Source: an uncultured Clostridia bacterium
GTDB lineage: Bacteria; Bacillota; Clostridia; TANB77; CAG-508
Length of the DNA stretch: 64,000 nucleotides
Assembly (NCBI GenBank): GCA_947626025.1
Contig: CANQQQ010000001.1
Location: 57,020 to 121,019 of the forward strand
Direction of reading: 5' to 3'
In this document: positions 1-64,000 of the stretch, in pieces
Position numbering within the stretch: position 1 is the first letter of the stretch
Layout: each line of letters starts with the position of its first letter
Translations under genes and position numbers: made by a program
The notes under the pieces: generated by a model
What the model saw: the letters and a program-made list of their open reading frames with translations, nothing else
Told to the model about the DNA's origin: nothing
Database searches by the model: none

Positions 1-761
1 TTTGATTTTTCCATAATTGCATAATCAATCGAAATTGACTCACATAATGAATATCTTTCTTTTAAATTATCCATGTATTTAGGATTATCTATTTTAGGTA
101 GGTCTTTTAGAATTCTATATGTGTCTTTACATTTTTTTTCAAATTCTTTTAACATAGTTTCTAAATTAAATACAAAAATTCCTGCATTCCACAAATAATT
201 ACCTGCTTCTAAATATTCTTTGGCTTTATCTAAATTTGGTTTTTCTACAAATTTTTCTATTTTTATAGGCTTCTTTATTAGCTTATTTTTTTCACTTACT
301 GGATATTTAATATATCCATATCCTATCTCCGGTCTACTTGGTTGTATTCCTATAGTGACTATAGCATCTTTATCTTCTTTTTCGATAAATTTTTCTGCTA
401 GTTGAAGATTTTTACAAAAAGCATCACTATCATCTATTAATGCATCAGAGGATAATACTGCAATAGTTGCATCTTCAAATATCTGTCTTATATATAAAGT
501 TGATAGCAAAATGCATGGAGCTGTATTCATCCCCATTGGTTCTATTATTATGTTTTCTTCTGGTAAATCAGGTATTTGTTCTGAAACAATCCATTTATAC
601 CTTTCTGCCGTTACTACAAAAATTTTGTCTATGCTTAATATTTTTCTTACTCTTTCAACAGTCATTTGTATCATCGTTTTTTCATCTATTAAGCTTAAAA
701 ATTGTTTTGGTTTTTTTGATGTTGATTCAGGCCAAAATCTTTCTCCTTTTCCACCTGCCAT
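1..761 (-). CDS. mannose-1-phosphate guanylyltransferase (GDP-mannose pyrophosphorylase), partial; 3' end lies beyond the window start
   Basis: Reverse-strand translation from ATG at 761 gives MAGGKGERFWPESTSKKPKQFLSL..., the nucleotidyltransferase G-G-x-G-x-R-x-W-P motif of ManC-type enzymes; the ORF stays open to position 1. Missing from the ORF track because it is truncated. Confidence 0.65.
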   Translation of the reverse strand, partial: MAGGKGERFWPESTSKKPKQFLSLIDEKTMIQMTVERVRKILSIDKIFVVTAERYKWIVSEQIPDLPEENIIIEPMGMNTAPCILLSTLYIRQIFEDATIAVLSSDALIDDSDAFCKNLQLAEKFIEKEDKDAIVTIGIQPSRPEIGYGYIKYPVSEKNKLIKKPIKIEKFVEKPNLDKAKEYLEAGNYLWNAGIFVFNLETMLKEFEKKCKDTYRILKDLPKIDNPKYMDNLKERYSLCESISIDYAIMEKS

Positions 762-896
762 AATTAACGAACAAAGCACAATCTTTTCCTCTTTTCTTTA
801 TATTTTTAACTTATTATATATATATTAAATAGTAAAAGTCAACTTATTTTATCATTTTATCTTTTAACTTTTTACCAATGTTTATTTATATTTTAA

Positions 897-1868
897 TTAT
901 ATATCTAGATATTCTTGATTTTCCATATACCAGTCAATTGTTTTTATAATTCCATCTTCAAATTTTGTTTCTGGCTCCCATCCCAATTGTTCTTTTATCT
1001 TTGTTGGATCTATTGCATATCTGTAATCATGTCCTTTTCTATCTGTAACATATTCTATCAAATCTTCTGATTTTCCAAGGCGTTTTAATATTAGTTTTAC
1101 TATTTCTATATTTCTTTTTTCATTATGTCCTCCAATATTATATCTTTCACCTTTTACTCCATTATGAAATACTAAGTCTATAGCTTTGCAATGGTCTTCT
1201 ACATATAGCCAATCTCTTATGTTTCTTCCATCACCATATACAGGTAATTTTTTATTATTTAATGCTAGACTAATCATATGAGGTATTAGTTTTTCATGGT
1301 GTTGATATGGTCCATAATTATTTGAACAGTTGGTTATATTTACATTCATTTTAAAGGTTTCAAAATATGCTCTTGCTATTAAGTCTGAACCTGCTTTTGA
1401 TGCAGAGTATGGGCTATTTGGATTTATTCTTGTCGTTTCTGTAAAATATCCTTCTTCTCCTAATGTTCCATATACCTCGTCTGTTGATATATGTACAAAT
1501 TTGTTTTCACTACCTTCTCCCCATACTTGTTTTGCAACTTCTAATAGAGTATGTGTACCCATTACATTCGTTTGAGTGAATATAAATGGTGTTTTTATAC
1601 TATTATCAACATGACTTTCTGCTGCAAAATGGATTACTCCATTTATATCATACTCCTTGAATATTTTCATAACTAAATCAAAATCACATATATCGCCTTG
1701 TACAAATGTTATTTTGTCTATTATTTTGTCTAAATTATGTATATTTCCTGCATATGTTAGTTTATCCAAAATTATTAATTTATATTCTGGATATTTGTTA
1801 CTAAAATAATGAGCAAAATTGCTTCCTATAAATCCTGCTGCTCCCGTTATTAAAATATTTCTTGTCAT
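897..1868 (-). CDS. rfbB: dTDP-glucose 4,6-dehydratase
   Basis: N-terminal ILITGAAGFIGSN Rossmann motif of the SDR family, YSASKAGSD catalytic Y-x3-K, about 320 aa, sits in an rfb cluster. Confidence 0.9.
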   Translation of the reverse strand: MTRNILITGAAGFIGSNFAHYFSNKYPEYKLIILDKLTYAGNIHNLDKIIDKITFVQGDICDFDLVMKIFKEYDINGVIHFAAESHVDNSIKTPFIFTQTNVMGTHTLLEVAKQVWGEGSENKFVHISTDEVYGTLGEEGYFTETTRINPNSPYSASKAGSDLIARAYFETFKMNVNITNCSNNYGPYQHHEKLIPHMISLALNNKKLPVYGDGRNIRDWLYVEDHCKAIDLVFHNGVKGERYNIGGHNEKRNIEIVKLILKRLGKSEDLIEYVTDRKGHDYRYAIDPTKIKEQLGWEPETKFEDGIIKTIDWYMENQEYLDI

Positions 1869-1900
1869 ATTTATCTTCCTTTCCTTGAAATATCAACGTT

Positions 1901-2437
1901 CTATAGTTCTTTCCATTTTTTGTCCTTTTCAGATTGTATTATTTTATCTATTTTTTCCAAAGGCCATTCTATACCTATTGTTTTGTCATCCCAGATAATT
2001 CCGCCTTCATCGTTTGGATTATAAAATTCATCACATTTATATGTAAATTCTGCTTCATCTGATAGAACTAAAAAGCCATGCGCAAAACCTCTTGGTATAA
2101 AGAACTGCAATTTGTTCTCTTCTGTTAAGATTGCTCCATAATATTTTCCATAAGTTTTAGAGTCCTTTCTTAAGTCAACTGCGACATCATAAACTTCTCC
2201 CTTTAGAACTCTTACTAGTTTTGCCTGAGGGAATTCCTTTTGGAAATGTAGCCCTCTTAGTACTCCTTTTGTAGATTTTGAGTGGTTATCTTGTACGAAT
2301 TCTGTAGTTATTCCTATTTCTTCAAAATCTCTTTTATTGTATGTTTCCATAAAAAATCCTCTGTTATCTTCAAATACAGTAGGTTCTATTATATATAATC
2401 CTTCAATTCCTGTTTCACGTTTCTTAAATTTTGCCAT
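1901..2437 (-). CDS. rfbC: dTDP-4-dehydrorhamnose 3,5-epimerase
   Basis: 178 aa cupin-type protein; GLYIIEPTVFEDNRGFFMETYN and RGLHFQ motifs typical of RmlC. Confidence 0.9.
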   Translation of the reverse strand: MAKFKKRETGIEGLYIIEPTVFEDNRGFFMETYNKRDFEEIGITTEFVQDNHSKSTKGVLRGLHFQKEFPQAKLVRVLKGEVYDVAVDLRKDSKTYGKYYGAILTEENKLQFFIPRGFAHGFLVLSDEAEFTYKCDEFYNPNDEGGIIWDDKTIGIEWPLEKIDKIIQSEKDKKWKEL

Positions 2438-2451
2438 TGTTTGTTTTCTCC

Positions 2452-3333
2452 TTAATCAATATCTTCTGCTAAATTTTTTAAAAATTTGCCATAGTCTGTT
2501 TTTAATAAGTTTTTTGATAATTCTTCTAGTTGTTCTGCTGTTATCCAGCCATTTTCAAAAGCAATTTCTTCTGGACAACATATTTGAAGTCCTTGCCTTT
2601 TTTGAATAGTCTGTACAAAGCTTGCAGTTTCAAGCAATGCATCATGTGTTCCTGTGTCAAACCACGCCATTCCTCTTCCTAATTTTTCTACTTTTAATTT
2701 TCTCATTTTCATGTATTCTTCATTTATAGAAGTGATTTCTAATTCTCCTCTTGCTGATGGTTTTACATTTTTTGCGATTTGCACCACATCGTTTGTGTAA
2801 AAGTATAATCCTGGTACTGCAAAATTTGATTTTGGTTTTAGTGGTTTTTCCTCAATAGATATTGCATTTCCTAATTTGTCCATTTCCACAACTCCATATC
2901 TTGTAGGATCATTTACTTTATATCCAAATATTGTGCATTCGTCTTCTCGTTCGTTTGCTCTTAACAAGATTGATCTTAAATCTCCTCCATAAAACATGTT
3001 GTCACCTAATATTAGTGCAACATTATTGTCTCCTATGAAATCCTCTCCTATTATAAATGCTTCAGCTAGTCCGTTTGGTTTCTCTTGGATTGTATATTCA
3101 AAATGCATTCCCCATTTGCTTCCATCTCCTAGTAATGTCTTAAATGTTTCATTGTCTCTTCTTGTAGTTATAATTAATATGTCTCTTATTCCTGCTTCCA
3201 TTAATACATACAATGGATAATATATCATCGGCTTGTCATATACTGGCATTATTTGTTTTGATATTGCTAAAGTTAGTGGGTATAGTCTTGTTCCACTTCC
3301 TCCAGCTAAAATTATACCTTTTCTATTTTTCAT
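2452..3333 (-). CDS. rfbA: glucose-1-phosphate thymidylyltransferase
   Basis: [17 protein letters not shown] nucleotidyltransferase motif, 293 aa, RmlA family. Confidence 0.9.
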
Positions 3334-3371
3334 AATTCGTTCTCCTTATAATTTGAATTACATTTTACAAT

Positions 3372-4205
3372 TTATTTTGATAAGTATCTTCTTAATGCGT
3401 CTTCATAAGTTGGTATAATTATTCCATTTTTTAATAATTTATCTTTTGACATCTGTGAATTTTTTGGTCTTTTTGCAGGACTTTTAAATTCTTCGCTTGT
3501 TACAGGTATAACTTTACATTTTACATTTTCTAATTCAAAAATCATTTTTGTGAAATCATACCAAGTTGTATATCCAATGTTTGTAGCGTTATAAATTCCA
3601 TATTCTAATTTTTTATTAATTGTTTGATGTATAATACTTGCTAAATCTACAGCATAAGTTGGACTTCCATGCTGATCATTTACTACTTTTACTTCATTTT
3701 TTGTTTTAGCTAATTCTAGCATTGTTCTTACGAAATTATGTCCTTCTCCATATAGCCACGCTGTTCTAAAAATATAATATTTTGAGCAGTTTTCTTTTAT
3801 AAAATTTTCACCAGCAAGTTTTGTTGTTCCATATACTGCTTGTGGATTTTTTTCATCTTCTTCGCTATAGTCTTTATCTACTGGTCTATCTCCTCCAAAT
3901 ACATAGTCTGTACTAATATGAACTAAAATTGCGTTGTTTTCATTTGCTGAGATTGCTAAATTTTTTGGACCAATTGCGTTTATTCTATAAGCTAGTTCTT
4001 CATTTTCTTCTGCCTTATCTACTGCTGTATATGCCGCACAATTTATAATATATTCTGGATTTACTTTTTTTACAAATTCATCTACTTGCTCTGCATTTGT
4101 AATGTCTAAATCTGCAACGTCTGTGCAAATTAATTCTTCGTTTTTTAATTCTTCTTTTATTGCATTAGCAAGCATTCCGTTTGCTCCTGTAATTAATATT
4201 TTCAT
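3372..4205 (-). CDS. rfbD: dTDP-4-dehydrorhamnose reductase
   Basis: MKILITGANGMLA N-terminus typical of RmlD. Start trimmed to the ATG at 4205, which has a GGAGG 6 nt upstream; the track ORF extends to 4232 but overlaps the upstream gene. Confidence 0.85.
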   Translation of the reverse strand: MKILITGANGMLANAIKEELKNEELICTDVADLDITNAEQVDEFVKKVNPEYIINCAAYTAVDKAEENEELAYRINAIGPKNLAISANENNAILVHISTDYVFGGDRPVDKDYSEEDEKNPQAVYGTTKLAGENFIKENCSKYYIFRTAWLYGEGHNFVRTMLELAKTKNEVKVVNDQHGSPTYAVDLASIIHQTINKKLEYGIYNATNIGYTTWYDFTKMIFELENVKCKVIPVTSEEFKSPAKRPKNSQMSKDKLLKNGIIIPTYEDALRRYLSK

Positions 4206-5311
4206 TTTTTTCCTCCGATTATAATATCGCAAATTTCATTTACCATTTCTAATGATAAGTCTGCATACATTGGTAAAGTTAATACTCTATCAGACATATA
4301 TTTTGCTATTGGTGTTTTACTGCTATCGTATTGCTTATTATAACATTCAAAGTCTGTTATTAATGGATAGAAATATTTCCTAGAAAATATTCCATTTTTA
4401 GCTAATTGCTCCATAACTTCATCTCTGGATTTTCCAAATTCATCTTCGAATATTACAGGGAAATACGCATAATTTGGTTTGACATCTTTTTGAATAGCAG
4501 ATAGTTTTATTCCTTTAATATCTTGTAATCTTTTTCTATACTCCATTGCAACTTTTTTTCTTTTTTCAATTTCTGAATCTACATGTCTTAAATTGCATAA
4601 TCCCATAGCTGCTTGAAATTCGTTCATCTTTGCATTCATTCCAACTGCTTCTGTTGTTTCTGGTCCCGTAATTCCAAAGTTTTTATGTAAGTTTAATTTT
4701 CTAGTATAATCATCACAGTTATATGTAACGCCTCCGCCTTCTATAGTATTAAATACTTTTGTTGCATGGAAACTAAACATTGACATATCTCCAAAATTGC
4801 CTATTCCAATTCCTTTATATTGCACTCCAAATACATGTGCAGCATCATATATAACTTTTAAATTATGTTCTTTGGCTATTTTTTCTATTTCTTCAACATT
4901 ACATACATTTCCATATACATGCACTGGAACAATTGCACATGTCTTGTCTGTAATTAATTCTTCAATTTTTGATGCATCTATTGTAAATGTATCTTTTTCA
5001 ATATCACAAAATACAGGAGATAATCCGTTTTGTACTATTGCATGTGTTGTTGATGCAAATGTATATGGTGTTGTAATTACTTCTCCTTTTAAGTCCAATG
5101 TTTTTAGTGCACTATATAATGCTAAATGTCCATTTGTAAATAAAGTGATATGTTTTACCTTTAAATAATTTTCTAGCTGTTGTTGTAATTCTTCATGTTT
5201 TGGTCCCATATTTGTAAGGTGTTTTGTTTCAAAAATTGATTTAATTTCTTCTACATATTCATCTAATGTTGGCATAGAAGATTGTGTAACGAGAATTTTT
5301 TGTCTTTCCAT
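4202..5311 (-). CDS. DegT/DnrJ/EryC1/StrS-family PLP-dependent sugar aminotransferase (likely makes a dTDP/NDP 4-amino-4,6-dideoxyhexose)
   Basis: 369 aa; MFSFHATKVFNTIEGGG PLP-lysine region typical of WecE/VioA-type sugar aminotransferases; next to the rfb genes. Confidence 0.85.
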   Translation of the reverse strand: MERQKILVTQSSMPTLDEYVEEIKSIFETKHLTNMGPKHEELQQQLENYLKVKHITLFTNGHLALYSALKTLDLKGEVITTPYTFASTTHAIVQNGLSPVFCDIEKDTFTIDASKIEELITDKTCAIVPVHVYGNVCNVEEIEKIAKEHNLKVIYDAAHVFGVQYKGIGIGNFGDMSMFSFHATKVFNTIEGGGVTYNCDDYTRKLNLHKNFGITGPETTEAVGMNAKMNEFQAAMGLCNLRHVDSEIEKRKKVAMEYRKRLQDIKGIKLSAIQKDVKPNYAYFPVIFEDEFGKSRDEVMEQLAKNGIFSRKYFYPLITDFECYNKQYDSSKTPIAKYMSDRVLTLPMYADLSLEMVNEICDIIIGGKK

Positions 5312-5338
5312 TGTTTTCCTCCTATTTGTTATATTATA

Positions 5339-5878
5339 CTACAAATTAATTGAACTATCTACATTACAAGATAAAAATTCGTCTTTTAAAATAGACATAA
5401 TTTCTAAGTTTATATATTTTCCCTTTTTAAAGCATGCTTCTCTTCTAGTTCCTTCATATTTAAATCCTATTTTTTGGTATGCTTTTTTTGCTCTATCATT
5501 ATATTCTAAAACTTGTAATTCAACCCTGTGTAAATTTAAATCCAAAAATGCATGATTTAACATTTCTTTTATTGCGAAACTACCTATGCCTTTTCCACAG
5601 TTTTCTTCTTTTCCAATCATTATATGTAATTCTGCAGATCTACTGATATTATTAATATCTGCAAGAGTTATTAGTCCAATAGCTTTATCTTCTTCTGTTG
5701 TTATTGCACATCTAATTGTATTATTTCGATTTCTTAAGTAGTTCTCATACCATTCATCTTCTACGTCTATGTTAATATATCTATATGGTGCTTCTAAAAA
5801 TTCAATTAGTTCTCCACTTTGTCTCCAACTGTTAATTTCTTTAATATCTTTTTTTTCTAATTCTCGCAATTTGTACAT
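5339..5878 (-). CDS. GNAT-family N-acetyltransferase (probable amino-sugar N-acylase)
   Basis: 179 aa; GNAT-like core (R/Q-x-x-G-x-G/A-type segment GKGIGSFAIKEM); immediately follows the aminotransferase. Confidence 0.65.
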   Translation of the reverse strand: MYKLRELEKKDIKEINSWRQSGELIEFLEAPYRYINIDVEDEWYENYLRNRNNTIRCAITTEEDKAIGLITLADINNISRSAELHIMIGKEENCGKGIGSFAIKEMLNHAFLDLNLHRVELQVLEYNDRAKKAYQKIGFKYEGTRREACFKKGKYINLEIMSILKDEFLSCNVDSSINL

Positions 5879-5892
5879 TATTATCCTCCTAT

Positions 5893-6837
5893 TTATTTTT
5901 CTTTATTTACTATGTCGACAATCTTTTGCATTTCACTATATCCATACCTTTGATCACATGGTAATGGTAAAATATTAACAGCGTAATTATATGCTAATGT
6001 GTCTTTATTCTCTTCTATTACATTTGGCCATAAAATTGGTACATAAATTTTATTTTTTATTAATATTTCTCTTATATGGCGTGCATCATCTAAATACAAT
6101 GGATATGTATATGCACCTTCAATATTCTCTAATTTCAAATTATTTATTTGTTTTAGCTCATTATTCAAGTATTTAAAATTTTCTGTTCTTATTTGTTTTA
6201 CTTTTTCATAATCAATACCACTTAAAATTAGTCTAGTAGATTTAGACATTTTCCTTATTGGTAATTTTTCTAGTAATTGTTCGTTGTCTCTATAATCACT
6301 ATAATAATCTTCTGCGTTCTTTTCAGTTCTTCCAAAAATATGTTTAAATCTATCTTTTGAATAGTCTTCATCTAGTTCTTCTTTTAAAATATTATTTGTA
6401 TATAAATATGCTCCGTCTGGAACTCCAAAAAATTTTCGGCAAGAGTAAATTGTATCTATATCTTTGACAGGTTTTTGAAAGAAGGCTTGAACATTATCTA
6501 TTATAATATTTTTATATTTTTCTCTTAACTGAATTATTGTACTATTTGAAAGTATTCCAAAATAATTAACTATGTAAATATATTCATTTTTTTCTAGTTT
6601 TTTTTCAAAAGCTGGTAAGAAATTATTACTAATCGCATAATATTCTATTTCACAATAAGATGATGCTTTATTGACAGAGTCACATAAGTAATATGGAATG
6701 TATATTTTTTTTATTTTTTTACTTCTAATAATATAAATAAGACAGTTTCTAGCAGTATTAAGAGCTATAGCATTGTCATGATATACAGAATTATAAAATC
6801 CACTTAATTCAAAATATCCCCCAATTTCTTTTACCAT
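5893..6837 (-). CDS. hypothetical protein, possibly a divergent DegT-like PLP enzyme
   Basis: 314 aa; the segment DIDTIYSCRKFFGVPDGAYL resembles the D-x3-FSFHxxK-x-x-x-x-EGG lysine region of DegT enzymes, but the protein is shorter than typical DegT aminotransferases (about 370 aa). Weak call. Confidence 0.3.
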   Translation of the reverse strand: MVKEIGGYFELSGFYNSVYHDNAIALNTARNCLIYIIRSKKIKKIYIPYYLCDSVNKASSYCEIEYYAISNNFLPAFEKKLEKNEYIYIVNYFGILSNSTIIQLREKYKNIIIDNVQAFFQKPVKDIDTIYSCRKFFGVPDGAYLYTNNILKEELDEDYSKDRFKHIFGRTEKNAEDYYSDYRDNEQLLEKLPIRKMSKSTRLILSGIDYEKVKQIRTENFKYLNNELKQINNLKLENIEGAYTYPLYLDDARHIREILIKNKIYVPILWPNVIEENKDTLAYNYAVNILPLPCDQRYGYSEMQKIVDIVNKEK

Positions 6838-6849
6838 TATAAACTCCTT

Positions 6850-8049
6850 TTATTTTACTATTACTTTTATATATGTACTTTGATTTTCTAAAACTTTTTG
6901 CATTTCATCATCATTATTAAATTTTAAAACAAGTGTACCTATGGCTTCATTTGCACCAGAAAATCCTCCAATTTCTTTTCCTTGTTGTATCCATAAATCT
7001 TTTTCGACTATATTATTTTCTAATTCTTTAGAAATCCATAAAGCATCAAATATTCCAGTTTTATTGCTATGAAGTATTATTTCTGCCCAATATCCATCAG
7101 TTTCGCTTGGCACTATTTCCTCGATTTTTTCACCTAACGCAGATTTTATAGAATTAGTTATTAAATCAACTCCTGCACAATATTTCATCATTTCTGCTAA
7201 TCTATTTCCTCCGCCACGTGGCGAACACTCCATAATATATGCTTTTCCATTGTTACATTCTCTTGTTTCTATATTGTATATGGATGTTTTCATATTAAGT
7301 AATTTTAATAATCTTTGAATTTCATTTTTAAGTTCTAATTGGTGTTCTTTTGAAATTGTTGCTGGCCAACTAAAAGATGCTGGTGTATATGGATTATCAC
7401 AAGTTTCATCAAATCTCTGCGCTGAAAAGGATACAAATTTTAATTCTCCATCAATCGAGAAACTCTCACAATCAGATGAATGTCCTTTCTTTTCTAAGAA
7501 ATCTTCAATTATAAATTCATTAGAATTTGAATATGATAATGCATAATTTATGCTTTCTCTAAGCTCATCTGGGTTATCTACTCTCTTTACTCCTTTACTT
7601 CCTGCTGAGTCTGTAGGTTTTACAATTACTGGCCAATGAAACATATCTATATCCTTTAATGCATCTTCTACGTTTTTATAGCCTTTTGCTGTTGGAACAT
7701 TAAAATTGTTTTCTGTTAAAAATTTACGAAACTTTGCCTTGTTTTGTAGAATACTTACAGATTGATAAGATCCACTGCTTGGCAAATTTAATTTTTCTGC
7801 CACATATGCTGCTGTCTCAACTCCTGGATCACAAGCAAAAGACATTATTCCATCTATTTTTAGTTTTTTAGCTACATTTAATACTGCTTCTTTATCTATT
7901 ATGCTAACATTGCAATATTCATCTGAATATTTGTGTGCTATATTGTCTGGTAAATAATCGCATGTTATAACATATATTCCCATTTCATGTGCTTTTTTTA
8001 TTACAGGAATTAAATATCTCATTCCTCCTAATAACATTAATTTTTTCAT
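6850..8049 (-). CDS. ATP-grasp domain protein (carboxylate-amine ligase) within the polysaccharide locus
   Basis: 399 aa; the N-terminal pre-ATP-grasp region (MKKLMLLGG...IKKAHEMGIYVITCD), a central KPTDSAGSKGV-type ATP-binding segment and a C-terminal glutamate-rich catalytic region are typical of ATP-grasp ligases. Confidence 0.65.
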   Translation of the reverse strand: MKKLMLLGGMRYLIPVIKKAHEMGIYVITCDYLPDNIAHKYSDEYCNVSIIDKEAVLNVAKKLKIDGIMSFACDPGVETAAYVAEKLNLPSSGSYQSVSILQNKAKFRKFLTENNFNVPTAKGYKNVEDALKDIDMFHWPVIVKPTDSAGSKGVKRVDNPDELRESINYALSYSNSNEFIIEDFLEKKGHSSDCESFSIDGELKFVSFSAQRFDETCDNPYTPASFSWPATISKEHQLELKNEIQRLLKLLNMKTSIYNIETRECNNGKAYIMECSPRGGGNRLAEMMKYCAGVDLITNSIKSALGEKIEEIVPSETDGYWAEIILHSNKTGIFDALWISKELENNIVEKDLWIQQGKEIGGFSGANEAIGTLVLKFNNDDEMQKVLENQSTYIKVIVK

Positions 8050-8073
8050 AATATATTTTTTCTCCTTGATATT

Positions 8074-9558
8074 TTATTCTGTTTTATCTACGGCTATATT
8101 TCTTAATTTACTTTTTATTGAATTAATAAGATATGTAAATGATTCAAATTTAAATACATATGCTAATCCGATATATACAACTGCACCTACTCCAACTTGA
8201 AGTATTAAATATAACAATAATTTTATAGGTGACAATGATGCTATATTTATAATTTTTCCCATTATAAAAACAATAGCTCCCATTACTAGTGATATAGAAA
8301 ATGCAGGTAATATATCTTTAAATTGTTCTTTTAATGTATAGTTCAGTAATTTCTTATTTGGATAAGCATTTATAAATATTGAAATTATAGATGTTATTAT
8401 TTTCATAATAGCCATTACAGTTACACCAAATGGACAACTAATTAATAGTGCTACTATTCCTACTACTTTTTTTATTACCTCCAATTTTAGATATATGTCA
8501 CTTCTACCCATTGCACTTATTGCTTGAAGATTTACTGTATGTATAGGCCAAAAAATATATGAAAAGCATAATAGTTGCATTAATGGAACTGCTTGTAACC
8601 ATTTGTCTGTTAAAACTAATATTACAAATACTTCAGCTACTGCAGCTAGTCCAACCATCATAGGAAAAAGTATAAAAGAACTTAGCTTCATTGATCTTGA
8701 CATCATTCTTTTCACTTTTTCTTTATCTTCCTGCTCATTTGATAATGCTGGTAACATTACAGATGAAATTGATCCATTTATATTTTCCGCTACAATACTA
8801 GGAAATTGATTTCCTTTATTGTAATATGCCAAAGATTCTGAATTATATATTTTCCCTATAACAAGTTCGTATAGTTCATTATATATTCTATCTAATAGTG
8901 CTGAACATAACATTTTCCATCCAAATTTAAATAATTTCTTTAATCTCTCAATTGAAAATGCCCATATCGGTCTCCACTTTACTGTAATCCATAGCATTAA
9001 GGTATCAACTGTTGTGTTAAATAATTGTTGTGTTACTAATGCCCACACTCCATAGCCATGGTACGCCATCCATATTCCAACAAAAGCAGATCCTATTGTA
9101 CCTACTGATGTTGATATAAAAAATTTTTTAAATATCATTTTTCTCGATACGTATGCGTTTTGTACGCTTTTTAATCCAGCTATAAGTATTGAAATTCCTA
9201 GTACTCTTATTAGTGCTGTTAGTTCTGGTATTTCATAGAATTTTGCAATTAACGGTGAAGTAAAAAATATTATTATATAAAGAATAGTTGATATTAGTAT
9301 GTTGCAGTAAAAAACTGATGAGAAATCTAAATCATCTGCATCTTTTTTCTGTATTAGCGCTGTTGACAGTCCATTTTCAATAAAAACATTGCATATTGCT
9401 ATAAAAATTGTTATCAAAGCAACTGCTCCATAATCTTCTGGTGCTAAAATTCTTGCTAAGACAATTGATACTATTAAATTTACTCCTTGTGCTCCTATTC
9501 TTTCAGCAAACTTCCAGAATAATGAAGACATTATTTTACTTTTTGAGTCTTTTTCCAT
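8074..9558 (-). CDS. wzx: Wzx-type polysaccharide flippase (MOP superfamily)
   Basis: 494 aa polytopic membrane protein; the N-terminus LFWKFAERIGAQGVNLIVSIVLARIL is typical of the Polysacc_synt/Wzx family. Confidence 0.8.
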   Translation of the reverse strand: MEKDSKSKIMSSLFWKFAERIGAQGVNLIVSIVLARILAPEDYGAVALITIFIAICNVFIENGLSTALIQKKDADDLDFSSVFYCNILISTILYIIIFFTSPLIAKFYEIPELTALIRVLGISILIAGLKSVQNAYVSRKMIFKKFFISTSVGTIGSAFVGIWMAYHGYGVWALVTQQLFNTTVDTLMLWITVKWRPIWAFSIERLKKLFKFGWKMLCSALLDRIYNELYELVIGKIYNSESLAYYNKGNQFPSIVAENINGSISSVMLPALSNEQEDKEKVKRMMSRSMKLSSFILFPMMVGLAAVAEVFVILVLTDKWLQAVPLMQLLCFSYIFWPIHTVNLQAISAMGRSDIYLKLEVIKKVVGIVALLISCPFGVTVMAIMKIITSIISIFINAYPNKKLLNYTLKEQFKDILPAFSISLVMGAIVFIMGKIINIASLSPIKLLLYLILQVGVGAVVYIGLAYVFKFESFTYLINSIKSKLRNIAVDKTE

Positions 9559-9595
9559 TTTTTACAAATTATACTCCTTCTACAATCATATGTGT

Positions 9596-11818
9596 CTATA
9601 TTTTCTTTTTTATATTTCTGTATAAATTTACTATCTTTGGGCAATACATTTTTAATATATACTTTATCTTTTTGGTTATATCAAATGTTTTTAAATAATG
9701 ATTTTCTTTTATCTCTTTAGATTTTCCTTGTATTATTAATCTATCTACTTTGTGTTCTTCTCTTCTTAAATCAAATACTTTTTTATATTTTTTACCTGTA
9801 AATTCGTCTATCCAATCAATAATTTCTTCTTCCTTATTTAAAATATACATTCTTCCATCTTTTGTTTCTGTTGCAGTTTTAACATTAACTGTTGTTACTG
9901 AACCTTTAGCATTTTTTCTATAAACGCTCATTGGTTCATCTATAAAATATGCATATCCGAAACTTGTCATTATAAGTTTTAATGGCCAATCTTCTACAAA
10001 ACATTTGCTAAACCAATTAGGTAATTTGCTTAATGACTCTGTTCTAAACATAAATGATGCTGTTGGAATAAAACCTAATAGCTCAAGCTCCCCTACATTA
10101 TAAATATTATCACTCTTTAGATATTTTTTTGTTTCATAATTTTGTGGTACAAATCCATTGATCATTGTATTTGTGCTAACATTTAGCGTAGTGGCATTAT
10201 GAAAACAGAAGGTACATTCTGGATGTGTCTCTAAATAGTTTATTTGTTTTTGTAATTTATTTTTATCTGTCCAATAGTCATCACCTTCACAAATGGCTAT
10301 ATACTTTCCTGTTGCCTCTCTCCATGTTCTTGTTAAACTACTTTTTCCTAATGAATGTTGATTTTCCTTTTCATAAATTCCTTTTATAATGTTAGGGTAT
10401 TTTTCTTCATATTCCCTTATAATATTTGCTGTATTGTCAGTTGAGGCATCATCATGCACAAGTACTTCGTATTTAAAGTTAGTCTTTTGATTAATAAATC
10501 CATCTAGTGCGTCTCTTATATAATCTTCTTGGTTATAAGTAACACAACATACACTGACTAAAACATCATTTTTATTTATATTTAATTTTACTTCTTCATT
10601 ATTTTTATATTTTTCTCTTTTTGCCTTGACTCTGTATTCAGTGCTTATAACGACTAAACAAACTAAGATTATAATACTTTCTACACTATACAAAGTTCCA
10701 AAACAACAAAGTGTAAATATTGCTGCATATACAAGCCATTCATTATCTATATTTTTAGCTTTAATGTATTTTATTATTGCATACATTACTAATATGAAAA
10801 ATGGTATTCCAAATTGATATAGAATATCTATATATCCATTATGTGCAAAATTTTCTATCTGATATCCTTTATATATTAATTCTTCAGGTGGCATATTTAA
10901 TATTGAACCTAGTCCATGACCTATCAATATATTCTTTATTCCTTCAAATGAATTTGATAAATAATATAGAGATGAGTATGTTCTAGCTGTTGAAGATAAG
11001 TCTTTAAATACATATAAACCTAAAGTGCCCATTATTACTAATGTTATTACCGGTAAAAGCACTGTCCCGATTTTTACAATCTTTTTTAATTTATCATTAT
11101 ATTCAAATAATTCAAAAGCAATATATATTGCAACATAGTATGCAAATGTTACCCAACCTGATCTTGCAAATGTAAAAAATACGTTGAATAGAGTCATTGC
11201 TGTTAATACAAATTTTTGCTCTTTTTTTAAATTTCCAAAGCTCATAGAGTAAAAATATGCTATGGTTAAAAATAGTGCATAAGATGATGGCTCATAAAAT
11301 GTTGTATAAATTCTAACATCATTCATCCATCCACTGTAGGTTTCAAATAAAGTTTTTGCACCATAAGATGGATTATTATTGAATAAGTTTAAAAGCAAAG
11401 GCATTTGCAATTTTGAAGCTATTAATTGATAAACTCCATATATGGTAATTATTATTATTGCCCAATAAAAAACTTTGTTAAAAAATTCTTTTTGATTTGT
11501 TTTATATATCTCTTGTATGAATTTTATTGTTGTCCATGCTATGAATATTATCATTACATATCTGGCTATTTGTGATAAATGCAATTCATGGTTAAGAACT
11601 TGTGATAATAGAGTAAATATTACAAATCCAATTCCTAATAATAATGTTTTCTTTTCTATCTTAAAATACATTTTGTATTTTAGAAATATATAGATTAAAA
11701 AAACAGTTATTCCTGCTACACCAAAACTCTTTGTAGCAATAATAGCAAAGTTTTGAAGGAAAAGTAATGTTATAAATATTATAATTTCTATTTTCTGTGT
11801 TAGTTCATTTTTTTTCAT
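9596..11818 (-). CDS. fusion protein: N-terminal O-antigen polymerase/ligase-like (Wzy-type) membrane domain plus C-terminal family-2 glycosyltransferase
   Basis: 740 aa. The first 400 aa or so are polytopic membrane helices with a large periplasmic loop (Wzy/O-antigen-ligase-like). The C-terminal part has VSVCCVTYNQEDYIRDALDGFINQ ... DDASTDNT, the GT-A/GT2 signature. Confidence 0.6.
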   Translation of the reverse strand: MKKNELTQKIEIIIFITLLFLQNFAIIATKSFGVAGITVFLIYIFLKYKMYFKIEKKTLLLGIGFVIFTLLSQVLNHELHLSQIARYVMIIFIAWTTIKFIQEIYKTNQKEFFNKVFYWAIIIITIYGVYQLIASKLQMPLLLNLFNNNPSYGAKTLFETYSGWMNDVRIYTTFYEPSSYALFLTIAYFYSMSFGNLKKEQKFVLTAMTLFNVFFTFARSGWVTFAYYVAIYIAFELFEYNDKLKKIVKIGTVLLPVITLVIMGTLGLYVFKDLSSTARTYSSLYYLSNSFEGIKNILIGHGLGSILNMPPEELIYKGYQIENFAHNGYIDILYQFGIPFFILVMYAIIKYIKAKNIDNEWLVYAAIFTLCCFGTLYSVESIIILVCLVVISTEYRVKAKREKYKNNEEVKLNINKNDVLVSVCCVTYNQEDYIRDALDGFINQKTNFKYEVLVHDDASTDNTANIIREYEEKYPNIIKGIYEKENQHSLGKSSLTRTWREATGKYIAICEGDDYWTDKNKLQKQINYLETHPECTFCFHNATTLNVSTNTMINGFVPQNYETKKYLKSDNIYNVGELELLGFIPTASFMFRTESLSKLPNWFSKCFVEDWPLKLIMTSFGYAYFIDEPMSVYRKNAKGSVTTVNVKTATETKDGRMYILNKEEEIIDWIDEFTGKKYKKVFDLRREEHKVDRLIIQGKSKEIKENHYLKTFDITKKIKYILKMYCPKIVNLYRNIKKKI

Positions 11819-11844
11819 TATTCTTTAATTTTTCCTCCTTCTAT

Positions 11845-12711
11845 CTATTTATCTTTGCTTAATTTTCCTAATTTCATTCCAAGAAATCTAGCCCCCATAT
11901 TAGGTAACCATTTCATAATTACTTTCCAATTTTTTTCTTCAACTGCCCTTTTTAAGATGTAAAATGCTAATTTTCCTCCTGTACTATTTACTTTGTATCT
12001 ATTTAAATAGGCATTCTGTTTAAAAAACTTTCCTGTTTCATAATATCTTTTATATTGTTCTTTTAATGTAAAATCATGAGAATGGATAACTTCTGATTCT
12101 GCACAATACTTTATTTTATACCCACCTGTTATTAATTTATACGCAATATACATATCTTCACTTATTGGCATATCTGTAAAATCATATCCATTTAATTCTA
12201 CAAAAATATCTCTTTTTATCGCTGAAGAAGCATCTGAAAAGAAAAATGCTCTTAGTCCTAACTTTGGGATATCCTCTTTTGATACTATACTTGATTTATC
12301 AGGGTAATTTTTTTCCCTAGTATATTTTTCCATAGAATTGTTTGCACAAATTTGTCTACTGTAACATGCTTCAGCTTCATTTTTTTCAATAGGTTCTATA
12401 AGTTTTTTTAACCAATCTTTTCTTTCTATAATTATATCCTGTGTTACAAACACAACTATATCTGCATTACTTTCAAAAGCTTCTTTCTCTCTAACTAGAC
12501 TATGAGAAAAATCTTTTGGTTCTATTATCCTATATATGCATTTTAATTTTTTTACTTTTTCTTCTGTATTGTCATTTCCTTTAGTTATTACATATCGTAT
12601 ATTTCCTATTTGCACATCTTGTTGCATTTCAAATGATTTATGTAGATTTTCTATATATTTTTCTGCATTATAAAGAGGACATATTATATCAACAATCATT
12701 CTTTTACTCAC
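11845..12711 (-). CDS. glycosyltransferase, GT2-like (rhamnosyltransferase-like)
   Basis: 288 aa; the N-terminal DIICPLYNAEKYIENLHKSFEMQ fits the GT2 I-I-x-P-x-Y-N...Q pattern, but the DxD region is atypical. Confidence 0.5.
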   Translation of the reverse strand: MSKRMIVDIICPLYNAEKYIENLHKSFEMQQDVQIGNIRYVITKGNDNTEEKVKKLKCIYRIIEPKDFSHSLVREKEAFESNADIVVFVTQDIIIERKDWLKKLIEPIEKNEAEACYSRQICANNSMEKYTREKNYPDKSSIVSKEDIPKLGLRAFFFSDASSAIKRDIFVELNGYDFTDMPISEDMYIAYKLITGGYKIKYCAESEVIHSHDFTLKEQYKRYYETGKFFKQNAYLNRYKVNSTGGKLAFYILKRAVEEKNWKVIMKWLPNMGARFLGMKLGKLSKDK

Positions 12712-12801
12712 TTTCTATTTGTGTAATATTATATCTTGTATTATATATATAAATAACTAGAAAAGTCAACTAATTTTACATTTTTTGAAGTATTTCTTCA
12801 A

Positions 12802-12828
12802 AGAAAAAAGGTACATTTAATGTACCTT
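12802..12828 (-). terminator. rho-independent terminator after the phosphoglycosyl transferase gene
   Basis: Hairpin AAGGTACATTTAATGTACCTT followed by a T-run on the minus strand. Confidence 0.55.
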
Positions 12829-12872
12829 ACAAAAATTATAATGCTTTATCTATATAATACTATATCTTTTAA

Positions 12873-13556
12873 CTATATTGCTCCTTTTCTGTCTAGTACA
12901 GTAGTTATAGTTTTTAATAGGATTTTTACATCTCCTATAAATGAATTGTTATTATAATATTCTATATCTAATTTCACTCTCTCCTCAAAGCTTATATCAC
13001 TTCTTCCTGATATTTGCCATAGTCCAGTTAATCCTGGTGTCATCTCTATTATTTTATAATAGTCTTCACCCATATCTTTTTTTTCTCTTTTTAAGTATGG
13101 TCTTGGTCCAACTAAACTCATTTCTCCCTTTAATATATTAATGAACTGTGGAAACTCGTCTAAGCTCGTCTTTCTAAGGAATCTTCCTATTTTTGTAACT
13201 CTAGGATCGTCTTTAATCTTTTTGTTAATTTCATATTCATTCCTTAAATCTTCGTTTTCTGCCAGTAATCTATCTAGCTCTTCTTCCGCTCCAACCATCA
13301 TTGTTCTGAATTTATACATTTTAAATACTTTTCCGCCTTTTCCTATTCTGTTTTGAGAAAAGAAAATTGATGCAGTATCTTTTGTAAATATATTTGCAAC
13401 TTTAATAATTAGCATTAAAGGAATAAGTATCATTATTCCTATTATGCCCGCTAATATATCGACTATTCGCTTGATTATTTTACTAATACTTCTCGCTTTC
13501 ATACCTACATTAACAGTTTTATTAATGAATATTGTTTGTGTATCATTTATATTCAC
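12873..13556 (-). CDS. undecaprenyl-phosphate sugar phosphotransferase (small bacterial sugar transferase, WbaP/CpsE C-terminal type)
   Basis: 227 aa with a single N-terminal TM; conserved FKMYKFRTM ... GPRP ... DxxY motifs of the Bac_transf family. Confidence 0.85.
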   Translation of the reverse strand: MNINDTQTIFINKTVNVGMKARSISKIIKRIVDILAGIIGIMILIPLMLIIKVANIFTKDTASIFFSQNRIGKGGKVFKMYKFRTMMVGAEEELDRLLAENEDLRNEYEINKKIKDDPRVTKIGRFLRKTSLDEFPQFINILKGEMSLVGPRPYLKREKKDMGEDYYKIIEMTPGLTGLWQISGRSDISFEERVKLDIEYYNNNSFIGDVKILLKTITTVLDRKGAI

Positions 13557-13607
13557 TGCTTTTTCCTCCTAGTTTTTTATTCTCCCTTTGATAAAGTGGA
13601 AAGTATA

Positions 13608-14693
13608 TTATTTAATTCCCGTTTTAGTCATAAGATTATTGCTAATCTTCTTCAAGTCACCTGATACTTGATAATCTTCTTCTCCAAATAGTTCTTCATG
13701 TAATTTTATTACATTTTCCTCTAAATTTCTTGGTGCTAAATAGTATACCTCTCCTGGTTGATAATCAGCCCATTCATATGGGAAACCTGTACTAGTTGAT
13801 ACATTATATTGTGTTACTCCTAGTGCTAAACCAATAATCTCTGATGAACTTATTGTAGTTTGAACTTTTGGTAATACTTTGTCTACTAATCCATTTAACT
13901 GTACTGCATTCAATTTTTTAACTTTTTCAAACGTTTTCATTAATATTTCTCTTTGTCTTTCCGTTCTATTTATATCTGTACCTACGTATCTAATTCTTGC
14001 ATATGCTAAAGCTTGTATTCCGTCTAAATTATATGTTCCGGCTTTGCGTATATAAGATGACTTTATTCCTGTAACTTTCATATTTTCATCAATATATCCA
14101 TTTATATATTGCAAATCTGCTTTTTTTATTTCTACTTGTACTCCGCCTATATAATTAACAACATCTGCCACAACCTCAAAATTAATAGTAACATATTCAG
14201 ATATATCTAAATCTAAATTTCTATTTAAAACACTAACTGTTTTCTCTGCTCCATATTTCCTATAAATGTCTGTTAATTTAGTATATTTATTGTCTTCATA
14301 ACATAAGTAAGAGTCTCTATATACTGACACCATTTTTACTTCTTTTGTTTTTTGATTTATACTGACTATTAATATAGCATCACTTCCTGATCCTGAATCA
14401 TAATCATTACTTCTAGCATCTATACCAAAAAGTGCTATATTTAAATATCCTTCATTTTCTACCCCTTCATTTATTTCAACATTCTCTAGTCCCTTTTCAT
14501 TATAATCTATTTTAGATAATTTATTTATTAAATATCCACCACAAACTCCTATCATAACTACTAAAAGGATTATTATTATCATTATTAATCTGAATATTAA
14601 TTTTAATAAAAGATTCTTTTTTTTCCTTTTTTTTCTTTTTTTCTTTGTACTTTTAACTGCTCCTTCATTTCTATATTGAACTTCTTTATCCAT
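13608..14693 (-). CDS. LytR-CpsA-Psr (LCP) family cell-wall polymer ligase
   Basis: 361 aa; basic N-terminus with TM; IALFGIDARSNDYDSGSGSDAILIVSIN is the LCP core motif. Confidence 0.85.
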   Translation of the reverse strand: MDKEVQYRNEGAVKSTKKKRKKRKKKNLLLKLIFRLIMIIIILLVVMIGVCGGYLINKLSKIDYNEKGLENVEINEGVENEGYLNIALFGIDARSNDYDSGSGSDAILIVSINQKTKEVKMVSVYRDSYLCYEDNKYTKLTDIYRKYGAEKTVSVLNRNLDLDISEYVTINFEVVADVVNYIGGVQVEIKKADLQYINGYIDENMKVTGIKSSYIRKAGTYNLDGIQALAYARIRYVGTDINRTERQREILMKTFEKVKKLNAVQLNGLVDKVLPKVQTTISSSEIIGLALGVTQYNVSTSTGFPYEWADYQPGEVYYLAPRNLEENVIKLHEELFGEEDYQVSGDLKKISNNLMTKTGIK

Positions 14694-14854
14694 CGTTTAC
14701 TCATTCCTTTATTTATGTTAAATTTTACTTTTAAAAGTCTATAAAAATTTGCTTTACAGATTTCTAAGTCTTATTTTTTTACATTATATATTATAATTTT
14801 ATTTTTATCAACAAAATTAGTACTTTTTCATAAAATTTTCAAGTAAAATTCACT

Positions 14855-16567
14855 TTACATTTTATTTGGCATTTCAATTCCTAATAATTTTGCTCCTATT
14901 TTTAATACATTTCCCACCATATATGTTAAGTAAATTCTAGTATTTCTCTTTTCAATATCTTCCACTAAAATCTTATTTGAATTATAATATGAACTATATG
15001 CTTGAGCTAGATTTATTAAATATCTAGAAAGTATTGATGGCTCATTTTTATTTATAACATTTAGTAATATATCTTCAAAATGATATAATAACTTGATAAT
15101 TTCCATTGCTTCACTGTCTTTTAATTCGTTTATATTTATTTCTTTAGCTGAAGGAATTTCTTTAGCACTATCCATTATACTTTTTGTTCTTACATAAATG
15201 TATTGAATATATGGTCCTGTTTCACCTTGAAAATTCAAAATTGTATCCCAATCAAAAATTTCATCTTTTATTCTGTTATTTGATAAATCATTAAATATAA
15301 CTGCTCCTATACCAATTTTTTTAGCTATTTCGTCTTTATCATCTAGATTTGGATTTTTTTCTTCGATTATAGCTTTAGCTCTAGTTATAGCTTCATTTAA
15401 TAAGTCTTCTAGTTTTATAACATTTCCTTCTCTTGTTGACATTTTTCCTGTTTTTAATAGTATCATTCCAAATGCAACATGCTCTAATGCATTTGTGTAT
15501 TTTTCATCTAATCCCAATAGTTTTGCAGTTTCAAAAACTTGCTTGAAGTGTAGATTTTGTTCATAAGATGTTACATATAGTGCCTTATCAAAGTTATAAG
15601 TGCGTGCTCTGTATAATATAGCTGCTAAATCTCTTGTTGCATAAGTTGAAGATCCATTGGATTTTTCTATAATTATTGGTGTACTTATTCCTGAGTTTTC
15701 AAGATTAACAATTTTTGCTCCTTCTGACTCTTCTAATCTTCCTGATGCTTTTATTTTTTCTATAACCTCTGGCATTTTATCTGTATAAAATGATTCTCCA
15801 TTCCAAGAATCAAAACTACTTCCTAATAAATCGTAAATTTTCTGGAATTCTTTTAAACTTAATTCTTTAAACCTTTTCCACAATTCTGTACAATACTCGT
15901 CTCCCTCTTCTAGTTTTTTAAAATTATTTCTACATTCATTTAGTACATCTTCATCTTCTTTACATAAGTTGTTTATTCTTACATAGATATCTGTTAATTT
16001 TTCAATTGGATTTTCATTTAAATTATACTCTTGTCCCCAAAGTTTATATCCTTCAATCATTTTACCGAATTGTGTTCCATAATCCCCTAGATGATTTATT
16101 CCAATTACATTATATCCTAAATATTTATAAATATTGTATAATGCTCCTCCAATTACTGTTGAACGTAAATGTCCTATATGAAAAGGTTTTGCTATATTAG
16201 GTGCAGAATAATCTATAACAATATTTTTTCCTTCGCCTATATTAGATTTTCCATATTTTGAATTTTTACTCTCCATTTCATGTAAAACATTATATATCAA
16301 TGTATCTTTATTTATATAGAAGTTTAAATATCCACCAACAATTTCCATTTTATCGATTATTTTATTATTAATCTTTATATTTTCTTTTATTTCATTTGCT
16401 ATTATTGGTGGTGCTTTTTTTAGAGTCCTTGCCAATTTAAAGCAAGGAAATGCATAATCTCCCATATTGTCATCAGGTGGAATTTCTATATATGTTTCTA
16501 ATTCTTCATTATTTATTTGTGTGCATTCACTAATCATACTTGCTATTTCTTTCTTAAAATCTATCAT
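14855..16567 (-). CDS. argS: arginine--tRNA ligase
   Basis: 570 aa; class I HIGH-type motif PFHIGHLRS and a C-terminal anticodon-binding (DALR-type) domain. Confidence 0.9.
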   Translation of the reverse strand: MIDFKKEIASMISECTQINNEELETYIEIPPDDNMGDYAFPCFKLARTLKKAPPIIANEIKENIKINNKIIDKMEIVGGYLNFYINKDTLIYNVLHEMESKNSKYGKSNIGEGKNIVIDYSAPNIAKPFHIGHLRSTVIGGALYNIYKYLGYNVIGINHLGDYGTQFGKMIEGYKLWGQEYNLNENPIEKLTDIYVRINNLCKEDEDVLNECRNNFKKLEEGDEYCTELWKRFKELSLKEFQKIYDLLGSSFDSWNGESFYTDKMPEVIEKIKASGRLEESEGAKIVNLENSGISTPIIIEKSNGSSTYATRDLAAILYRARTYNFDKALYVTSYEQNLHFKQVFETAKLLGLDEKYTNALEHVAFGMILLKTGKMSTREGNVIKLEDLLNEAITRAKAIIEEKNPNLDDKDEIAKKIGIGAVIFNDLSNNRIKDEIFDWDTILNFQGETGPYIQYIYVRTKSIMDSAKEIPSAKEININELKDSEAMEIIKLLYHFEDILLNVINKNEPSILSRYLINLAQAYSSYYNSNKILVEDIEKRNTRIYLTYMVGNVLKIGAKLLGIEMPNKM

Positions 16568-16649
16568 TTAACTCAGTCTCCTTAAAAATAATAATATACG
16601 TATTATAACATAATACTTTATATTAGGCAAATATTCAAGAAAAGATTAT

Positions 16650-16709
16650 GGACACATTTAATGTGTCCATATAAAATATAAAAACGTTAAAGGACACATA
16701 TATGTGCCC
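16650..16709 (-). terminator. two near-identical tandem hairpins between pfk and argS (putative pfk terminator and argS-leader element)
   Basis: GGACACATTTAATGTGTCC (16650-16668) and GGACACATATATGTGCCC (16692-16709); the second is followed on the minus strand by TTTAACGTTTTT. Confidence 0.4.
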
Positions 16710-16715
16710 TTTTGA

Positions 16716-17849
16716 TTAATCTCCTAAAGATATTCCTATATTTCTTGCTGTTTTTACTAAATCGTCATCCATTGTTACTCTCCTTATGTTACTATTTTCT
16801 GTATTTCCTGATACTGCACCTATTTCTTTATTGTTTCCTACAACATATTCTAAAGATACAGAATCTAATTTTCCGTTTTTCAATACAGTTAATACTCCGA
16901 ATTTTCCTTCTAGTGCTAATTCCATTGCCTTTGAGCCGTATTTTGTTGATAGTACTCTATCGTAAGCTGTAGGTGTTCCTCCTCTTTGCATATAACCTAA
17001 TGTTGTATTTCTAGCCTCTAATCCTGTTAATTTTTCTAATTCTTTTGCTACAGTTTCTCCAACTCCACCAAGTTTTGTATTGTCGACACCTTTTCCATTG
17101 TCTCTAGTTCCCTTTATTGTTATTTCACCATTTATTGGTTTAGCTCCTTCAGCAACAACTACAAGACTAAATCTTTTTCCTATGTTTATTCTATCTTTTA
17201 TTTTATCAGCAACTTTATTTAAGTCATAAGGTATTTCTGGGATTAAAGCTACATCTCCTCCTCCAGCTATTGCTGCTTCAAGGGCAATCCATCCAGCATA
17301 TCTTCCCATAACTTCTAATACCATTATTCTATGATGAGTTTCGCCAGTTGAATGTAATCTATCAAGAGCTTCCATAGCAACTGATACTGCTGTATTATAA
17401 CCAAAGGTAATATCTGTACATGCTACGTCATTGTCTATCGTTTTAGGCACTCCTATTACATTAATTCCTTTTAGTGAAAAGTCTCTTGCAGATTTTTGTG
17501 TACCATCTCCACCTAATGTAAATATACATTCGAAACCTGCATCTTTAACGTTTTGAACACATATATCAGATAGATCTTTATATACAGTTTGTCCATTTTC
17601 TACGACCTTGTAATTGAAAACATTAGAGTTTGTTGAAGATCCTATTATTGAACCACCTTTGTGTAAAATTCCTGATGCTGTAGATGCAGAATCTAATCTT
17701 ATATAGTTATTTTCTAGCAACCCTTTATATCCTTCTATATATCCATAACATTCTACGCCATTTGTTTCTGCTGTTTTTACAATTCCTCTAATTACGGCAT
17801 TAAATCCTGCCACATCGCCACCATTTGCTAAAATTGCTACTTTTTTCAT
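16716..17849 (-). CDS. 6-phosphofructokinase (PfkA family, about 377-aa clade)
   Basis: GGDGT, PKTIDND and MGR motifs of the PFK family. The residue equivalent to E. coli G104 is Gly (ATP-type) but the G124 equivalent is Lys (PPi-type), so phosphoryl-donor specificity is ambiguous. Confidence 0.85.
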   Translation of the reverse strand: MKKVAILANGGDVAGFNAVIRGIVKTAETNGVECYGYIEGYKGLLENNYIRLDSASTASGILHKGGSIIGSSTNSNVFNYKVVENGQTVYKDLSDICVQNVKDAGFECIFTLGGDGTQKSARDFSLKGINVIGVPKTIDNDVACTDITFGYNTAVSVAMEALDRLHSTGETHHRIMVLEVMGRYAGWIALEAAIAGGGDVALIPEIPYDLNKVADKIKDRINIGKRFSLVVVAEGAKPINGEITIKGTRDNGKGVDNTKLGGVGETVAKELEKLTGLEARNTTLGYMQRGGTPTAYDRVLSTKYGSKAMELALEGKFGVLTVLKNGKLDSVSLEYVVGNNKEIGAVSGNTENSNIRRVTMDDDLVKTARNIGISLGD

Positions 17850-17955
17850 AATATCTCATTTCCCTTCTTTTAAAACCTCTCTAATAGATTTTTTATTTTA
17901 ATATCTTTTATATTATATCAATAAAAAAAATAATTACAACATTTTTTTTGAATTT

Positions 17956-18903
17956 TTATAAATATACTTTCATTAACTTCATATTTCCAGCTAAACTATA
18001 TTCGCCTAATTCTGCTGGAATTAAAAATACACTTCCTTTTTTTATCTGTTTTATAAAATCTTCCTTTTTTATAATTCCCATTCCTTCTAAAACTATATAT
18101 GCTATGAAAGATTCTTTATTTGATTTTTCTATAATTGTATTTTTTATATTAATTAAATCTATATTGAAGTATTTTGAATTATATATATTTATATCATCTT
18201 TAATATTATAATAATTAGAAATTTGAGTCTTAGCATTTAAATTTATTACCTCTTTTGCTTTTTCTTTATGTAATTCTCTTGGTTTCCCATCTAGACCAAG
18301 TCTATTCCAGTCAAATACTCTATATGTAACATTACTACTCTGCTGTATTTCACATAATAGAATTCCTTTGCATATTGCATGAATTGTTCCCGCTGGTATA
18401 GATATAAAGTCACCTTTTTTTACCTCTATATATCTTATGTTATTTTCAATATTTTCTATTGCATCTGCCAAATTGTCTTTTTTGACTTCATCCTTAAATC
18501 CATAGACAATCTTTGCATTTTCTTTGCAATCCATTATGTACCACACTTCATTTTTACCAAAATCATTTTCATATTTTTCTGCATATTCATCATCTGGATG
18601 TACTTGTATTGACAAATTTTCTTGGGCATCTATAAATTTTACTAATATTGGGAATTTACTCATAGTTGTACATTTAGTACCAAATATCTCTTTTCGTTTT
18701 GTTTCATCATTAAATAATTCATATAAATTTTTATTATTAAATACTCCATTTATTATTTCGCTTATGCCTGTAATATGTGCAGATAATTCCCAACTTTCTC
18801 CTATACTCTCTTCCTCTATATCTCGATTTAGAAATTCTTTTATATTATTTCCTCCCCAGACTACTTGTTTATAAATCGGTTTAAAAAATATTGGTTCTAG
18901 CAT
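17956..18903 (-). CDS. manA: mannose-6-phosphate isomerase, class I
   Basis: 315 aa; the N-terminal KPIYKQVVWGG and the cupin core with a QVHPDD-type metal-binding segment are typical of Firmicute ManA. Confidence 0.8.
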   Translation of the reverse strand: MLEPIFFKPIYKQVVWGGNNIKEFLNRDIEEESIGESWELSAHITGISEIINGVFNNKNLYELFNDETKRKEIFGTKCTTMSKFPILVKFIDAQENLSIQVHPDDEYAEKYENDFGKNEVWYIMDCKENAKIVYGFKDEVKKDNLADAIENIENNIRYIEVKKGDFISIPAGTIHAICKGILLCEIQQSSNVTYRVFDWNRLGLDGKPRELHKEKAKEVINLNAKTQISNYYNIKDDINIYNSKYFNIDLINIKNTIIEKSNKESFIAYIVLEGMGIIKKEDFIKQIKKGSVFLIPAELGEYSLAGNMKLMKVYL

Positions 18904-19081
18904 AATCTTTCTCCATTCGTATTAATATTTATTATATATAACATATATTTTTCTTTTTTGCAAGAATAAATTGTCCTTTGAACTCCCTTTGTTCTTATAT
19001 ATTTAAGTCTGCGGGTTAAAGTGAAAAAAATCTTAATAGAAATAATTATGTACTTTTGAAAGTTATAATTTCATTTTATAT

Positions 19082-19118
19082 AAAAAAGTACATATCGTTA
19101 GAATTTTCGATATGTACT
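19082..19118 (-). terminator. rho-independent terminator after the phosphohexomutase gene
   Basis: AGTACATATCG-N10-CGATATGTACT hairpin followed by TTTTTT on the minus strand. Confidence 0.6.
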
Positions 19119-19125
19119 TATATAT

Positions 19126-20853
19126 CTATTCTGTTAATTTTAATATTTCTCTTTTTAAAGCTTTTGCTTGCCTCTTAGCATCTCGTAAGCTATTTCCTTT
19201 AACACCTATATAGAATTTTATTTTTGGCTCTGTTCCTGATGGTCTTACACAACACCATGCATCATTTGATAATTCATAATATAATACATCGGCTACTGGT
19301 AACCCAGTATTTGAAGTTTGACCTGTGCTAAGTTCTTTTCTTTCTTGTATCCTATAATCTCTAATTGCCATTACTTCCCAATCGCCTAGAATTACAGGTG
19401 CATTATTTCTCATCCTCGTCATTATATTCTGTATTTTAATTGCCCCATCTATTCCTTCTAAAGTTATCCCTATAACTTCTTCACGATAATATCCATATTT
19501 CATATATATATTAAGCATTTGATCCCACAAAGTTAATCCTTGCTTTTTATAATAAAGTGCAGCCTCACAAGCAACCATTGCTGCTGCCACTCCATCTTTA
19601 TCTCTTGCATAAGTTCCCATTAGTGAACCATAGCTTTCCTCGTAGCCATATATAAATTGGTGTTTATGATTTTGTTCAAATAATTTAATCTGCTCTCCTA
19701 TATATTTGAAACCTGTTAACACTTCTATTAATGTTATATCATATTCTTTAGCCATTCTAGAAGCCATATTTGATGAAACTATAGTTTTTATAAGTGCCCC
19801 TTTCTTTGAAAGTAAACCTTTTTCTTTTTTCTGGCTTAATTCATATTCAGCTAGTAAAAGTGCTGACATATTTCCTGTGAATTCCTTATATTCTCCAGTC
19901 TTTACATCTTTTGCATAAATTCCTAATCTATCTCCATCTGGATCAGTTGCTAAAACTATATCTGCATCTACTTTTTTTGCTAACTCTAATGCAAGTTCAA
20001 ATGATTTAGGATCTTCTGGATTTGGTGATACTAAAGTCTTAAATTCTCCATCTAGTTGCTCTTGTTCTGGAACAACATATAGTTTTTCAAAACCTAATTC
20101 TTTTAAAATCCTTTTAACAAGTTCTTTGCCTGTACCATAAAATGGCGTATATACGATTTTTAAGTCTTTTGCCATTTCTTTGACTATTTCTGGATTTAAT
20201 ATAAGTTTTTTTAATTCCTCAATATATTTATCATCTATTTCTTTTCCTATTATATTATATAGCCCTTGTTTTTCTGCTTCTTTTTCAGAAATCAACTTTA
20301 TTTGTGAATAATCTTCAATTTTTTTCATTTCTAGAGCTATTTGCTTGTCTTTTGGTGGTATTATTTGTGCACCATCAGACCAGTAAATTTTGTATCCATT
20401 ATATTCTTGCGGATTATGTGTCGCGGTTATTACAACTCCTGCTATACATTTTAATTCTCTAACTGCAAAAGATAGTTCTGGAGTTGGTCTTAATGCATCA
20501 AATAAATATGTTTTTATTCCGTTAGCATTTAATACTAAAGCTACACGTTTCGCAAATTCAAGAGACATTTTCCTTGAATCATAAGCAATAGCTACTCCTT
20601 GCTTTTGGCCTTTTTCACCTATTATAAAATTTGCTAGTGCTTGAGTTGTCTTTCCTACTGTATAATAATTCATCCTGTTCGTTCCTGCACCCATAATTCC
20701 TCTTAAGCCAGAAGTTCCAAATTCCAAATCTTTATAAAATCTGTCTTTTATTTCATCATTGTTGTTTTCAATTTTAGCCAATTCTTGCTTAGTTTCTTCA
20801 TCAAATATTTCATCATTCATCCATTGTTTATATTTTTTAACATATTCTAACAT
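19126..20853 (-). CDS. phosphoglucomutase/phosphomannomutase (alpha-D-phosphohexomutase, PgcA-like)
   Basis: 575 aa; GTSGLRG active-site-serine loop and the ITATHNP-type phosphoserine region. Confidence 0.85.
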   Translation of the reverse strand: MLEYVKKYKQWMNDEIFDEETKQELAKIENNNDEIKDRFYKDLEFGTSGLRGIMGAGTNRMNYYTVGKTTQALANFIIGEKGQKQGVAIAYDSRKMSLEFAKRVALVLNANGIKTYLFDALRPTPELSFAVRELKCIAGVVITATHNPQEYNGYKIYWSDGAQIIPPKDKQIALEMKKIEDYSQIKLISEKEAEKQGLYNIIGKEIDDKYIEELKKLILNPEIVKEMAKDLKIVYTPFYGTGKELVKRILKELGFEKLYVVPEQEQLDGEFKTLVSPNPEDPKSFELALELAKKVDADIVLATDPDGDRLGIYAKDVKTGEYKEFTGNMSALLLAEYELSQKKEKGLLSKKGALIKTIVSSNMASRMAKEYDITLIEVLTGFKYIGEQIKLFEQNHKHQFIYGYEESYGSLMGTYARDKDGVAAAMVACEAALYYKKQGLTLWDQMLNIYMKYGYYREEVIGITLEGIDGAIKIQNIMTRMRNNAPVILGDWEVMAIRDYRIQERKELSTGQTSNTGLPVADVLYYELSNDAWCCVRPSGTEPKIKFYIGVKGNSLRDAKRQAKALKREILKLTE

Positions 20854-20962
20854 CTCTAAGCCCCCTTTTATGGTTAATTAATCCATCGGAGCATATACTA
20901 GTTAGCCTGACCAATATTGTTATATCACAAAAATCGACATTTGTAAATATTTGTATAAATTT

Positions 20963-22648
20963 TTATAATGATTTCATTATATCTTTTAGATTTAATTGTA
21001 TATTCTTCATTCCATTATATTCGTTTATTTCTAAACTTCCTATTACATCTATTCTATCACCTATTCTGTATTCTTGAACTTTTTCTCCCATATTAAAACC
21101 TATAGTGCTAATAACCATGTTATCATCTCTTAAGTTCATTTTTAAATGTTTTCCTTCTGTCAATGCTCTTATAGAATCTATTTTTAAATTTTTAAAGCAA
21201 AAAATTGGCATTCTATTTACTTCTCCAAATGGCTCTAAAGCCTCTAATTCTTGAACTGTTTTTATATTTATATCTTTTAAACTAGCAACTACATCAATCA
21301 TAATAATTTGTCTTATTTGACTTATGTCTATTGATTTTAAATAATCATTTAATTCTTTCTTGAATTGTTCAAAATTTTCTTTCTTCAGACTCAATCCTAT
21401 TGCCATAGCATGTCCGCCAAATTTTTCAAGCTTTCCACTGCATTTTAATACTGCCTCGTGTAAATCTATCCCTGGAATACTTCTTCCTGATCCTTTCCCT
21501 TCTTCTCCTTCAAATCCTACTAATATACTAGGTTTAAAATACATATCTGTAATTTTAGAGGATACAATCCCTGTTACTCCATGATGCCAACCATCACCGC
21601 CGAGAATTATAGCAGAATTTTTTTCTTCTTCTTCATTTATTTGTTTTATAGCTTCTTCAAAAATTTCCTTTTCTTTTTCTTGTCTTTCTTTATTATATTC
21701 ATTCAAATTTTCTGCATATTTTAGTACTTCTTCTTTATTATTCGATAATAGCAGTTGTAAAGCTTCGTTTGCAAATCCCATTCTTCCACATGCATTTATC
21801 CTTGGAGCTATTCCAAAAGAAATGGTATTCGAGTCAACTGCTGTGTATCCTGATGATACAAGCAATGTTTTTAATCCTAAGTTTTTTGTTACATTAATCA
21901 GTTTAAGTCCCAATTTTGCAATAACTCTATTTTCATCTATTAAAGGAACTATATCTGATATTGTTCCTAAACATACTAAATCTAAATATTTTAAATACTC
22001 TTTTTCATCTAATCCTAATTTTATACTTAAAGCTTGTATTAACTTGAATACTACTCCAACTCCTGCTAATTGATTAAATGGGTATTTATTAGTTTTAATC
22101 TTAGCATCTACTACAGCAAATGCATTAGGCACAATATTCCCTGGTTCATGATGGTCTGTAATTATTGTCTCAATTCCTAATTTCTTTGCATATTCGGTTT
22201 CTTCTACTCCAGATATACCGCAATCAACTGTAATCATTAATTGTATACCTAAGGTAGCTATTTCTTCTATTGCTTCTTTACTTAGTCCATATCCTTCTTT
22301 TAATCTATTTGGAATATGATATTCTGCATTTATCCCTCTCTCTGCTAAAAACTTTTTTAATACAGTTGTACTTGTTATTCCATCTACGTCATAGTCCCCA
22401 TAAATTAATATTTTCTCTTTGTTCTCTATTGCTTTTATTATTCTATCAACAGCTTTTTCCATATCAGGCATTAAAAAAGGATCATAAAAATTATTCCTTT
22501 TTGGGTTTAAATATATATCTATTTTTCTGTCCTCTGTTAATCCTTTATTTATTAATATTTGTGCTAGTAATTTACTAATCTTAAATGTATTAGAGATTTT
22601 TTCTGCTAACTTATTGTCAGGCTCATAATACTGCCAGTTTTTGTTCAT
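20963..22648 (-). CDS. recJ: single-stranded-DNA-specific exonuclease RecJ (DHH/DHHA1)
   Basis: 561 aa; ILIYGDYDVDGITS and TDHHEPG DHH motifs and a DHHA1-like C-terminal region. Confidence 0.75.
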   Translation of the reverse strand: MNKNWQYYEPDNKLAEKISNTFKISKLLAQILINKGLTEDRKIDIYLNPKRNNFYDPFLMPDMEKAVDRIIKAIENKEKILIYGDYDVDGITSTTVLKKFLAERGINAEYHIPNRLKEGYGLSKEAIEEIATLGIQLMITVDCGISGVEETEYAKKLGIETIITDHHEPGNIVPNAFAVVDAKIKTNKYPFNQLAGVGVVFKLIQALSIKLGLDEKEYLKYLDLVCLGTISDIVPLIDENRVIAKLGLKLINVTKNLGLKTLLVSSGYTAVDSNTISFGIAPRINACGRMGFANEALQLLLSNNKEEVLKYAENLNEYNKERQEKEKEIFEEAIKQINEEEEKNSAIILGGDGWHHGVTGIVSSKITDMYFKPSILVGFEGEEGKGSGRSIPGIDLHEAVLKCSGKLEKFGGHAMAIGLSLKKENFEQFKKELNDYLKSIDISQIRQIIMIDVVASLKDINIKTVQELEALEPFGEVNRMPIFCFKNLKIDSIRALTEGKHLKMNLRDDNMVISTIGFNMGEKVQEYRIGDRIDVIGSLEINEYNGMKNIQLNLKDIMKSL

Positions 22649-22664
22649 ACAATTTTCCTTCCTA

Positions 22665-23000
22665 TTATTGAATTATATCTTGTACTGCTTCTCCTAATAT
22701 TTTATTTATATCTGATAACATTGTATTAAATTTTAATTCAGTATCTAAATATTTCTTAGTTATATCATTTTGTATTAGTTCTAAATATATCTTTTGTAAG
22801 TTTTCCACTTGCTCTTTGGTTGGTTCTTCTCCTTTCATTGTAGATATTTGAGTTTCATATCTAGCTTTTTCAAAATCATCTATTTTCTTTTTTAATTCTA
22901 TATTTTGTTTTACAACTTCTTTCATTTTTTGATATTCTGAATATTCTTCTGATGCTTTTATTTCTTTTGCTAATTGATTTACTGTATCATATACATTCAT
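22665..23000 (-). CDS. YmcA/YlbF-like UPF0342 family protein
   Basis: 111-aa helical protein; the N-terminus MNVYDTVNQLAKEIKASEEYSEY resembles the UPF0342 (YmcA) family. Confidence 0.45.
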   Translation of the reverse strand: MNVYDTVNQLAKEIKASEEYSEYQKMKEVVKQNIELKKKIDDFEKARYETQISTMKGEEPTKEQVENLQKIYLELIQNDITKKYLDTELKFNTMLSDINKILGEAVQDIIQ

Positions 23001-23112
23001 TTTATTCCTCCTTAATTTTTTATGCTATTTTACAATTGATGTCCAATTATAAATTCTTCTCCATTTTATTATTACCATAAATTAACTAAATTTGCATCGT
23101 TCTTATATTATT

Positions 23113-23147
23113 AACAATGGATTGCATTACCCATGCAATCCATTGTT
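23113..23147. terminator. perfect 15-bp-stem hairpin downstream of the GT4 gene
   Basis: AACAATGGATTGCAT-TACCC-ATGCAATCCATTGTT; no clean U-tail, so the terminator call is tentative. Confidence 0.4.
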
Positions 23148-23151
23148 ATAA

Positions 23152-24432
23152 TTACGCATAAGTGGTTTCTTGTTTGACAAAGTTTATCAAATTTGATTGT
23201 CTTAGCTTTTTTGTTTTCTTCGCGCGTTCTTGTTCAATTTCTTTTGCTTGTTTTTCCGCAACTGTTTCGCATATTGCTTTTTGATATATAAAATGTGTAT
23301 CTTGTGCAATTTTTGTCCAATTATATACTTCTTTCACTTTTGCTTTTCCATTTTTTGCAACATTATATGCTAACTGATGATCAAATAATAGTGCTAGTAT
23401 TGAATCAGCTAACGAATTAGAATTTCCAGCATAGCTTTTCATTCCTGTTACACCATGTTCAACAATTTCATTTAGTCCTCCAACATCTGAAACAACTATT
23501 GGTGTACCTGCATACATTCCTTCTATTGCCACTAGACCAAAAGGTTCATAAGTACTAGGAAATACTGCAATATCTGCACATCTATACATTGTATATAATT
23601 CTTTAGGGGTTAATTGCCCTGTAAAATATACTTTATCTGTTATTCCTAAATAATTAGCTTTTGCTCTAAGTTCCTCTAACATCCCACCTTTTCCTGCTAT
23701 TATAAATTTTACATCATTATAATTTCTTAAAATTTTTGGTGCTGCATCTATTAAATATTGGAAACCTTTTTCATATACAAGTCTTCCTGCACACATAACT
23801 ATCTTTTCATTATCTCTAGCATATCTTCTTCTAAATTCATAATTTCTTTCTATCCCATTATAAATATTTAAATTTATTCCATTTGGAACTACATTGATTT
23901 TTTCAAATGGTAATCCAAATAATCTCTGAACTTCACTTTTCATATAATTACTATTAACTATTACTTCTGATGCTTCATATGTTAACATCCATTCGGTATC
24001 ATTTATGTATCTCTGTTGTTCATCTCTTATTCCGCCATTTCTACCTGATTCTGTTGCATGTATCGTTGCTACCATTGGAATATTATATGAGTTTTTTAAT
24101 GTTTTTGCAGCATTTGCAACAAGCCAGTCATGTGCATGTATTACATCGAATTTTCCATTTTTATTCATTATTTCATTGGCTTTAGCTACTAAATTGAAAT
24201 TTAATTGCAGAATCCAATCTATAAAATTGTTAGGGTTAATAATATAATTGTCTACTCTATATACTTCTACTCCTTTATCATTTTCATAATATGGTACATC
24301 GCCTTCTTTATATGTCACTACTGTTACTTCATGACCATCTTTAATTAGTCTTTTTGATAAATCGTATACTACTTTAGCGATTCCCCCTACAATCCTTGGT
24401 GGATATTCCCATGTAAGCATTAATATCTTCAT
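23152..24432 (-). CDS. glycosyltransferase family 4 (GT-B, retaining)
   Basis: 426 aa; the N-terminal EYPPRIVGGIAKVV and the C-terminal E-x7-E type region are typical of GT4. Confidence 0.75.
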   Translation of the reverse strand: MKILMLTWEYPPRIVGGIAKVVYDLSKRLIKDGHEVTVVTYKEGDVPYYENDKGVEVYRVDNYIINPNNFIDWILQLNFNLVAKANEIMNKNGKFDVIHAHDWLVANAAKTLKNSYNIPMVATIHATESGRNGGIRDEQQRYINDTEWMLTYEASEVIVNSNYMKSEVQRLFGLPFEKINVVPNGINLNIYNGIERNYEFRRRYARDNEKIVMCAGRLVYEKGFQYLIDAAPKILRNYNDVKFIIAGKGGMLEELRAKANYLGITDKVYFTGQLTPKELYTMYRCADIAVFPSTYEPFGLVAIEGMYAGTPIVVSDVGGLNEIVEHGVTGMKSYAGNSNSLADSILALLFDHQLAYNVAKNGKAKVKEVYNWTKIAQDTHFIYQKAICETVAEKQAKEIEQERAKKTKKLRQSNLINFVKQETTYA

Positions 24433-24594
24433 AAATAACCTCCAATAAATATCTTATGTTCTATCAATTTTATTGTATATTAATTTTCTAAAAAAGTAAA
24501 CAAATTTCTACAATTTTTTTATATTTTTTCAAATTAAAAAAGGACAGATACATAATCTATCCATATACTAATTTATTCATTATTTACTAAATAT

Positions 24595-24845
24595 AAATAC
24601 CCCCACATTAGCCGTACTTTCAAGAAATTTTATGGACCTGTTATACACAGGTGGGTGTCTACCTTAATACTCATGGGTTTCTTACTATTTTAATGACAGA
24701 ATTTTGCTTTAAAATTCTTCAAGAAAGTGCAAGCATACACGCCATATCAAGAGCTCGACTCCCGTATCCATTACTTTGTAGGTTCTAAAATTTCTGTCTC
24801 ATAAGCGCACTACGCAGGGATATTTTTATTCTCTCTTTACTTAAA
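24595..24845. other. ORF-free, GC-enriched (about 42% vs about 25% background) 250-bp segment in a 550-bp intergenic region; candidate structured RNA or foreign-DNA remnant
   Basis: No ORF of at least 60 codons on either strand; local GC spike; several short stem candidates (CCTGTTATACACAGG). No match to the consensus of any RNA family checked, including T-box, TPP and SRP (full list in findings). Confidence 0.25.
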
Positions 24846-24979
24846 TATATTATACCATTTTATAATAATTAAATCAATATAAATGTTAAATTTTTTGTAG
24901 GTAATTTTTTTCATTTTTTGATAATGTTTTTATAACTAAATTTTCATATTTTGTACTATATATTAATATACATGTTTAT

Positions 24980-26515
24980 ATGAGTCGTCTTAAACTTTTT
25001 TTATTTAATACAGTTATTTTAACATTAACATCAATTCTAATTAGATCCATTGATATGTTCTTTAGCGTTTATGTAGCAAATAAGATTGGTAGTGAAGGTT
25101 CAGGTCTTTTTGAACTTATAATGTCTGTTTATCTTTTTGCAACTACTATTGCTAATGCTGGTATTAGTCTCGCTGCTACTCGTATTGTTGCAGAAGAGTT
25201 TGATACAAATGGATCTAATGGTGTTATTTCTGCTATGAGAAAATGTATATTTTATAGCTTATTTTTTGGAATATTAGCTGCTATTATATTATTTTCTAGT
25301 GCACCGTTTTTAGTATCCAATTTATTAGCTAACAAAATTTCAGTAAGGCCATTATATATATTAGCAATAAGTCTACCTTTTGTGTCTATAACCACTTCAC
25401 TTTCTGGATATTTTTCTGGTGTAAGAAAAGTTTCAAAAACTTCTCTTGTTAGGATTTCTAGCTTGTTTATCCGCGTAGGATTAACTTGTTTATTTATATA
25501 TATTTTTCCAACTAATAATATAGATTTAGTGTGCACATTTTTAGTGCTTTCTAGTACTATTACAAGTATTTTTGAATTTTTGTCGTCTTATATTCTTTAT
25601 TATATTGATAAGAAAAAGATTTGCTCTTTTGACACAAGAAGTGGTAATTATATCTCAAGGATTTTAAAGATTTCTCTACCTGTTGCTATTACTTCTATTA
25701 TTCGCTCTGGTCTTTCAACTTTGAAACAGTCTTTAATACCAATGAGATTGGAAAAATATACTCATTCATCTAGCTTAGCTTTTTCACAATATGGACTAAT
25801 TAATGGTATGACATTTCCATTGATTATGTTTCCTAGCGTTTTTATAAATTCTTTTGCTGGACTTCTAATACCTGAATTTGCTAGTTTTAAACTTAACGAA
25901 AACTACACTACCATGAATAAGATTATTTGCTTTATTTTTAAAATTGCTTCTGTATTTTCTATTTGCATGATTGGTATATTCCTTACTTTTACTGAAGAAA
26001 TTTGTACTATTGTATATCATAATTTAGAAACAGTACAATTTGTAATTCTATTATGTCCTATACTAATTTTTATGTACTTAGATACTATTATTGATTCAAT
26101 GTTAAAAGGTCTTGATCGTCAAGTTGAAGTTATGTATTGCAATATTGCTGACCTATTTATAACAATTACTTTGATATATTCATTTATTCCGATTTATGGT
26201 ATCTATGGATATATTATAATTTTATATATAAGTGAAATTTTTAATTTCTGTGTTAGCTTATACCAGTTACATAAAGAAACACACTTTCACTTTGATTATG
26301 TATTTTGCGTTGTTTTACCATTAATTTTAGTGCTTATTATAAAATTTATCTTTGATACTTTTGATTATTATCTAACTAGTAGAAAGTTGATTGTAATGAT
26401 AAAAATCGCTGTATTTGTATTTGTTTATTTGTTCTTAATTTTATTTTCTGAATTATTTAAATTACGTAATTCTCCTAATGTTATTGTTACTAATTCAAAA
26501 TATAAGAAAAAATGA
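24980..26515 (+). CDS. SpoVB/MurJ-like polysaccharide biosynthesis protein (MOP flippase family)
   Basis: 511 aa, 12-14 TM; N-terminal LIRSIDMFFSVYVANKIGSEGSGLFELIMSVY typical of SpoVB-like proteins. The only long + strand gene in the first 40 kb. Confidence 0.7.
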   Translation: MSRLKLFLFNTVILTLTSILIRSIDMFFSVYVANKIGSEGSGLFELIMSVYLFATTIANAGISLAATRIVAEEFDTNGSNGVISAMRKCIFYSLFFGILAAIILFSSAPFLVSNLLANKISVRPLYILAISLPFVSITTSLSGYFSGVRKVSKTSLVRISSLFIRVGLTCLFIYIFPTNNIDLVCTFLVLSSTITSIFEFLSSYILYYIDKKKICSFDTRSGNYISRILKISLPVAITSIIRSGLSTLKQSLIPMRLEKYTHSSSLAFSQYGLINGMTFPLIMFPSVFINSFAGLLIPEFASFKLNENYTTMNKIICFIFKIASVFSICMIGIFLTFTEEICTIVYHNLETVQFVILLCPILIFMYLDTIIDSMLKGLDRQVEVMYCNIADLFITITLIYSFIPIYGIYGYIIILYISEIFNFCVSLYQLHKETHFHFDYVFCVVLPLILVLIIKFIFDTFDYYLTSRKLIVMIKIAVFVFVYLFLILFSELFKLRNSPNVIVTNSKYKKK

Positions 26516-26534
26516 AGGGTAGTTTCCCTTCATT
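26514..26534. terminator. bidirectional hairpin between the convergent SpoVB-like and MFS genes
   Basis: GAAGGGTAGTTTCCCTTC hairpin overlapping both stop codons. Confidence 0.45.
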
Positions 26535-27913
26535 CACTTAATCTCTATTGTTGTTTCTCCATTTTTGTCCATTCCTACTGCTATTTCTACTTCTCGTATA
26601 TTTTCTAATTCACTAACTTGTGGAATAAATTCAATATCTTCTTTTCTATATTCTTCTGGCTTTAGTCCTATTCTCGTTTTCATATAGTCTAGTATATTTA
26701 TAAATATAATAAATGCTACTATTCCTATTATTAAAGCACTATAAGCTGTTGTTGTATAATTTAATAATACAGATACAATTAGCGAAATTACCGCCCCTGA
26801 CGTTGCCTCCACTAAACCATTAACTGAATATATCTTTACCGAAATATTTTCATTTGGAAAACTATTTAAATATCGCTTTATTAGTGTATAATATGGTCCT
26901 TTTATTATATTCTGGATTATCATCATAGAAATAGTAATAATAAGTGTTAATTTGTAATTTATATTTATTATAACTGTTAGTCCAATCAGTACTAGAGATA
27001 TTGAATATGTTAGTGAAAATACTGTAAGTAACTTATTACCCAACCTCTTATGAAACCATTGTTGTTTCCATGTTGCAATAGAGGCAAATAGTGTAAATGC
27101 ACCTGAAATAATTCCAAAATATTTCTCTGGAATTTCTATATCTACAAGAATACTACTCGTAATTGTTGAACGTATATATAACATTCCATAGAATACTCCT
27201 GAAAATAATAACAATGCACGTAATCTCTTTGACTTTAATATAAATAAATATTCTTGTTTTGCTAAATCTATTTTGGAAAGTAGTGTTTTTATTGAATGTT
27301 TTTTCTTATCTCTTTGTAATTTAACCTCATAGGGTTCAAATTTGAAAGAAATTAAAGTTCCTATAAGGCAAAATATAAAACATAAACACATTGGAATATA
27401 CCCATTAATTACAAATAAAAAGCCTGTAGTAACTGCTGAAACAGCTTCAAACATATACCAATATGCCGATGATCTTCCATCTATCTTGCCAAAAATTGAG
27501 TTTTTCTTTTCATTATTCTCTATGCACTCATGAAGTATTGTGGCTTCGCATGTACCCTTAAAAGCAAATCCTATCGCCATTATCATATTAAAAATTATGT
27601 AGTTCAGAAATATTGGATAGGACAACATAATATATAGAATACTTATTGAAAGAAATATATTTCCAATAATAGTTCCTTTTCTTTTTCCAATTACATTTAC
27701 TATCATTGGTATAAAAGGTTGAAATATCATTTTGAAAATAAGATAAAATGCATCACCTATAAATATGTCTGAGGCAGATAACCCTTTTATTTGATTCATA
27801 AATAAGAAAATAATTGAATAGTAAAACAATAAATCCCATGAAAACATTTTGTATATGGGATAAATTTTAACATTTTTCTGTTTTGCTAATTTTATTTTTT
27901 CTTCTTCTGTCAT
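26534..27913 (-). CDS. MFS-type transporter
   Basis: 459 aa with about 12 predicted TM helices in two bundles of six. Confidence 0.55.
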   Translation of the reverse strand: MTEEEKIKLAKQKNVKIYPIYKMFSWDLLFYYSIIFLFMNQIKGLSASDIFIGDAFYLIFKMIFQPFIPMIVNVIGKRKGTIIGNIFLSISILYIMLSYPIFLNYIIFNMIMAIGFAFKGTCEATILHECIENNEKKNSIFGKIDGRSSAYWYMFEAVSAVTTGFLFVINGYIPMCLCFIFCLIGTLISFKFEPYEVKLQRDKKKHSIKTLLSKIDLAKQEYLFILKSKRLRALLLFSGVFYGMLYIRSTITSSILVDIEIPEKYFGIISGAFTLFASIATWKQQWFHKRLGNKLLTVFSLTYSISLVLIGLTVIININYKLTLIITISMMIIQNIIKGPYYTLIKRYLNSFPNENISVKIYSVNGLVEATSGAVISLIVSVLLNYTTTAYSALIIGIVAFIIFINILDYMKTRIGLKPEEYRKEDIEFIPQVSELENIREVEIAVGMDKNGETTIEIK

Positions 27914-28027
27914 TTGTTACCCTCACTTTTATGTGATTTTATAACATTAGGAATTTTTTTTCAAGACATATTGTATTTTTAATAATACAATTGGGTACAT
28001 TTTATTGATGTACCCAATTCATATATT

Positions 28028-30016
28028 TCATTCTGTTTTCCACTCTAATGCATTCCATAACTTTTTATAAAAATTATTATTTATTATTAATTTTGACATT
28101 TGATATTTATTATAAATTATATTACTTATATTTTTTACATACGCATCTGTATCTAAATCTTCTGGTATGTCTGTAGAAGGTTGAAATTCGTTTGTTAGCG
28201 AATTATATTTTCCATATGTTGTTATAAAACTTCTATTTGAATATATTACTAATGAAGGGCTATCTGAAAGAATATCTCTACCCATTAATAATCTTGAATC
28301 ATATTCAATTCCAAACAAGTTTAACATTGTTGGCAATAAATCTAAGCTAGATGCTATTTTATCTACTTTTACAGGTTCTTCCATTTCACTATTCCATATT
28401 AGCGCTGTTGAATGATGTTTTTCAAAAGTATCATCTCTTTCAAATTCTGATAATTCATTTATTTCATCAAGAGTGAGTCCATAAGGATAGTGATCTCCAC
28501 TAATTAATATTACAGTATCCTCTAGTTGTCCTGTCTCTTGTAATCGTTCTATTAGTAATGCTACTGCCTTATCTAGTTCCATCTGCGCTGCCAAATATCC
28601 TTTTGCTTTATTAGAATATTCTAAATCTTTTACAGCATCCCAGTTTTTGTTAACTATATTATTACCAGTAGTAGTATATTGTAAATGTCCACTTACAGTC
28701 ATATAATATGCCACAAATTTCTCATGTTCTTCGTTTAAATAATCACTTGTTGTTACATCTATCATATCTAAATCACTGTTTGGCCACTTACTAAGGTCAG
28801 TTCTCTTTTCTAATCCATTGCCTCTCGCTAAATATGAATTATATCCCATTCCCTTTAAATATTTATGTCTATTATAATAGTTATATGAATGATTATGATA
28901 TGCTTGTGACGAATATCCTAACTTTTCAAATATATTAGCATAAGAATATGGCATATAATTATTTTCTACTTTTTCCAGACTCCATGTTCCTTCCTCTGGC
29001 AATAATGATGTATCAGTTATATATTCTCCATCAGCAGTACTAACAGGGAATAGCGGTGTATAAAAGTTATTAAACTGAAAGCCTTCTGAGTATAATTTAT
29101 ATAAAGTTGGAGTTACTTTTTCATCAATAGCTAAGTCTGTAAATGCTTCTGCAACAAAAACTACTAAATTTTTTCCTTCAAACATTCCTGTATATTCGTT
29201 CTTTTTACTTGGTTCTTGACTTGCAATATATTTATAAATATTAATCATATTTTTATCATTTTCTTTGCTTATTAAATTTTCCCAATCAATGTCTAGAGCA
29301 TTATATTCTACTTCTTCTTCATCTGATTTTTCTTCTATATGTATAGTTTCTTCATTAGTCGTTAATGTAGTTTTTTCCTCAAATCCAAATAATAATCTTT
29401 GTAAATCCAATCTCATAGTTGTTAAAATTCCAAAATTATTAGCAGAAATAGTTGGTGCATTTATATTATAATATAAGTTTCTATTTGAATATATCTCATT
29501 AGGGTCTGTATTAATTATAAAAATTAAAGCTACTATCTGCGCAATTAATCCAATTATTATTGAATTTAATTTTCGTTTTGGTTTTACGTTGTTAAAATTA
29601 ATTCTTTTTGTTCTATGTAATACCACAAGACCAATAATAGGCAATATGAATAGTATAATTACATACCATTTATTTAATGCAGTTTCTATTATTGTCCCTG
29701 TGAATTGCAATACTTGCCCCGCAGCATTAGTTGCAGAATAAAATGAAATTATTGCTTGATATATATTATAATAAATGAATTGTGCTATAAAAGTACTTAT
29801 TAACATTATAGTAAATGTATAAGTAAGAAATATGTTAAGTTTTCTTTTTATATTTGTTAATAAAAGTAATATTGCAGAAAATAGCATACTAAATAATATT
29901 ACATATCCTAATGATTTAACTGAGTTGAATATTGCTAAGGAAAAAACTATTTCTTCATATATTATAAATAAAATCCACAGAATAAATTTATTTATTTTTT
30001 TCATTATTACTATCAT
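28028..30016 (-). CDS. LTA synthase family protein (LtaS-like polyglycerolphosphate transferase / sulfatase-fold)
   Basis: 662 aa; five N-terminal TM helices plus a C-terminal sulfatase-like domain (NLVVFVAEAFTD ... GDHYPYG). Confidence 0.8.
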   Translation of the reverse strand: MIVIMKKINKFILWILFIIYEEIVFSLAIFNSVKSLGYVILFSMLFSAILLLLTNIKRKLNIFLTYTFTIMLISTFIAQFIYYNIYQAIISFYSATNAAGQVLQFTGTIIETALNKWYVIILFILPIIGLVVLHRTKRINFNNVKPKRKLNSIIIGLIAQIVALIFIINTDPNEIYSNRNLYYNINAPTISANNFGILTTMRLDLQRLLFGFEEKTTLTTNEETIHIEEKSDEEEVEYNALDIDWENLISKENDKNMINIYKYIASQEPSKKNEYTGMFEGKNLVVFVAEAFTDLAIDEKVTPTLYKLYSEGFQFNNFYTPLFPVSTADGEYITDTSLLPEEGTWSLEKVENNYMPYSYANIFEKLGYSSQAYHNHSYNYYNRHKYLKGMGYNSYLARGNGLEKRTDLSKWPNSDLDMIDVTTSDYLNEEHEKFVAYYMTVSGHLQYTTTGNNIVNKNWDAVKDLEYSNKAKGYLAAQMELDKAVALLIERLQETGQLEDTVILISGDHYPYGLTLDEINELSEFERDDTFEKHHSTALIWNSEMEEPVKVDKIASSLDLLPTMLNLFGIEYDSRLLMGRDILSDSPSLVIYSNRSFITTYGKYNSLTNEFQPSTDIPEDLDTDAYVKNISNIIYNKYQMSKLIINNNFYKKLWNALEWKTE

Positions 30017-30088
30017 TCCTTTTCAATTTAAGTCTATATATGAAAATTTAATGTGTTTTTGTAATACATGTCCTGCTTTTATACTATA

Positions 30089-30679
30089 TTAATAAATATT
30101 ATTTTCTAGTATATATTCATATATTTTATTATCCAGGTTTTCTGGTTTTTCTCCATTCTTAATTTTTGTTCTAATGTCTGTTGAAGAACAGTTATTAAAT
30201 TTATCATTTCTGATGACAGTAAATCTTTTTCTATTGTTCTTTAAAAGTTCATCATTTTCTATAACACTATTAGCTTCTGTTAGTCCTCTGTCTAATATTA
30301 TATAATTAAAATTATGTATTAGTTCTTCACTTTGTTTCCATGATTTTATATTCTTTAAATTGTCTGTACCCATTATAAAAAAGTTCTCATCTTCTTTGTG
30401 CTCATCATTTAATATTTTAAAAATATCTATTGCTTTATAGTTTTTATTAGATTTTATTTCTATATCAGATACTTGTAACTTATTTTCTTCACTGCATACA
30501 ATTTGTAGCATATTATATCTATCAATCGCTTTTGCCATACTTACTTTTTGATACAAATCTCCAACTGGCACAAATATAACTTTGTCTAAATTACATTCTT
30601 TTTGTGCTTTTTTAGCTAATTCAATATGAGCTTTTGTTGGGGGATTAAAACAACCTCCATAGAAACCTATTCTTGCCAT
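30089..30679 (-). CDS. nadD: nicotinate-nucleotide adenylyltransferase
   Basis: GFYGGCFNPPTKAHIELA (the H-x-x-H motif region). Start trimmed to the internal Met (MARIG) because the longer track ORF overlaps the upstream gene. Confidence 0.8.
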   Translation of the reverse strand: MARIGFYGGCFNPPTKAHIELAKKAQKECNLDKVIFVPVGDLYQKVSMAKAIDRYNMLQIVCSEENKLQVSDIEIKSNKNYKAIDIFKILNDEHKEDENFFIMGTDNLKNIKSWKQSEELIHNFNYIILDRGLTEANSVIENDELLKNNRKRFTVIRNDKFNNCSSTDIRTKIKNGEKPENLDNKIYEYILENNIY

Positions 30680-30680
30680 T

Positions 30681-31244
30681 TTATTTAAACAAACCTCCAA
30701 AATATTTTTCCATTTTAATGTCAAAATCTTCGTCATTATCTGTATTAAGTCTTATTACCTTAATATTTTTCGTTTGTTTTTCTACTTCATCTGCTAATTT
30801 AAGATATTCTCTTTGTTGCAATATACTACTTTCTGCTTCGAATTTTTGATATTCATGCTTATCCCTTTTTAATCTTCTATTAAATTCATTTTCATCTTTT
30901 AAGTATAAAATTACAAGATATATATCAGCATTGATGCTGTCCAATTTATTTAATAAATTTTTATAGACATCAGCAAAAGAATAATCTTGATATCCTAATC
31001 TAGCATATACTTCATTTGTAAAGAAATTTCTGTCAAATATCATATTTATATCTTTACAACTTTCTACATACTCTAATAATTTTTCATATTTAATTTTGAT
31101 TTTTTCTTTTCCACTTTCTGTTCGATCTTTAATTCCTGATAATCTATATAAATCTGTGGCACTCATTTTTTCTCTTAAATAATTTGTTACTGTAGTTTTT
31201 CCTGTTCCTTGTGGTCCTTCTACTATTATGATTTTATCTCTCAT
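30681..31244 (-). CDS. P-loop NTPase, deoxynucleoside/thymidylate-kinase-like
   Basis: 187 aa; Walker A IVEGPQGTGKTT at the N-terminus and a kinase-like size. Confidence 0.45.
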   Translation of the reverse strand: MRDKIIIVEGPQGTGKTTVTNYLREKMSATDLYRLSGIKDRTESGKEKIKIKYEKLLEYVESCKDINMIFDRNFFTNEVYARLGYQDYSFADVYKNLLNKLDSINADIYLVILYLKDENEFNRRLKRDKHEYQKFEAESSILQQREYLKLADEVEKQTKNIKVIRLNTDNDEDFDIKMEKYFGGLFK

Positions 31245-31322
31245 ATTCTTCTCCTAAATTTATTTCAATTTTTTTAAACAATTTTGTTTTTGCAAAACTT
31301 ATATTCAATACTAATTCATACA

Positions 31323-34282
<2,960 letters not shown>

Positions 34283-34295
34283 TTTACTTACCTCT

Positions 34296-35228
34296 TTATT
34301 CTAAAATATCGCCAACTTTTAATTGACTCCCTCTTAAGAAATCACATATAGGCATTGTTTTTGCATTTTCTCCCTGAATTTCAATAACTGAAATCACTTT
34401 ATCTTGTGTAGCAATTTTTAAACCTGTTTTATCACTTGCTTCTATTATATATCCTGGTTTATCTAATGAAAATTCATCTAAGATTTTAACCTTCCAAATT
34501 TTTAATTTTTTACCTTTATATATAGTATATGCACCTATCATGGGATTTAAGCCATATACCAAATTTTTTATCTTAATAGCCTTCTCATTCCAGTTTATTT
34601 TTGACATTTCTCTACTTAGCATTGGTGCAATAGTGAATTCTTTTTCTTGTGGTATTCTAGGTGCTGTTCCTTTTTCAATTCTATTTACAGTTTCTAATAA
34701 TAAATCTGCTCCTATATTAGATAGTTTTTTCCATAATTCACCTGTAGTATCATATTCTCCTATTTCTACTTCTTCTTTTAAAATAATATCTCCCGCATCC
34801 ATCTTTTCGTTCATATAAATTGTAGTAACTCCTGTTTTTTTATCGCCATTTAAAATTGACCATTGAATTGGAGCTGAGCCTCTGTATTTAGGCAATATTG
34901 AACCATGTAGATTTATACACCCAAATTTTGGAATATCTAATATTTCCTTAGGTAATATTTTTCCATATGCTACAACACATATAATATCTGGATTTAATTT
35001 TCTAATTTCATCTATAAATTCTTTGTCATCCTTTACACTTTGAGGTTGATATACTTTTATATTTTTATCTATAGCAAACTTTTTTACTGGACTTTCTGTT
35101 ATTTTCATTCCTCTGCCTTTTGGTCTATCAGGGTTAGTTACAACTCCTATAATCTCATGGCTAGAATTATATAACTTTTCTAATGATTCCTCAGCAAAAT
35201 CTGGTGTTCCCATAAATAGTATTCTCAT
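34296..35228 (-). CDS. fmt: methionyl-tRNA formyltransferase
   Basis: MRILFMGTPDFA N-terminus, HGSILPKYRG motif, 310 aa. Confidence 0.9.
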   Translation of the reverse strand: MRILFMGTPDFAEESLEKLYNSSHEIIGVVTNPDRPKGRGMKITESPVKKFAIDKNIKVYQPQSVKDDKEFIDEIRKLNPDIICVVAYGKILPKEILDIPKFGCINLHGSILPKYRGSAPIQWSILNGDKKTGVTTIYMNEKMDAGDIILKEEVEIGEYDTTGELWKKLSNIGADLLLETVNRIEKGTAPRIPQEKEFTIAPMLSREMSKINWNEKAIKIKNLVYGLNPMIGAYTIYKGKKLKIWKVKILDEFSLDKPGYIIEASDKTGLKIATQDKVISVIEIQGENAKTMPICDFLRGSQLKVGDILE

Positions 35229-35484
35229 TAACTATCACTTGTTCCTTTCTATAAAGTGATTATACCCATTATATCATTAAACATTTTTAGTATACCACAA
35301 ATGGAATAAAAATGGAATAGACATATTTAAAATTATATTTATTAATGGAAAATACTATACTGACTATTTTTATGCATATATTTAATGTGATAGGAAATAA
35401 AAAAATACATAAAGAACCATAGATTTTTTTTATTTTATATAATATAATTTTATTATATGTAATTATTAAAAGGAGAAATGTACT

Positions 35485-36024
35485 ATGAAAATATTAAAAA
35501 ATGCTCTAACAAATGAACTAAAAATTCGAACTGAAAAGAATTTTCCTATTGAAGGAATTGAGTTTATTGACATTACACCTCTTATTCTTCAAAAAGAGAC
35601 GTTCGAGGAAATAATTGATATGTTTGTAGAAAAATTACAAAATAAAAAAATAGACTATATAGTTGCTCCAGAAGCAAGAGGTTTCTTGTTTGGATCAGCT
35701 CTTGCTAATAGATTAAAAATTGGTTGCATCCCAGTTAGAAAGAAAGGAAAATTACCTCCTACAACTGTTGAATGCACTTTTCATTATGAGAAAGAATATG
35801 GAAAGGATGAAATGCAACTACCTAAGCTAGTTAATGCTACGTATGCAAATAAAAACTTTTATATAGTTGATGATATTTATGCAACAGGAAATACTATGAA
35901 AGCAATAATTAATGCTATAAAGAATTTAAATGGTAATGTTATTGGAAAAGGCGTTGTTATGAATATCGTTGGATTAAATAATGATACTGATGTGTTTTCT
36001 TTATTGGATATAGAAGAAGAATAA
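35485..36024 (+). CDS. apt: adenine phosphoribosyltransferase
   Basis: YIVAPEARGFLFG and FYIVDDIYATGNTM PRPP-binding motifs; good RBS AAAGGAGAAA. Confidence 0.85.
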   Translation: MKILKNALTNELKIRTEKNFPIEGIEFIDITPLILQKETFEEIIDMFVEKLQNKKIDYIVAPEARGFLFGSALANRLKIGCIPVRKKGKLPPTTVECTFHYEKEYGKDEMQLPKLVNATYANKNFYIVDDIYATGNTMKAIINAIKNLNGNVIGKGVVMNIVGLNNDTDVFSLLDIEEE

Positions 36025-36149
36025 TAAAGCTATCTTATACTACTTTTTATTCTTGCTGATTTAAATTTGCAATAAAATGAGAAAATCTTTAAGGTATAAT
36101 GATTATACTATTTTTTTGATACAAAGTTTGTATAAATTTCTTATTATAT

Positions 36150-36184
36150 AAAAAACGCACAACAATTGTTGTGCGTTTTTTACT
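36150..36184. terminator. bidirectional rho-independent terminator (apt / capA)
   Basis: AAAAAACGCACAACAATTGTTGTGCGTTTTTT is a perfect hairpin flanked by A-run and T-run. Confidence 0.8.
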
Positions 36185-36193
36185 TAGATTTAA

Positions 36194-37435
36194 TTATTCA
36201 ATTGTGTTGTTTATCTCTGGTCCAATCAATGTGCAACATCTGTCTCTTTCTGCTATAGCTAATTTGTACATTGATTCTGACCATACTCCTTCAGCATTTT
36301 CATAGCTCTCGATGATTTCATTTAAATCTAATAGCTCGTACCTATCTTTTGCACCTGCCTCCTTTATATTTACATATATAGGTACATAGGTAACACTCTC
36401 TACTGTTACTTCACCAGTTACCCCATTTTCTTTAACTGCAATATTGAAAATTGCTGTATTTCCCGTATTTATCTTTTTTTGATTTGAAAAGAAATTTCCC
36501 TGTGAAAATATCACTAGTCCCTCTTTTTCTTCTCCTTCTTCATTCACAACTTTCAACATTTTCATTGGCTGTAACACGTGTGGGTGACACCCTAGGACAA
36601 TTTTTACATCATTCTCAATTAAAAACTCTGCAAGTCTATCTTGTTCTGCATTTTCTGTAGTTTGATACTCTACACCCCAATGCATTGAGGCTACAATAAG
36701 TTCTGCACCTTGTGCTTTCGCTTGCTCAATTTGACTTAGTATAAATTCTTCATCTATTAAATTCACACAAAATTCTTTACCTGAAGGAAGAGGAATCCCA
36801 TTTGTTCCATAGGTAAAAGCAAGAAAAGCCGTTCGTATACCATTTAAGTCTTTAATCAAAATGGTATCCTGTTCCTCTGTATCCCGTGCAGTTCCAACAT
36901 GCTCAATTCCTGCATCATCTAAAAAATCCAATGTAGATGACAAGCCACTAAAACCTTTGTCTAAGCAATGATTATTTGCTGTCGTCATCACATCTACACC
37001 TAGTTCTTTTAGATCTATCGCTAAATGTTCAGGTGCATTAAAAGTAGGATAACCACTATATCCTCTTTCTTCTCCTGCCATAGGCGATTCAGCATTTCCT
37101 ATACTTATTGTAGCATCTTTAAAGTATTCCTCCACATATTTGAACATATAAGAGAAATCATAACTGCCTGTTTCTTTGTCATAAGCTGCTTTGAATAGTG
37201 GTTCATGACAAAGTGTATCACCAAATGATAGGATTGTTGCAAAGGAATCTTTTGGTATTAATTCTGGTATTTCAACCTTATCAAGAATTGACTCTAATGT
37301 CATTGTCCGTTGAGTTAAAACACTTTCTTTTGCACATTGTAAAACATTCACCTGTCCTACGTTCTCTGGTAACTTGCCTGTGCACCCTATAAATAGTGTT
37401 GCACTAATTGCAAATAGCATTGATAGTTTCTTCAT
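36194..37435 (-). CDS. CapA/PGA_cap family metallophosphoesterase-like lipoprotein (poly-gamma-glutamate-capsule-type protein)
   Basis: 413 aa; lipoprotein signal MKKLSMLFAISATLFIGC; CapA-family motifs (GNHxLD, HWGVEY). Local GC is visibly higher than in the neighbours. Confidence 0.75.
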   Translation of the reverse strand: MKKLSMLFAISATLFIGCTGKLPENVGQVNVLQCAKESVLTQRTMTLESILDKVEIPELIPKDSFATILSFGDTLCHEPLFKAAYDKETGSYDFSYMFKYVEEYFKDATISIGNAESPMAGEERGYSGYPTFNAPEHLAIDLKELGVDVMTTANNHCLDKGFSGLSSTLDFLDDAGIEHVGTARDTEEQDTILIKDLNGIRTAFLAFTYGTNGIPLPSGKEFCVNLIDEEFILSQIEQAKAQGAELIVASMHWGVEYQTTENAEQDRLAEFLIENDVKIVLGCHPHVLQPMKMLKVVNEEGEEKEGLVIFSQGNFFSNQKKINTGNTAIFNIAVKENGVTGEVTVESVTYVPIYVNIKEAGAKDRYELLDLNEIIESYENAEGVWSESMYKLAIAERDRCCTLIGPEINNTIE

Positions 37436-37544
37436 TTTTTTACCTCCTAATATTATTATTTAGTTTTTACAAAACAAGTCCTCGACTTGATAATTATATA
37501 TTATAGTTTAACATAAAAACTTGCAAAAATCAAATTTGAATTAA

Positions 37545-37587
37545 ATACCCCAAATTGTTAAACTTTCTTTTTAACAATTTGGGGTAT
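37545..37587 (-). terminator. terminator hairpin downstream of the glutamine synthetase gene
   Basis: 17-bp perfect stem ATACCCCAAATTGTTAAA / TTTAACAATTTGGGGTAT. Confidence 0.7.
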
Positions 37588-37607
37588 TTTTACATAATTT
37601 TAATAAG

Positions 37608-39494
37608 CTATATTCGATTATTTTTATATTTATTGTATAAATCCTCTAATTCCTCAATTTTTTTATCCATCTTTATTTGTAATTCTGATATATTTTTAAA
37701 ATCATTTTTTCTAGCACTTTCTACAATTTGACTTATTAAACTTATTTTATCTTTGTCATCTTTTGCTAGCTCTTCTTTCAAAGTACTTATTTGTTCCCAT
37801 AAGTCTTCATCATATTTATTATCATTTTCTAATTTTATGCATGCTAAAATCTTCTTCCTATTTTCTGGTATTATTCTCTGCTCTAGGTCCAATATCCAAT
37901 TTTGTATTGATAAATCTTTATACGCTTCTACAATTTCTCTTCCTAATCCTTTTTCAACAACATTTTTTTCATCTAATCTCGATACATTTTCATACACAGT
38001 CCTTGGACATACTCCAAATTTCTCGTCTCTCTCTTGTTCTGTATACTTTTCAAATATATCTTCTTCTTCTCTATAAATTTTATTTCTATTAAAATATCTT
38101 CCTTCATCTTTGAAGTTTTTGCAAAATTCTCTTTCAATTTGATCATTACTTAATTTCTTTTGCAAAGTAAAGTCTAATCCGTCCATTATAGCAACATTTA
38201 TAGCTGAAATAGTCATATAAATATTAGTTTTTGGATTTGGAGATCTTAATTCAAATCGTGTTGCTAATGGGTTATTTCTATCCCTTATTAAACAAGCTAA
38301 TACTGTTCTGTTTCTACTTTCTTCATTACAGCTTTTTCCTATAGAAGCAACTACATGTGTTGGTGCTTCATATCCAGGTGTTAACCTATTTAGTGAATCA
38401 GTTGTATTTGATATAAATGGGTTAATGAAATCATAATTTTTTAATATTCCCATTATCATTCCCCATCCAACTTTACTCATATAAGTATTTTCTTCTACTG
38501 GTTCTAATAAATTAATTTTTTCTCCATTTTCTTTATTTAGCATTATACTTAAATGGCAATGTTTACCACTTCCTGCTACTTTTTTTATAGGTTTTGCATT
38601 AAAACTAACTTCTAATCCATGTAATCTAAAGATTTCTTTTACTATTGTTCTGACCATTAGTTCATTATCTAGTGCTTTAACTACATTACTATATTTCCAA
38701 TCTATTTCTAGCTGTTCAACTATATGTGCATTTGAGCCCTCTGCTACATAAGTTTCTACTCCTCCAACTTCCTTATGTCCCATTTCTGGATTAATTTTAT
38801 ATAGTTCTAGTATTTCCAAAGTTTGCTCTAATGCTGTTCTAACAACTCCTTGTGTTCTCTTCCAATATTGCTCTTTTAGTGATTGTGATAATACTAATTC
38901 GTGAATATTTATTGAATCATATGGGGTTCTTACCCAAAATTCTAATTCAGTTCCTAACATAAATTGGATATCTTCATAATCCTTAATCTTTTCTATTCCA
39001 TAATGATTTAGTATTTCTCTATCACTATTTATTTTTTCTACTAGGTATTTTTTTAAATTACTTAGAGAAGTTTTTAATATATGCCTTGAATCTATGTAAT
39101 TTCCATTATGTAATAAATATGACCATATTCGTAAAGTACCTGTTGGCAAGTGTGTTTTACAATCTATATTTTCATAATTGTAATCAACATACCAATCTAC
39201 AGTTTTATCAGGAATTAGATCAACCCTAGCATCAGATAATGTTGCTATATTTCCTAAATCAACTGATGAACCATCAGTTTGAATTCCCCCATTTATTAGT
39301 TGATCCATGTTCTTTATAAAATATTCTACTGGTATTTTCTCATCTGTGTCTTTACCCATTAAATCAACTGCAACAAAGGAAACGAATTTTATCTCTTTGT
39401 GCTTTCTTAATATTTTCATTAAATGTTTTTTGTTACATTGGCTCCTTTCTATTGTATAGATTAATTCTTTGTTATAAATAAATTTATTCTCCAT
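37608..39494 (-). CDS. glutamine synthetase, type III-like (long form)
   Basis: 628 aa; GS beta-grasp and catalytic motifs (MLGTELEFWV, KPIKKVAGSGKHCHLS, NRLTPGYEAPTHVVASIG, NPLATRFELRSPNP) with an extended C-terminal region. Confidence 0.75.
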   Translation of the reverse strand: MENKFIYNKELIYTIERSQCNKKHLMKILRKHKEIKFVSFVAVDLMGKDTDEKIPVEYFIKNMDQLINGGIQTDGSSVDLGNIATLSDARVDLIPDKTVDWYVDYNYENIDCKTHLPTGTLRIWSYLLHNGNYIDSRHILKTSLSNLKKYLVEKINSDREILNHYGIEKIKDYEDIQFMLGTELEFWVRTPYDSINIHELVLSQSLKEQYWKRTQGVVRTALEQTLEILELYKINPEMGHKEVGGVETYVAEGSNAHIVEQLEIDWKYSNVVKALDNELMVRTIVKEIFRLHGLEVSFNAKPIKKVAGSGKHCHLSIMLNKENGEKINLLEPVEENTYMSKVGWGMIMGILKNYDFINPFISNTTDSLNRLTPGYEAPTHVVASIGKSCNEESRNRTVLACLIRDRNNPLATRFELRSPNPKTNIYMTISAINVAIMDGLDFTLQKKLSNDQIEREFCKNFKDEGRYFNRNKIYREEEDIFEKYTEQERDEKFGVCPRTVYENVSRLDEKNVVEKGLGREIVEAYKDLSIQNWILDLEQRIIPENRKKILACIKLENDNKYDEDLWEQISTLKEELAKDDKDKISLISQIVESARKNDFKNISELQIKMDKKIEELEDLYNKYKNNRI

Positions 39495-39699
39495 ACTCTC
39501 TCCTTAAATTTATATTTTAATACTTTAATATATTTTTCATATGTTTCTACAATTTTATTTTTTCGGAGTCAGTGGTTTTCTCATTATTCTTTTGTAAATG
39601 TATTATATATTAATTATTACTAATTTTCAATGGTAATCTATTAATTCCCATTAAAATGCATTATAATTTAATAATTAGAGTTTTATATCTTTATTTAAT

Positions 39700-39741
39700 T
39701 TTGTAATAAAACTGGCAGAGGAAAATACTTTCCTCTGCCAG
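39700..39741 (-). terminator. hairpin plus T-run between the 81-aa Zn-ribbon gene and the glutamine synthetase start (terminator or attenuator in the GS leader)
   Basis: CTGGCAGAGG-N10-CCTCTGCCAG followed on the minus strand by TTTTATTAC. Confidence 0.5.
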
Positions 39742-39758
39742 TTGTCATTCTCAATCTT

Positions 39759-40004
39759 TTAATCTGGATAACATTGAGACGCCAGTAAATAGTCTTCTTC
39801 CCCTTTTACATGCGGATATACTGAATGTTCATCTTCATAAAGTGCTTCTATATCTTCTTCTTTTAATATTGCACTAAACTGCAAACGACATTTTCTGCAC
39901 TTAACATGTGTTGACATGTCTCCCCGCATGTATACATTGTCTTCCTGTACCTGGTTCTGTGTTTTACATCTTGGGCAATTCGTAACTATTTTACCTTTTG
40001 CCAT
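39759..40004 (-). CDS. small zinc-ribbon protein (two CxxC pairs)
   Basis: 81 aa, CPRCK ... CRKCR. Protein-like, but the ORF is short. Confidence 0.4.
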   Translation of the reverse strand: MAKGKIVTNCPRCKTQNQVQEDNVYMRGDMSTHVKCRKCRLQFSAILKEEDIEALYEDEHSVYPHVKGEEDYLLASQCYPD

Positions 40005-40182
40005 ATTATTCCTCCTCTCGAGAGTCGCCTTCTGGCTATTTTATATAACATAATTATTTTACCATAATTGTGTTGATTTTTCAATACCCCTATAAAGTTA
40101 CTGATATTTTTCTAAATGCTTATTTTATGTAAAATTGTGATATATGCTTTAAAATTGCAATAATACACTGAAATATAATTTT

Positions 40183-40869
40183 CTAAAACTCTAAACATTT
40201 ATATTCTTGTATTTGATTATATAATGCTTTATCCTTATTATAATAAAAAGCCCATTCTTTATCCCCATATGAAAAGTGCCACCATTCTCCATCATATGGT
40301 GCAAATCCCTCTTCAAGCATTAATTTTCTTAATAATTCTCTATTTTTAATTGCATCTTCACTTATATATTCATTTTTATAATAACATTTATTGGAAGTAT
40401 AATCCAAAATTTCTGTTCCAAAATCCAATATGCTTTTTGAAACGTCATTATATATAGCTACATCTATTGCTCCTCCTGTTGGGTGTCCAGCAACAGACGG
40501 TACAGCAATTTTTTCATGTATATATTCATACAAATCAATTTCATCTTCAAATTCATTTTTCATATTTTTTAAAATATCATTAAAATACATTTCTTGTTTT
40601 TTTATTTCTCTAAAACCATATACCACTAATATTTTATATGATTTATTTATGATTTTTAATTTTTGAGATACCTTAATTAATTTATCATATACTGTTTTTC
40701 TAACAGGTATTTGCTTACCATATTCTAACATATCCATTCCTTTTTTGTACTTTCCAAAAACATACTCATCTTCTAATGGTATTAATACAAATTTTTCTTT
40801 ATTTGTTTCTTTATCATAATCACTTATTGTTAGTAAATCCCTATATTTCACGAAATTATTATTTAGCAT
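40183..40869 (-). CDS. D-alanyl-D-alanine dipeptidase (peptidase M15D, VanX/DdpX-like)
   Basis: AGHPTGGAIDV (S-x-H-x-x-G-x-A-x-D-type zinc site) and GEWWHFSYG (the E-W-W-H-F motif) of VanX-family dipeptidases. Confidence 0.8.
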   Translation of the reverse strand: MLNNNFVKYRDLLTISDYDKETNKEKFVLIPLEDEYVFGKYKKGMDMLEYGKQIPVRKTVYDKLIKVSQKLKIINKSYKILVVYGFREIKKQEMYFNDILKNMKNEFEDEIDLYEYIHEKIAVPSVAGHPTGGAIDVAIYNDVSKSILDFGTEILDYTSNKCYYKNEYISEDAIKNRELLRKLMLEEGFAPYDGEWWHFSYGDKEWAFYYNKDKALYNQIQEYKCLEF

Positions 40870-40890
40870 TTTTCCTCCTTAATATTTAAT

Positions 40891-41688
40891 CTATAAATCT
40901 AAAGAATATATCATTCCATCATTTTCAATATTTCCTGAAATTATCGCTCGTTGAAATTTATTATTCTTATAGTCTACAGTTGCTGTAATTATTAAACCTG
41001 ATGGCTGTACTATATCAATTTTCTGACATTGTTTTTTTAGATAAGCTTCAACTATACACACTGCTGTGCTTCCACTGCCACATGCTGTTTCATAAAATAG
41101 AGTATCTATATCCTTTACCCAAACAATCGGATTTATTTTTATTTTTCCTTTTTTCTTTTCGCAAAACATTACACCAACTGCCGAATTATTTACAAGATTA
41201 TAATTATCAATCAAATTTCTTCCAATTTGTTTCAAATTATTTTTATTATTTAAGTACTTTTTCGCTTCAAATTCTTGAATAACAATAATCGTAATTCCTT
41301 TCATCTCAACAATAAAAACTCCATTTTCCTTTTCTGTAACAATGTTACTATTCTCATTTAATGGTATTTCACACCAAGCTTTTTTATTTTTATCTACACC
41401 TGCTATAATTTTATCTTTTGAATTTACACATATCTGTATTTCCCCTGGCATTCCACCTAAATAGTTATATGCTGCACTTCTAGTTGCATTTCCACAAAAT
41501 TCTCCTCCTGCCATTTGTAGTTCTTTTTTTCCATTATTATTAATAAAACCAACTTGCTCAACATTTGTATGTTTCTTCATAATAGCATCGTTAATTTTTT
41601 TCTTCATTTTTTTAGTATAATTAGTACCATACACAAGTGCTGTATCATTACCGGCAGGTCTATATATAGAATATTTAATTTGACTCAA
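40891..41688 (-). CDS. diaminopimelate-epimerase-fold (DapF-like) PLP-independent racemase/epimerase
   Basis: 265 aa; GNDT near the N-terminus, GGEFCGNATRSAAY and ETACGSGSTAV, i.e. the two catalytic-Cys motifs of the DapF fold. TTG start with GGAGGG 8 nt upstream. Confidence 0.6.
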   Translation of the reverse strand: MSQIKYSIYRPAGNDTALVYGTNYTKKMKKKINDAIMKKHTNVEQVGFINNNGKKELQMAGGEFCGNATRSAAYNYLGGMPGEIQICVNSKDKIIAGVDKNKKAWCEIPLNENSNIVTEKENGVFIVEMKGITIIVIQEFEAKKYLNNKNNLKQIGRNLIDNYNLVNNSAVGVMFCEKKKGKIKINPIVWVKDIDTLFYETACGSGSTAVCIVEAYLKKQCQKIDIVQPSGLIITATVDYKNNKFQRAIISGNIENDGMIYSLDL

Positions 41689-42528
41689 TTTTTATCCCTC
41701 CAATTTTTTCTATTACATTGAATAAATTTTCTAATTTTCTCTGTTTTCGCATGTCTACTCTTGAATACTTTTCCATTTCATATTTTTTCTTTGCAGATTT
41801 ATTCCTTCTTAATTTCATAACCGCTTCTTCCTTTTATGTCTTTTAATTCTACCTTATTCATCTTAATTACGTTCCTTTTAGAATAATTATAAATTTTATA
41901 TATTTTTAAACTTAGTTTTATTTAGAAAAAATCGATATACTACAAAAAGACTATTTATAGTAATTTTTCTTCCTACAAATAGCCTTTTTAGTATATCTAT
42001 TCTTAATACTTTTAAACTATCGTAGGCAAAGCAATTTTAGCCTGTACCTACGCTACTTTTAGCAATAGTTACAAGCTCCTACAATGATGATGTAATTGGT
42101 TTAAAAATATTTTAAAATTCATAATTATTCCTCTTTTTATATAATATATGTTAGCATAATTTTTTATATACGTCAAGTATAGAGTATACTAACATTGCAT
42201 AAACTTTTTGTGGGAAACACCATTTTTGATATTTACCCATACATTATCTTACTTAGTATTTTTCTTATATTGCTATGCATTCCAGTTTTTTCAATTTCAA
42301 ATGTATATGTTTTTGTTTCTTCAACACCTATTTTTATATTTCTTGCTATTACTTTATCATAAGTTTAAAAAATTATCAATATTTTTTAAAAGTATATATC
42401 TGTTTATAAATGGTAATTATTGTATATAAAAAGCATAATTTAATTGAAAATATCAACTTTTTGTGATATTATTTTATAAAATATTAGAATTAAAAATTTT
42501 ACTACATAAACCAAAGGAGATATCAAAT

Positions 42529-43533
42529 ATGGAAGACAAACAAAATAAAAATGAATTTATAGATAAAATGTTAGAAAAATCACAAGAAGCTTTTTTATTG
42601 GCAATAGAAATATATAATAAACCAACTATAAAATATAGACTAGAAGGGTTTGCATTCTTCATTTGTAATGCTTGGGAGCTTTTACTAAAATCATATATAT
42701 TAAATAATAATGATATGGATAGTTTATACTTCAAAAATAAACCTGACAGAACTATTGGACTTTCAGATTGTATAAAAAAAGTATTCACAAATGAAAAAGA
42801 TCCAACTAGAAAAAATCTAGAAATAATTGCTGACTTAAGGAATACATCAACACATTTTATTATAAAAGAAATGGAGAATTTATATTTACCATTTTTACAA
42901 GCAAATACATTAAATTATTCTCAAAAATTGTTTGACTTTTTTGGATTAGACATAACCAAAAATATAGATACTTCATTTTTATCATTAGTAACAAATAATG
43001 CTAGTTTGAATGATAATGAAATATTAAGTACATATGGAGACCAAATATTTAATAATTATAAAAAATTAAGACAGGAAACAACCAGTTTATTAGAAAATGA
43101 AAATAATAATAAACTAGCAATAAATATTAATTTAAACTTAAGGGTGGTAAAAAATGCCAAAGATGCACAACTTACATTTGCAGTTGCAAATAATGCAGAA
43201 GATGCTGTATATATAGTTGACAAAATAAAAGATATAAATACTACATTTCCATATTCTCAAAAAAATGCTAGAGAAATAATAATGAAAAATTTAAAAAGAA
43301 AAGACATTGAAATAGATTTACATCAAGCGAATTTTAAATTAATATGTAATAAATATAATTTAAAGCAAAATGAAACTTATTTCTATCATCATAATTTAAC
43401 AAATAGATATATGTGTTCACAAAATCTAATAAACTTTGTAACAGATTTATTAACACAAAATTCTAATCTAATAGAGGAAATAAAGCTAGAAAACAAAAAA
43501 ATAGAGTTAACCCCAGGGGCAAAGGATTCTTGA
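42529..43533 (+). CDS. hypothetical protein with HEPN-type R-x4-H motif (candidate abortive-infection/toxin RNase)
   Basis: 334 aa from the ATG at 42529 with an AAAGGAGA RBS; the track ORF starts further upstream. An N-terminal helical region about 100 residues long ends in LRNTSTHF, a canonical HEPN R-N-x-x-x-H catalytic signature. No other domain recognised. Confidence 0.4.
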   Translation: MEDKQNKNEFIDKMLEKSQEAFLLAIEIYNKPTIKYRLEGFAFFICNAWELLLKSYILNNNDMDSLYFKNKPDRTIGLSDCIKKVFTNEKDPTRKNLEIIADLRNTSTHFIIKEMENLYLPFLQANTLNYSQKLFDFFGLDITKNIDTSFLSLVTNNASLNDNEILSTYGDQIFNNYKKLRQETTSLLENENNNKLAININLNLRVVKNAKDAQLTFAVANNAEDAVYIVDKIKDINTTFPYSQKNAREIIMKNLKRKDIEIDLHQANFKLICNKYNLKQNETYFYHHNLTNRYMCSQNLINFVTDLLTQNSNLIEEIKLENKKIELTPGAKDS

Positions 43534-43890
43534 TATACAAATGTATATCTACTCCCATTCGGGAACCCAGCCTTTTTCCTTCACAAGTTAACTCTTATTA
43601 AATATATTATACAATTTTTATTGAAATATTGCAAGAAATTTCTGGAAATTGTAAAAAACTTTTAATTGTTTTGTAATATCTTTGTAACAATTTGTATTCT
43701 AATTTTATTACTCTATAAAAAAAATTGCTTTATTATTAATTTAATATGTAAAAATATTTATTAAAAAAAGGACTTTAGTAGACAAAGGGACATAAGCTTT
43801 TGTCTCAGGTTTTTGCTCTCCTAATTTTATTATCTGCTGTTAGCTAAAAACAACTTACAAAACTTTTTTTAGTTCGTAAGTTGTCTTAAA

Positions 43891-43920
43891 TTGGAGCGAT
43901 TACGAAACGGGTATGCGAAA
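43891..43920. repeat. degenerate copy of the tRNA-Gly 3' end (possible att-site remnant)
   Basis: TTGGAGCG...GGGTATGCGAAAA here versus TTGGAGCGGGTAGCGAGAA at the tRNA 3' end (50195-50213): an 8/8 match, a 10-nt insertion, then about 11/13 matches. Confidence 0.3.
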
Positions 43921-44021
43921 AATATGTGTGTAATGTAATTGCTCTTTTTATATAATTCGATTTATTGTTTTTACTTTAACATAAGATTTACATTTTTTCA
44001 AGTAATTTAGTGAAAAATTTT

Positions 44022-44066
44022 TTAAATGCAAAAATGTTGCTTTTGCAACAGATTTTTGCATTTAAA
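44022..44066. promoter_or_regulatory. near-perfect inverted repeat upstream of the 124-aa gene (candidate operator)
   Basis: AAATGCAAAAATGTTGC-TTT-GCAACAGATTTTTGCATTT, with a GTTGC/GCAAC core like the palindromes near 47.7 kb. Confidence 0.35.
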
Positions 44067-44265
44067 TATGATATATATATAATAATAATATTTAAATTAT
44101 TGGAGGTTTTTAAAGGACTAAAAAACAAAAATATTTAATTTTAAATTATTATAAATGGAATATGTATAGCAGATAGCAAATTTTATTATATACATACAAA
44201 TACAAAATTTAATTTATTAGGAGGAATCGATTAGGAATAATTATAATAATAAACAAAGTAAGAAA

Positions 44266-44640
44266 TTGCAATATATAGGCAAATTGAATAAAAAGGTTAT
44301 TGGCGAATATGGAGATAAATTGACTACATATGATGTGGTGTTAACAGATGAAAGAAAGTTACACATATTAAATAAACACAAAAATGATTATGAGATTATA
44401 CTTAATAATATAAATAATACTGTTTTAAATCCACAGGAAGTGATAGAAGATTATAAAAATGTAGATACACTGTTCTTTTTAAGCAATTTAGAAAATAATA
44501 ATTTAAATGTTGTTGTAAAATTGAATACACTTAATGATAACAAACATCCTCAAAATTCAGTAATGACTGCTTGGATAATTAGAAATAGCAATCTGATAAA
44601 ATTACGAGGAAAAAACAAAACTATTTACAAAAAAGAATAA
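44266..44640 (+). CDS. hypothetical protein (124 aa)
   Basis: TTG start in the ORF track with no SD; the frame is open from 44221, and GGAGG at 44220-44224 could serve an ATT start at 44230. N/K-rich; no motif recognised. Confidence 0.3.
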   Translation: MQYIGKLNKKVIGEYGDKLTTYDVVLTDERKLHILNKHKNDYEIILNNINNTVLNPQEVIEDYKNVDTLFFLSNLENNNLNVVVKLNTLNDNKHPQNSVMTAWIIRNSNLIKLRGKNKTIYKKE

Positions 44641-45019
44641 AAATGTTATAATTAAAGTACAATATAAGTAGTTATTTGAAGTAGAGATTGTGCTGCTACA
44701 CACCTAATATTAGGTCAAAAGAAATGTTGGATAGGGCACACCAACCAAATAACAAACGCATAGAAGTCGTGGAAACACGACTTCTTAATTATATATAAAT
44801 TCTGCATAAAATTGAAATAATTACTAAAAAAGATTCCAAAATAAGCATATTATAATTATTCTTTTATTTTAAGATTTGATAATAAATATTTGATAGTTAT
44901 AGAATAATTAAGAAATTTGCTTTTTTATGTAAAATACTGTATAATTTAAATATGAGCGTAGTAACTCATATTTGTAACTAATGGCACTAAAAATTAAACA
45001 ATTATAAGGAGGACTTACT

Positions 45020-45361
45020 ATGAAAGTAGAAGATTTATTTGTGCCTACGGACAAATGCCCATTAGATTTCTTAGCTGAAATGGGAGAACGGATTAAGGGT
45101 GCGTGGATCCTTTTTGATGACACTGTTGTCACTAATTTGAAACAAAGTGATGGTGTAATTATCAAAAATCACGGATTTGGCGGAAAGGAGCTTATTTGGG
45201 AAGCAACAGAGGACTATCCTGAAACAATGATTATATATGATAGTTTCTATGGCACAGGATGGTATGTCCTTTATGAAGTAGAAGCCGATGATATCGCTTA
45301 TACATCTGTTAGCTCCGTTCGAGAACCCAACACAATTATCCGTTTGAAAATGGCACCATAA
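45020..45361 (+). CDS. hypothetical protein (113 aa), GC-atypical
   Basis: Strong RBS TAAGGAGGAC 6 nt upstream of the ATG; about 39% GC against about 25% background; followed by a strong terminator. Confidence 0.45.
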   Translation: MKVEDLFVPTDKCPLDFLAEMGERIKGAWILFDDTVVTNLKQSDGVIIKNHGFGGKELIWEATEDYPETMIIYDSFYGTGWYVLYEVEADDIAYTSVSSVREPNTIIRLKMAP

Positions 45362-45378
45362 AAAATTTGTCTGAATAG

Positions 45379-45416
45379 AGTGGAGTAAGATACAATTACA
45401 TCTTACTCCACTTTTA
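45379..45416 (+). terminator. rho-independent terminator
   Basis: AGTGGAGTAAGAT-N7-ATCTTACTCCACT followed by TTTTAACC. Confidence 0.7.
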
Positions 45417-45553
45417 ACCTTTATTTAGACATTATACAAATTCAAATTTCAAAAAGCACAGTGATATTGAAAATTTAACGATAATATAGTATAATATTAT
45501 TGAGAGCAATATGCTTTAAGAGTTTTATAAAAAATTTTTTTCGGAGGTGTACC

Positions 45554-45727
45554 TATGAAAAAATGGACACAATGGTTTGACTCACCATCTGAACGGAGAG
45601 CTTATATAAAAGCTCAACGTAAAAAAGCAAAAACAGAAGGAAAGAAACTCTGTGTTCTGAAACGTTCTTATTGCATACAGCGTTGTTCTAAAAAGGTGAT
45701 GTACTTCGCTGATCTTGCTATAAGATG
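45554..45727 (+). CDS. small basic protein (57 aa)
   Basis: GGAGG RBS 8 nt upstream of the ATG; K/R-rich (MKKWTQWFDSPSERRAYIKAQRKKAKTEGKK...); followed by a 12-bp-stem terminator. Below the 60-aa cutoff of the ORF track. Confidence 0.35.
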
Positions 45728-45736
45728 AAATTTCAT

Positions 45737-45780
45737 AACAAAGTGGCTTATCTATAATGGATTAGCCACTTTGTTATTTT
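45737..45780. terminator. bidirectional terminator between the convergent 57-aa and 96-aa genes
   Basis: AACAAAGTGGCT-N15-AGCCACTTTGTT then ATTTT. Confidence 0.6.
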
Positions 45781-45800
45781 AAGAAAAAATACATTATGCT

Positions 45801-46091
45801 TTAAATATTAAACAAATACAATGCCACTTGATTTTGTTCTTCTTTTGTCATTTCCATAATTTTAGCCATTGCAAACATTATAAGATGATATTTAGCAAAA
45901 TTTATTAAGGTAGTTCTATATTCCTCATCAACTTCTTTTAACATTTTATCAAATTTTGCATACATTTTAGGTTTATCATATTTTAGATTAGTATAACTAC
46001 TATTGCTCATACATATTGCTAATCTTAATTTATCTTTTATATTCATATCGTTTATCATATCTATCAAATATCTTACTTTTTCACTTTCCAT
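45801..46091 (-). CDS. hypothetical protein (96 aa) immediately downstream of the relaxase
   Basis: ORF with protein-like composition; 18-nt gap to the relaxase stop suggests co-transcription. Confidence 0.35.
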   Translation of the reverse strand: MESEKVRYLIDMINDMNIKDKLRLAICMSNSSYTNLKYDKPKMYAKFDKMLKEVDEEYRTTLINFAKYHLIMFAMAKIMEMTKEEQNQVALYLFNI

Positions 46092-46109
46092 ATTCCAATT
46101 ACCTCCATA

Positions 46110-47501
46110 TTAAAATCTTGTATCATTGTTTTTCTTTCTGTTATTTTCAATTTGTTTTTCATTTGGTATAGTTACTTTTCTATAAATATTGTTAGCAATT
46201 TCATTATCATTGTCATCAAATATACCATTTTTATAAAGGTCGTTACTTACGATTTTATAATTTTCATCTTTGTCATAACAAATTCTTTTGTGAAAATGGC
46301 TCATAATATTATGCCAAAAGCCTTTAAATTTCTGTAATTCTTGCTTTATTTTTTCCTTTTCAGTTTGTAACTTATTTATAATTTTATCTTTTGTAGATAG
46401 TTCACCTTTTAGATTATTTATTTCATCATCTTTCAACTCTAATTGATATTTAAGTGAACGATTTTCTTTTTCTATTTCAAATGTAGAATGTTCAAAATCT
46501 TTAATTGCCATATTTAAGTCATTTACACTTCTAACTGTTTCAGTTATATCTTTTACATCTTTTGTATATTTTTTTATTTTCTGTACATCCTCGTTTGAAA
46601 TAAGCATATTGTTTTTGTTTAGCTTAGCAGATTTTAAATTATCTAATATTTCATTTATATTTTTACTTGTATCATCAAGTTTTTTTGTTTGATTATTAGC
46701 CTCAAATAGTTTTTGTTCTTTCTTTTCTTGTTGTTTTTTTATTTGTCTATAATCTCCCATATCTTTAATATTTATATCTTGATTTCTTCCTTTTTTCTTC
46801 TGTTTTAATAAAGAATGTTCTGAATAAACTTTATTATATGATTTTATGCAACAAGCTCTCATTTCATCTTGTAATTTTGTTAGAGTTTCTTTTGTAAACA
46901 CTTTTGATTTAGCAGGTTGCTTTTTCATTCCTTTTTTGTAGTCATCTTTTATTGGTACACCAACTAAATGTAAATGTGGAGAGATTTCATCAAAATGTAT
47001 TACTGCATTAGCAATTTTAAACTCTGGTATTATTTTCATTAAATCTTCTATTTGTTCTTTATATACATCTACCATTCCTAATCTATAACTTGTATCTTTA
47101 TCATTCCAAAAATCCATATCTCCAAGTTCAATTATAAACTCACAAGCTAAATCTTTTTGTTTATCTTTTGATATATGCTTAAAATAATCTTGTATTTTCC
47201 TATTATCACGGCTTTGCTTTGCATTATATTCGATTCTTGCTTGTTCAAATTCTTGTAAATACAAGTTTTGAACATCTTTATATAAATTATCTGTTCCATA
47301 AATAATACAAATATTTTCTCTATCATTATCATAATCTCTTAAATTGTGTTTATTTACTTTTGAAAGTTGAGTTGAATTTTGTATTCCATTATTTGAAAAT
47401 GATGTTGTTTCTGATGGATTATTCTTTGCAATCTCTTTTGCTTTTGTTGTTTTATTTTTATCACTACCTAAGTGAATAGAATATGCTAATTCTTCGCTCA
47501 T
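46110..47501 (-). CDS. MobV-family (Mob_Pre) conjugative mobilization relaxase
   Basis: AVIHFDEISPHLHLVGVPI matches the MobV motif III HxDE...PHxH; K/E-rich coiled-coil C-terminus as in MobM. Start set at MSEELAYSIH (GGGAGG RBS); the track ORF is 11 codons longer. Confidence 0.8.
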   Translation of the reverse strand: MSEELAYSIHLGSDKNKTTKAKEIAKNNPSETTSFSNNGIQNSTQLSKVNKHNLRDYDNDRENICIIYGTDNLYKDVQNLYLQEFEQARIEYNAKQSRDNRKIQDYFKHISKDKQKDLACEFIIELGDMDFWNDKDTSYRLGMVDVYKEQIEDLMKIIPEFKIANAVIHFDEISPHLHLVGVPIKDDYKKGMKKQPAKSKVFTKETLTKLQDEMRACCIKSYNKVYSEHSLLKQKKKGRNQDINIKDMGDYRQIKKQQEKKEQKLFEANNQTKKLDDTSKNINEILDNLKSAKLNKNNMLISNEDVQKIKKYTKDVKDITETVRSVNDLNMAIKDFEHSTFEIEKENRSLKYQLELKDDEINNLKGELSTKDKIINKLQTEKEKIKQELQKFKGFWHNIMSHFHKRICYDKDENYKIVSNDLYKNGIFDDNDNEIANNIYRKVTIPNEKQIENNRKKNNDTRF

Positions 47502-47753
47502 CTTTTTCCTCCCTTTGACATTGCTTCGAAGCATAGGAATTTGACCTTGGTCAATATTCCTAACCCCCTATGAGTTTTGACCTCTTATCAAAACTCGGGG
47601 GCTCTGCGAGGCAATAAATTTTTTCCCAAATGGGATAAAATTTATTCAAATTAACTCGGTACAAAATTTACATTTGCTTATTGCAAATACAAATTTGTCC
47701 TCGCTAATTTGTTGTTGCAACATAGGCAATATATGAAGTAATAGTTGCAACAA
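47502..47753 (-). promoter_or_regulatory. candidate oriT/promoter region upstream of the relaxase gene
   Basis: Several inverted repeats: GAGTTTT-N11-AAAACTC, GC-rich CTCGGGGGCTCTGCGAG, and two GTTGCAAC palindromes 32 bp apart. MobV oriTs characteristically lie just upstream of mob. Confidence 0.35.
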
Positions 47754-49618
<1,865 letters not shown>

Positions 49619-49736
49619 TTACTACCTCCAAAAAACAATAAAGTGCTAGAAAGCTTTTTTGCTAACTAACACTTTAAACTAACTTTATTATTTAATTGTT
49701 ATACTACTTGCTGAAAAATAAAGAAAACTTCTAGTA

Positions 49737-50009
49737 TTAGTTACCATTGATAAAATCTCTTAATTTTGAGAGTGGATATTTATTTGCTAAGTTACCTATG
49801 TAAAAATATTCGTGTTCATTAAAAAATAAATATAACTTATTTTTTATGAATACTTTATGTGGCTCTACATAAGCAATATTAGTTTTTTCTATCATTCTCA
49901 AATTACCATTCTTTATCTTTGGTACACAATTACTAAAAGTGCAAGCCCATTCAATTTTAGAATGTAATTCTTTATTTATTGTTATTTCTCTTTTTACTGT
50001 AGATATCAT
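49737..50009 (-). CDS. hypothetical protein (90 aa) between the tRNA and the recombinase
   Basis: Start set at MISTVKRE, which has AGGAGG 10 nt upstream; the track ORF begins 8 codons earlier without an RBS. Confidence 0.4.
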   Translation of the reverse strand: MISTVKREITINKELHSKIEWACTFSNCVPKIKNGNLRMIEKTNIAYVEPHKVFIKNKLYLFFNEHEYFYIGNLANKYPLSKLRDFINGN

Positions 50010-50194
50010 ATCACAAAAACCTCCTTTTTTCAATATTTTGAGGCTATTTTTTACATTCAGTATTGTAAAATACTGTAAAATGTAAAAAAATAAGCCGACT
50101 AAATCGACTTATATATTGTGAAATGATATTCACTTTTGTTTTCTTCAAACTTGCTTATATCAATAATTACAAGTAGTTCGACGAAAACGCATTT

Positions 50195-50268
<74 letters not shown>

Positions 50269-50337
50269 ATATTTACAACTATTATTATACATTATTCAAT
50301 AATATTTTGCAATGGTATCTTATTTCAAATACATTAA

Positions 50338-50392
50338 ATAGGAGAGTTGAGATATATACTTTTTATACTCAAAATTTCTCTCCTATTTATTA
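50338..50392 (-). terminator. long imperfect hairpin terminating the three-gene export cluster
   Basis: AATAGGAGAG ... CTCTCCTATT with a nested TTGAG/CTCAA pair, directly after the stop of the 357-aa gene. Confidence 0.5.
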
Positions 50393-50395
50393 TTT

Positions 50396-51469
50396 CTATC
50401 TTAATTTATCTGCTGTTACTGTATATATATAGACATAATTATCAAGAATTACATATAATTTGCTTTTCTTATCTTTATCAACTTCATAATGAATTATATT
50501 ACTGTTATTTTGTTCTGCTAAATCAATTAAATCTTCTAATAAATCCACATTCATAATGTTTAGCTTTTCTATATTGGGTTCATTGGTTATAGTAACAATT
50601 AAGTCCCTATAATATCTCATAATACGTTTTATATTGCTTTCATATAAATTTTTATGGTCTTCTTTATTTTTTCTTATTTTTATAATAGTAATTATTACAG
50701 CAGTTATTATAAATAATCCACCTAATATGCAACATATAATATAAATAATCTTAATATTGTTATTTTGCATAAAGATATCCTTAGTCGTATTTTTTTCATA
50801 GTTTTCTGTAACCTCTGTTACTGTATTTGTTATAGGAATGTCTAGTTCTATATAATCTTCAACTTTTTCTTTATTATCAATTCCTAATTTTAAATAATTA
50901 ATATTATAATTAATATTTAAGCGCAATTTTAAAACTGAATTAATCGTTATTCCATAAGTTTTCTCATAAGTACGTGCTAATTCATTATAATACTCATAGT
51001 CAACATTTATCTCTTCATCTACTAAGAACTCGTCTTTGTTGCTTTGATTATTATTTTTATTCTCAAGTAATATAAAGTTTCTATTCCATATTTGTTTTTC
51101 TTGATTATCGTTATCTATTACCGTACCAATTAGATTAGCAGTAACATTGTAATTATAATCAATATCTACCTTATTATTTCCTTTAAATCTATAGTTAAAA
51201 TTAATTATATAATCATTAATTGATTTAGAAGCATAATATCCGCCAGATGGAAGTATCTCGCTTTCATACAAGCTATTCGGTTTTAGTAGGACTTCATAAT
51301 TATCATTTCTCTCTATTGTATAACTATATATTGGTATTCCATTTTGTGAAAAATCCATACCAAATTTTATAAGCATCCCTCCAATTATAAACATTAGCAT
51401 TATTAAAATAATAATATAATCTATCTTTATATTGTGTTTAATTGTACCCCTATATCTGCTTCTACTCAT
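50396..51469 (-). CDS. bitopic/double-pass membrane protein with an N/Y-rich extracytoplasmic domain (accessory protein of the SipW-like cluster)
   Basis: 357 aa; TM at about 20-40 and about 235-260 with a beta-rich, N/Y-rich domain between; 13-nt gap to the upstream gene. Confidence 0.4.
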   Translation of the reverse strand: MSRSRYRGTIKHNIKIDYIIILIMLMFIIGGMLIKFGMDFSQNGIPIYSYTIERNDNYEVLLKPNSLYESEILPSGGYYASKSINDYIINFNYRFKGNNKVDIDYNYNVTANLIGTVIDNDNQEKQIWNRNFILLENKNNNQSNKDEFLVDEEINVDYEYYNELARTYEKTYGITINSVLKLRLNINYNINYLKLGIDNKEKVEDYIELDIPITNTVTEVTENYEKNTTKDIFMQNNNIKIIYIICCILGGLFIITAVIITIIKIRKNKEDHKNLYESNIKRIMRYYRDLIVTITNEPNIEKLNIMNVDLLEDLIDLAEQNNSNIIHYEVDKDKKSKLYVILDNYVYIYTVTADKLR

Positions 51470-51481
51470 ACTGTTACCTCC

Positions 51482-52660
51482 TCACTTTGTTTCAACTTTT
51501 GTCACACTATTATTAAAATAGTCATATAACCAGATTGACGGATACCCGATATATTTAATATGAAACACATATATTCCTTTAATCTGCTCTAATTGTACTA
51601 AATCCATATCTGGTCCATTATTATAATCTCCCTTTGTTTTATATAATACATTTCCATTTTCTTTTATTATTTTTATAACTCTATGTGCAATATTCTGTTC
51701 ACCTATACTATAAATAATAATAGCATTTAGCGGAATATTTTCTAATTCACTATTACTTAACTTCTTATAAATAACCACATCTCCTCTAGTAAATGCTGGG
51801 TACATGCTATTGGATAATATGGAAATTGGCTCATAATTGAATATTCCTAACATAAAGCATATCAATGTTATACATAGAATTATAGTAACTGTATAAACTA
51901 TTTTTGTATATAAATTTTCTTTCTTTTTCCTTAAATTTTTTTCTTGCCTAGTAAAGTTATATTTAAATAATATATACATTAATGTAGGTGATAATATATT
52001 TATTGTTCCAATTATAAACCAGTCTACATCAGGTAAAATTGGCAGTAACAGTATTGATAATCTGTTGAAAATTCTATATATTAATGGTAGTAAGTATGAA
52101 ACTTTTAATGTGAAATACGTATATAGTATATTACATGCTATTAAGGGTAGTATAGTTGAGCAAATATATTCAAATAAACTTTGTCTATTTGAATATATAC
52201 TTATTAATATATTATATTTAATTTCTACTACTATTAATATTATTGTTAAAAATACTATCAACTTTTTGTTATTTCGATTTCTGCTTATTATTACTATTCT
52301 TGTCAGTTCAATACCAACTATTGGTATTATTTCTATAATTATATTTTGTAAAATAGATATTATATCGTGGTTATATGGACTTTTTACAAATCCTCTAATA
52401 AAACCTATATTGAAAGTAATTATCATCTGTAAAATTAATATTATAATCATATATATATAATATTGCTTATTTTTAAAAAACCTTATATAACCTTTTTTTA
52501 TATCAAATGTTAGATAAGTTACAATTATAGCCCAAAATAGTGTATTTAATACGTTTATATAAAAAGAAACGTTTTGAATGCTAATTTTTATCGTTATAAA
52601 TACATATATGATTATAATTATCAATAACTCCTTGTCCTTCAAATGTCTCATAGTCCTCAC
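51482..52660 (-). CDS. signal peptidase I (SipW/Sec11-like, S26B) fused to an N-terminal polytopic membrane domain
   Basis: The C-terminal 130 aa contain ISILSNSMYPAFTRGD (Ser box), NIAHRVIK (His box; His where the classical bacterial type has Lys) and KGDYNNGPD (GDNN box). The N-terminal 260 aa or so hold about 8 TM helices. Confidence 0.55.
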   Translation of the reverse strand: MRTMRHLKDKELLIIIIIYVFITIKISIQNVSFYINVLNTLFWAIIVTYLTFDIKKGYIRFFKNKQYYIYMIIILILQMIITFNIGFIRGFVKSPYNHDIISILQNIIIEIIPIVGIELTRIVIISRNRNNKKLIVFLTIILIVVEIKYNILISIYSNRQSLFEYICSTILPLIACNILYTYFTLKVSYLLPLIYRIFNRLSILLLPILPDVDWFIIGTINILSPTLMYILFKYNFTRQEKNLRKKKENLYTKIVYTVTIILCITLICFMLGIFNYEPISILSNSMYPAFTRGDVVIYKKLSNSELENIPLNAIIIYSIGEQNIAHRVIKIIKENGNVLYKTKGDYNNGPDMDLVQLEQIKGIYVFHIKYIGYPSIWLYDYFNNSVTKVETK

Positions 52661-52733
52661 CTAGTTTTGATTTCATTATACCTTCGTTACTTTATAAATA
52701 ATAGATTTCACTCTCTATTATCATATCATTTAA

Positions 52734-53225
52734 TTATTTTTGTACATATTCTATAATTCCTGTTATTGTCTTTGTTTTAACTTCAGGCACTTCAGTACAA
52801 TTTTCATCATATTGCACTTTCAGCAAAAAGTATGTTTGTTCTCCAGCTGGTAATAAAGTATTTGGTTCAGAAGTTGTGTAATTAATTGCTGGTGACCCAT
52901 TTGCATCTGGTGTAAATTTAAAATTCTCTAGAGTTGCATCAAATGTTCCTGTATTTTCAATTATTATTAGATAGGTAATATAATCACCTGGTTTTACCAA
53001 CTTTGCATTAAGTGTCACAGTTGTGTTTGTAAATTGTGGTTCTCCTGGACTGCAATTTTCACTAGCATACTGAGCTGTTACGCTAGTTATCTTTATATTC
53101 CAGTTTCCCACGATTTCAGCTGTACCATTTAATGTTAACTGCGTAGCAAATGCTGAATATCCTACAGCCATTATTAATATTACTATTAATAATGTGCCAA
53201 TTATAATATTTTTATTGTTTTTCAT
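52734..53225 (-). CDS. small secreted protein with a SipW-cognate-type signal peptide (TasA/camelysin-like substrate candidate)
   Basis: 163 aa; N-terminus MKNNKNIIIGTLLIVILIMAVGYSAFATQLTL: basic, then hydrophobic, then G-x-S-A-F, resembling the TasA/CalY-class signal A-(F/Y)-F-S-D; beta-rich T/N-rich mature part. Confidence 0.4.
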   Translation of the reverse strand: MKNNKNIIIGTLLIVILIMAVGYSAFATQLTLNGTAEIVGNWNIKITSVTAQYASENCSPGEPQFTNTTVTLNAKLVKPGDYITYLIIIENTGTFDATLENFKFTPDANGSPAINYTTSEPNTLLPAGEQTYFLLKVQYDENCTEVPEVKTKTITGIIEYVQK

Positions 53226-53382
53226 AAATTCATAGCCCCTTACTGTATAAAATAATTTCTATACAATACCATTATATGCATTTATTTGCATTATGTGTGG
53301 ACAACAAATTATAGATTATAATTTTTAATATTTAGTTATTATTAGTCATAAAATTTATTGATAAATTTTTAAAGAATAACAT

Positions 53383-53410
53383 AAAAATAGAGCGGTTTTT
53401 GACCGCCCTT
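53383..53410 (-). terminator. rho-independent terminator of the aminopeptidase gene
   Basis: GGGCGGTCAAAAACCGCTC hairpin followed by TATTTTTAT on the minus strand. Confidence 0.65.
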
Positions 53411-53466
53411 TACTTTTTCCGATTTAAACTTACAAATGAAAATTAGAAAATCTCAAATTGATTCTT

Positions 53467-54894
53467 TTATTTCATTTCTTCAAAAAATGCTTTATATGCT
53501 TCATAAGCAGAATATATATCATATTTGCTAGTAACTTCATATGGTGCATGCATTGATAATACTGCTACTCCACAGTCTATTACATCTACACCTTTGTCAG
53601 CTAAGATATACGCAATCGTTCCGCCTCCTCCAGCATCTACTTTTCCTAATTCATCTATTTGGTATAATATACCTTTACTTTCAAATAAATTTCTTATTTT
53701 TGCTACAAATTCGGCTCCTGCATCTGATGAGCCACTCTTTCCTTTTGAACCCGTATATTTGTTTAAAGAAACTCCATATCCTGCATAAGATACATTTTTT
53801 CTATCTGAAACAGATGCATATAATGGATCATAAGCTGATCCTACATCTGCTGACAACATATTTGAAATACAAAATACTTTATTTAATAAATTTGGTCTAT
53901 TTATTCCTGATTTTGTTAATAATTCAGCTATAAAATTATCGAATACTTGAGATTCCATACCAGTATTTCCCATACTTCCTATTTCTTCTTTGTCTGATAA
54001 TATTAATACTGATGTTTTGTCTGGTATTTCGTTCATATCTATTAAAGCTCTTAATGCAGAATAACAGCAAACTTTATCGTCTTGCCCATATGCCGCTACC
54101 ATACTACTATCAAATCCTAGGCTTCTTGCCTTGAATGCTGGTACAAGTTCTATTTCTGCACTTAAGAAATCTTTTTCTGTTATTGCATATTTATCATTTA
54201 ATATTTTTAAAATATTTAATTTTACTTTTTCTGATACACTTTCATCTTTATAAGGAAAACTTCCAATTAATAAATCTAAATCTTCTCCTTCAATTCCATT
54301 GCTTAATGTTTTTTTCATTTGCTCACTTGCTAAGTGAGGTAATAAATCTGTTATTGTAAATATTGGATCATTTTCTTCTTCTCCAATATTTAAAGTGATT
54401 TTTTCTCCATTAGTTTTTACAATTACACCATGAATTGCAAGTGGAATAGTCGTCCATTGATATTTCTTTATTCCACCATAATATTGAGTATTAAAATATA
54501 CAAATCCTGAATCTTCATATACAGGATTTGGTTTTAAATCTAATCTTGGAGAATCCATATGTGCACCAACTATATTTAATCCATTTTCTAGCCCTGATTT
54601 TCCTATAATTGCTGCATAAACACTTTTTTCTCTATTTATATAATAAATTTTATCTCCTACTGATACTTTTTCTATATTGTCTATATTTTTAAATCCATTT
54701 TTGTCTAAAACTTCTTTTGTAAAGTTTGAAACTTCTCTTTCTATTTTTGATTTGTTTAAAAAATACATATATTCATCTGCGAACTTCATTATTAACTGAA
54801 TTTTTTCTTCTGATGATTCACCCCATCCACATTTCCTTTTATCAAATAATTTCTCCTCTAGTAATTTTCCTTCTGACTTTTGTTTCTCTTCCAT
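53467..54894 (-). CDS. M18-family aminopeptidase (aspartyl aminopeptidase/aminopeptidase I-like)
   Basis: 475 aa; IVGAHMDSPRLDLKPNP and C-terminal SMHAPYE zinc-ligand regions typical of M18. Confidence 0.75.
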   Translation of the reverse strand: MEEKQKSEGKLLEEKLFDKRKCGWGESSEEKIQLIMKFADEYMYFLNKSKIEREVSNFTKEVLDKNGFKNIDNIEKVSVGDKIYYINREKSVYAAIIGKSGLENGLNIVGAHMDSPRLDLKPNPVYEDSGFVYFNTQYYGGIKKYQWTTIPLAIHGVIVKTNGEKITLNIGEEENDPIFTITDLLPHLASEQMKKTLSNGIEGEDLDLLIGSFPYKDESVSEKVKLNILKILNDKYAITEKDFLSAEIELVPAFKARSLGFDSSMVAAYGQDDKVCCYSALRALIDMNEIPDKTSVLILSDKEEIGSMGNTGMESQVFDNFIAELLTKSGINRPNLLNKVFCISNMLSADVGSAYDPLYASVSDRKNVSYAGYGVSLNKYTGSKGKSGSSDAGAEFVAKIRNLFESKGILYQIDELGKVDAGGGGTIAYILADKGVDVIDCGVAVLSMHAPYEVTSKYDIYSAYEAYKAFFEEMK

Positions 54895-54974
54895 TTTCCT
54901 TCTTCCTTCCTTTTCTTATTTATATTGTTTTAAAAATTAAAATCTAATTTTATCTTACATTAAGTTTTAATCTT

Positions 54975-56066
54975 TTATACATTAAACCTAAATAAAACAA
55001 TATCTCCGTCTTGCATAATATAATCTTTTCCTTCTGAGCGTATTAGTCCTTTTTCTTTAGCTCCATTCATTGATCCGCATTTAACTAAATCATCAAAGGA
55101 AACGATTTCTGCACGTATAAATCCTCTTTGTATGTCTGAATGAATTTTACCAGCAGCAACTGGAGCTTTTGTTCCTTTCTTTATTGTCCATGCTCTAACC
55201 TCAGGCTCTCCTGCTGTTAAAAAAGACATTAATCCTAGCAAGTCATAGCTTGCTTTTATTACCTTATCAAGTCCAGATTCTTCTAACCCCAATGCTTCTA
55301 GCATTTCTTTTTTATCTTCACCTTCTAATGATGCTAGCTCTTCTTCTATTTTTACACAAAGCGGGATAACTCCTGCTTTTTCAGAGTCAGCATATTCTTT
55401 TACTTGTTTTACATATTCTGAACTTTCAGCATTTCCCAACATTTCTTCTGATACATTTGCAATATATAGTATTGGCTTATTTGTTAATAAATATGTATCG
55501 TCTATGATTGATAATTCCTCTTCAGAGAATTCTAAAGTCCTTGCTGATTTTCCATCTTCTAACACTTTTTTTACTTTTTCTAGTGTATCTATCTCAAATT
55601 GATATTTTTTGTCTGCTTTTAACATCTTCTTTGCCTTTTCCAGCCTTTTATTTATTGTTTCTATATCAGCTAAAATCAGTTCTAAATTAATTGTTTCAAT
55701 ATCTCTTAATGGGTTAACATTTCCATCAACATGCACAATGTTTGAGTCATCAAAACAACGTACTACTTCAACTATGCTATCTACTTCTCTTATGTGTGAT
55801 AAAAATTTATTTCCTAATCCCTCACCTTGACTTGCACCTTTTACTAATCCTGCAATGTCAACAAATTCAATTGTTGCATGTGTTGTTTTTTGTGGATTAT
55901 ACATTTTAGTTAACACGTCTAATCTTTCATCTGGAACTGCTACTACTCCTATATTAGGTTCTATAGTACAAAATGGATAATTGGCACATTCTGCACCTGC
56001 GTTTGTGATTGCATTAAACATAGTACTCTTTCCTACATTTGGAAGTCCCACTATTCCTATTTTCAT
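54975..56066 (-). CDS. ychF: ribosome-binding ATPase YchF (Obg-family GTPase/ATPase)
   Basis: MKIGIVGLPNVGKSTMFNAIT G1 motif, 363 aa, C-terminal TGS domain. Confidence 0.9.
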   Translation of the reverse strand: MKIGIVGLPNVGKSTMFNAITNAGAECANYPFCTIEPNIGVVAVPDERLDVLTKMYNPQKTTHATIEFVDIAGLVKGASQGEGLGNKFLSHIREVDSIVEVVRCFDDSNIVHVDGNVNPLRDIETINLELILADIETINKRLEKAKKMLKADKKYQFEIDTLEKVKKVLEDGKSARTLEFSEEELSIIDDTYLLTNKPILYIANVSEEMLGNAESSEYVKQVKEYADSEKAGVIPLCVKIEEELASLEGEDKKEMLEALGLEESGLDKVIKASYDLLGLMSFLTAGEPEVRAWTIKKGTKAPVAAGKIHSDIQRGFIRAEIVSFDDLVKCGSMNGAKEKGLIRSEGKDYIMQDGDIVLFRFNV

Positions 56067-56115
56067 TTTTATATCATCCTTTCGACTGTCATTTTACACT
56101 CTACTGTACATATAA

Positions 56116-57726
56116 TTATGTTTCTGTTCCTAGTCCTGCATTTGGGTCTGTATATGTTTCTCCTCCTGATTGCTCCTCTGTTTGTGTTTCTGTGTATTGT
56201 TGTGTTTGTGTATTTGTTTGTGTCTGTGGTTGAGTTTCTGTTTGCGCTGGAGTTTGTAACTGTTCTTCTGTTTCGTCTTCTGTTTTTTTAGTTAATCCTA
56301 TCGGTTTAAAAATATCCTCTTCTAAATTATATATAACTCCATGGAATTCCATATAGTATGATTTTACTCCAGCATCTGTTATTGAATACATATCTTCTGC
56401 TTCTGGTCTAAATAGTTCTGTTGCAGAAGTATCTATTAATCCATATTGTTCATTTTGTTCAACTACAATTAGTTCATAATCATCTATTAATAATAGATTT
56501 CCGGTTGTTTTTATCTTTGTTGGTTTTTCTTCTTCATTTTGATTATCTTCATCTTCTTCAATAACTTCAACTTTACAACCTATATCTGTATATTTTATGT
56601 CAGATACTTTATTACCTTTTATATTAAAGAACCCCCACATATCATTTTGTTTAACTGCTATAAGTGAATTAAAGAATACATACTGTTTAACTATATCTTT
56701 TTCATCTTCTTCCTCATTGTTCGTAGTTTCTGTTCTATTAATTTTTTGTGTAAGGTATGGCGTTATATCAACTCCTATATCATCATATTCCATATGTATG
56801 ATGATTCTCTCTTTTCCATCTATTACTCCATATTTTTCATTGCTTTTTACTAAATATAGTTCATTTTGTTTATTTATACTTTTTATTTCATCATAATTTA
56901 CATTAATTTTTGTTTCTCCATCAATATAGTCTATTCCTACTTTATTATAAGCATTTGTTATTGTAAATTCCTTATTATATTCATCAAATTGTACATAAGC
57001 GTATCTTGTTCCTATGACCTCTACGCCGTTAGCATCAACAACTCCATATCTTCCATCTGAATTTTCTATTACTATTCTATCATATAATAATGCTTTTTGG
57101 TTTTCAAAATTGTCACTTGCTTTTGTAAATCCCAATTTTTGTACTGCTGTATTATATAGTTCATATATATAAGGTAAAGTTTGTATACTCATAATATTAT
57201 TGACAGAATCATATTGTAATTTTATGTTACATGCAATTTCAATTCCGTCTGATATAACATATATATCACCATTTACATTTCTTGCTGGTTCAGACATTGT
57301 ATAGTTCTTATAATCATCACCTGTATTTGGTTCTATTTTACTAATTATTGTTGAATTTAAAAACATAGATGCAGTTTCTTGCTTATTCTCAACAAATACT
57401 TTGTTTGTATCTTCAGCTTCTATCTTATATTCTCCACTGTGAGATTCATACCCTACATAACTTGCTATTCCTTTTACGCTAACATATACCTTATCATTTT
57501 CTATTAGGAATATAGATGTATCCATCTGTGCCTTTTCACCATCTAAATATATTTTCATTGTTTGATCTATAGGTTGTAGTTCATTTATCATAACAATTAT
57601 TGCACAAATAATAATTGTAATGATTATTATAGCTGATACTATAGCAATAATGGTATTATTACGTCCTTTTGGCTTATTTACTTTTAATTTACTATTTTCC
57701 TTTAATTCATCTGCATCTAGTCGCAT
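56116..57726 (-). CDS. membrane-anchored WG-repeat (WG_beta_rep-like) protein with a C-terminal T/Q-rich low-complexity tail
   Basis: N-terminal TM; at least four repeats of the form (K/R)YGVIDxxGxxVIxxxYDDI (GRYGVVDANG, EKYGVIDGKE, DMWGFFNIKG, EQYGLIDTSA); tail PAQTETQPQTQTNTQTQQYTETQTEEQ encoded by TGTTTG/TGTGTT-rich repetitive DNA. Confidence 0.5.
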   Translation of the reverse strand: MRLDADELKENSKLKVNKPKGRNNTIIAIVSAIIIITIIICAIIVMINELQPIDQTMKIYLDGEKAQMDTSIFLIENDKVYVSVKGIASYVGYESHSGEYKIEAEDTNKVFVENKQETASMFLNSTIISKIEPNTGDDYKNYTMSEPARNVNGDIYVISDGIEIACNIKLQYDSVNNIMSIQTLPYIYELYNTAVQKLGFTKASDNFENQKALLYDRIVIENSDGRYGVVDANGVEVIGTRYAYVQFDEYNKEFTITNAYNKVGIDYIDGETKINVNYDEIKSINKQNELYLVKSNEKYGVIDGKERIIIHMEYDDIGVDITPYLTQKINRTETTNNEEEDEKDIVKQYVFFNSLIAVKQNDMWGFFNIKGNKVSDIKYTDIGCKVEVIEEDEDNQNEEEKPTKIKTTGNLLLIDDYELIVVEQNEQYGLIDTSATELFRPEAEDMYSITDAGVKSYYMEFHGVIYNLEEDIFKPIGLTKKTEDETEEQLQTPAQTETQPQTQTNTQTQQYTETQTEEQSGGETYTDPNAGLGTET

Positions 57727-57740
57727 TATATTTCCCCCTT

Positions 57741-58871
<1,131 letters not shown>

Positions 58872-58881
58872 TTATCCTCTC

Positions 58882-60165
58882 TTACCTTCCTTCATTATCT
58901 CTATTTTTAACTATGTTATTCTTTTCATTTGTATCTATAGAATTTTCTGGTGGCTTAGGTTTTGCTTCTTGTTTTAACAAGTCAATTTTCATAGATTCTC
59001 TAAACATTTTTTCTTTGCTTTTATTGTGTAAATTTCCAGTTCTTATTTCATCTAATGCTTTATTTTGAGCCTCCACTCCATATTTTTCTTTTAATTCTTC
59101 CATGGTAATATTAGGTTTTGCAAAACTTTGCGCATATTCTTGGATTGTAGTATTTATTCCATTGGCTCCGCCTTTTATTCCTATCGCCGTCATATACTCT
59201 TTTGACTTATAAGTTATATCTTGTCCATCGCTTGAATTAAGCATTATTATATTGCCATTTTGATATATACCTATTCCTGGATTAGTTGGATCCAATACTA
59301 AAGTAATATTGTCTTCTGCTATATCAACTAGTGTTACCATATGATTTCCGGATAAATTTTGTACTAAATTTGCAAGTTTTTCTTCTTGCTGTGTATTTTC
59401 CTCTTCCTTTGTAGTTTCTGCTACTGTTTCATTCGTCTCCAAAATTGTCCTTTCAATATTAGCAATTTTTAAATTGTTAACCTCTTCTGGCATTAATACA
59501 CACATAGTTCTAGCATTCCATTCTGGATTTATTTCATTTAATTTTCTTGCAACATCACTTGCCATATTACGACAAACACCATACCCTTCTTCTGTTGCTA
59601 AGTCTAATTCTAAAAATCCTGATATGTTTTTTTCGGGGTTAGCATATCCTTTTATATTCTTCCACATATCATCCATAACTTTCATAAATGTTTGAATATC
59701 ACTTAAATGCATGTTCTTTATTTCTTCTGAATATTTAGAAATTTTTTCATTATAAGCATTTATCTCACTTTCATATTCTACTTCATTTTCTTTTATAGTA
59801 CTCTGTGTACCGGCTGCAAAAACAGATGTAAGCGCCAAAAATGTTACACCACTATTTATTCCTATCTGTTTTGCTATATTTGACATTTTACGTCCTATTC
59901 TCCACATCGTTGCCTTTACATTCCCTCGTACTTCTTTTATTTCTTCATACATTGCCTTAGTTAATATTTTATTATATTCTGTCTCTCCATATTTATTATA
60001 TATGTCTTGCCATCTTTTTTCTTGTTTTAATTTCTTTATATCTTCTTTTTTATATTTATGTGGAACATATTTATTAAAAATCTTTTCTCCAAATTGTACA
60101 TAAATTTCCTCATATTTTTTCTCTTCTCTTAATTGTTTAATTTTTTCTTTAGAATTTTTATCCAT
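58882..60165 (-). CDS. membrane-anchored protein with transglutaminase-like (papain-fold Cys-His-Asp) domain
   Basis: GYGVCRNMASDVARKLNEINPEWNARTMCV (G-x-C-x-x-a...R), GNHMVTLVDI (His) and LDPTN (Asp); one TM after a charged N-terminal region. Confidence 0.5.
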   Translation of the reverse strand: MDKNSKEKIKQLREEKKYEEIYVQFGEKIFNKYVPHKYKKEDIKKLKQEKRWQDIYNKYGETEYNKILTKAMYEEIKEVRGNVKATMWRIGRKMSNIAKQIGINSGVTFLALTSVFAAGTQSTIKENEVEYESEINAYNEKISKYSEEIKNMHLSDIQTFMKVMDDMWKNIKGYANPEKNISGFLELDLATEEGYGVCRNMASDVARKLNEINPEWNARTMCVLMPEEVNNLKIANIERTILETNETVAETTKEEENTQQEEKLANLVQNLSGNHMVTLVDIAEDNITLVLDPTNPGIGIYQNGNIIMLNSSDGQDITYKSKEYMTAIGIKGGANGINTTIQEYAQSFAKPNITMEELKEKYGVEAQNKALDEIRTGNLHNKSKEKMFRESMKIDLLKQEAKPKPPENSIDTNEKNNIVKNRDNEGR

Positions 60166-60176
60166 ATATTACTCTC

Positions 60177-61202
60177 CTATTCTATAAACATAGCATCGCC
60201 AAAGCTAAAAAATCTATATTTTTCCTTTACTGCTTCATTATAAGCATTCATTATATAATCTTTTCCTGCAAATGCTGAAACAAGCATTATCAATGTTGAC
60301 TCTGGTAAATGAAAATTTGTAATTAGTGCATCTATGCACTTAAATTTATAACCTGGATATATAAAAATTTGTGTATCACCTTCACAAGGCTTTACAAATC
60401 CTGTATCTTTATCTGCTATTGATTCTAATACTCTACAAGAAGTTGTCCCAACAGCTATTATTCTCTTTCCATTTTGTTTTGCCATATTAATTTTATTCAC
60501 ATCTTCTTGCTTAATATAAAAGTGTTCTGAATGCATAGCATGATCTTCTACTTTTTCTACTTTTACAGGTCTAAAAGTACCAATTCCAACATGTAAAGTG
60601 ACATTTGCTATATCTACACCCTTTTCTTGTATTTTTCTTAGTAATTCCTCAGTAAAATGTAATCCAGCAGTAGGTGCCGCAGCTGAACCTTCATATTTAG
60701 CATATACTGTTTGATATCTGTTCTTATCTTTTAATTTTTCTTTTATATATGGTGGTAATGGCATTAAACCTATTTTATCTAATATCTCATTAAAAATTCC
60801 ATTATATGAAAATTTAACTTTTCTATTTCCACCATTAAGTATTTCTAATATCTCTGCTTCTAGTAAGCCATCACCAAAAGTCACCTTTGTTCCTATTCTC
60901 AATTTTCTTCCTGGTCTGACCATTACTTCCCAAAAATCTCCTTCAATTCTGTTTAGAAGCAAGAACTCTATATTAGCTCCTGTGTCTTTTTTTCCATACA
61001 ATCGTGCTGGTATTACTTTCGTATTGTTTCTTACTAAACAATCTCCTGGTTGTAAATAATCCAATATATCTTTAAAAATTTTATGCTCAATAGTCTGGCT
61101 TTTTTTATTTAAAACCATTAATCTAGATTCATCTCGATTATTTATTGGAGTTTGTGCAATTAGCTCTTCTGGTAAATTATAATAAAATTCTTTTACTTCC
61201 AT
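60177..61202 (-). CDS. queA: S-adenosylmethionine:tRNA ribosyltransferase-isomerase
   Basis: The [21 protein letters not shown]-terminus is characteristic of QueA; 341 aa. Confidence 0.9.
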
Positions 61203-61641
61203 TATCGTTCCCTTCTGTCATAAAATATTGTTTTATTTTTTCTATTAATGATTTTACCTGTTCTACAAAATTATCTGGTTCATAAAATTTTTCTTCTGTT
61301 AAATCCATTGACATTCTAAAACAACTATCATGTATTGGTTTTATTGTATATACTTCTTTACTTAAACCTAATTTGTTATTGTTTATATTGCATGTCATAT
61401 AATCTTTATACCAGTTTCTTAATCCATCTATATCGTCTTTTTCATATCCATATTTCTCATAGGCATGTAATTCAGGTACATTATTACCATATTCATTTTC
61501 TATTCTTTCTAAATTATGCAAAAATTCATGGATAAAAACTTCTTCTGGGAAAGTATTGATTCTTGAATATGTATATAATAAATCTGCATCTTCATTAGGA
61601 ATTCTTACATTTGAATAACCTATATCATTCTTATAAGTCAT
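61177..61641 (-). CDS. small HExxH-motif protein (putative zinc metallopeptidase-like)
   Basis: [11 protein letters not shown] contains HExxH; translationally coupled (ATGACTTATAA overlap) to the upstream 78-aa ORF; overlaps queA by 26 nt. Confidence 0.4.
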
Positions 61642-61867
61642 ACCACCGAAGTCCTATCCAATCTCCTGTTTTTATACGTTCTTCGTGCAAATCTTCTCCT
61701 AACTTATATGATACAAATATATGATCATATTCTTCATCAGCATTATCTACATATTTTTTTAATATATCTTTTATATTCTCTGCAGCAACATAATATCCAT
61801 AATCTTCGTTATAACTAATTGAATTTATAGGTTCATCTACTAAAACTATTTTATATGTAACTGTCAT
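61631..61867 (-). CDS. hypothetical small protein (78 aa)
   Basis: Coupled on both sides by ATG/TAA overlaps (17 nt and 11 nt). Confidence 0.3.
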   Translation of the reverse strand: MTVTYKIVLVDEPINSISYNEDYGYYVAAENIKDILKKYVDNADEEYDHIFVSYKLGEDLHEERIKTGDWIGLRWYDL

Positions 61868-62582
61868 TAAGTTCCCGAGACATTTCCTTCATAGAAGTTT
61901 GAAATCTCCTCATATTATCCTCTATTAGTTGTATTTCTGATGGTTCTAAATGCATTTTTGTCTTAGTAATAAGTCCATCTTTTTCAGTGTTAACTTCTAG
62001 ATTTTCCATAATTAAACATATAAAATTCCAACTATTGCTTCTATCTTTACTACCTCTTTCTAATTTGAAATCAGAAAACCAGACTGTTCCTTTAGAGCTA
62101 TCATCATAAGCACCTAGCCTAAATGCAATATCTATATTAGTTCTCTCCTTTGAGTTAAATTGAAAAGATAATAATTGCCAATCTCCGCTCCCAACAAGAC
62201 TGTCAGACTTTTCAGTAGTATCCATTATACCTATATTTACTCCGCCTTCTGATTCGGTTTTTTGATTTTCTACATTTTTAAACTTAACCATAGCTGAAAC
62301 TCTATATACAGTCTCTGGTTCAACTTGAATACTTTTATATATTAATGCATCGTTAAATTCTTTTGATTCAATTTTATAGCTATATCTATTAGAATATTTT
62401 TCAACATCATCTCTAGTGAAATTTGATACTCCTGTTGTATATTCTGCTTTTATAAAATCACCAAAATCATTAATTCTATATATATGCCACATTTTATAAA
62501 TTACAATCATTACGATTATTAATAATATTATATTAAAAATTGTGGAAATTTTCAATCTCCATCCTGTTCTCTTAAGTTTCAT
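61851..62582 (-). CDS. N-terminally membrane-anchored hypothetical protein (243 aa)
   Basis: TM helix IFNIILLIIVMIVIY near the N-terminus; first gene of the coupled trio. Confidence 0.4.
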   Translation of the reverse strand: MKLKRTGWRLKISTIFNIILLIIVMIVIYKMWHIYRINDFGDFIKAEYTTGVSNFTRDDVEKYSNRYSYKIESKEFNDALIYKSIQVEPETVYRVSAMVKFKNVENQKTESEGGVNIGIMDTTEKSDSLVGSGDWQLLSFQFNSKERTNIDIAFRLGAYDDSSKGTVWFSDFKLERGSKDRSNSWNFICLIMENLEVNTEKDGLITKTKMHLEPSEIQLIEDNMRRFQTSMKEMSRELNDSYI

Positions 62583-62585
62583 ATG

Positions 62586-62975
62586 TTACTCTCCTTCTTC
62601 TATACAATAATTTAGTATTTCGTTTAATCTTTCTCTTTTACCTGTAAGATATAAATATCCTATTAGTCCTTCAAAAGCTGTTGCATACATGTATTCTTTT
62701 ACATTTGAGTTTTTGGGTAAATGATGATTTTTTGTATTTCTTGTTCTTCTTACTATATCCTTCTCGTCCTCATTTAGCTTTTCTTCTATTTTTTGTAAAA
62801 TATTTGATTGTGCTCCTGCTCTAACTTTTTTTATAGCTTCTATATGTAACTTATTTGGTTTTAAGTCAGTATTCTCGATTAAGTTTTCTCTAATATATAA
62901 TTCGTAAACTGCATCTCCTATATAAGCCCATGTCAATGGGTTCATATTATTTATTCTTTGTTCTCTTTCTTCCAC
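62586..62975 (-). CDS. mrnC: mini-ribonuclease 3 (Mini-III)
   Basis: 129 aa; LTWAYIGDAVYELYIRE RNase III-like catalytic motif without a dsRBD. Confidence 0.85.
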   Translation of the reverse strand: MEEREQRINNMNPLTWAYIGDAVYELYIRENLIENTDLKPNKLHIEAIKKVRAGAQSNILQKIEEKLNEDEKDIVRRTRNTKNHHLPKNSNVKEYMYATAFEGLIGYLYLTGKRERLNEILNYCIEEGE

Positions 62976-62989
62976 TTTTAAACTCCTTC

Positions 62990-63907
62990 TTATTTAAGTT
63001 GCTCTAATGTAATTTTTCCTATTTTTGCATCCCTAAAATCTTTTATTATCATATTAGCTGTTTTATTTTCATCTATTTTTCCTCCTGACATAACAGCTCC
63101 TCTTTTTTTACCTATTAGTCTCATAACATCCATTATATTTTCATTTTCTAATTGATTTTTATTCTTCAATAATTCCTCTACTTGATCATTTTCTAATTTA
63201 TAAGTTTCTATTACATTTTTTCTATAATTACTTAATAAAAATTTTAACAGATTATATGCTATTTCTAGATTATCTAATATTTCATCTTTTATAGTACCTG
63301 TATATGCTAAATTTAATGCTACTTCCTCGCTTTCAAATTTTGGCCATAATATACCAGGTGTATCCAAAAGTTCAATATTTTTTTCTATTCTTATCCACTG
63401 CTTTTTTACTGTTATTCCTGGCTTATTTCCTACTATTTGTTTATTCTTATTACAAAGTCTATTTATTAGAGAAGATTTGCCTACATTAGGTATTCCCAAA
63501 ATTAAAACTCTTATTGTTTTACCTATTCTTCCTTTTTCTATTTCCTTTTTCTTATCTTCTCGCATCATTTTTTCTATTGTACTAATAAGTTCATTGTTTT
63601 TGTTACTGTTCAACGCATTTACACTAATAACAGTTGTATCATTTCTTGTTAAATAATCTTTCCATTTTTTTGTCTGTATATCATCAGCTAAATCACTTTT
63701 ATTTAGTACTATAATTTTTTTCTTATTTTTTATCATTTCGTTCAAATCTGGATTTCTGCTTGAAATAGGAATTCTCGCATCAATTACTTCTATTACAACA
63801 TCTATAAGTTTCAAGTCATCTTCTATCAGTCTTTTAGCCTTTGCCATATGCCCTGGGTACCAGTTGATGTTTGTTTTATTTTCGTTCATTTTTTCACTTC
63901 CTTGCAT
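62990..63907 (-). CDS. rbgA: ribosome biogenesis GTPase A (YlqF/RbgA, circularly permuted GTPase)
   Basis: INWYPGHMAKAKR start, the permuted order (NKSD before GIPNVGKSS) and the DTPGILWP motif. Confidence 0.85.
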   Translation of the reverse strand: MQGSEKMNENKTNINWYPGHMAKAKRLIEDDLKLIDVVIEVIDARIPISSRNPDLNEMIKNKKKIIVLNKSDLADDIQTKKWKDYLTRNDTTVISVNALNSNKNNELISTIEKMMREDKKKEIEKGRIGKTIRVLILGIPNVGKSSLINRLCNKNKQIVGNKPGITVKKQWIRIEKNIELLDTPGILWPKFESEEVALNLAYTGTIKDEILDNLEIAYNLLKFLLSNYRKNVIETYKLENDQVEELLKNKNQLENENIMDVMRLIGKKRGAVMSGGKIDENKTANMIIKDFRDAKIGKITLEQLK

Positions 63908-64000
63908 ATTTTTACTTGCTTTATTATCTTTTTATAAATTAATTCCATAATTCTCTCTTCTTTATTTTTTCTCTCCTAATAATTTTATCTTCTCAGCATT

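Follow-up and report, generated by a model that had tools for sequence, protein, structure and literature searches.

The window analyzed here, a stretch of 64,000 nucleotides from an uncultured Clostridia bacterium, contains a gene for a 334-amino-acid protein with a HEPN signature, and this locus raises the question of whether such a candidate toxin acts alone or is kept in check by a partner. An earlier note, made from the sequence alone, had presented the protein as an orphan with no visible partner and had left room for an RNA partner encoded in a neighboring spacer. Re-reading of the frames confirmed the open reading frame (ORF) and its own ribosome-binding site (RBS) as claimed there (Table 1); a longer frame of the same ORF starts at the GTG at position 42463.

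Judged by its sequence, the protein is a member of an already described HEPN family and represents no new kind of protein. Pfam families PF12358 (DUF3644; 181.1 bits against a cut-off of 27.6, amino acids 13 to 185) and PF18740 (46.6 bits against a cut-off of 24.9, E = 5e-12, amino acids 235 to 319) both score above their gathering thresholds, in N-to-C order, and 2228 homologs have the same two-domain architecture. Nine PADLOC models of PDC-S19 match the protein (PDLC04952 with E = 1.6e-103 over amino acids 9 to 323). The EC042_2821 family of HEPN proteins was named by Anantharaman et al. in 2013 (PMC3710099), and the novelty that the earlier note had implied is not supported. PDC-S19 is a PADLOC candidate single-gene phage defense system, and PADLOC and the literature both regard the family as single-gene. 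The literature searched, mostly outside subscription journals, contained no mention of PDC-S19, and the same body of literature, with few subscription journals covered, tied no RNA to DUF3644, EC042_2821, PDC-S19, or HEC-08.

The claimed R-N-x-x-x-H signature is exact (R104-NTST-H109), and R-x4-6-H occurs only once in the whole protein, at these residues. Since 0.1 R-x4-H sites and 0.3 R-x4-6-H sites are expected from composition, the motif alone is weak evidence, and it gains its weight because R104 and H109 are conserved and the fold fits. Each of the two residues is kept in 105 of 106 family representatives (clustered at 50% identity), among which N30, W49, K54, and N96 are also ∼99% conserved. 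The AlphaFold2 model of the protein (mean pLDDT of 90.4) has a four-helix up-and-down HEPN bundle around the motif in its N-terminal domain; the motif sits where helix 92-110 of the model meets helix 115-138, with R-x4-6-H at the start of the last HEPN core helix. These features suggest an RNase-type defense or toxin effector. The C-terminal 200 residues, previously said to match nothing, contain the PF18740 domain, and the alpha/beta region of this part probably starts near amino acid 195. Its model consists of a beta-hairpin and helices only, with residues 192 to 239 of low confidence; the C-terminal domain matched no solved structures, those of restriction endonucleases (REases) included, and no solved-structure relatives were found by sequence search. 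The protein retains the family-conserved residues K208, D235, K279, and S297 but has Q in place of D214 (82% of the family) and C in place of Y296 (86%). As a family-conserved Asp of the predicted REase-like domain is gone (D214Q), the effector may have lost some of its activity here.

A candidate sigma-70 promoter of the HEPN gene sits at the left edge of a conserved cassette (see below); by itself it is a weak, one-sequence match in AT-rich DNA. Both spacers around the gene have a GC content of 0.22 to 0.24. No ORFs of ≥60 amino acids other than low-complexity frames were found between positions 41846 and 42463, and none between 43534 and 44265. The earlier description of the spacers as gene free does not hold for the downstream one, in which a minus-strand RNA gene lies. 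The weak downstream hairpin noted before is real and corresponds to helix P4 of this conserved RNA, and the suggestion of an RNA in the spacer proved a productive lead. A terminator scan of the region found 4 terminators, against 0.3 expected, the first downstream of the HEPN gene being a hairpin with a T-run that is possibly the 3′ end of the HEPN mRNA. An mRNA ending there would read through the small RNA (sRNA) gene and would therefore be fully complementary to the sRNA.

Table 1. Features of the HEPN gene and the convergent sRNA gene (positions in the 64,000-nucleotide window)
Feature	Position	Strand	Details
Two-gene cassette	42443..43693	.	HEPN promoter, HEPN ORF, antisense sRNA gene and its promoter; extent of DNA homology
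Candidate sigma-70 promoter, HEPN gene	42444..42472	+	TTGAAA-17-TATTAT, TG-extended; 10/12 consensus matches
RBS of HEPN gene	42513..42519	+	AAAGGAG, 9 nt before ATG; read from sequence
HEPN-EC042_2821 ORF	42529..43533	+	334 aa; DUF3644 plus EC042_2821 C-terminal domain; PADLOC PDC-S19; PHROG 9605
HEPN domain	42565..43083	+	aa 13-185
Rx4H HEPN motif R104-N-T-S-T-H109	42838..42855	+	Preceded by IADL, followed by FI
EC042_2821 "REase-like" domain	43231..43485	+	aa 235-319; Pfam PF18740
Structured sRNA gene, ∼105 nt	43494..43598	-	Overlaps last 39 nt of HEPN ORF; covariance model
sRNA U-tract	43501-43495	-	Stem-plus-U-tract end
sRNA helix P1	43594-43585 with 43513-43504	-	Consensus fold
sRNA hairpin P4, variable	43549-43532	-	Consensus fold
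sRNA hairpin P3, GAAU loop	43565-43552	-	Consensus fold
sRNA promoter	43606..43634	-	-35 TTGCAA 43634..43629; 17-nt spacer; -10 TATAAT 43611..43606
Terminator-like hairpin and T-run, first downstream of HEPN gene	43780..43815	+	Terminator scan

The sRNA belongs to a strongly covarying RNA class that is absent from Rfam 15, whatever its function. The covariance model scores 102.9 bits at the window locus (E = 2.8e-23), and the alignment of 66 distinct sequences contains four covarying helices; the RNAalifold consensus has 27 base pairs, 15 of them with compensatory changes, arranged as a three-way junction with a GAAU-capped hairpin. In this alignment, 96.9% of the paired cells can pair, compared with 87.9% after shuffling (0 of 500 shuffles reached the observed value) and 41 to 62% in slid controls, and double-change cells number 208, compared with 61 in the shuffles. 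Across phyla, the stems covary around junction and loop nucleotides that do not vary. The 317 G.U cells, against 11 A.C cells, fix the RNA strand as minus; a plus-strand structure in the 3′ untranslated region was rejected, because only 79.7% of the cells pair on that strand, versus 96.9% on the minus strand. The window sRNA has a minimum free energy of −31 kcal/mol (z = −2.66). Searches of Rfam 15 returned nothing at the sRNA position for the whole window at the gathering threshold and nothing, the abiF motif included, on either strand of positions 43400 to 43760 at E ≤ 10; at 15 other loci, no match at the gathering threshold covered the sRNA. A TTGACA-17-TATAAT promoter and the U-tract are conserved across loci at constant position, with ≥10 of 12 promoter consensus matches in 64 of 74 loci, a TG extension in 44 of 75, and a −10 box that ends 27 to 34 nt before the GCUGGGU core. 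The distance from the HEPN stop codon to the sRNA anchor has a median of 5 nt (75 loci), and in most loci the stop codon overlaps the sRNA terminator.

The sRNA was present at 155 of the 156 evaluable genes of this HEPN clade. In the genome loci, the covariance model matched exactly once per locus in 80 of 80 evaluable cases and nowhere else in 1.14 Mb, and in an independent, protein-anchored viral sample the sRNA occurred with 75 of 76 genes. The gene-RNA coupling is thus well supported, and the gene described as an orphan is physically coupled to a conserved antisense sRNA gene. The linked pairs are found in several phyla and in settings as different as the space between type III mod and res genes, prophages, satellites, and the mobilizable element of the window. 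Records of cultured phages also have the gene together with the sRNA, in Listeria, in Staphylococcus, and in a satellite of Streptococcus; cultured carriers include the StB20-like phage of S. epidermidis, LP-HM00113468 of Listeria, and the satellite Javan495 of S. pyogenes Manfredo. The sRNA accompanies HEPN relatives down to 32% identity; DUF3644 proteins below ∼31% identity are without it, which indicates that the family can exist without the RNA. Covariance scans of viral and metagenome sequences gave at least 120 matches each, and no match was found in complete genomes of E. coli. In a Staphylococcus phage StB20-like record, a "hypothetical protein" coding sequence is annotated over the sRNA.

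To find other partners, ORFs up to three genes on either side of the homolog were clustered for 81 loci. No recurrent protein partner emerged, the commonest neighbor family being present in only 10 of the 81 neighborhoods, and there was no small antitoxin-like neighbor family; the earlier statement that no MNT-like or small antitoxin protein gene is adjacent is true here and in the 80 related loci. Typical neighbors are integrases, serine recombinases, type III and type I restriction-modification (R-M) genes, and CI-like repressors. Of all loci, L001 and L002 are the most closely related (95% identity of the protein); the window shares DNA with them only from 42443 and 42422 to 43693 and 43695, respectively, and the flanks are unrelated; at several loci both flanks differ, and only the gene and the RNA are common. 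The best explanation is that the HEPN ORF belongs to the cargo of an integrated mobilizable element and forms, together with the sRNA gene, a compact cassette of 1.25 kb. No DNA near-identical to the whole island was found in plasmids and phages. The RNA element was rejected as an integration target with a duplicated 3′ end, as no direct repeat of ≥15 nt is shared between positions 41600 to 44300 and the tRNA-Gly end of the island.

How might the two components work together? We tentatively favor a toxin or defense gene held in check by its convergent sRNA, analogous to AbiF and its noncoding RNA (ncRNA), a reading that we regard as quite possible and whose mechanism is drawn by analogy. The sRNA, which would be transcribed from its own sigma-70 promoter across the HEPN stop codon on the opposite strand, would be the "safety catch" of a toxic RNase. 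Most likely, it would pair with the HEPN mRNA at the 3′ end, to which it is complementary, as in type I-like antisense control, and/or bind the HEPN protein as an RNA antitoxin, in a type III-like manner comparable to that of AbiFr/RCd22 with AbiF. The unpaired junction nucleotides, strongly conserved across phyla, would be superfluous in a pure antisense role and count against control by antisense pairing only. The RNase would fire only once the supply or integrity of the sRNA fails, e.g., when a phage or plasmid attacks or when the element is lost, and, once freed, might cleave RNA via R104/H109, so that growth halts or the invader is cleared. What the computation shows is that the protein belongs to the family, has the HEPN fold, and conserves the motif, and that an RNA gene exists on the minus strand in nearly obligate linkage with the HEPN gene; the RNase activity, the toxicity, the role in defense, and the regulatory or antitoxin action of the RNA are all points that we infer.

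The distribution of the RNA itself bears on this reading. The gene is almost never found without the RNA and the RNA does occur without the gene, an asymmetry that, by analogy, would be typical of toxin-antitoxin pairs. Among the matches listed, 51 of 140 evaluable sRNA copies, about one third, adjoin other genes (RhuM, HsdM, Mrr, Abi_2, PemK-like, SIR2_2, and CI-like repressors), and the sRNA is therefore not specific to the HEPN gene; 18 of these 51 are co-directional within phage operons or lie beside tRNAs. This is what would be expected if the sRNA were an autonomous RNA of mobile elements (a trans-acting sRNA of prophages or integrative and conjugative elements, or a terminator- or insulator-type boundary) whose 3′ flank is a favored slot for defense cargo. 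The HEPN gene would then be a true single-gene defense, as PADLOC and the literature treat it, and the RNA would do nothing for it. Some pairs of loci are as compatible with an autonomous element as with a partner, in that the RNA is either all that is homologous or the fixed flank of a slot with swapped cargo: at L132/L240, one and the same slot of ∼1 kb, bounded by the RNA and by another conserved flank, is taken by a PemK-like gene and the DUF3644 gene; in L219 and L246 the RNA-side backbone is 100% identical and the cargo alone differs; and pairs of a CI-like repressor or hsdM with the RNA are found with and without an intervening DUF3644 gene. A passive hotspot, however, would leave many genes RNA-free, whereas only a single evaluable clade gene lacks the RNA across very different settings and several phyla. 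The overlap of stop codon and terminator and the loci that share nothing else than gene and RNA also speak against an autonomous RNA, which we consider possible if somewhat unlikely.

The invariant junction and loop nucleotides within covarying stems are the usual signature of a recognition surface, and, with the precedent of HEPN proteins with an ncRNA, they would suit an sRNA that is the specific protein-binding antitoxin or cofactor of HEPN-EC042_2821, in a ribonucleoprotein like AbiF-AbiFr or Cas13-crRNA. Copies without the gene would then be orphan antitoxins, remnants, or phage-borne decoys by which the system is disarmed. This would accommodate the solitary copies within phage operons and tRNA clusters, the pseudo-ToxI of phage phiTE being likewise a phage-borne copy, as well as the remnants of DUF3644 3′ ends beside the RNA at L284 and L295 (found by HMM) and, seen by eye, at L082 and at L219, which keeps the C-terminal tail. 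Such remnants accompany only a few orphan copies, and decayed HEPN genes were rejected as a general explanation for them. Against a specific partner stand sRNAs 87 to 98% identical to HEPN-linked ones that are convergent to intact, unrelated Abi_2, SIR2_2, PemK-like, and HsdM genes, binding of many unrelated toxins by a single RNA being implausible; moreover, known type III antitoxins differ from this RNA, of which there is one copy, placed downstream of the gene and antisense to it. We judge a specific protein-binding role to be unlikely. A DNA site, e.g., an attC-like folded single strand or another cassette-exchange site, appears very improbable. An ORF followed by a 3′ element structured on the bottom strand and common to unrelated cassettes does resemble integron cassettes, the ends of P1 loosely recall RYYYAAC...GTTRRRY, and integrases and serine recombinases are frequent nearby. 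Yet a −35/−10 promoter at constant distance and a U-tract are conserved, the three-way junction with its GAAU-capped hairpin is no attC bulged hairpin, the 317 G.U pairs count against a DNA site, and sequence conservation across phyla is far above that of attC sites; the element is always single copy, never in arrays, and no IntI-type integrase is linked to it. An integron attC site in particular was rejected on account of the fold, the promoter and U-tract, and the one copy per locus.

More broadly, the ∼105-nt RNA might be a new, widespread class of structured sRNA and a portable "safety catch" or sensor with which toxic defense effectors are equipped. One large clade of HEPN-EC042_2821 proteins would depend on it, so that PDC-S19 would consist of two components, a protein and an RNA. 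The RNA would be reused with RhuM, Abi_2, PemK-like, SIR2, and R-M cargo, with the solitary copies in phage operons and tRNA clusters acting as phage-encoded decoys against these systems. We put this generalization forward as a doubtful one. The protein alone is routine, its family having been named in 2013 and being already in PADLOC, but what catalogs list as a single-gene defense candidate appears to be a unit of protein and RNA, the RNA being invisible to gene-centered tools (PADLOC and DefenseFinder) and to ordinary genome annotation. If the RNA does control the RNase, the ORF cloned alone would mislead on toxicity and defense, the pair would be a second, independent HEPN toxin under a structured ncRNA after AbiF-AbiFr, and it would bear on the origin of RNA-guided HEPN effectors such as Cas13. 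The sRNA is directly testable, as it is carried by phages and satellites in culture, with Listeria, Staphylococcus, Streptococcus, and Corynebacterium as hosts.

Among known systems, the EC042_2821 family/PDC-S19 is the one to which the protein belongs, with the same two Pfam domains in order, a conserved Rx4H, and settings in R-M operons and mobile elements. The window clade (∼320 to 345 amino acids, ≥32% identity) differs in being without the N-terminal wHTH of the ∼420-amino-acid forms and in having the antisense sRNA, which is absent from more distant members. HEC-08 combines a DUF3644 HEPN domain with C-terminal zinc-ribbon-like domains, and its defense requires the motif histidine (Payne et al. 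2024, 10.1101/2024.01.29.577857). It shares the DUF3644-type N-terminal domain and the embedding in other defense systems, but the C terminus of the window protein is of the EC042_2821 type, with no zinc-ribbon Pfam match and 4 Cys in the protein, and the HEC-08 description mentions no RNA component. Ishtar, an anti-plasmid protein in which an N-terminal HEPN domain is followed by a small C-terminal domain of the alpha/beta type (Poire et al. 2026, 10.64898/2026.07.06.735840), is similar as a single polypeptide with a HEPN and an uncharacterized alpha/beta domain and as a monogenic immunity gene on variable regions. Its Table S3 members, however, have only 218 to 261 amino acids, and membership was rejected because three sequences of that table had negative bit scores both in phmmer and in an hmmsearch with the family profile. 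Among solved structures, the HEPN domain matches those of the type VII HEPN/MNT system HepT/MntA best (5yep, 7ae2, and 8xdj), but no MNT gene is nearby in the 81 loci, and the window protein is much larger, with an extra domain.

Type I pairs with a 3′-overlapping convergent antisense RNA include txpA/RatA and bsrG/SR4 in prophage regions of Bacillus subtilis and par in Enterococcus. The convergent sRNA with its own promoter over the 3′ end of the toxin mRNA and the prophage or mobile setting in Firmicutes are common to them and to the window locus. The toxins of these pairs are small membrane peptides, and their antitoxin RNAs are not known to be shared between phyla, whereas the candidate toxin here is a 334-amino-acid soluble two-domain protein and the core of the RNA is structured and does not vary. 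AbiF (an Abi_2 HEPN protein) and AbiFr/RCd22 form a type III-like toxin-antitoxin system described as a Cas13 ancestor, in which a cis-encoded structured ncRNA neutralizes the HEPN toxin and is reported to bind it directly and to repress abiF expression (PMC12373285; PMC12737573). The RNA of the window locus has neither the abiF motif nor repeats and does not lie upstream on the same strand; the HEPN family is a different one and the RNA, for which Rfam gave no match, is unrelated. It is antisense, downstream, single copy, over the stop codon, and present also with non-HEPN genes. What the two systems have in common is a HEPN RNase toxin, predicted in the case of the window protein, that is carried on phages and mobile elements next to a conserved structured ncRNA.

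Between the window and related loci, about 100 to 150 nt around the stop codon of the HEPN gene are 75 to 82% identical at the DNA level even where protein identity is ∼40% and the gene body is no longer alignable. Inspection of 80 gene tails revealed a single conserved element with visibly covarying stems, laid out on the minus strand as a TTGACA-17-(TG)TATAAT promoter (at least 10 of 12 matches in 64 of 74 loci, at a fixed distance), an RNA body of ∼95 nt, a closing stem, and a U-tract (at least 6 U in 8 nt in 71 of 75 loci). For 66 distinct sequences, RNAalifold predicted six helices with 27 pairs, and compensatory changes occurred in 15 of these. Of the cells counted, 96.9% were paired, compared to 87.9% in shuffles and 41 to 62% in slid controls, and double-change cells numbered 208, compared to 61 in shuffles; none of 500 shuffles attained any of five pairing measures. 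The strand of the RNA is fixed as minus by the 317 G·U cells against 11 A·C cells, and a plus-strand structure, which would cover only 79.7% of cells, was rejected. The window RNA has a minimum free energy of −31 kcal/mol (z = −2.66). It matched no Rfam 15 family at an E value of ≤10, and we found no literature linking the protein family to an RNA. The RNA gene is very probably real, and it represents an undescribed, strongly supported structured small RNA.

Positions of the HEPN gene, the small RNA, and surrounding features in the window
Feature	Position	Strand	Remarks
6S RNA gene	24596..24823	−	Rfam RF00013, 72.9 bits
VanX-like D-Ala-D-Ala dipeptidase and DAP-epimerase-like ORF	40183..41688	−	directly outside island edge
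HEPN ORF	42529..43533	+	334 aa; AAAGGAG 9 nt 5′ of ATG
Small RNA	43494..43598	−	overlaps last 39 nt of HEPN ORF
RNA promoter, −10	43611..43606	−	
RNA promoter, −35	43634..43629	−	
PBECR-type nuclease-like ORF	44266..44640		124 aa; weak PBECR2/PBECR3 matches
Skipping-rope RNA	44671..44753		Rfam RF02924, 59.1 bits
MobV relaxase	46110..47534		in island
Large serine recombinase, Recombinase and zinc-ribbon ORF	47754..49049	−	431 aa
Large serine recombinase, Resolvase N-terminal ORF	49235..49618	−	127 aa
tRNA-Gly	50195..50268	−	island end

The earlier note had correctly placed the ORF and its ribosome binding site between two AT-rich spacers. Both flanks (GC 0.22 to 0.24) are free of credible protein genes for ∼0.7 kb each, but the downstream one holds the RNA gene, and the "weak downstream hairpin" described there exists not as a separate feature but as the variable hairpin P4 of the RNA. 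Clustering of the ORFs up to three genes away from a homolog in 80 genome loci and the window showed no recurring small antitoxin-like gene, consistent with the absence of such a neighbor from the window. The commonest neighbors were tyrosine integrases (10 loci) and large serine recombinases (7 loci); type III Mod lay upstream in 7 loci and Res downstream in 5, and HsdM and CI/LexA-like repressors were also among the most frequent.

The claim that the gene has no visible partner is not supported, in view of the RNA. A covariance model run on the genome loci (1.14 Mb) found, in each of the 80 evaluable loci, a single copy lying antisense to the gene at its 3′ end, and no further matches elsewhere; in an independent, protein-anchored viral sample, 75 of 76 evaluable genes carried it. 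The sole exception among these 156 genes of the DUF3644 clade is locus L400, where the ORF is followed by an ordinary hairpin-plus-U terminator in place of the RNA (2400..2760). The RNA was found in the records of Listeria phage LP-HM00113468, Staphylococcus phage StB20-like, and Streptococcus satellite Javan495. It is kept with relatives down to 32 to 35% identity and absent from DUF3644 proteins at ≤31%, including ∼420-amino-acid forms and a Mycolicibacterium plasmid copy. When the RNA core pattern was taken as the starting point, 45 of 74 evaluable viral and 44 of 67 evaluable metagenome copies among the matches listed were convergent with such a gene. Of the remaining 51 copies listed, 27 faced some other convergent gene no more than 450 nt away, and 18 were codirectional inside phage operons, some next to tRNAs. 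Ten sampled copies with other partners included RhuM (6 loci), HsdM (4), and Mrr (2), as well as CI-like repressors, Abi_2, a PemK-like toxin, SIR2_2, and Bro-N. The DUF3644 clade is thus the commonest partner of the RNA and is almost never without it.

The StB20-like record (L201, NC_028821) contains two copies (1614..1714 and 3447..3544), one antisense at the DUF3644 gene 3′ end and the other, likewise convergent, 17 nt past a "CapA family protein" gene; a 55-amino-acid "hypothetical protein" CDS (3484..3651) that covers the former RNA together with its promoter is probably a misannotation. Divergent codirectional copies (51 to 66 bits) in phage operons (loci L081, L126, L118, L104, L114, L117, L137, L139, L142, and L147; in the first two they immediately follow tRNA genes) might act as phage-encoded decoys or reflect some unrelated role of this RNA. 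Other RNA-carrying contigs contain a twister-sister ribozyme (L093) or a HEARO RNA (L154).

Many RNAs with other partners are 85 to 100% identical to HEPN-associated ones, and homology breakpoints were of three kinds. Backbone and RNA may be identical with the cargo swapped, as in the locus pair L219/L246, where 535 nt are 100% identical over the RNA and upstream backbone before the cargo diverges; the L219 cargo, a 344-amino-acid HTH protein, retains the DUF3644 protein's C-terminal tail of ∼18 residues (KKDPENIIAILKQRMKKS), which points to recombination inside the gene 3′ end. In L132/L240, an RNA-flanked slot is occupied by DUF3644 in one case and by a PemK-like toxin in the other. In the third kind, the shared sequence is the 100- to 130-nt RNA alone. 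The window and its nearest relatives have only 42443..43693 in common, a stretch that takes in the HEPN gene and the RNA, each with its promoter. These arrangements make the RNA gene a portable module that lies convergent to toxic or defense cargo.

The island, which extends to tRNA-Gly and has the HEPN gene at its opposite end, is an integrated mobilizable element; no near-identical DNA was found in the plasmid and phage collections searched. Its large serine recombinase is split into two ORFs by a 185-nt gap; the gene has probably been disrupted, which may have left the element immobile. At locus L008, the HEPN gene is preceded by a related recombinase at a distance of ∼1.4 kb. PBECR stands for phage Barnase-EndoU-ColicinE5/D-RelE-like nuclease; the skipping-rope RNA follows the PBECR-type ORF by 31 nt on the same strand, making them the island's second pair of RNase-like gene and structured RNA. 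Outside the island, the dipeptidase matches Peptidase_M15 (E=2e-17) and the DAP-epimerase-like match is weak, below the Pfam cutoff; the 6S RNA gene identifies the window as chromosomal, from a Clostridia-like organism of low GC (∼27%).

The protein matches Pfam DUF3644 (amino acids 13 to 185, E=2e-53), along its entire length the PADLOC phage defense candidate PDC-S19 (E=1.6e-103), and PHROG 9605, and none of the NCBIfam models searched. Its sole R-x4-6-H motif, IADL-R104-NTST-H109-FI, is the signature already recognized in the earlier note; by itself it proves little, since 0.1 to 0.3 such sites are expected by chance from composition. Among 106 representatives (mutual identity of ≤50%), R104 and H109 are each conserved in 105, and N30, W49, K54, and N96 in ∼99%. 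Family membership and these conserved residues therefore make the HEPN assignment all but certain, in a family already known. What does not stand is novelty: DUF3644 was classed in 2013 as a HEPN family, "EC042_2821," that occurs in R-M operons and carries a novel REase domain as a fusion (Anantharaman et al. 2013, PMC3710099), and as a novel orphan toxin the protein is ordinary. An exhaustive profile-free search gave 1337 cluster representatives, and the architecture is the same in all full-length proteins among the matches listed from the word-indexed homologs (n=2228); the closest relatives come from uncultured Clostridia MAGs.

The C-terminal part, said to match nothing, contains the Pfam EC042_2821 "restriction-endonuclease-like" domain (amino acids 235 to 319, E=5e-12). 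In the predicted structure, residues 192 to 239 are of low confidence and 240 to 327 form helices and a beta-hairpin, with no match among the solved structures compared. The family-conserved K208, D235, K279, and S297 are retained; D214 (82% of the family) is Gln in the window protein and Gln, Asn, or Lys across it and its close relatives, and Y296 (86%) is Cys in all of these. Judging from these residues, the putative nuclease site may be degenerate in this subclade.

Functional evidence is restricted to relatives: mutation of the motif histidine abolished phage defense by HEC-08, which shares the DUF3644 domain and differs in its zinc-ribbon-like domains (10.1101/2024.01.29.577857), and Ishtar HEPN proteins, three of whose family sequences (preprint Table S3) lack any detectable similarity to the window protein, clear plasmid RP4 (10.64898/2026.07.06.735840). 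All that we say on the function of protein and RNA we infer. The gene is nearly always with the RNA and the RNA often without the gene, an asymmetry predicted by toxin-antitoxin dependency, and we lean toward functional coupling of the two. The main rival, in which the RNA would belong to the mobile element as an autonomous RNA and border a hotspot for cargo, we judge rather improbable, and a DNA site is an unlikely explanation. The small RNA turns a catalogued "single-gene" defense candidate into a likely protein-RNA module.

A specific "safety-catch" mechanism is proposed tentatively, and two nonexclusive modes would fit. The RNA could exert antisense control on any mRNA reading into its gene, a generic mode that would explain the multiple partners and that resembles RatA/txpA. 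It could also bind the RNase directly, as AbiFr/RCd22 is reported to do with AbiF (PMC12373285; PMC12737573); such binding would explain its invariant junction nucleotides.

Follow-up and report, generated by a model that had tools for sequence, protein, structure and literature searches.

How can an extracellular fibre assemble when it has neither chaperone nor usher, and for what reason would its subunit require a private peptidase? A three-gene operon in the genome of an uncultured gut Clostridia bacterium bears on these questions. TasA-like donor-strand fibres form a cross-domain basis of biofilm matrices, and the locus described here is the barest form of such a system, a pilin, a peptidase and a DUF5305 protein, which occurs in many uncultured herbivore-gut Clostridia. 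We put at roughly 60% the probability that the operon encodes a minimal machine for an extracellular fibre of the AbpX/TasA type, with a dedicated peptidase fused to a CPBP-fold domain, and an earlier sequence-only reading of the same DNA, which had described a TasA/SipW-like export cluster, is supported. The kind of system is not itself new, the operon being a new member of a type already described in a 2026 preprint (bioRxiv 10.64898/2026.01.04.697558).

The genes were read from the sequence of the window, the whole stretch of 64,000 nt that was analysed, and all coordinates refer to it. The three open reading frames of the sequence-only reading were recovered in place, all on the minus strand. 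The first is the pre-pilin gene (52734..53225, 163 aa), with the ribosome-binding site AAGGGG upstream; the second is the peptidase gene (51482..52660, 392 aa counted from a GTG); and the third encodes a TafG-like two-pass membrane protein of the DUF5305 family (50396..51469, 357 aa). Because the GTG of the peptidase is itself part of a ribosome-binding site, GGTGAGG, the ATG at 52651 is the likely start, as in public gene calls, so the frame proposed earlier stands and its length is probably 389 aa instead of 392. Residue numbers of the peptidase count from the GTG throughout, and three must be subtracted for the ATG start. Two minus-strand hairpins flank the co-oriented genes, with none inside the cluster: a terminator-like one (53389..53409; 8-bp stem with five G-C pairs, then a T-run) at the end of the upstream M18 aminopeptidase transcript, which delimits the operon on its 5′ side, and one with a U-rich tail just past the DUF5305 stop codon (50335..50389; −20.3 kcal/mol, z −5.3 against 200 shuffles), which is the probable operon terminator. 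Beyond it lies a tRNA-Gly(TCC) gene (50195-50268). A promoter scan was of no help in DNA so rich in AT, with 36 sites against 34.9 expected. The order pilin, peptidase, DUF5305 was seen in 76-79 of 82 loci, and since it recurs in this way, the arrangement is not due to chance; the flanking genes vary among genomes.

The C-terminal part of the peptidase (51482..51925, minus strand) consists of an anchor helix, residues 249-270, and a Sec11/SipW-type (S26B) signal peptidase I catalytic domain, which matches TIGR02228 over residues 252-376 (78.8 bits, cut-off 51.85) and whose best solved relatives are SEC11A/C (E 2e-8). Residues S285, H326, D345 and D351 align with the corresponding Ser, His and Asp pair of SEC11A, the catalytic residues of that enzyme, and all four are invariant both in a 26-sequence alignment and in 38 sequences at 25-46% identity. 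The S26B peptidase with Ser and His that had been proposed for the C-terminus therefore holds, and the worry that the domain might lack these residues falls away. Against the NCBIfam SipW equivalog NF046067 the protein scores 67.6 bits, below the cut-off of 190; judged by its sequence, the enzyme is of the SipW-like type and is not a SipW orthologue. In the predicted topology the anchor helix follows a basic loop, RKKKEN, and the nine spans with their positive-inside loops leave the catalytic domain outside.

The N-terminal part (51926..52651, minus strand) is what sets this enzyme apart from a simple signal peptidase. An AlphaFold model (pLDDT 79.7) places eight helices in residues 10-241, ahead of the one anchor helix, and they have the eight-helix fold of the CAAX protease Rce1 and the CPBP proteases, so that of the folds suggested beforehand for this polytopic domain (exosortase/archaeosortase, CPBP, rhomboid) CPBP is the one found. 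The architecture had also been called unusual, and this part did not survive: a profile of the domain finds 1,116 cluster representatives, among the best 150 of these matches every full-length representative (107/107) has the domain fused to the peptidase, and the polytopic arrangement was already noted in the AbpX preprint. Relation to the enzyme that adjoins Pyrodictium abyssi abpX is clear for the whole peptidase (hhalign 99.4%, 320 columns). For the N-domain, a narrow alignment gave 1.4% probability against the P. abyssi domain in hhalign, which is not significant, and a broader HMM matched it weakly in hmmsearch (13-14 bits); with the common motifs G-x-E-x-x-R and P-x-x-P and the common architecture, these sequence signals weakly suggest homology to the archaeal enzyme.

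Whether such a domain still cuts is the point on which the strongest alternative turns. In that alternative, which we consider unlikely, the fibre system is unchanged and the CPBP-fold domain works as an intramembrane glutamic protease: after cleavage it would break down the signal peptide or set it free, as a built-in signal-peptide peptidase, or it would cut the substrate a second time. The invariant residues of the domain are N106, E118, R121, P207 and P210, and E118 and R121, invariant at 25-46% identity, lie at the position of the CPBP catalytic Glu in the fourth helix as E-x-x-R, in many sequences with E or Q just before; CPBP motif 1, E-E-x-x-x-R in TM4, has one residue more between Glu and Arg (PMC11980579). 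CPBP enzymes do sort surface proteins, myxosortase being an example (PMC11980579), and the signal peptide of the pre-pilin is unusually conserved among homologues, as expected of a sequence-specific membrane partner. However, CPBP catalysis depends critically on H-x-x-x-N in TM7, with F-x-x-x-H in TM5 (PMC11980579), and in the 38-sequence alignment no His is invariant or nearly so in residues 1-245, so the helix-7 motif is missing; helix 7 reads Y-R-x-x-x-x-L. Pfam PF02517 (CPBP) is matched by none of the 38 diverse members, even at E <= 10, which also weighs against the CPBP dock that we prefer. From the CPBP/Abi family (Rce1, SpdC/LyrA, myxosortase MrtX) and the APH-1 fold the domain thus differs in the helix-7 His/Asn and the helix-5 His, in the Pfam match, in the shorter Glu-Arg spacing and in its fusion to a signal peptidase I. 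Its closest structural match is SpdC, which acts as a partner of SagB and is not known to be a protease. APH-1, likewise, is a CPBP-fold component of gamma-secretase. From its fold and conservation, the N-domain may have a docking role comparable to that of SpdC for SagB or of APH-1 in gamma-secretase.

The third protein matches PF17231 over profile positions 1-217 of 217 (67.1 bits, gathering cut-off 29, E 2e-18). Hydrophobic spans at residues 12-40 and 237-266 flank an outer domain, and the C-terminal domain is predicted to be cytoplasmic. The N/Y-rich, double-pass accessory protein described beforehand is thereby confirmed and named as DUF5305, its outer domain containing 17% Asn, where the 27 other long open reading frames of the window have 6.6%, and 9.5% Tyr, where they have 5.2%. 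Its gene adjoins the peptidase gene in 76 of the 82 loci and does so also in a distant bacterial locus, L085. In haloarchaeal Tat-fimbriae the DUF5305 protein is TafG (PMC11821415), and a role as signal-peptidase accessory has been proposed for the family (PMC11821415, PMC12337348, bioRxiv 10.64898/2026.01.04.697558); by analogy with these systems, we propose that the 357-aa protein may be an accessory subunit of the peptidase.

The 163-aa protein is a probable pre-pilin; it is AbpX-like, belongs to the TasA superfamily and has an Ig-like beta-sandwich fold. Its 190 homologues are 161-173 aa long, with identities of 57-85%, and its mature pI is 4.42 (family median 4.34), with 4.05 computed for AbpX. 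Compared by hhalign, its family matches the AbpX family at 90.0% probability (E 1.7e-6, 147 columns), with an AbpX profile that is shallow (Neff 1.6) because the AbpX-seeded homologue search returned five close Pyrodictium-type sequences only. The family also matches, at 94.6%, the bacterial AbpX-like pilin of L085, which the AbpX profile in turn matches at 94.4%; that pilin has the canonical AbpX-type motif G-F-A|S-W-T-D (S-W-x-D), and its gene adjoins one for a DUF5305 protein and one for a polytopic peptidase at 29% identity. This profile-level homology, together with TasA-type aromatic residues at P2 and P2′, bears out the TasA-like substrate of the sequence-only reading. By HMMER the family was linked neither to AbpX, which was present in the library, nor to TasA, AbpA or another solved chain, a point against the fibre reading, and a sequence-profile search of the PDB returned noise only (MarR, tricorn factor). 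Weak Pfam matches were to DUF7507, CARDB, DUF11 and Peptidase_M73, the TasA family; the last is matched below threshold by 13 of 28 family members (best E 5.9e-4), and the 163-aa protein itself stays below the gathering cut-off of PF12389 (Peptidase_M73), with no match at E <= 1; AbpX itself, at 18.6 bits, likewise falls short of the cut-off, 22.5. Fold searches against PDB libraries gave generic Ig-like structures, CEP192 and adaptin ear domains.

Two other kinds of pilin were considered and rejected. A type IV pilin would have the motif G|F/M-T-L-x-E with Glu at +5 and a prepilin peptidase, and these are lacking; the protein likewise has no C-terminal LPXTG and no C-terminal transmembrane segment, as a sortase pilin would. 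A motif scan of the window for further substrates of the peptidase found only the 163-aa protein, and the substrate range of the enzyme appears to be limited to one pilin family.

Conservation among homologues, the alignment with AbpX and a modelled helix (residues 2-22 of the AlphaFold monomer) delimit a signal peptide of 24 residues (53154..53225, minus strand), with an n-region MKNNKN, an h-region I7-V21 and a c-region G-Y-S, and cleavage is predicted after S24. Across all 120 homologues P2 is Y, P3 is G or A and P1 is S, A or T; given cleavage after S24, P2′ (+2) is F in 104 of them and otherwise L or I. The c-region aligns in hhalign with T-Y-A|Q-W of AbpX. An alternative site, A-V-G|Y, also satisfies the −3/−1 rule. 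What follows is a candidate donor strand, residues 25-42 (AFATQLTLNGTAEIVGNW; 53100..53153, minus strand), which is highly conserved and aligns with the AbpX donor strand W2-I12. With the same cleavage site assumed, conserved hydrophobic residues stand at +2 (F), +6 (L) and +8 (L/I/V) and are separated by small or polar ones, and +4 is T in 109 and S in 9 of the 120. In AbpX an acidic residue at +4 coordinates Ca2+ and mediates Ca-dependent strand complementation (bioRxiv 10.64898/2026.01.04.697558); here it is absent, and the Thr/Ser in 118/120 speaks against the fibre reading.

These features bear on a second and less probable alternative, in which the 163-aa protein is a monomeric or wall-associated surface protein of the CARDB/DUF11 type and the cluster is its private export and maturation route. 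The generic Ig-like character of the best Pfam and structural matches, the HMMER search of the PDB that finds no pilin, the loss of the Ca-binding +4 residue and an operon that encodes no tip protein, no TapA-like protein and no LPXTG or SLH wall anchor would all fit such a protein. Set against this are the 90-95% profile-profile links to AbpX and the bacterial AbpX-like pilin, and a conserved N-terminal strand that is unfolded in the monomer model, where residues 22-34 have pLDDT <50 and no strand is assigned before residue 44. In 19 of 80 related loci, moreover, the same N-terminal module is found on a second, unrelated protein, as expected of co-polymerising subunits; 15 full-length copies of these extra proteins, 291-313 aa long, occur across related loci. 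The genetic context is also that of proven donor-strand fibres (Tafi, AbpX). We therefore regard the surface-protein reading as doubtful.

For the fibre reading, a sequence of steps can be proposed. The first is readable from the sequence: the 163-aa protein would be exported by Sec on its 24-residue signal peptide. The Sec11/SipW-type domain would then cut after G-Y-S to leave the N-terminus A-F-A-T-Q-L-T-L-N-G-T-A-E-I. With Tyr as P2 and Phe as P2′, the site carries the signature of TasA (Y-S|A-F here, W-A|A-F there), in which Trp at P2 and Phe at P2′ hinder cleavage by LepB (PMC10269814); the site would thus be a poor LepB-type substrate, and because LepB-type peptidases probably cut such signatures poorly, a dedicated peptidase would be needed. 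The freed strand would complete the Ig-like sandwich of an adjacent subunit, giving a chaperone-free polymer, and we infer this donor-strand complementation from the homology to AbpX and the conserved N-terminus that is unfolded in the monomer model. The CPBP-fold domain, DUF5305 and the peptidase may finally form a membrane complex, as fold and conservation suggest, in which the CPBP-fold domain would most likely act as a non-proteolytic dock that holds the signal-anchor helix for cleavage and hand-over. More tentatively, the three could constitute a prokaryotic signal peptidase complex dedicated to its substrate, in which a degenerate intramembrane-protease fold serves as receptor for the signal anchor and cleavage is coupled to strand hand-over. 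If so, the peptidase would be an assembly platform at the base of the growing fibre, beyond a maturation enzyme; more than 1,000 unnamed CPBP-signal peptidase fusions in Bacillota and Archaea would be fibre-assembly machines; and the CPBP fold would be found for a second time, after APH-1 in gamma-secretase, to scaffold another membrane protease.

The closest known relatives are the AbpX loci of Pyrodictium abyssi and of Bacillota and Chloroflexota, with their ten-TM signal peptidase and DUF5305 protein, the latter likened in the preprint to a partner in the eukaryotic complex (bioRxiv 10.64898/2026.01.04.697558). Their subunit, like the one here, is small, acidic and secreted and has an N-terminal donor strand, a candidate one here, with an aromatic residue at +2; the two are homologous at the 90-95% probability already given. 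Common to both are also the DUF5305 accessory gene and, next to the subunit, a dedicated TIGR02228-type peptidase, about 380-390 aa long and polytopic in its N-domain. They differ in the length of the mature subunit (163 aa in AbpX, 139 aa here), in the acidic Ca2+-coordinating +4 residue, Thr/Ser here, and in that HMMER is unable to connect the two families. Bacterial abpX loci carry kinases, c-di-GMP enzymes and LPXTG/SLH anchors, whereas the unit here is bare and belongs to an uncultured gut bacterium of low GC content.

The tapA-sipW-tasA operon of Bacillus subtilis also has a Sec11-like peptidase beside a donor-strand fibre subunit, but SipW there is about 190 aa and without the eight-helix domain, TapA has no homologue here, DUF5305 has none in the Bacillus operon, and the subunit here lies below the Peptidase_M73 cut-off. 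Haloarchaeal Tat-fimbriae share the core trio of small pilin, signal peptidase I and DUF5305 (PMC11821415, PMC12337348), and there deletion of tafD blocks both processing of the pilin TafA and fibre formation (PMC11821415), which supports the role of the peptidase proposed here. They differ in the Tat signals of their pilins TafA and TafE, in the regulator and tip genes of their loci, and in TafD itself, which has four TM segments, an N-terminal peptidase domain and an extra C-terminal domain in place of an N-terminal eight-helix bundle. In the eukaryotic signal peptidase complex (PDB 7p2p, 7p2q), whose SEC11A/C are closest to the catalytic domain here, the catalytic subunit is likewise set amid extra TM helices and a lumenal/extracellular beta-domain partner; here, however, the extra helices are fused to it and of CPBP fold, and no homology was found to SPC12, SPC25 or SPC22/23.

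The cluster is present in 189 species-level genomes, with divergence roughly parallel across its three proteins. From its place beside the tRNA the sequence-only reading had suspected that the cluster may be accessory, which finds no support. That it is cargo of the mobile element at the tRNA, with no lineage-level trait behind it, is highly improbable. It does adjoin tRNA-Gly, its flanks vary between genomes, and within 8 kb there are genes for a Mob_Pre relaxase, a serine recombinase and a restriction-endonuclease-like protein. These genes, however, are on the far side of the tRNA, with the recombinase broken into two open reading frames; the GC content of the cluster (0.20-0.27) matches that of its neighbours, the nearest relative locus retains the order ychF-M18-cluster, and so wide a distribution with parallel divergence does not fit cargo.

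For the more than 1,000 unannotated protein clusters of the N-domain family, the locus provides a name and a likely role, and the Rce1/CPBP fold with its catalytic His lost offers a hypothesis, open to mutation, for substrate-specific cleavage that is possibly coupled to polymerisation. In some relatives an added subunit with a cellulose-binding-type module points to attachment to plant fibre, one copy of the extra 291-313-aa protein having a CBM_2 domain.

On the minus strand, three tightly spaced open reading frames keep the coordinates first assigned to them: a gene for a 163-aa putative pre-pilin (52734-53225), a gene for a fusion peptidase (51482-52660, 392 aa when GTG is taken as the start) and a gene for a 357-aa protein (50396-51469). 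The GTG at 52660, where the fusion frame mechanically opens, falls within the Shine-Dalgarno/ribosome-binding site GGTGAGG, which makes the ATG at 52651 the likely start and the product 389 rather than 392 aa long, as in public gene calls; residue numbers here follow the 392-aa (GTG) reading. The upstream M18 aminopeptidase gene ends at a G+C-rich hairpin followed by a T-run (53409-53389, minus strand), and a second hairpin with a U-rich tail (50389-50335, minus strand; -20.3 kcal/mol, z -5.3) stands 3' of the third gene. Since no terminator was found between any of the three genes, they form one operon, with tRNA-Gly(TCC) (50195-50268) just downstream and a GC content (0.20-0.27) close to that of the surroundings.

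This operon is conserved well beyond the window. At least 120 full-length proteins, every one unnamed, are homologous to the fusion protein at 46-66% identity. For the 163-aa protein there are 190 homologues; lengths among the 120 listed run from 145 to 173 aa, with nearly all at 161-165, and identities from 57 to 85%. When one genome per species was scanned, a gene related to that of the fusion protein turned up in 189 genomes, nearly all being metagenome-assembled genomes from rabbit gut that carry the label uncultured Clostridia or Bacilli. The order of 163-aa gene, fusion gene and DUF5305 gene is kept in 76-79 of the 82 loci examined, departures falling mostly at contig ends, while the genes that flank the trio in the window (ychF and M18) are common to only 4-5 of the 82. 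The trio is therefore a real and conserved unit that travels as a module.

Within the fusion protein, residues 252-376 score 78.8 bits against TIGR02228, the NCBIfam archaeal/eukaryotic-type signal peptidase I (cut-off 51.85), and fall far below the cut-off of the NCBIfam Bacillus SipW equivalog. Among solved structures its best relatives are human SEC11A/C, and S285, H326, D345 and D351 align opposite the Ser, His and two Asp of SEC11A that we take to be its catalytic residues. Loss of the Ser or His from alignments would have spoken against an S26B-type catalytic domain, as proposed by the sequence-only reading; all four residues are kept without exception in 26 close relatives and in 38 distant ones. 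The enzyme ends in a short tail, x-V-E-T-(G/K) (window 51482-51520, aa ~384-392), predicted to be extracellular, which many members of the family retain even at identities as low as 25%; it is absent from the Pyrodictium abyssi enzyme, and has pLDDT below 50 in the model of the window protein.

The AlphaFold model of the fusion protein (pLDDT 79.7) places eight helices within residues 10-241, followed by an anchor helix (249-270) and the beta-rich peptidase domain, and the loop charges fit the positive-inside rule, predicting a cytoplasmic N-terminus and a peptidase outside. Pfam CPBP profiles matched none of 38 members in this N-domain, even at E <= 10; from the modelled structure we nevertheless conclude that it has a CPBP (CAAX-type intramembrane protease) fold. 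Its sole invariant residues at 25-46% identity are N106, E118, R121, P207 and P210, and the fourth helix carries E118-x-x-R121 where CPBP enzymes have E-E-x-x-x-R. The main rival to our reading starts from this point: the N-domain would still be a working protease that uses E118 as its catalytic Glu and disposes of the signal peptide. The helix-7 His/Asn motif described as critical to CPBP catalysis (PMC11980579) is not present in the N-domain, which has no conserved His anywhere, and the domain probably does not work as a CPBP protease. Searched alone against 1.84 billion cluster representatives, the N-domain profile matched 1,116 proteins at E <= 1e-3 (602 at E <= 1e-10). Of the best 150 matches, 107 are full-length proteins, and every one of these has the peptidase motif. 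Judged from those full-length proteins, the fusion is thus obligate and widespread, and an architecture first taken as unusual is not rare.

HMMER found no solved relative of the 163-aa family. In the monomer model, a helix (2-22) corresponds to the signal peptide, residues ~22-42 have no assigned structure (pLDDT below 50 at 22-34), and residues 44-162 form an Ig-like sandwich of six to seven strands; few parts of the family are conserved as well as the unstructured segment, Y-S-A-F-A-T-Q-L-x-L-N-G-T-A-E-I-x-G-E-W. We compared the family profile with one for AbpX, the TasA-superfamily fibre subunit of P. abyssi, built from the sequence in the preprint's supplement and its few close relatives. 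The match, at 90.0% probability (E 1.7e-6, 147 columns), runs from signal peptide to C-terminus and shows homology at the profile level. A distant locus whose polytopic peptidase is 29% identical (L085, 2726-8941) encodes a HisKA_3 histidine kinase, a GerE response regulator, the peptidase, two S-W-x-D pilins and a DUF5305 protein; its pilins bear the canonical AbpX signature (G-F-A↓S-W-T-D and G-Y-A↓S-W-N-D, arrow marking the cut), and the first matches both the 163-aa family (94.6%) and the AbpX family (94.4%), thereby bridging them. Sub-threshold matches to Peptidase_M73, the TasA/camelysin family, occur in 13 of 28 members of the 163-aa family, and AbpX itself likewise gives only such a match. 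Taken together, these profile similarities lead us to assign the 163-aa protein to the TasA superfamily, as a compact, divergent member of its AbpX branch. At another locus (L086, 139-2932), the polytopic peptidase adjoins a GGDEF diguanylate cyclase; both loci match what the preprint describes around bacterial abpX genes.

From the AbpX alignment, cleavage is predicted after S24 (A-V-G-Y-S↓A-F-A-T-Q-L-T-L). Among 120 homologues, P3 is G/A, P2 is Y and P1 is S/A/T in all 120, P2' is F in 104, and position +4 is T in 109 and S in 9. Aromatic P2 and P2' residues are common to TasA (W-A↓A-F), AbpX (Y-A↓Q-W) and the 163-aa family, and those of TasA are reported to hinder cleavage by LepB-type peptidases (PMC10269814), which would give a reason for keeping a private Sec11-type enzyme. 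Thr takes the place of the acidic residue that coordinates Ca at +4 in AbpX, and calcium is therefore probably not needed for any polymerisation here. With a pI of 4.4 (family median 4.3), the mature protein is acidic.

The third protein matches Pfam DUF5305 across the entire profile (E 2e-18), with two hydrophobic spans and an outer domain rich in Asn (17%; background 6.6%) and Tyr (9.5%; background 5.2%). In the haloarchaeal Tat-fimbriae, DUF5305 is TafG, encoded beside the dedicated peptidase TafD; when tafD is deleted, pilins are not processed and no fibres form (PMC11821415; PMC12337348). The January 2026 AbpX preprint calls DUF5305 a putative signal-peptidase accessory subunit and ascribes "ten transmembrane helices" to the peptidase adjoining abpX in bacteria and archaea alike (bioRxiv 10.64898/2026.01.04.697558). 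Those loci, with an AbpX/TasA-like subunit, a polytopic dedicated signal peptidase and DUF5305, are of the same kind as ours. That preprint already describes this kind of system, as do the Tat-fimbriae papers for archaeal relatives, and our locus adds to it a compact and divergent new member, carried by an uncultured gut lineage. The preprint does not mention CPBP, CAAX or Rce1, and in the literature searched we found no paper joining a SipW-type peptidase with a CPBP domain, nor the CPBP/Rce1 fold of the membrane domain, its degenerate catalytic motifs or the size of the fusion family. Fold, motifs and family size are worth reporting; they refine the existing picture and open no new one.

In the mechanism we favour, the pre-pilin would be exported via Sec, the fused Sec11-type domain would cut it after S24, and the freed strand would enter a neighbouring subunit, so that a fibre grows. 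The DUF5305 protein may join the peptidase and its CPBP-fold domain in one membrane complex, in which the CPBP-fold domain would dock the conserved signal-anchor helix much as SpdC holds the TM helix of SagB. That the 163-aa protein is a monomeric surface protein is a weaker alternative than retained proteolysis.

A second gene bearing the motif occurs in 19 of 80 related loci, usually between the pilin and peptidase genes (for example L006, 5109-5996; L010, 5070-5996; L077, 4986-5921), and is not present in the window. The full-length products (15 of 19; 291-313 aa) resemble the pilin over their first 35-50 residues only, the signal peptide and strand module (x-N-G-Y-S↓I-L-x-T-x-L-N-I-x-G). 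A processing-and-insertion module on an unrelated protein is as expected for a tip or minor subunit; the L077 protein, a single copy with a CBM_2 cellulose-binding/carbohydrate-binding match (36.4 bits, Pfam cut-off 24), is a candidate tip adhesin for plant fibre.

The position beside a tRNA had suggested that the cluster may be accessory, an idea to which the neighbours lend no support. An apparent integrated mobilisable element (window 42463-50033) lies on the far side of tRNA-Gly, with a DUF3644 and EC042_2821 restriction-endonuclease-like gene (42463-43533, plus strand), a Mob_Pre relaxase (46110-47534, minus strand) and a large serine recombinase split into two ORFs, one with Recombinase and Zn-ribbon domains (47754-49049) and one with a Resolvase domain (49235-49618). 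The split itself suggests that the element is decayed and fixed, and it recurs in an independent assembly (L001). Genes of mobile-element character are all beyond the tRNA and none surround the cluster, the nearest relative (L003) has the ychF-M18-cluster arrangement unchanged, and we saw no evidence in gene content or arrangement that the cluster is cargo of the element. Two nearby envelope-related genes, for a PGA_cap capsule-synthesis protein (36194-37435, minus strand) and a 536-aa protein with Cu_amine_oxidN1 and WG-repeat domains and a T/Q/E-rich tail (56116-57726, minus strand), showed no link to the cluster. The window also holds a skipping-rope RNA (44671-44753, plus strand; Rfam RF02924, 59.1 bits, gathering score 36.7) inside the putative mobile region and a 6S/SsrS RNA gene (24596-24823, minus strand; RF00013, 72.9 bits).
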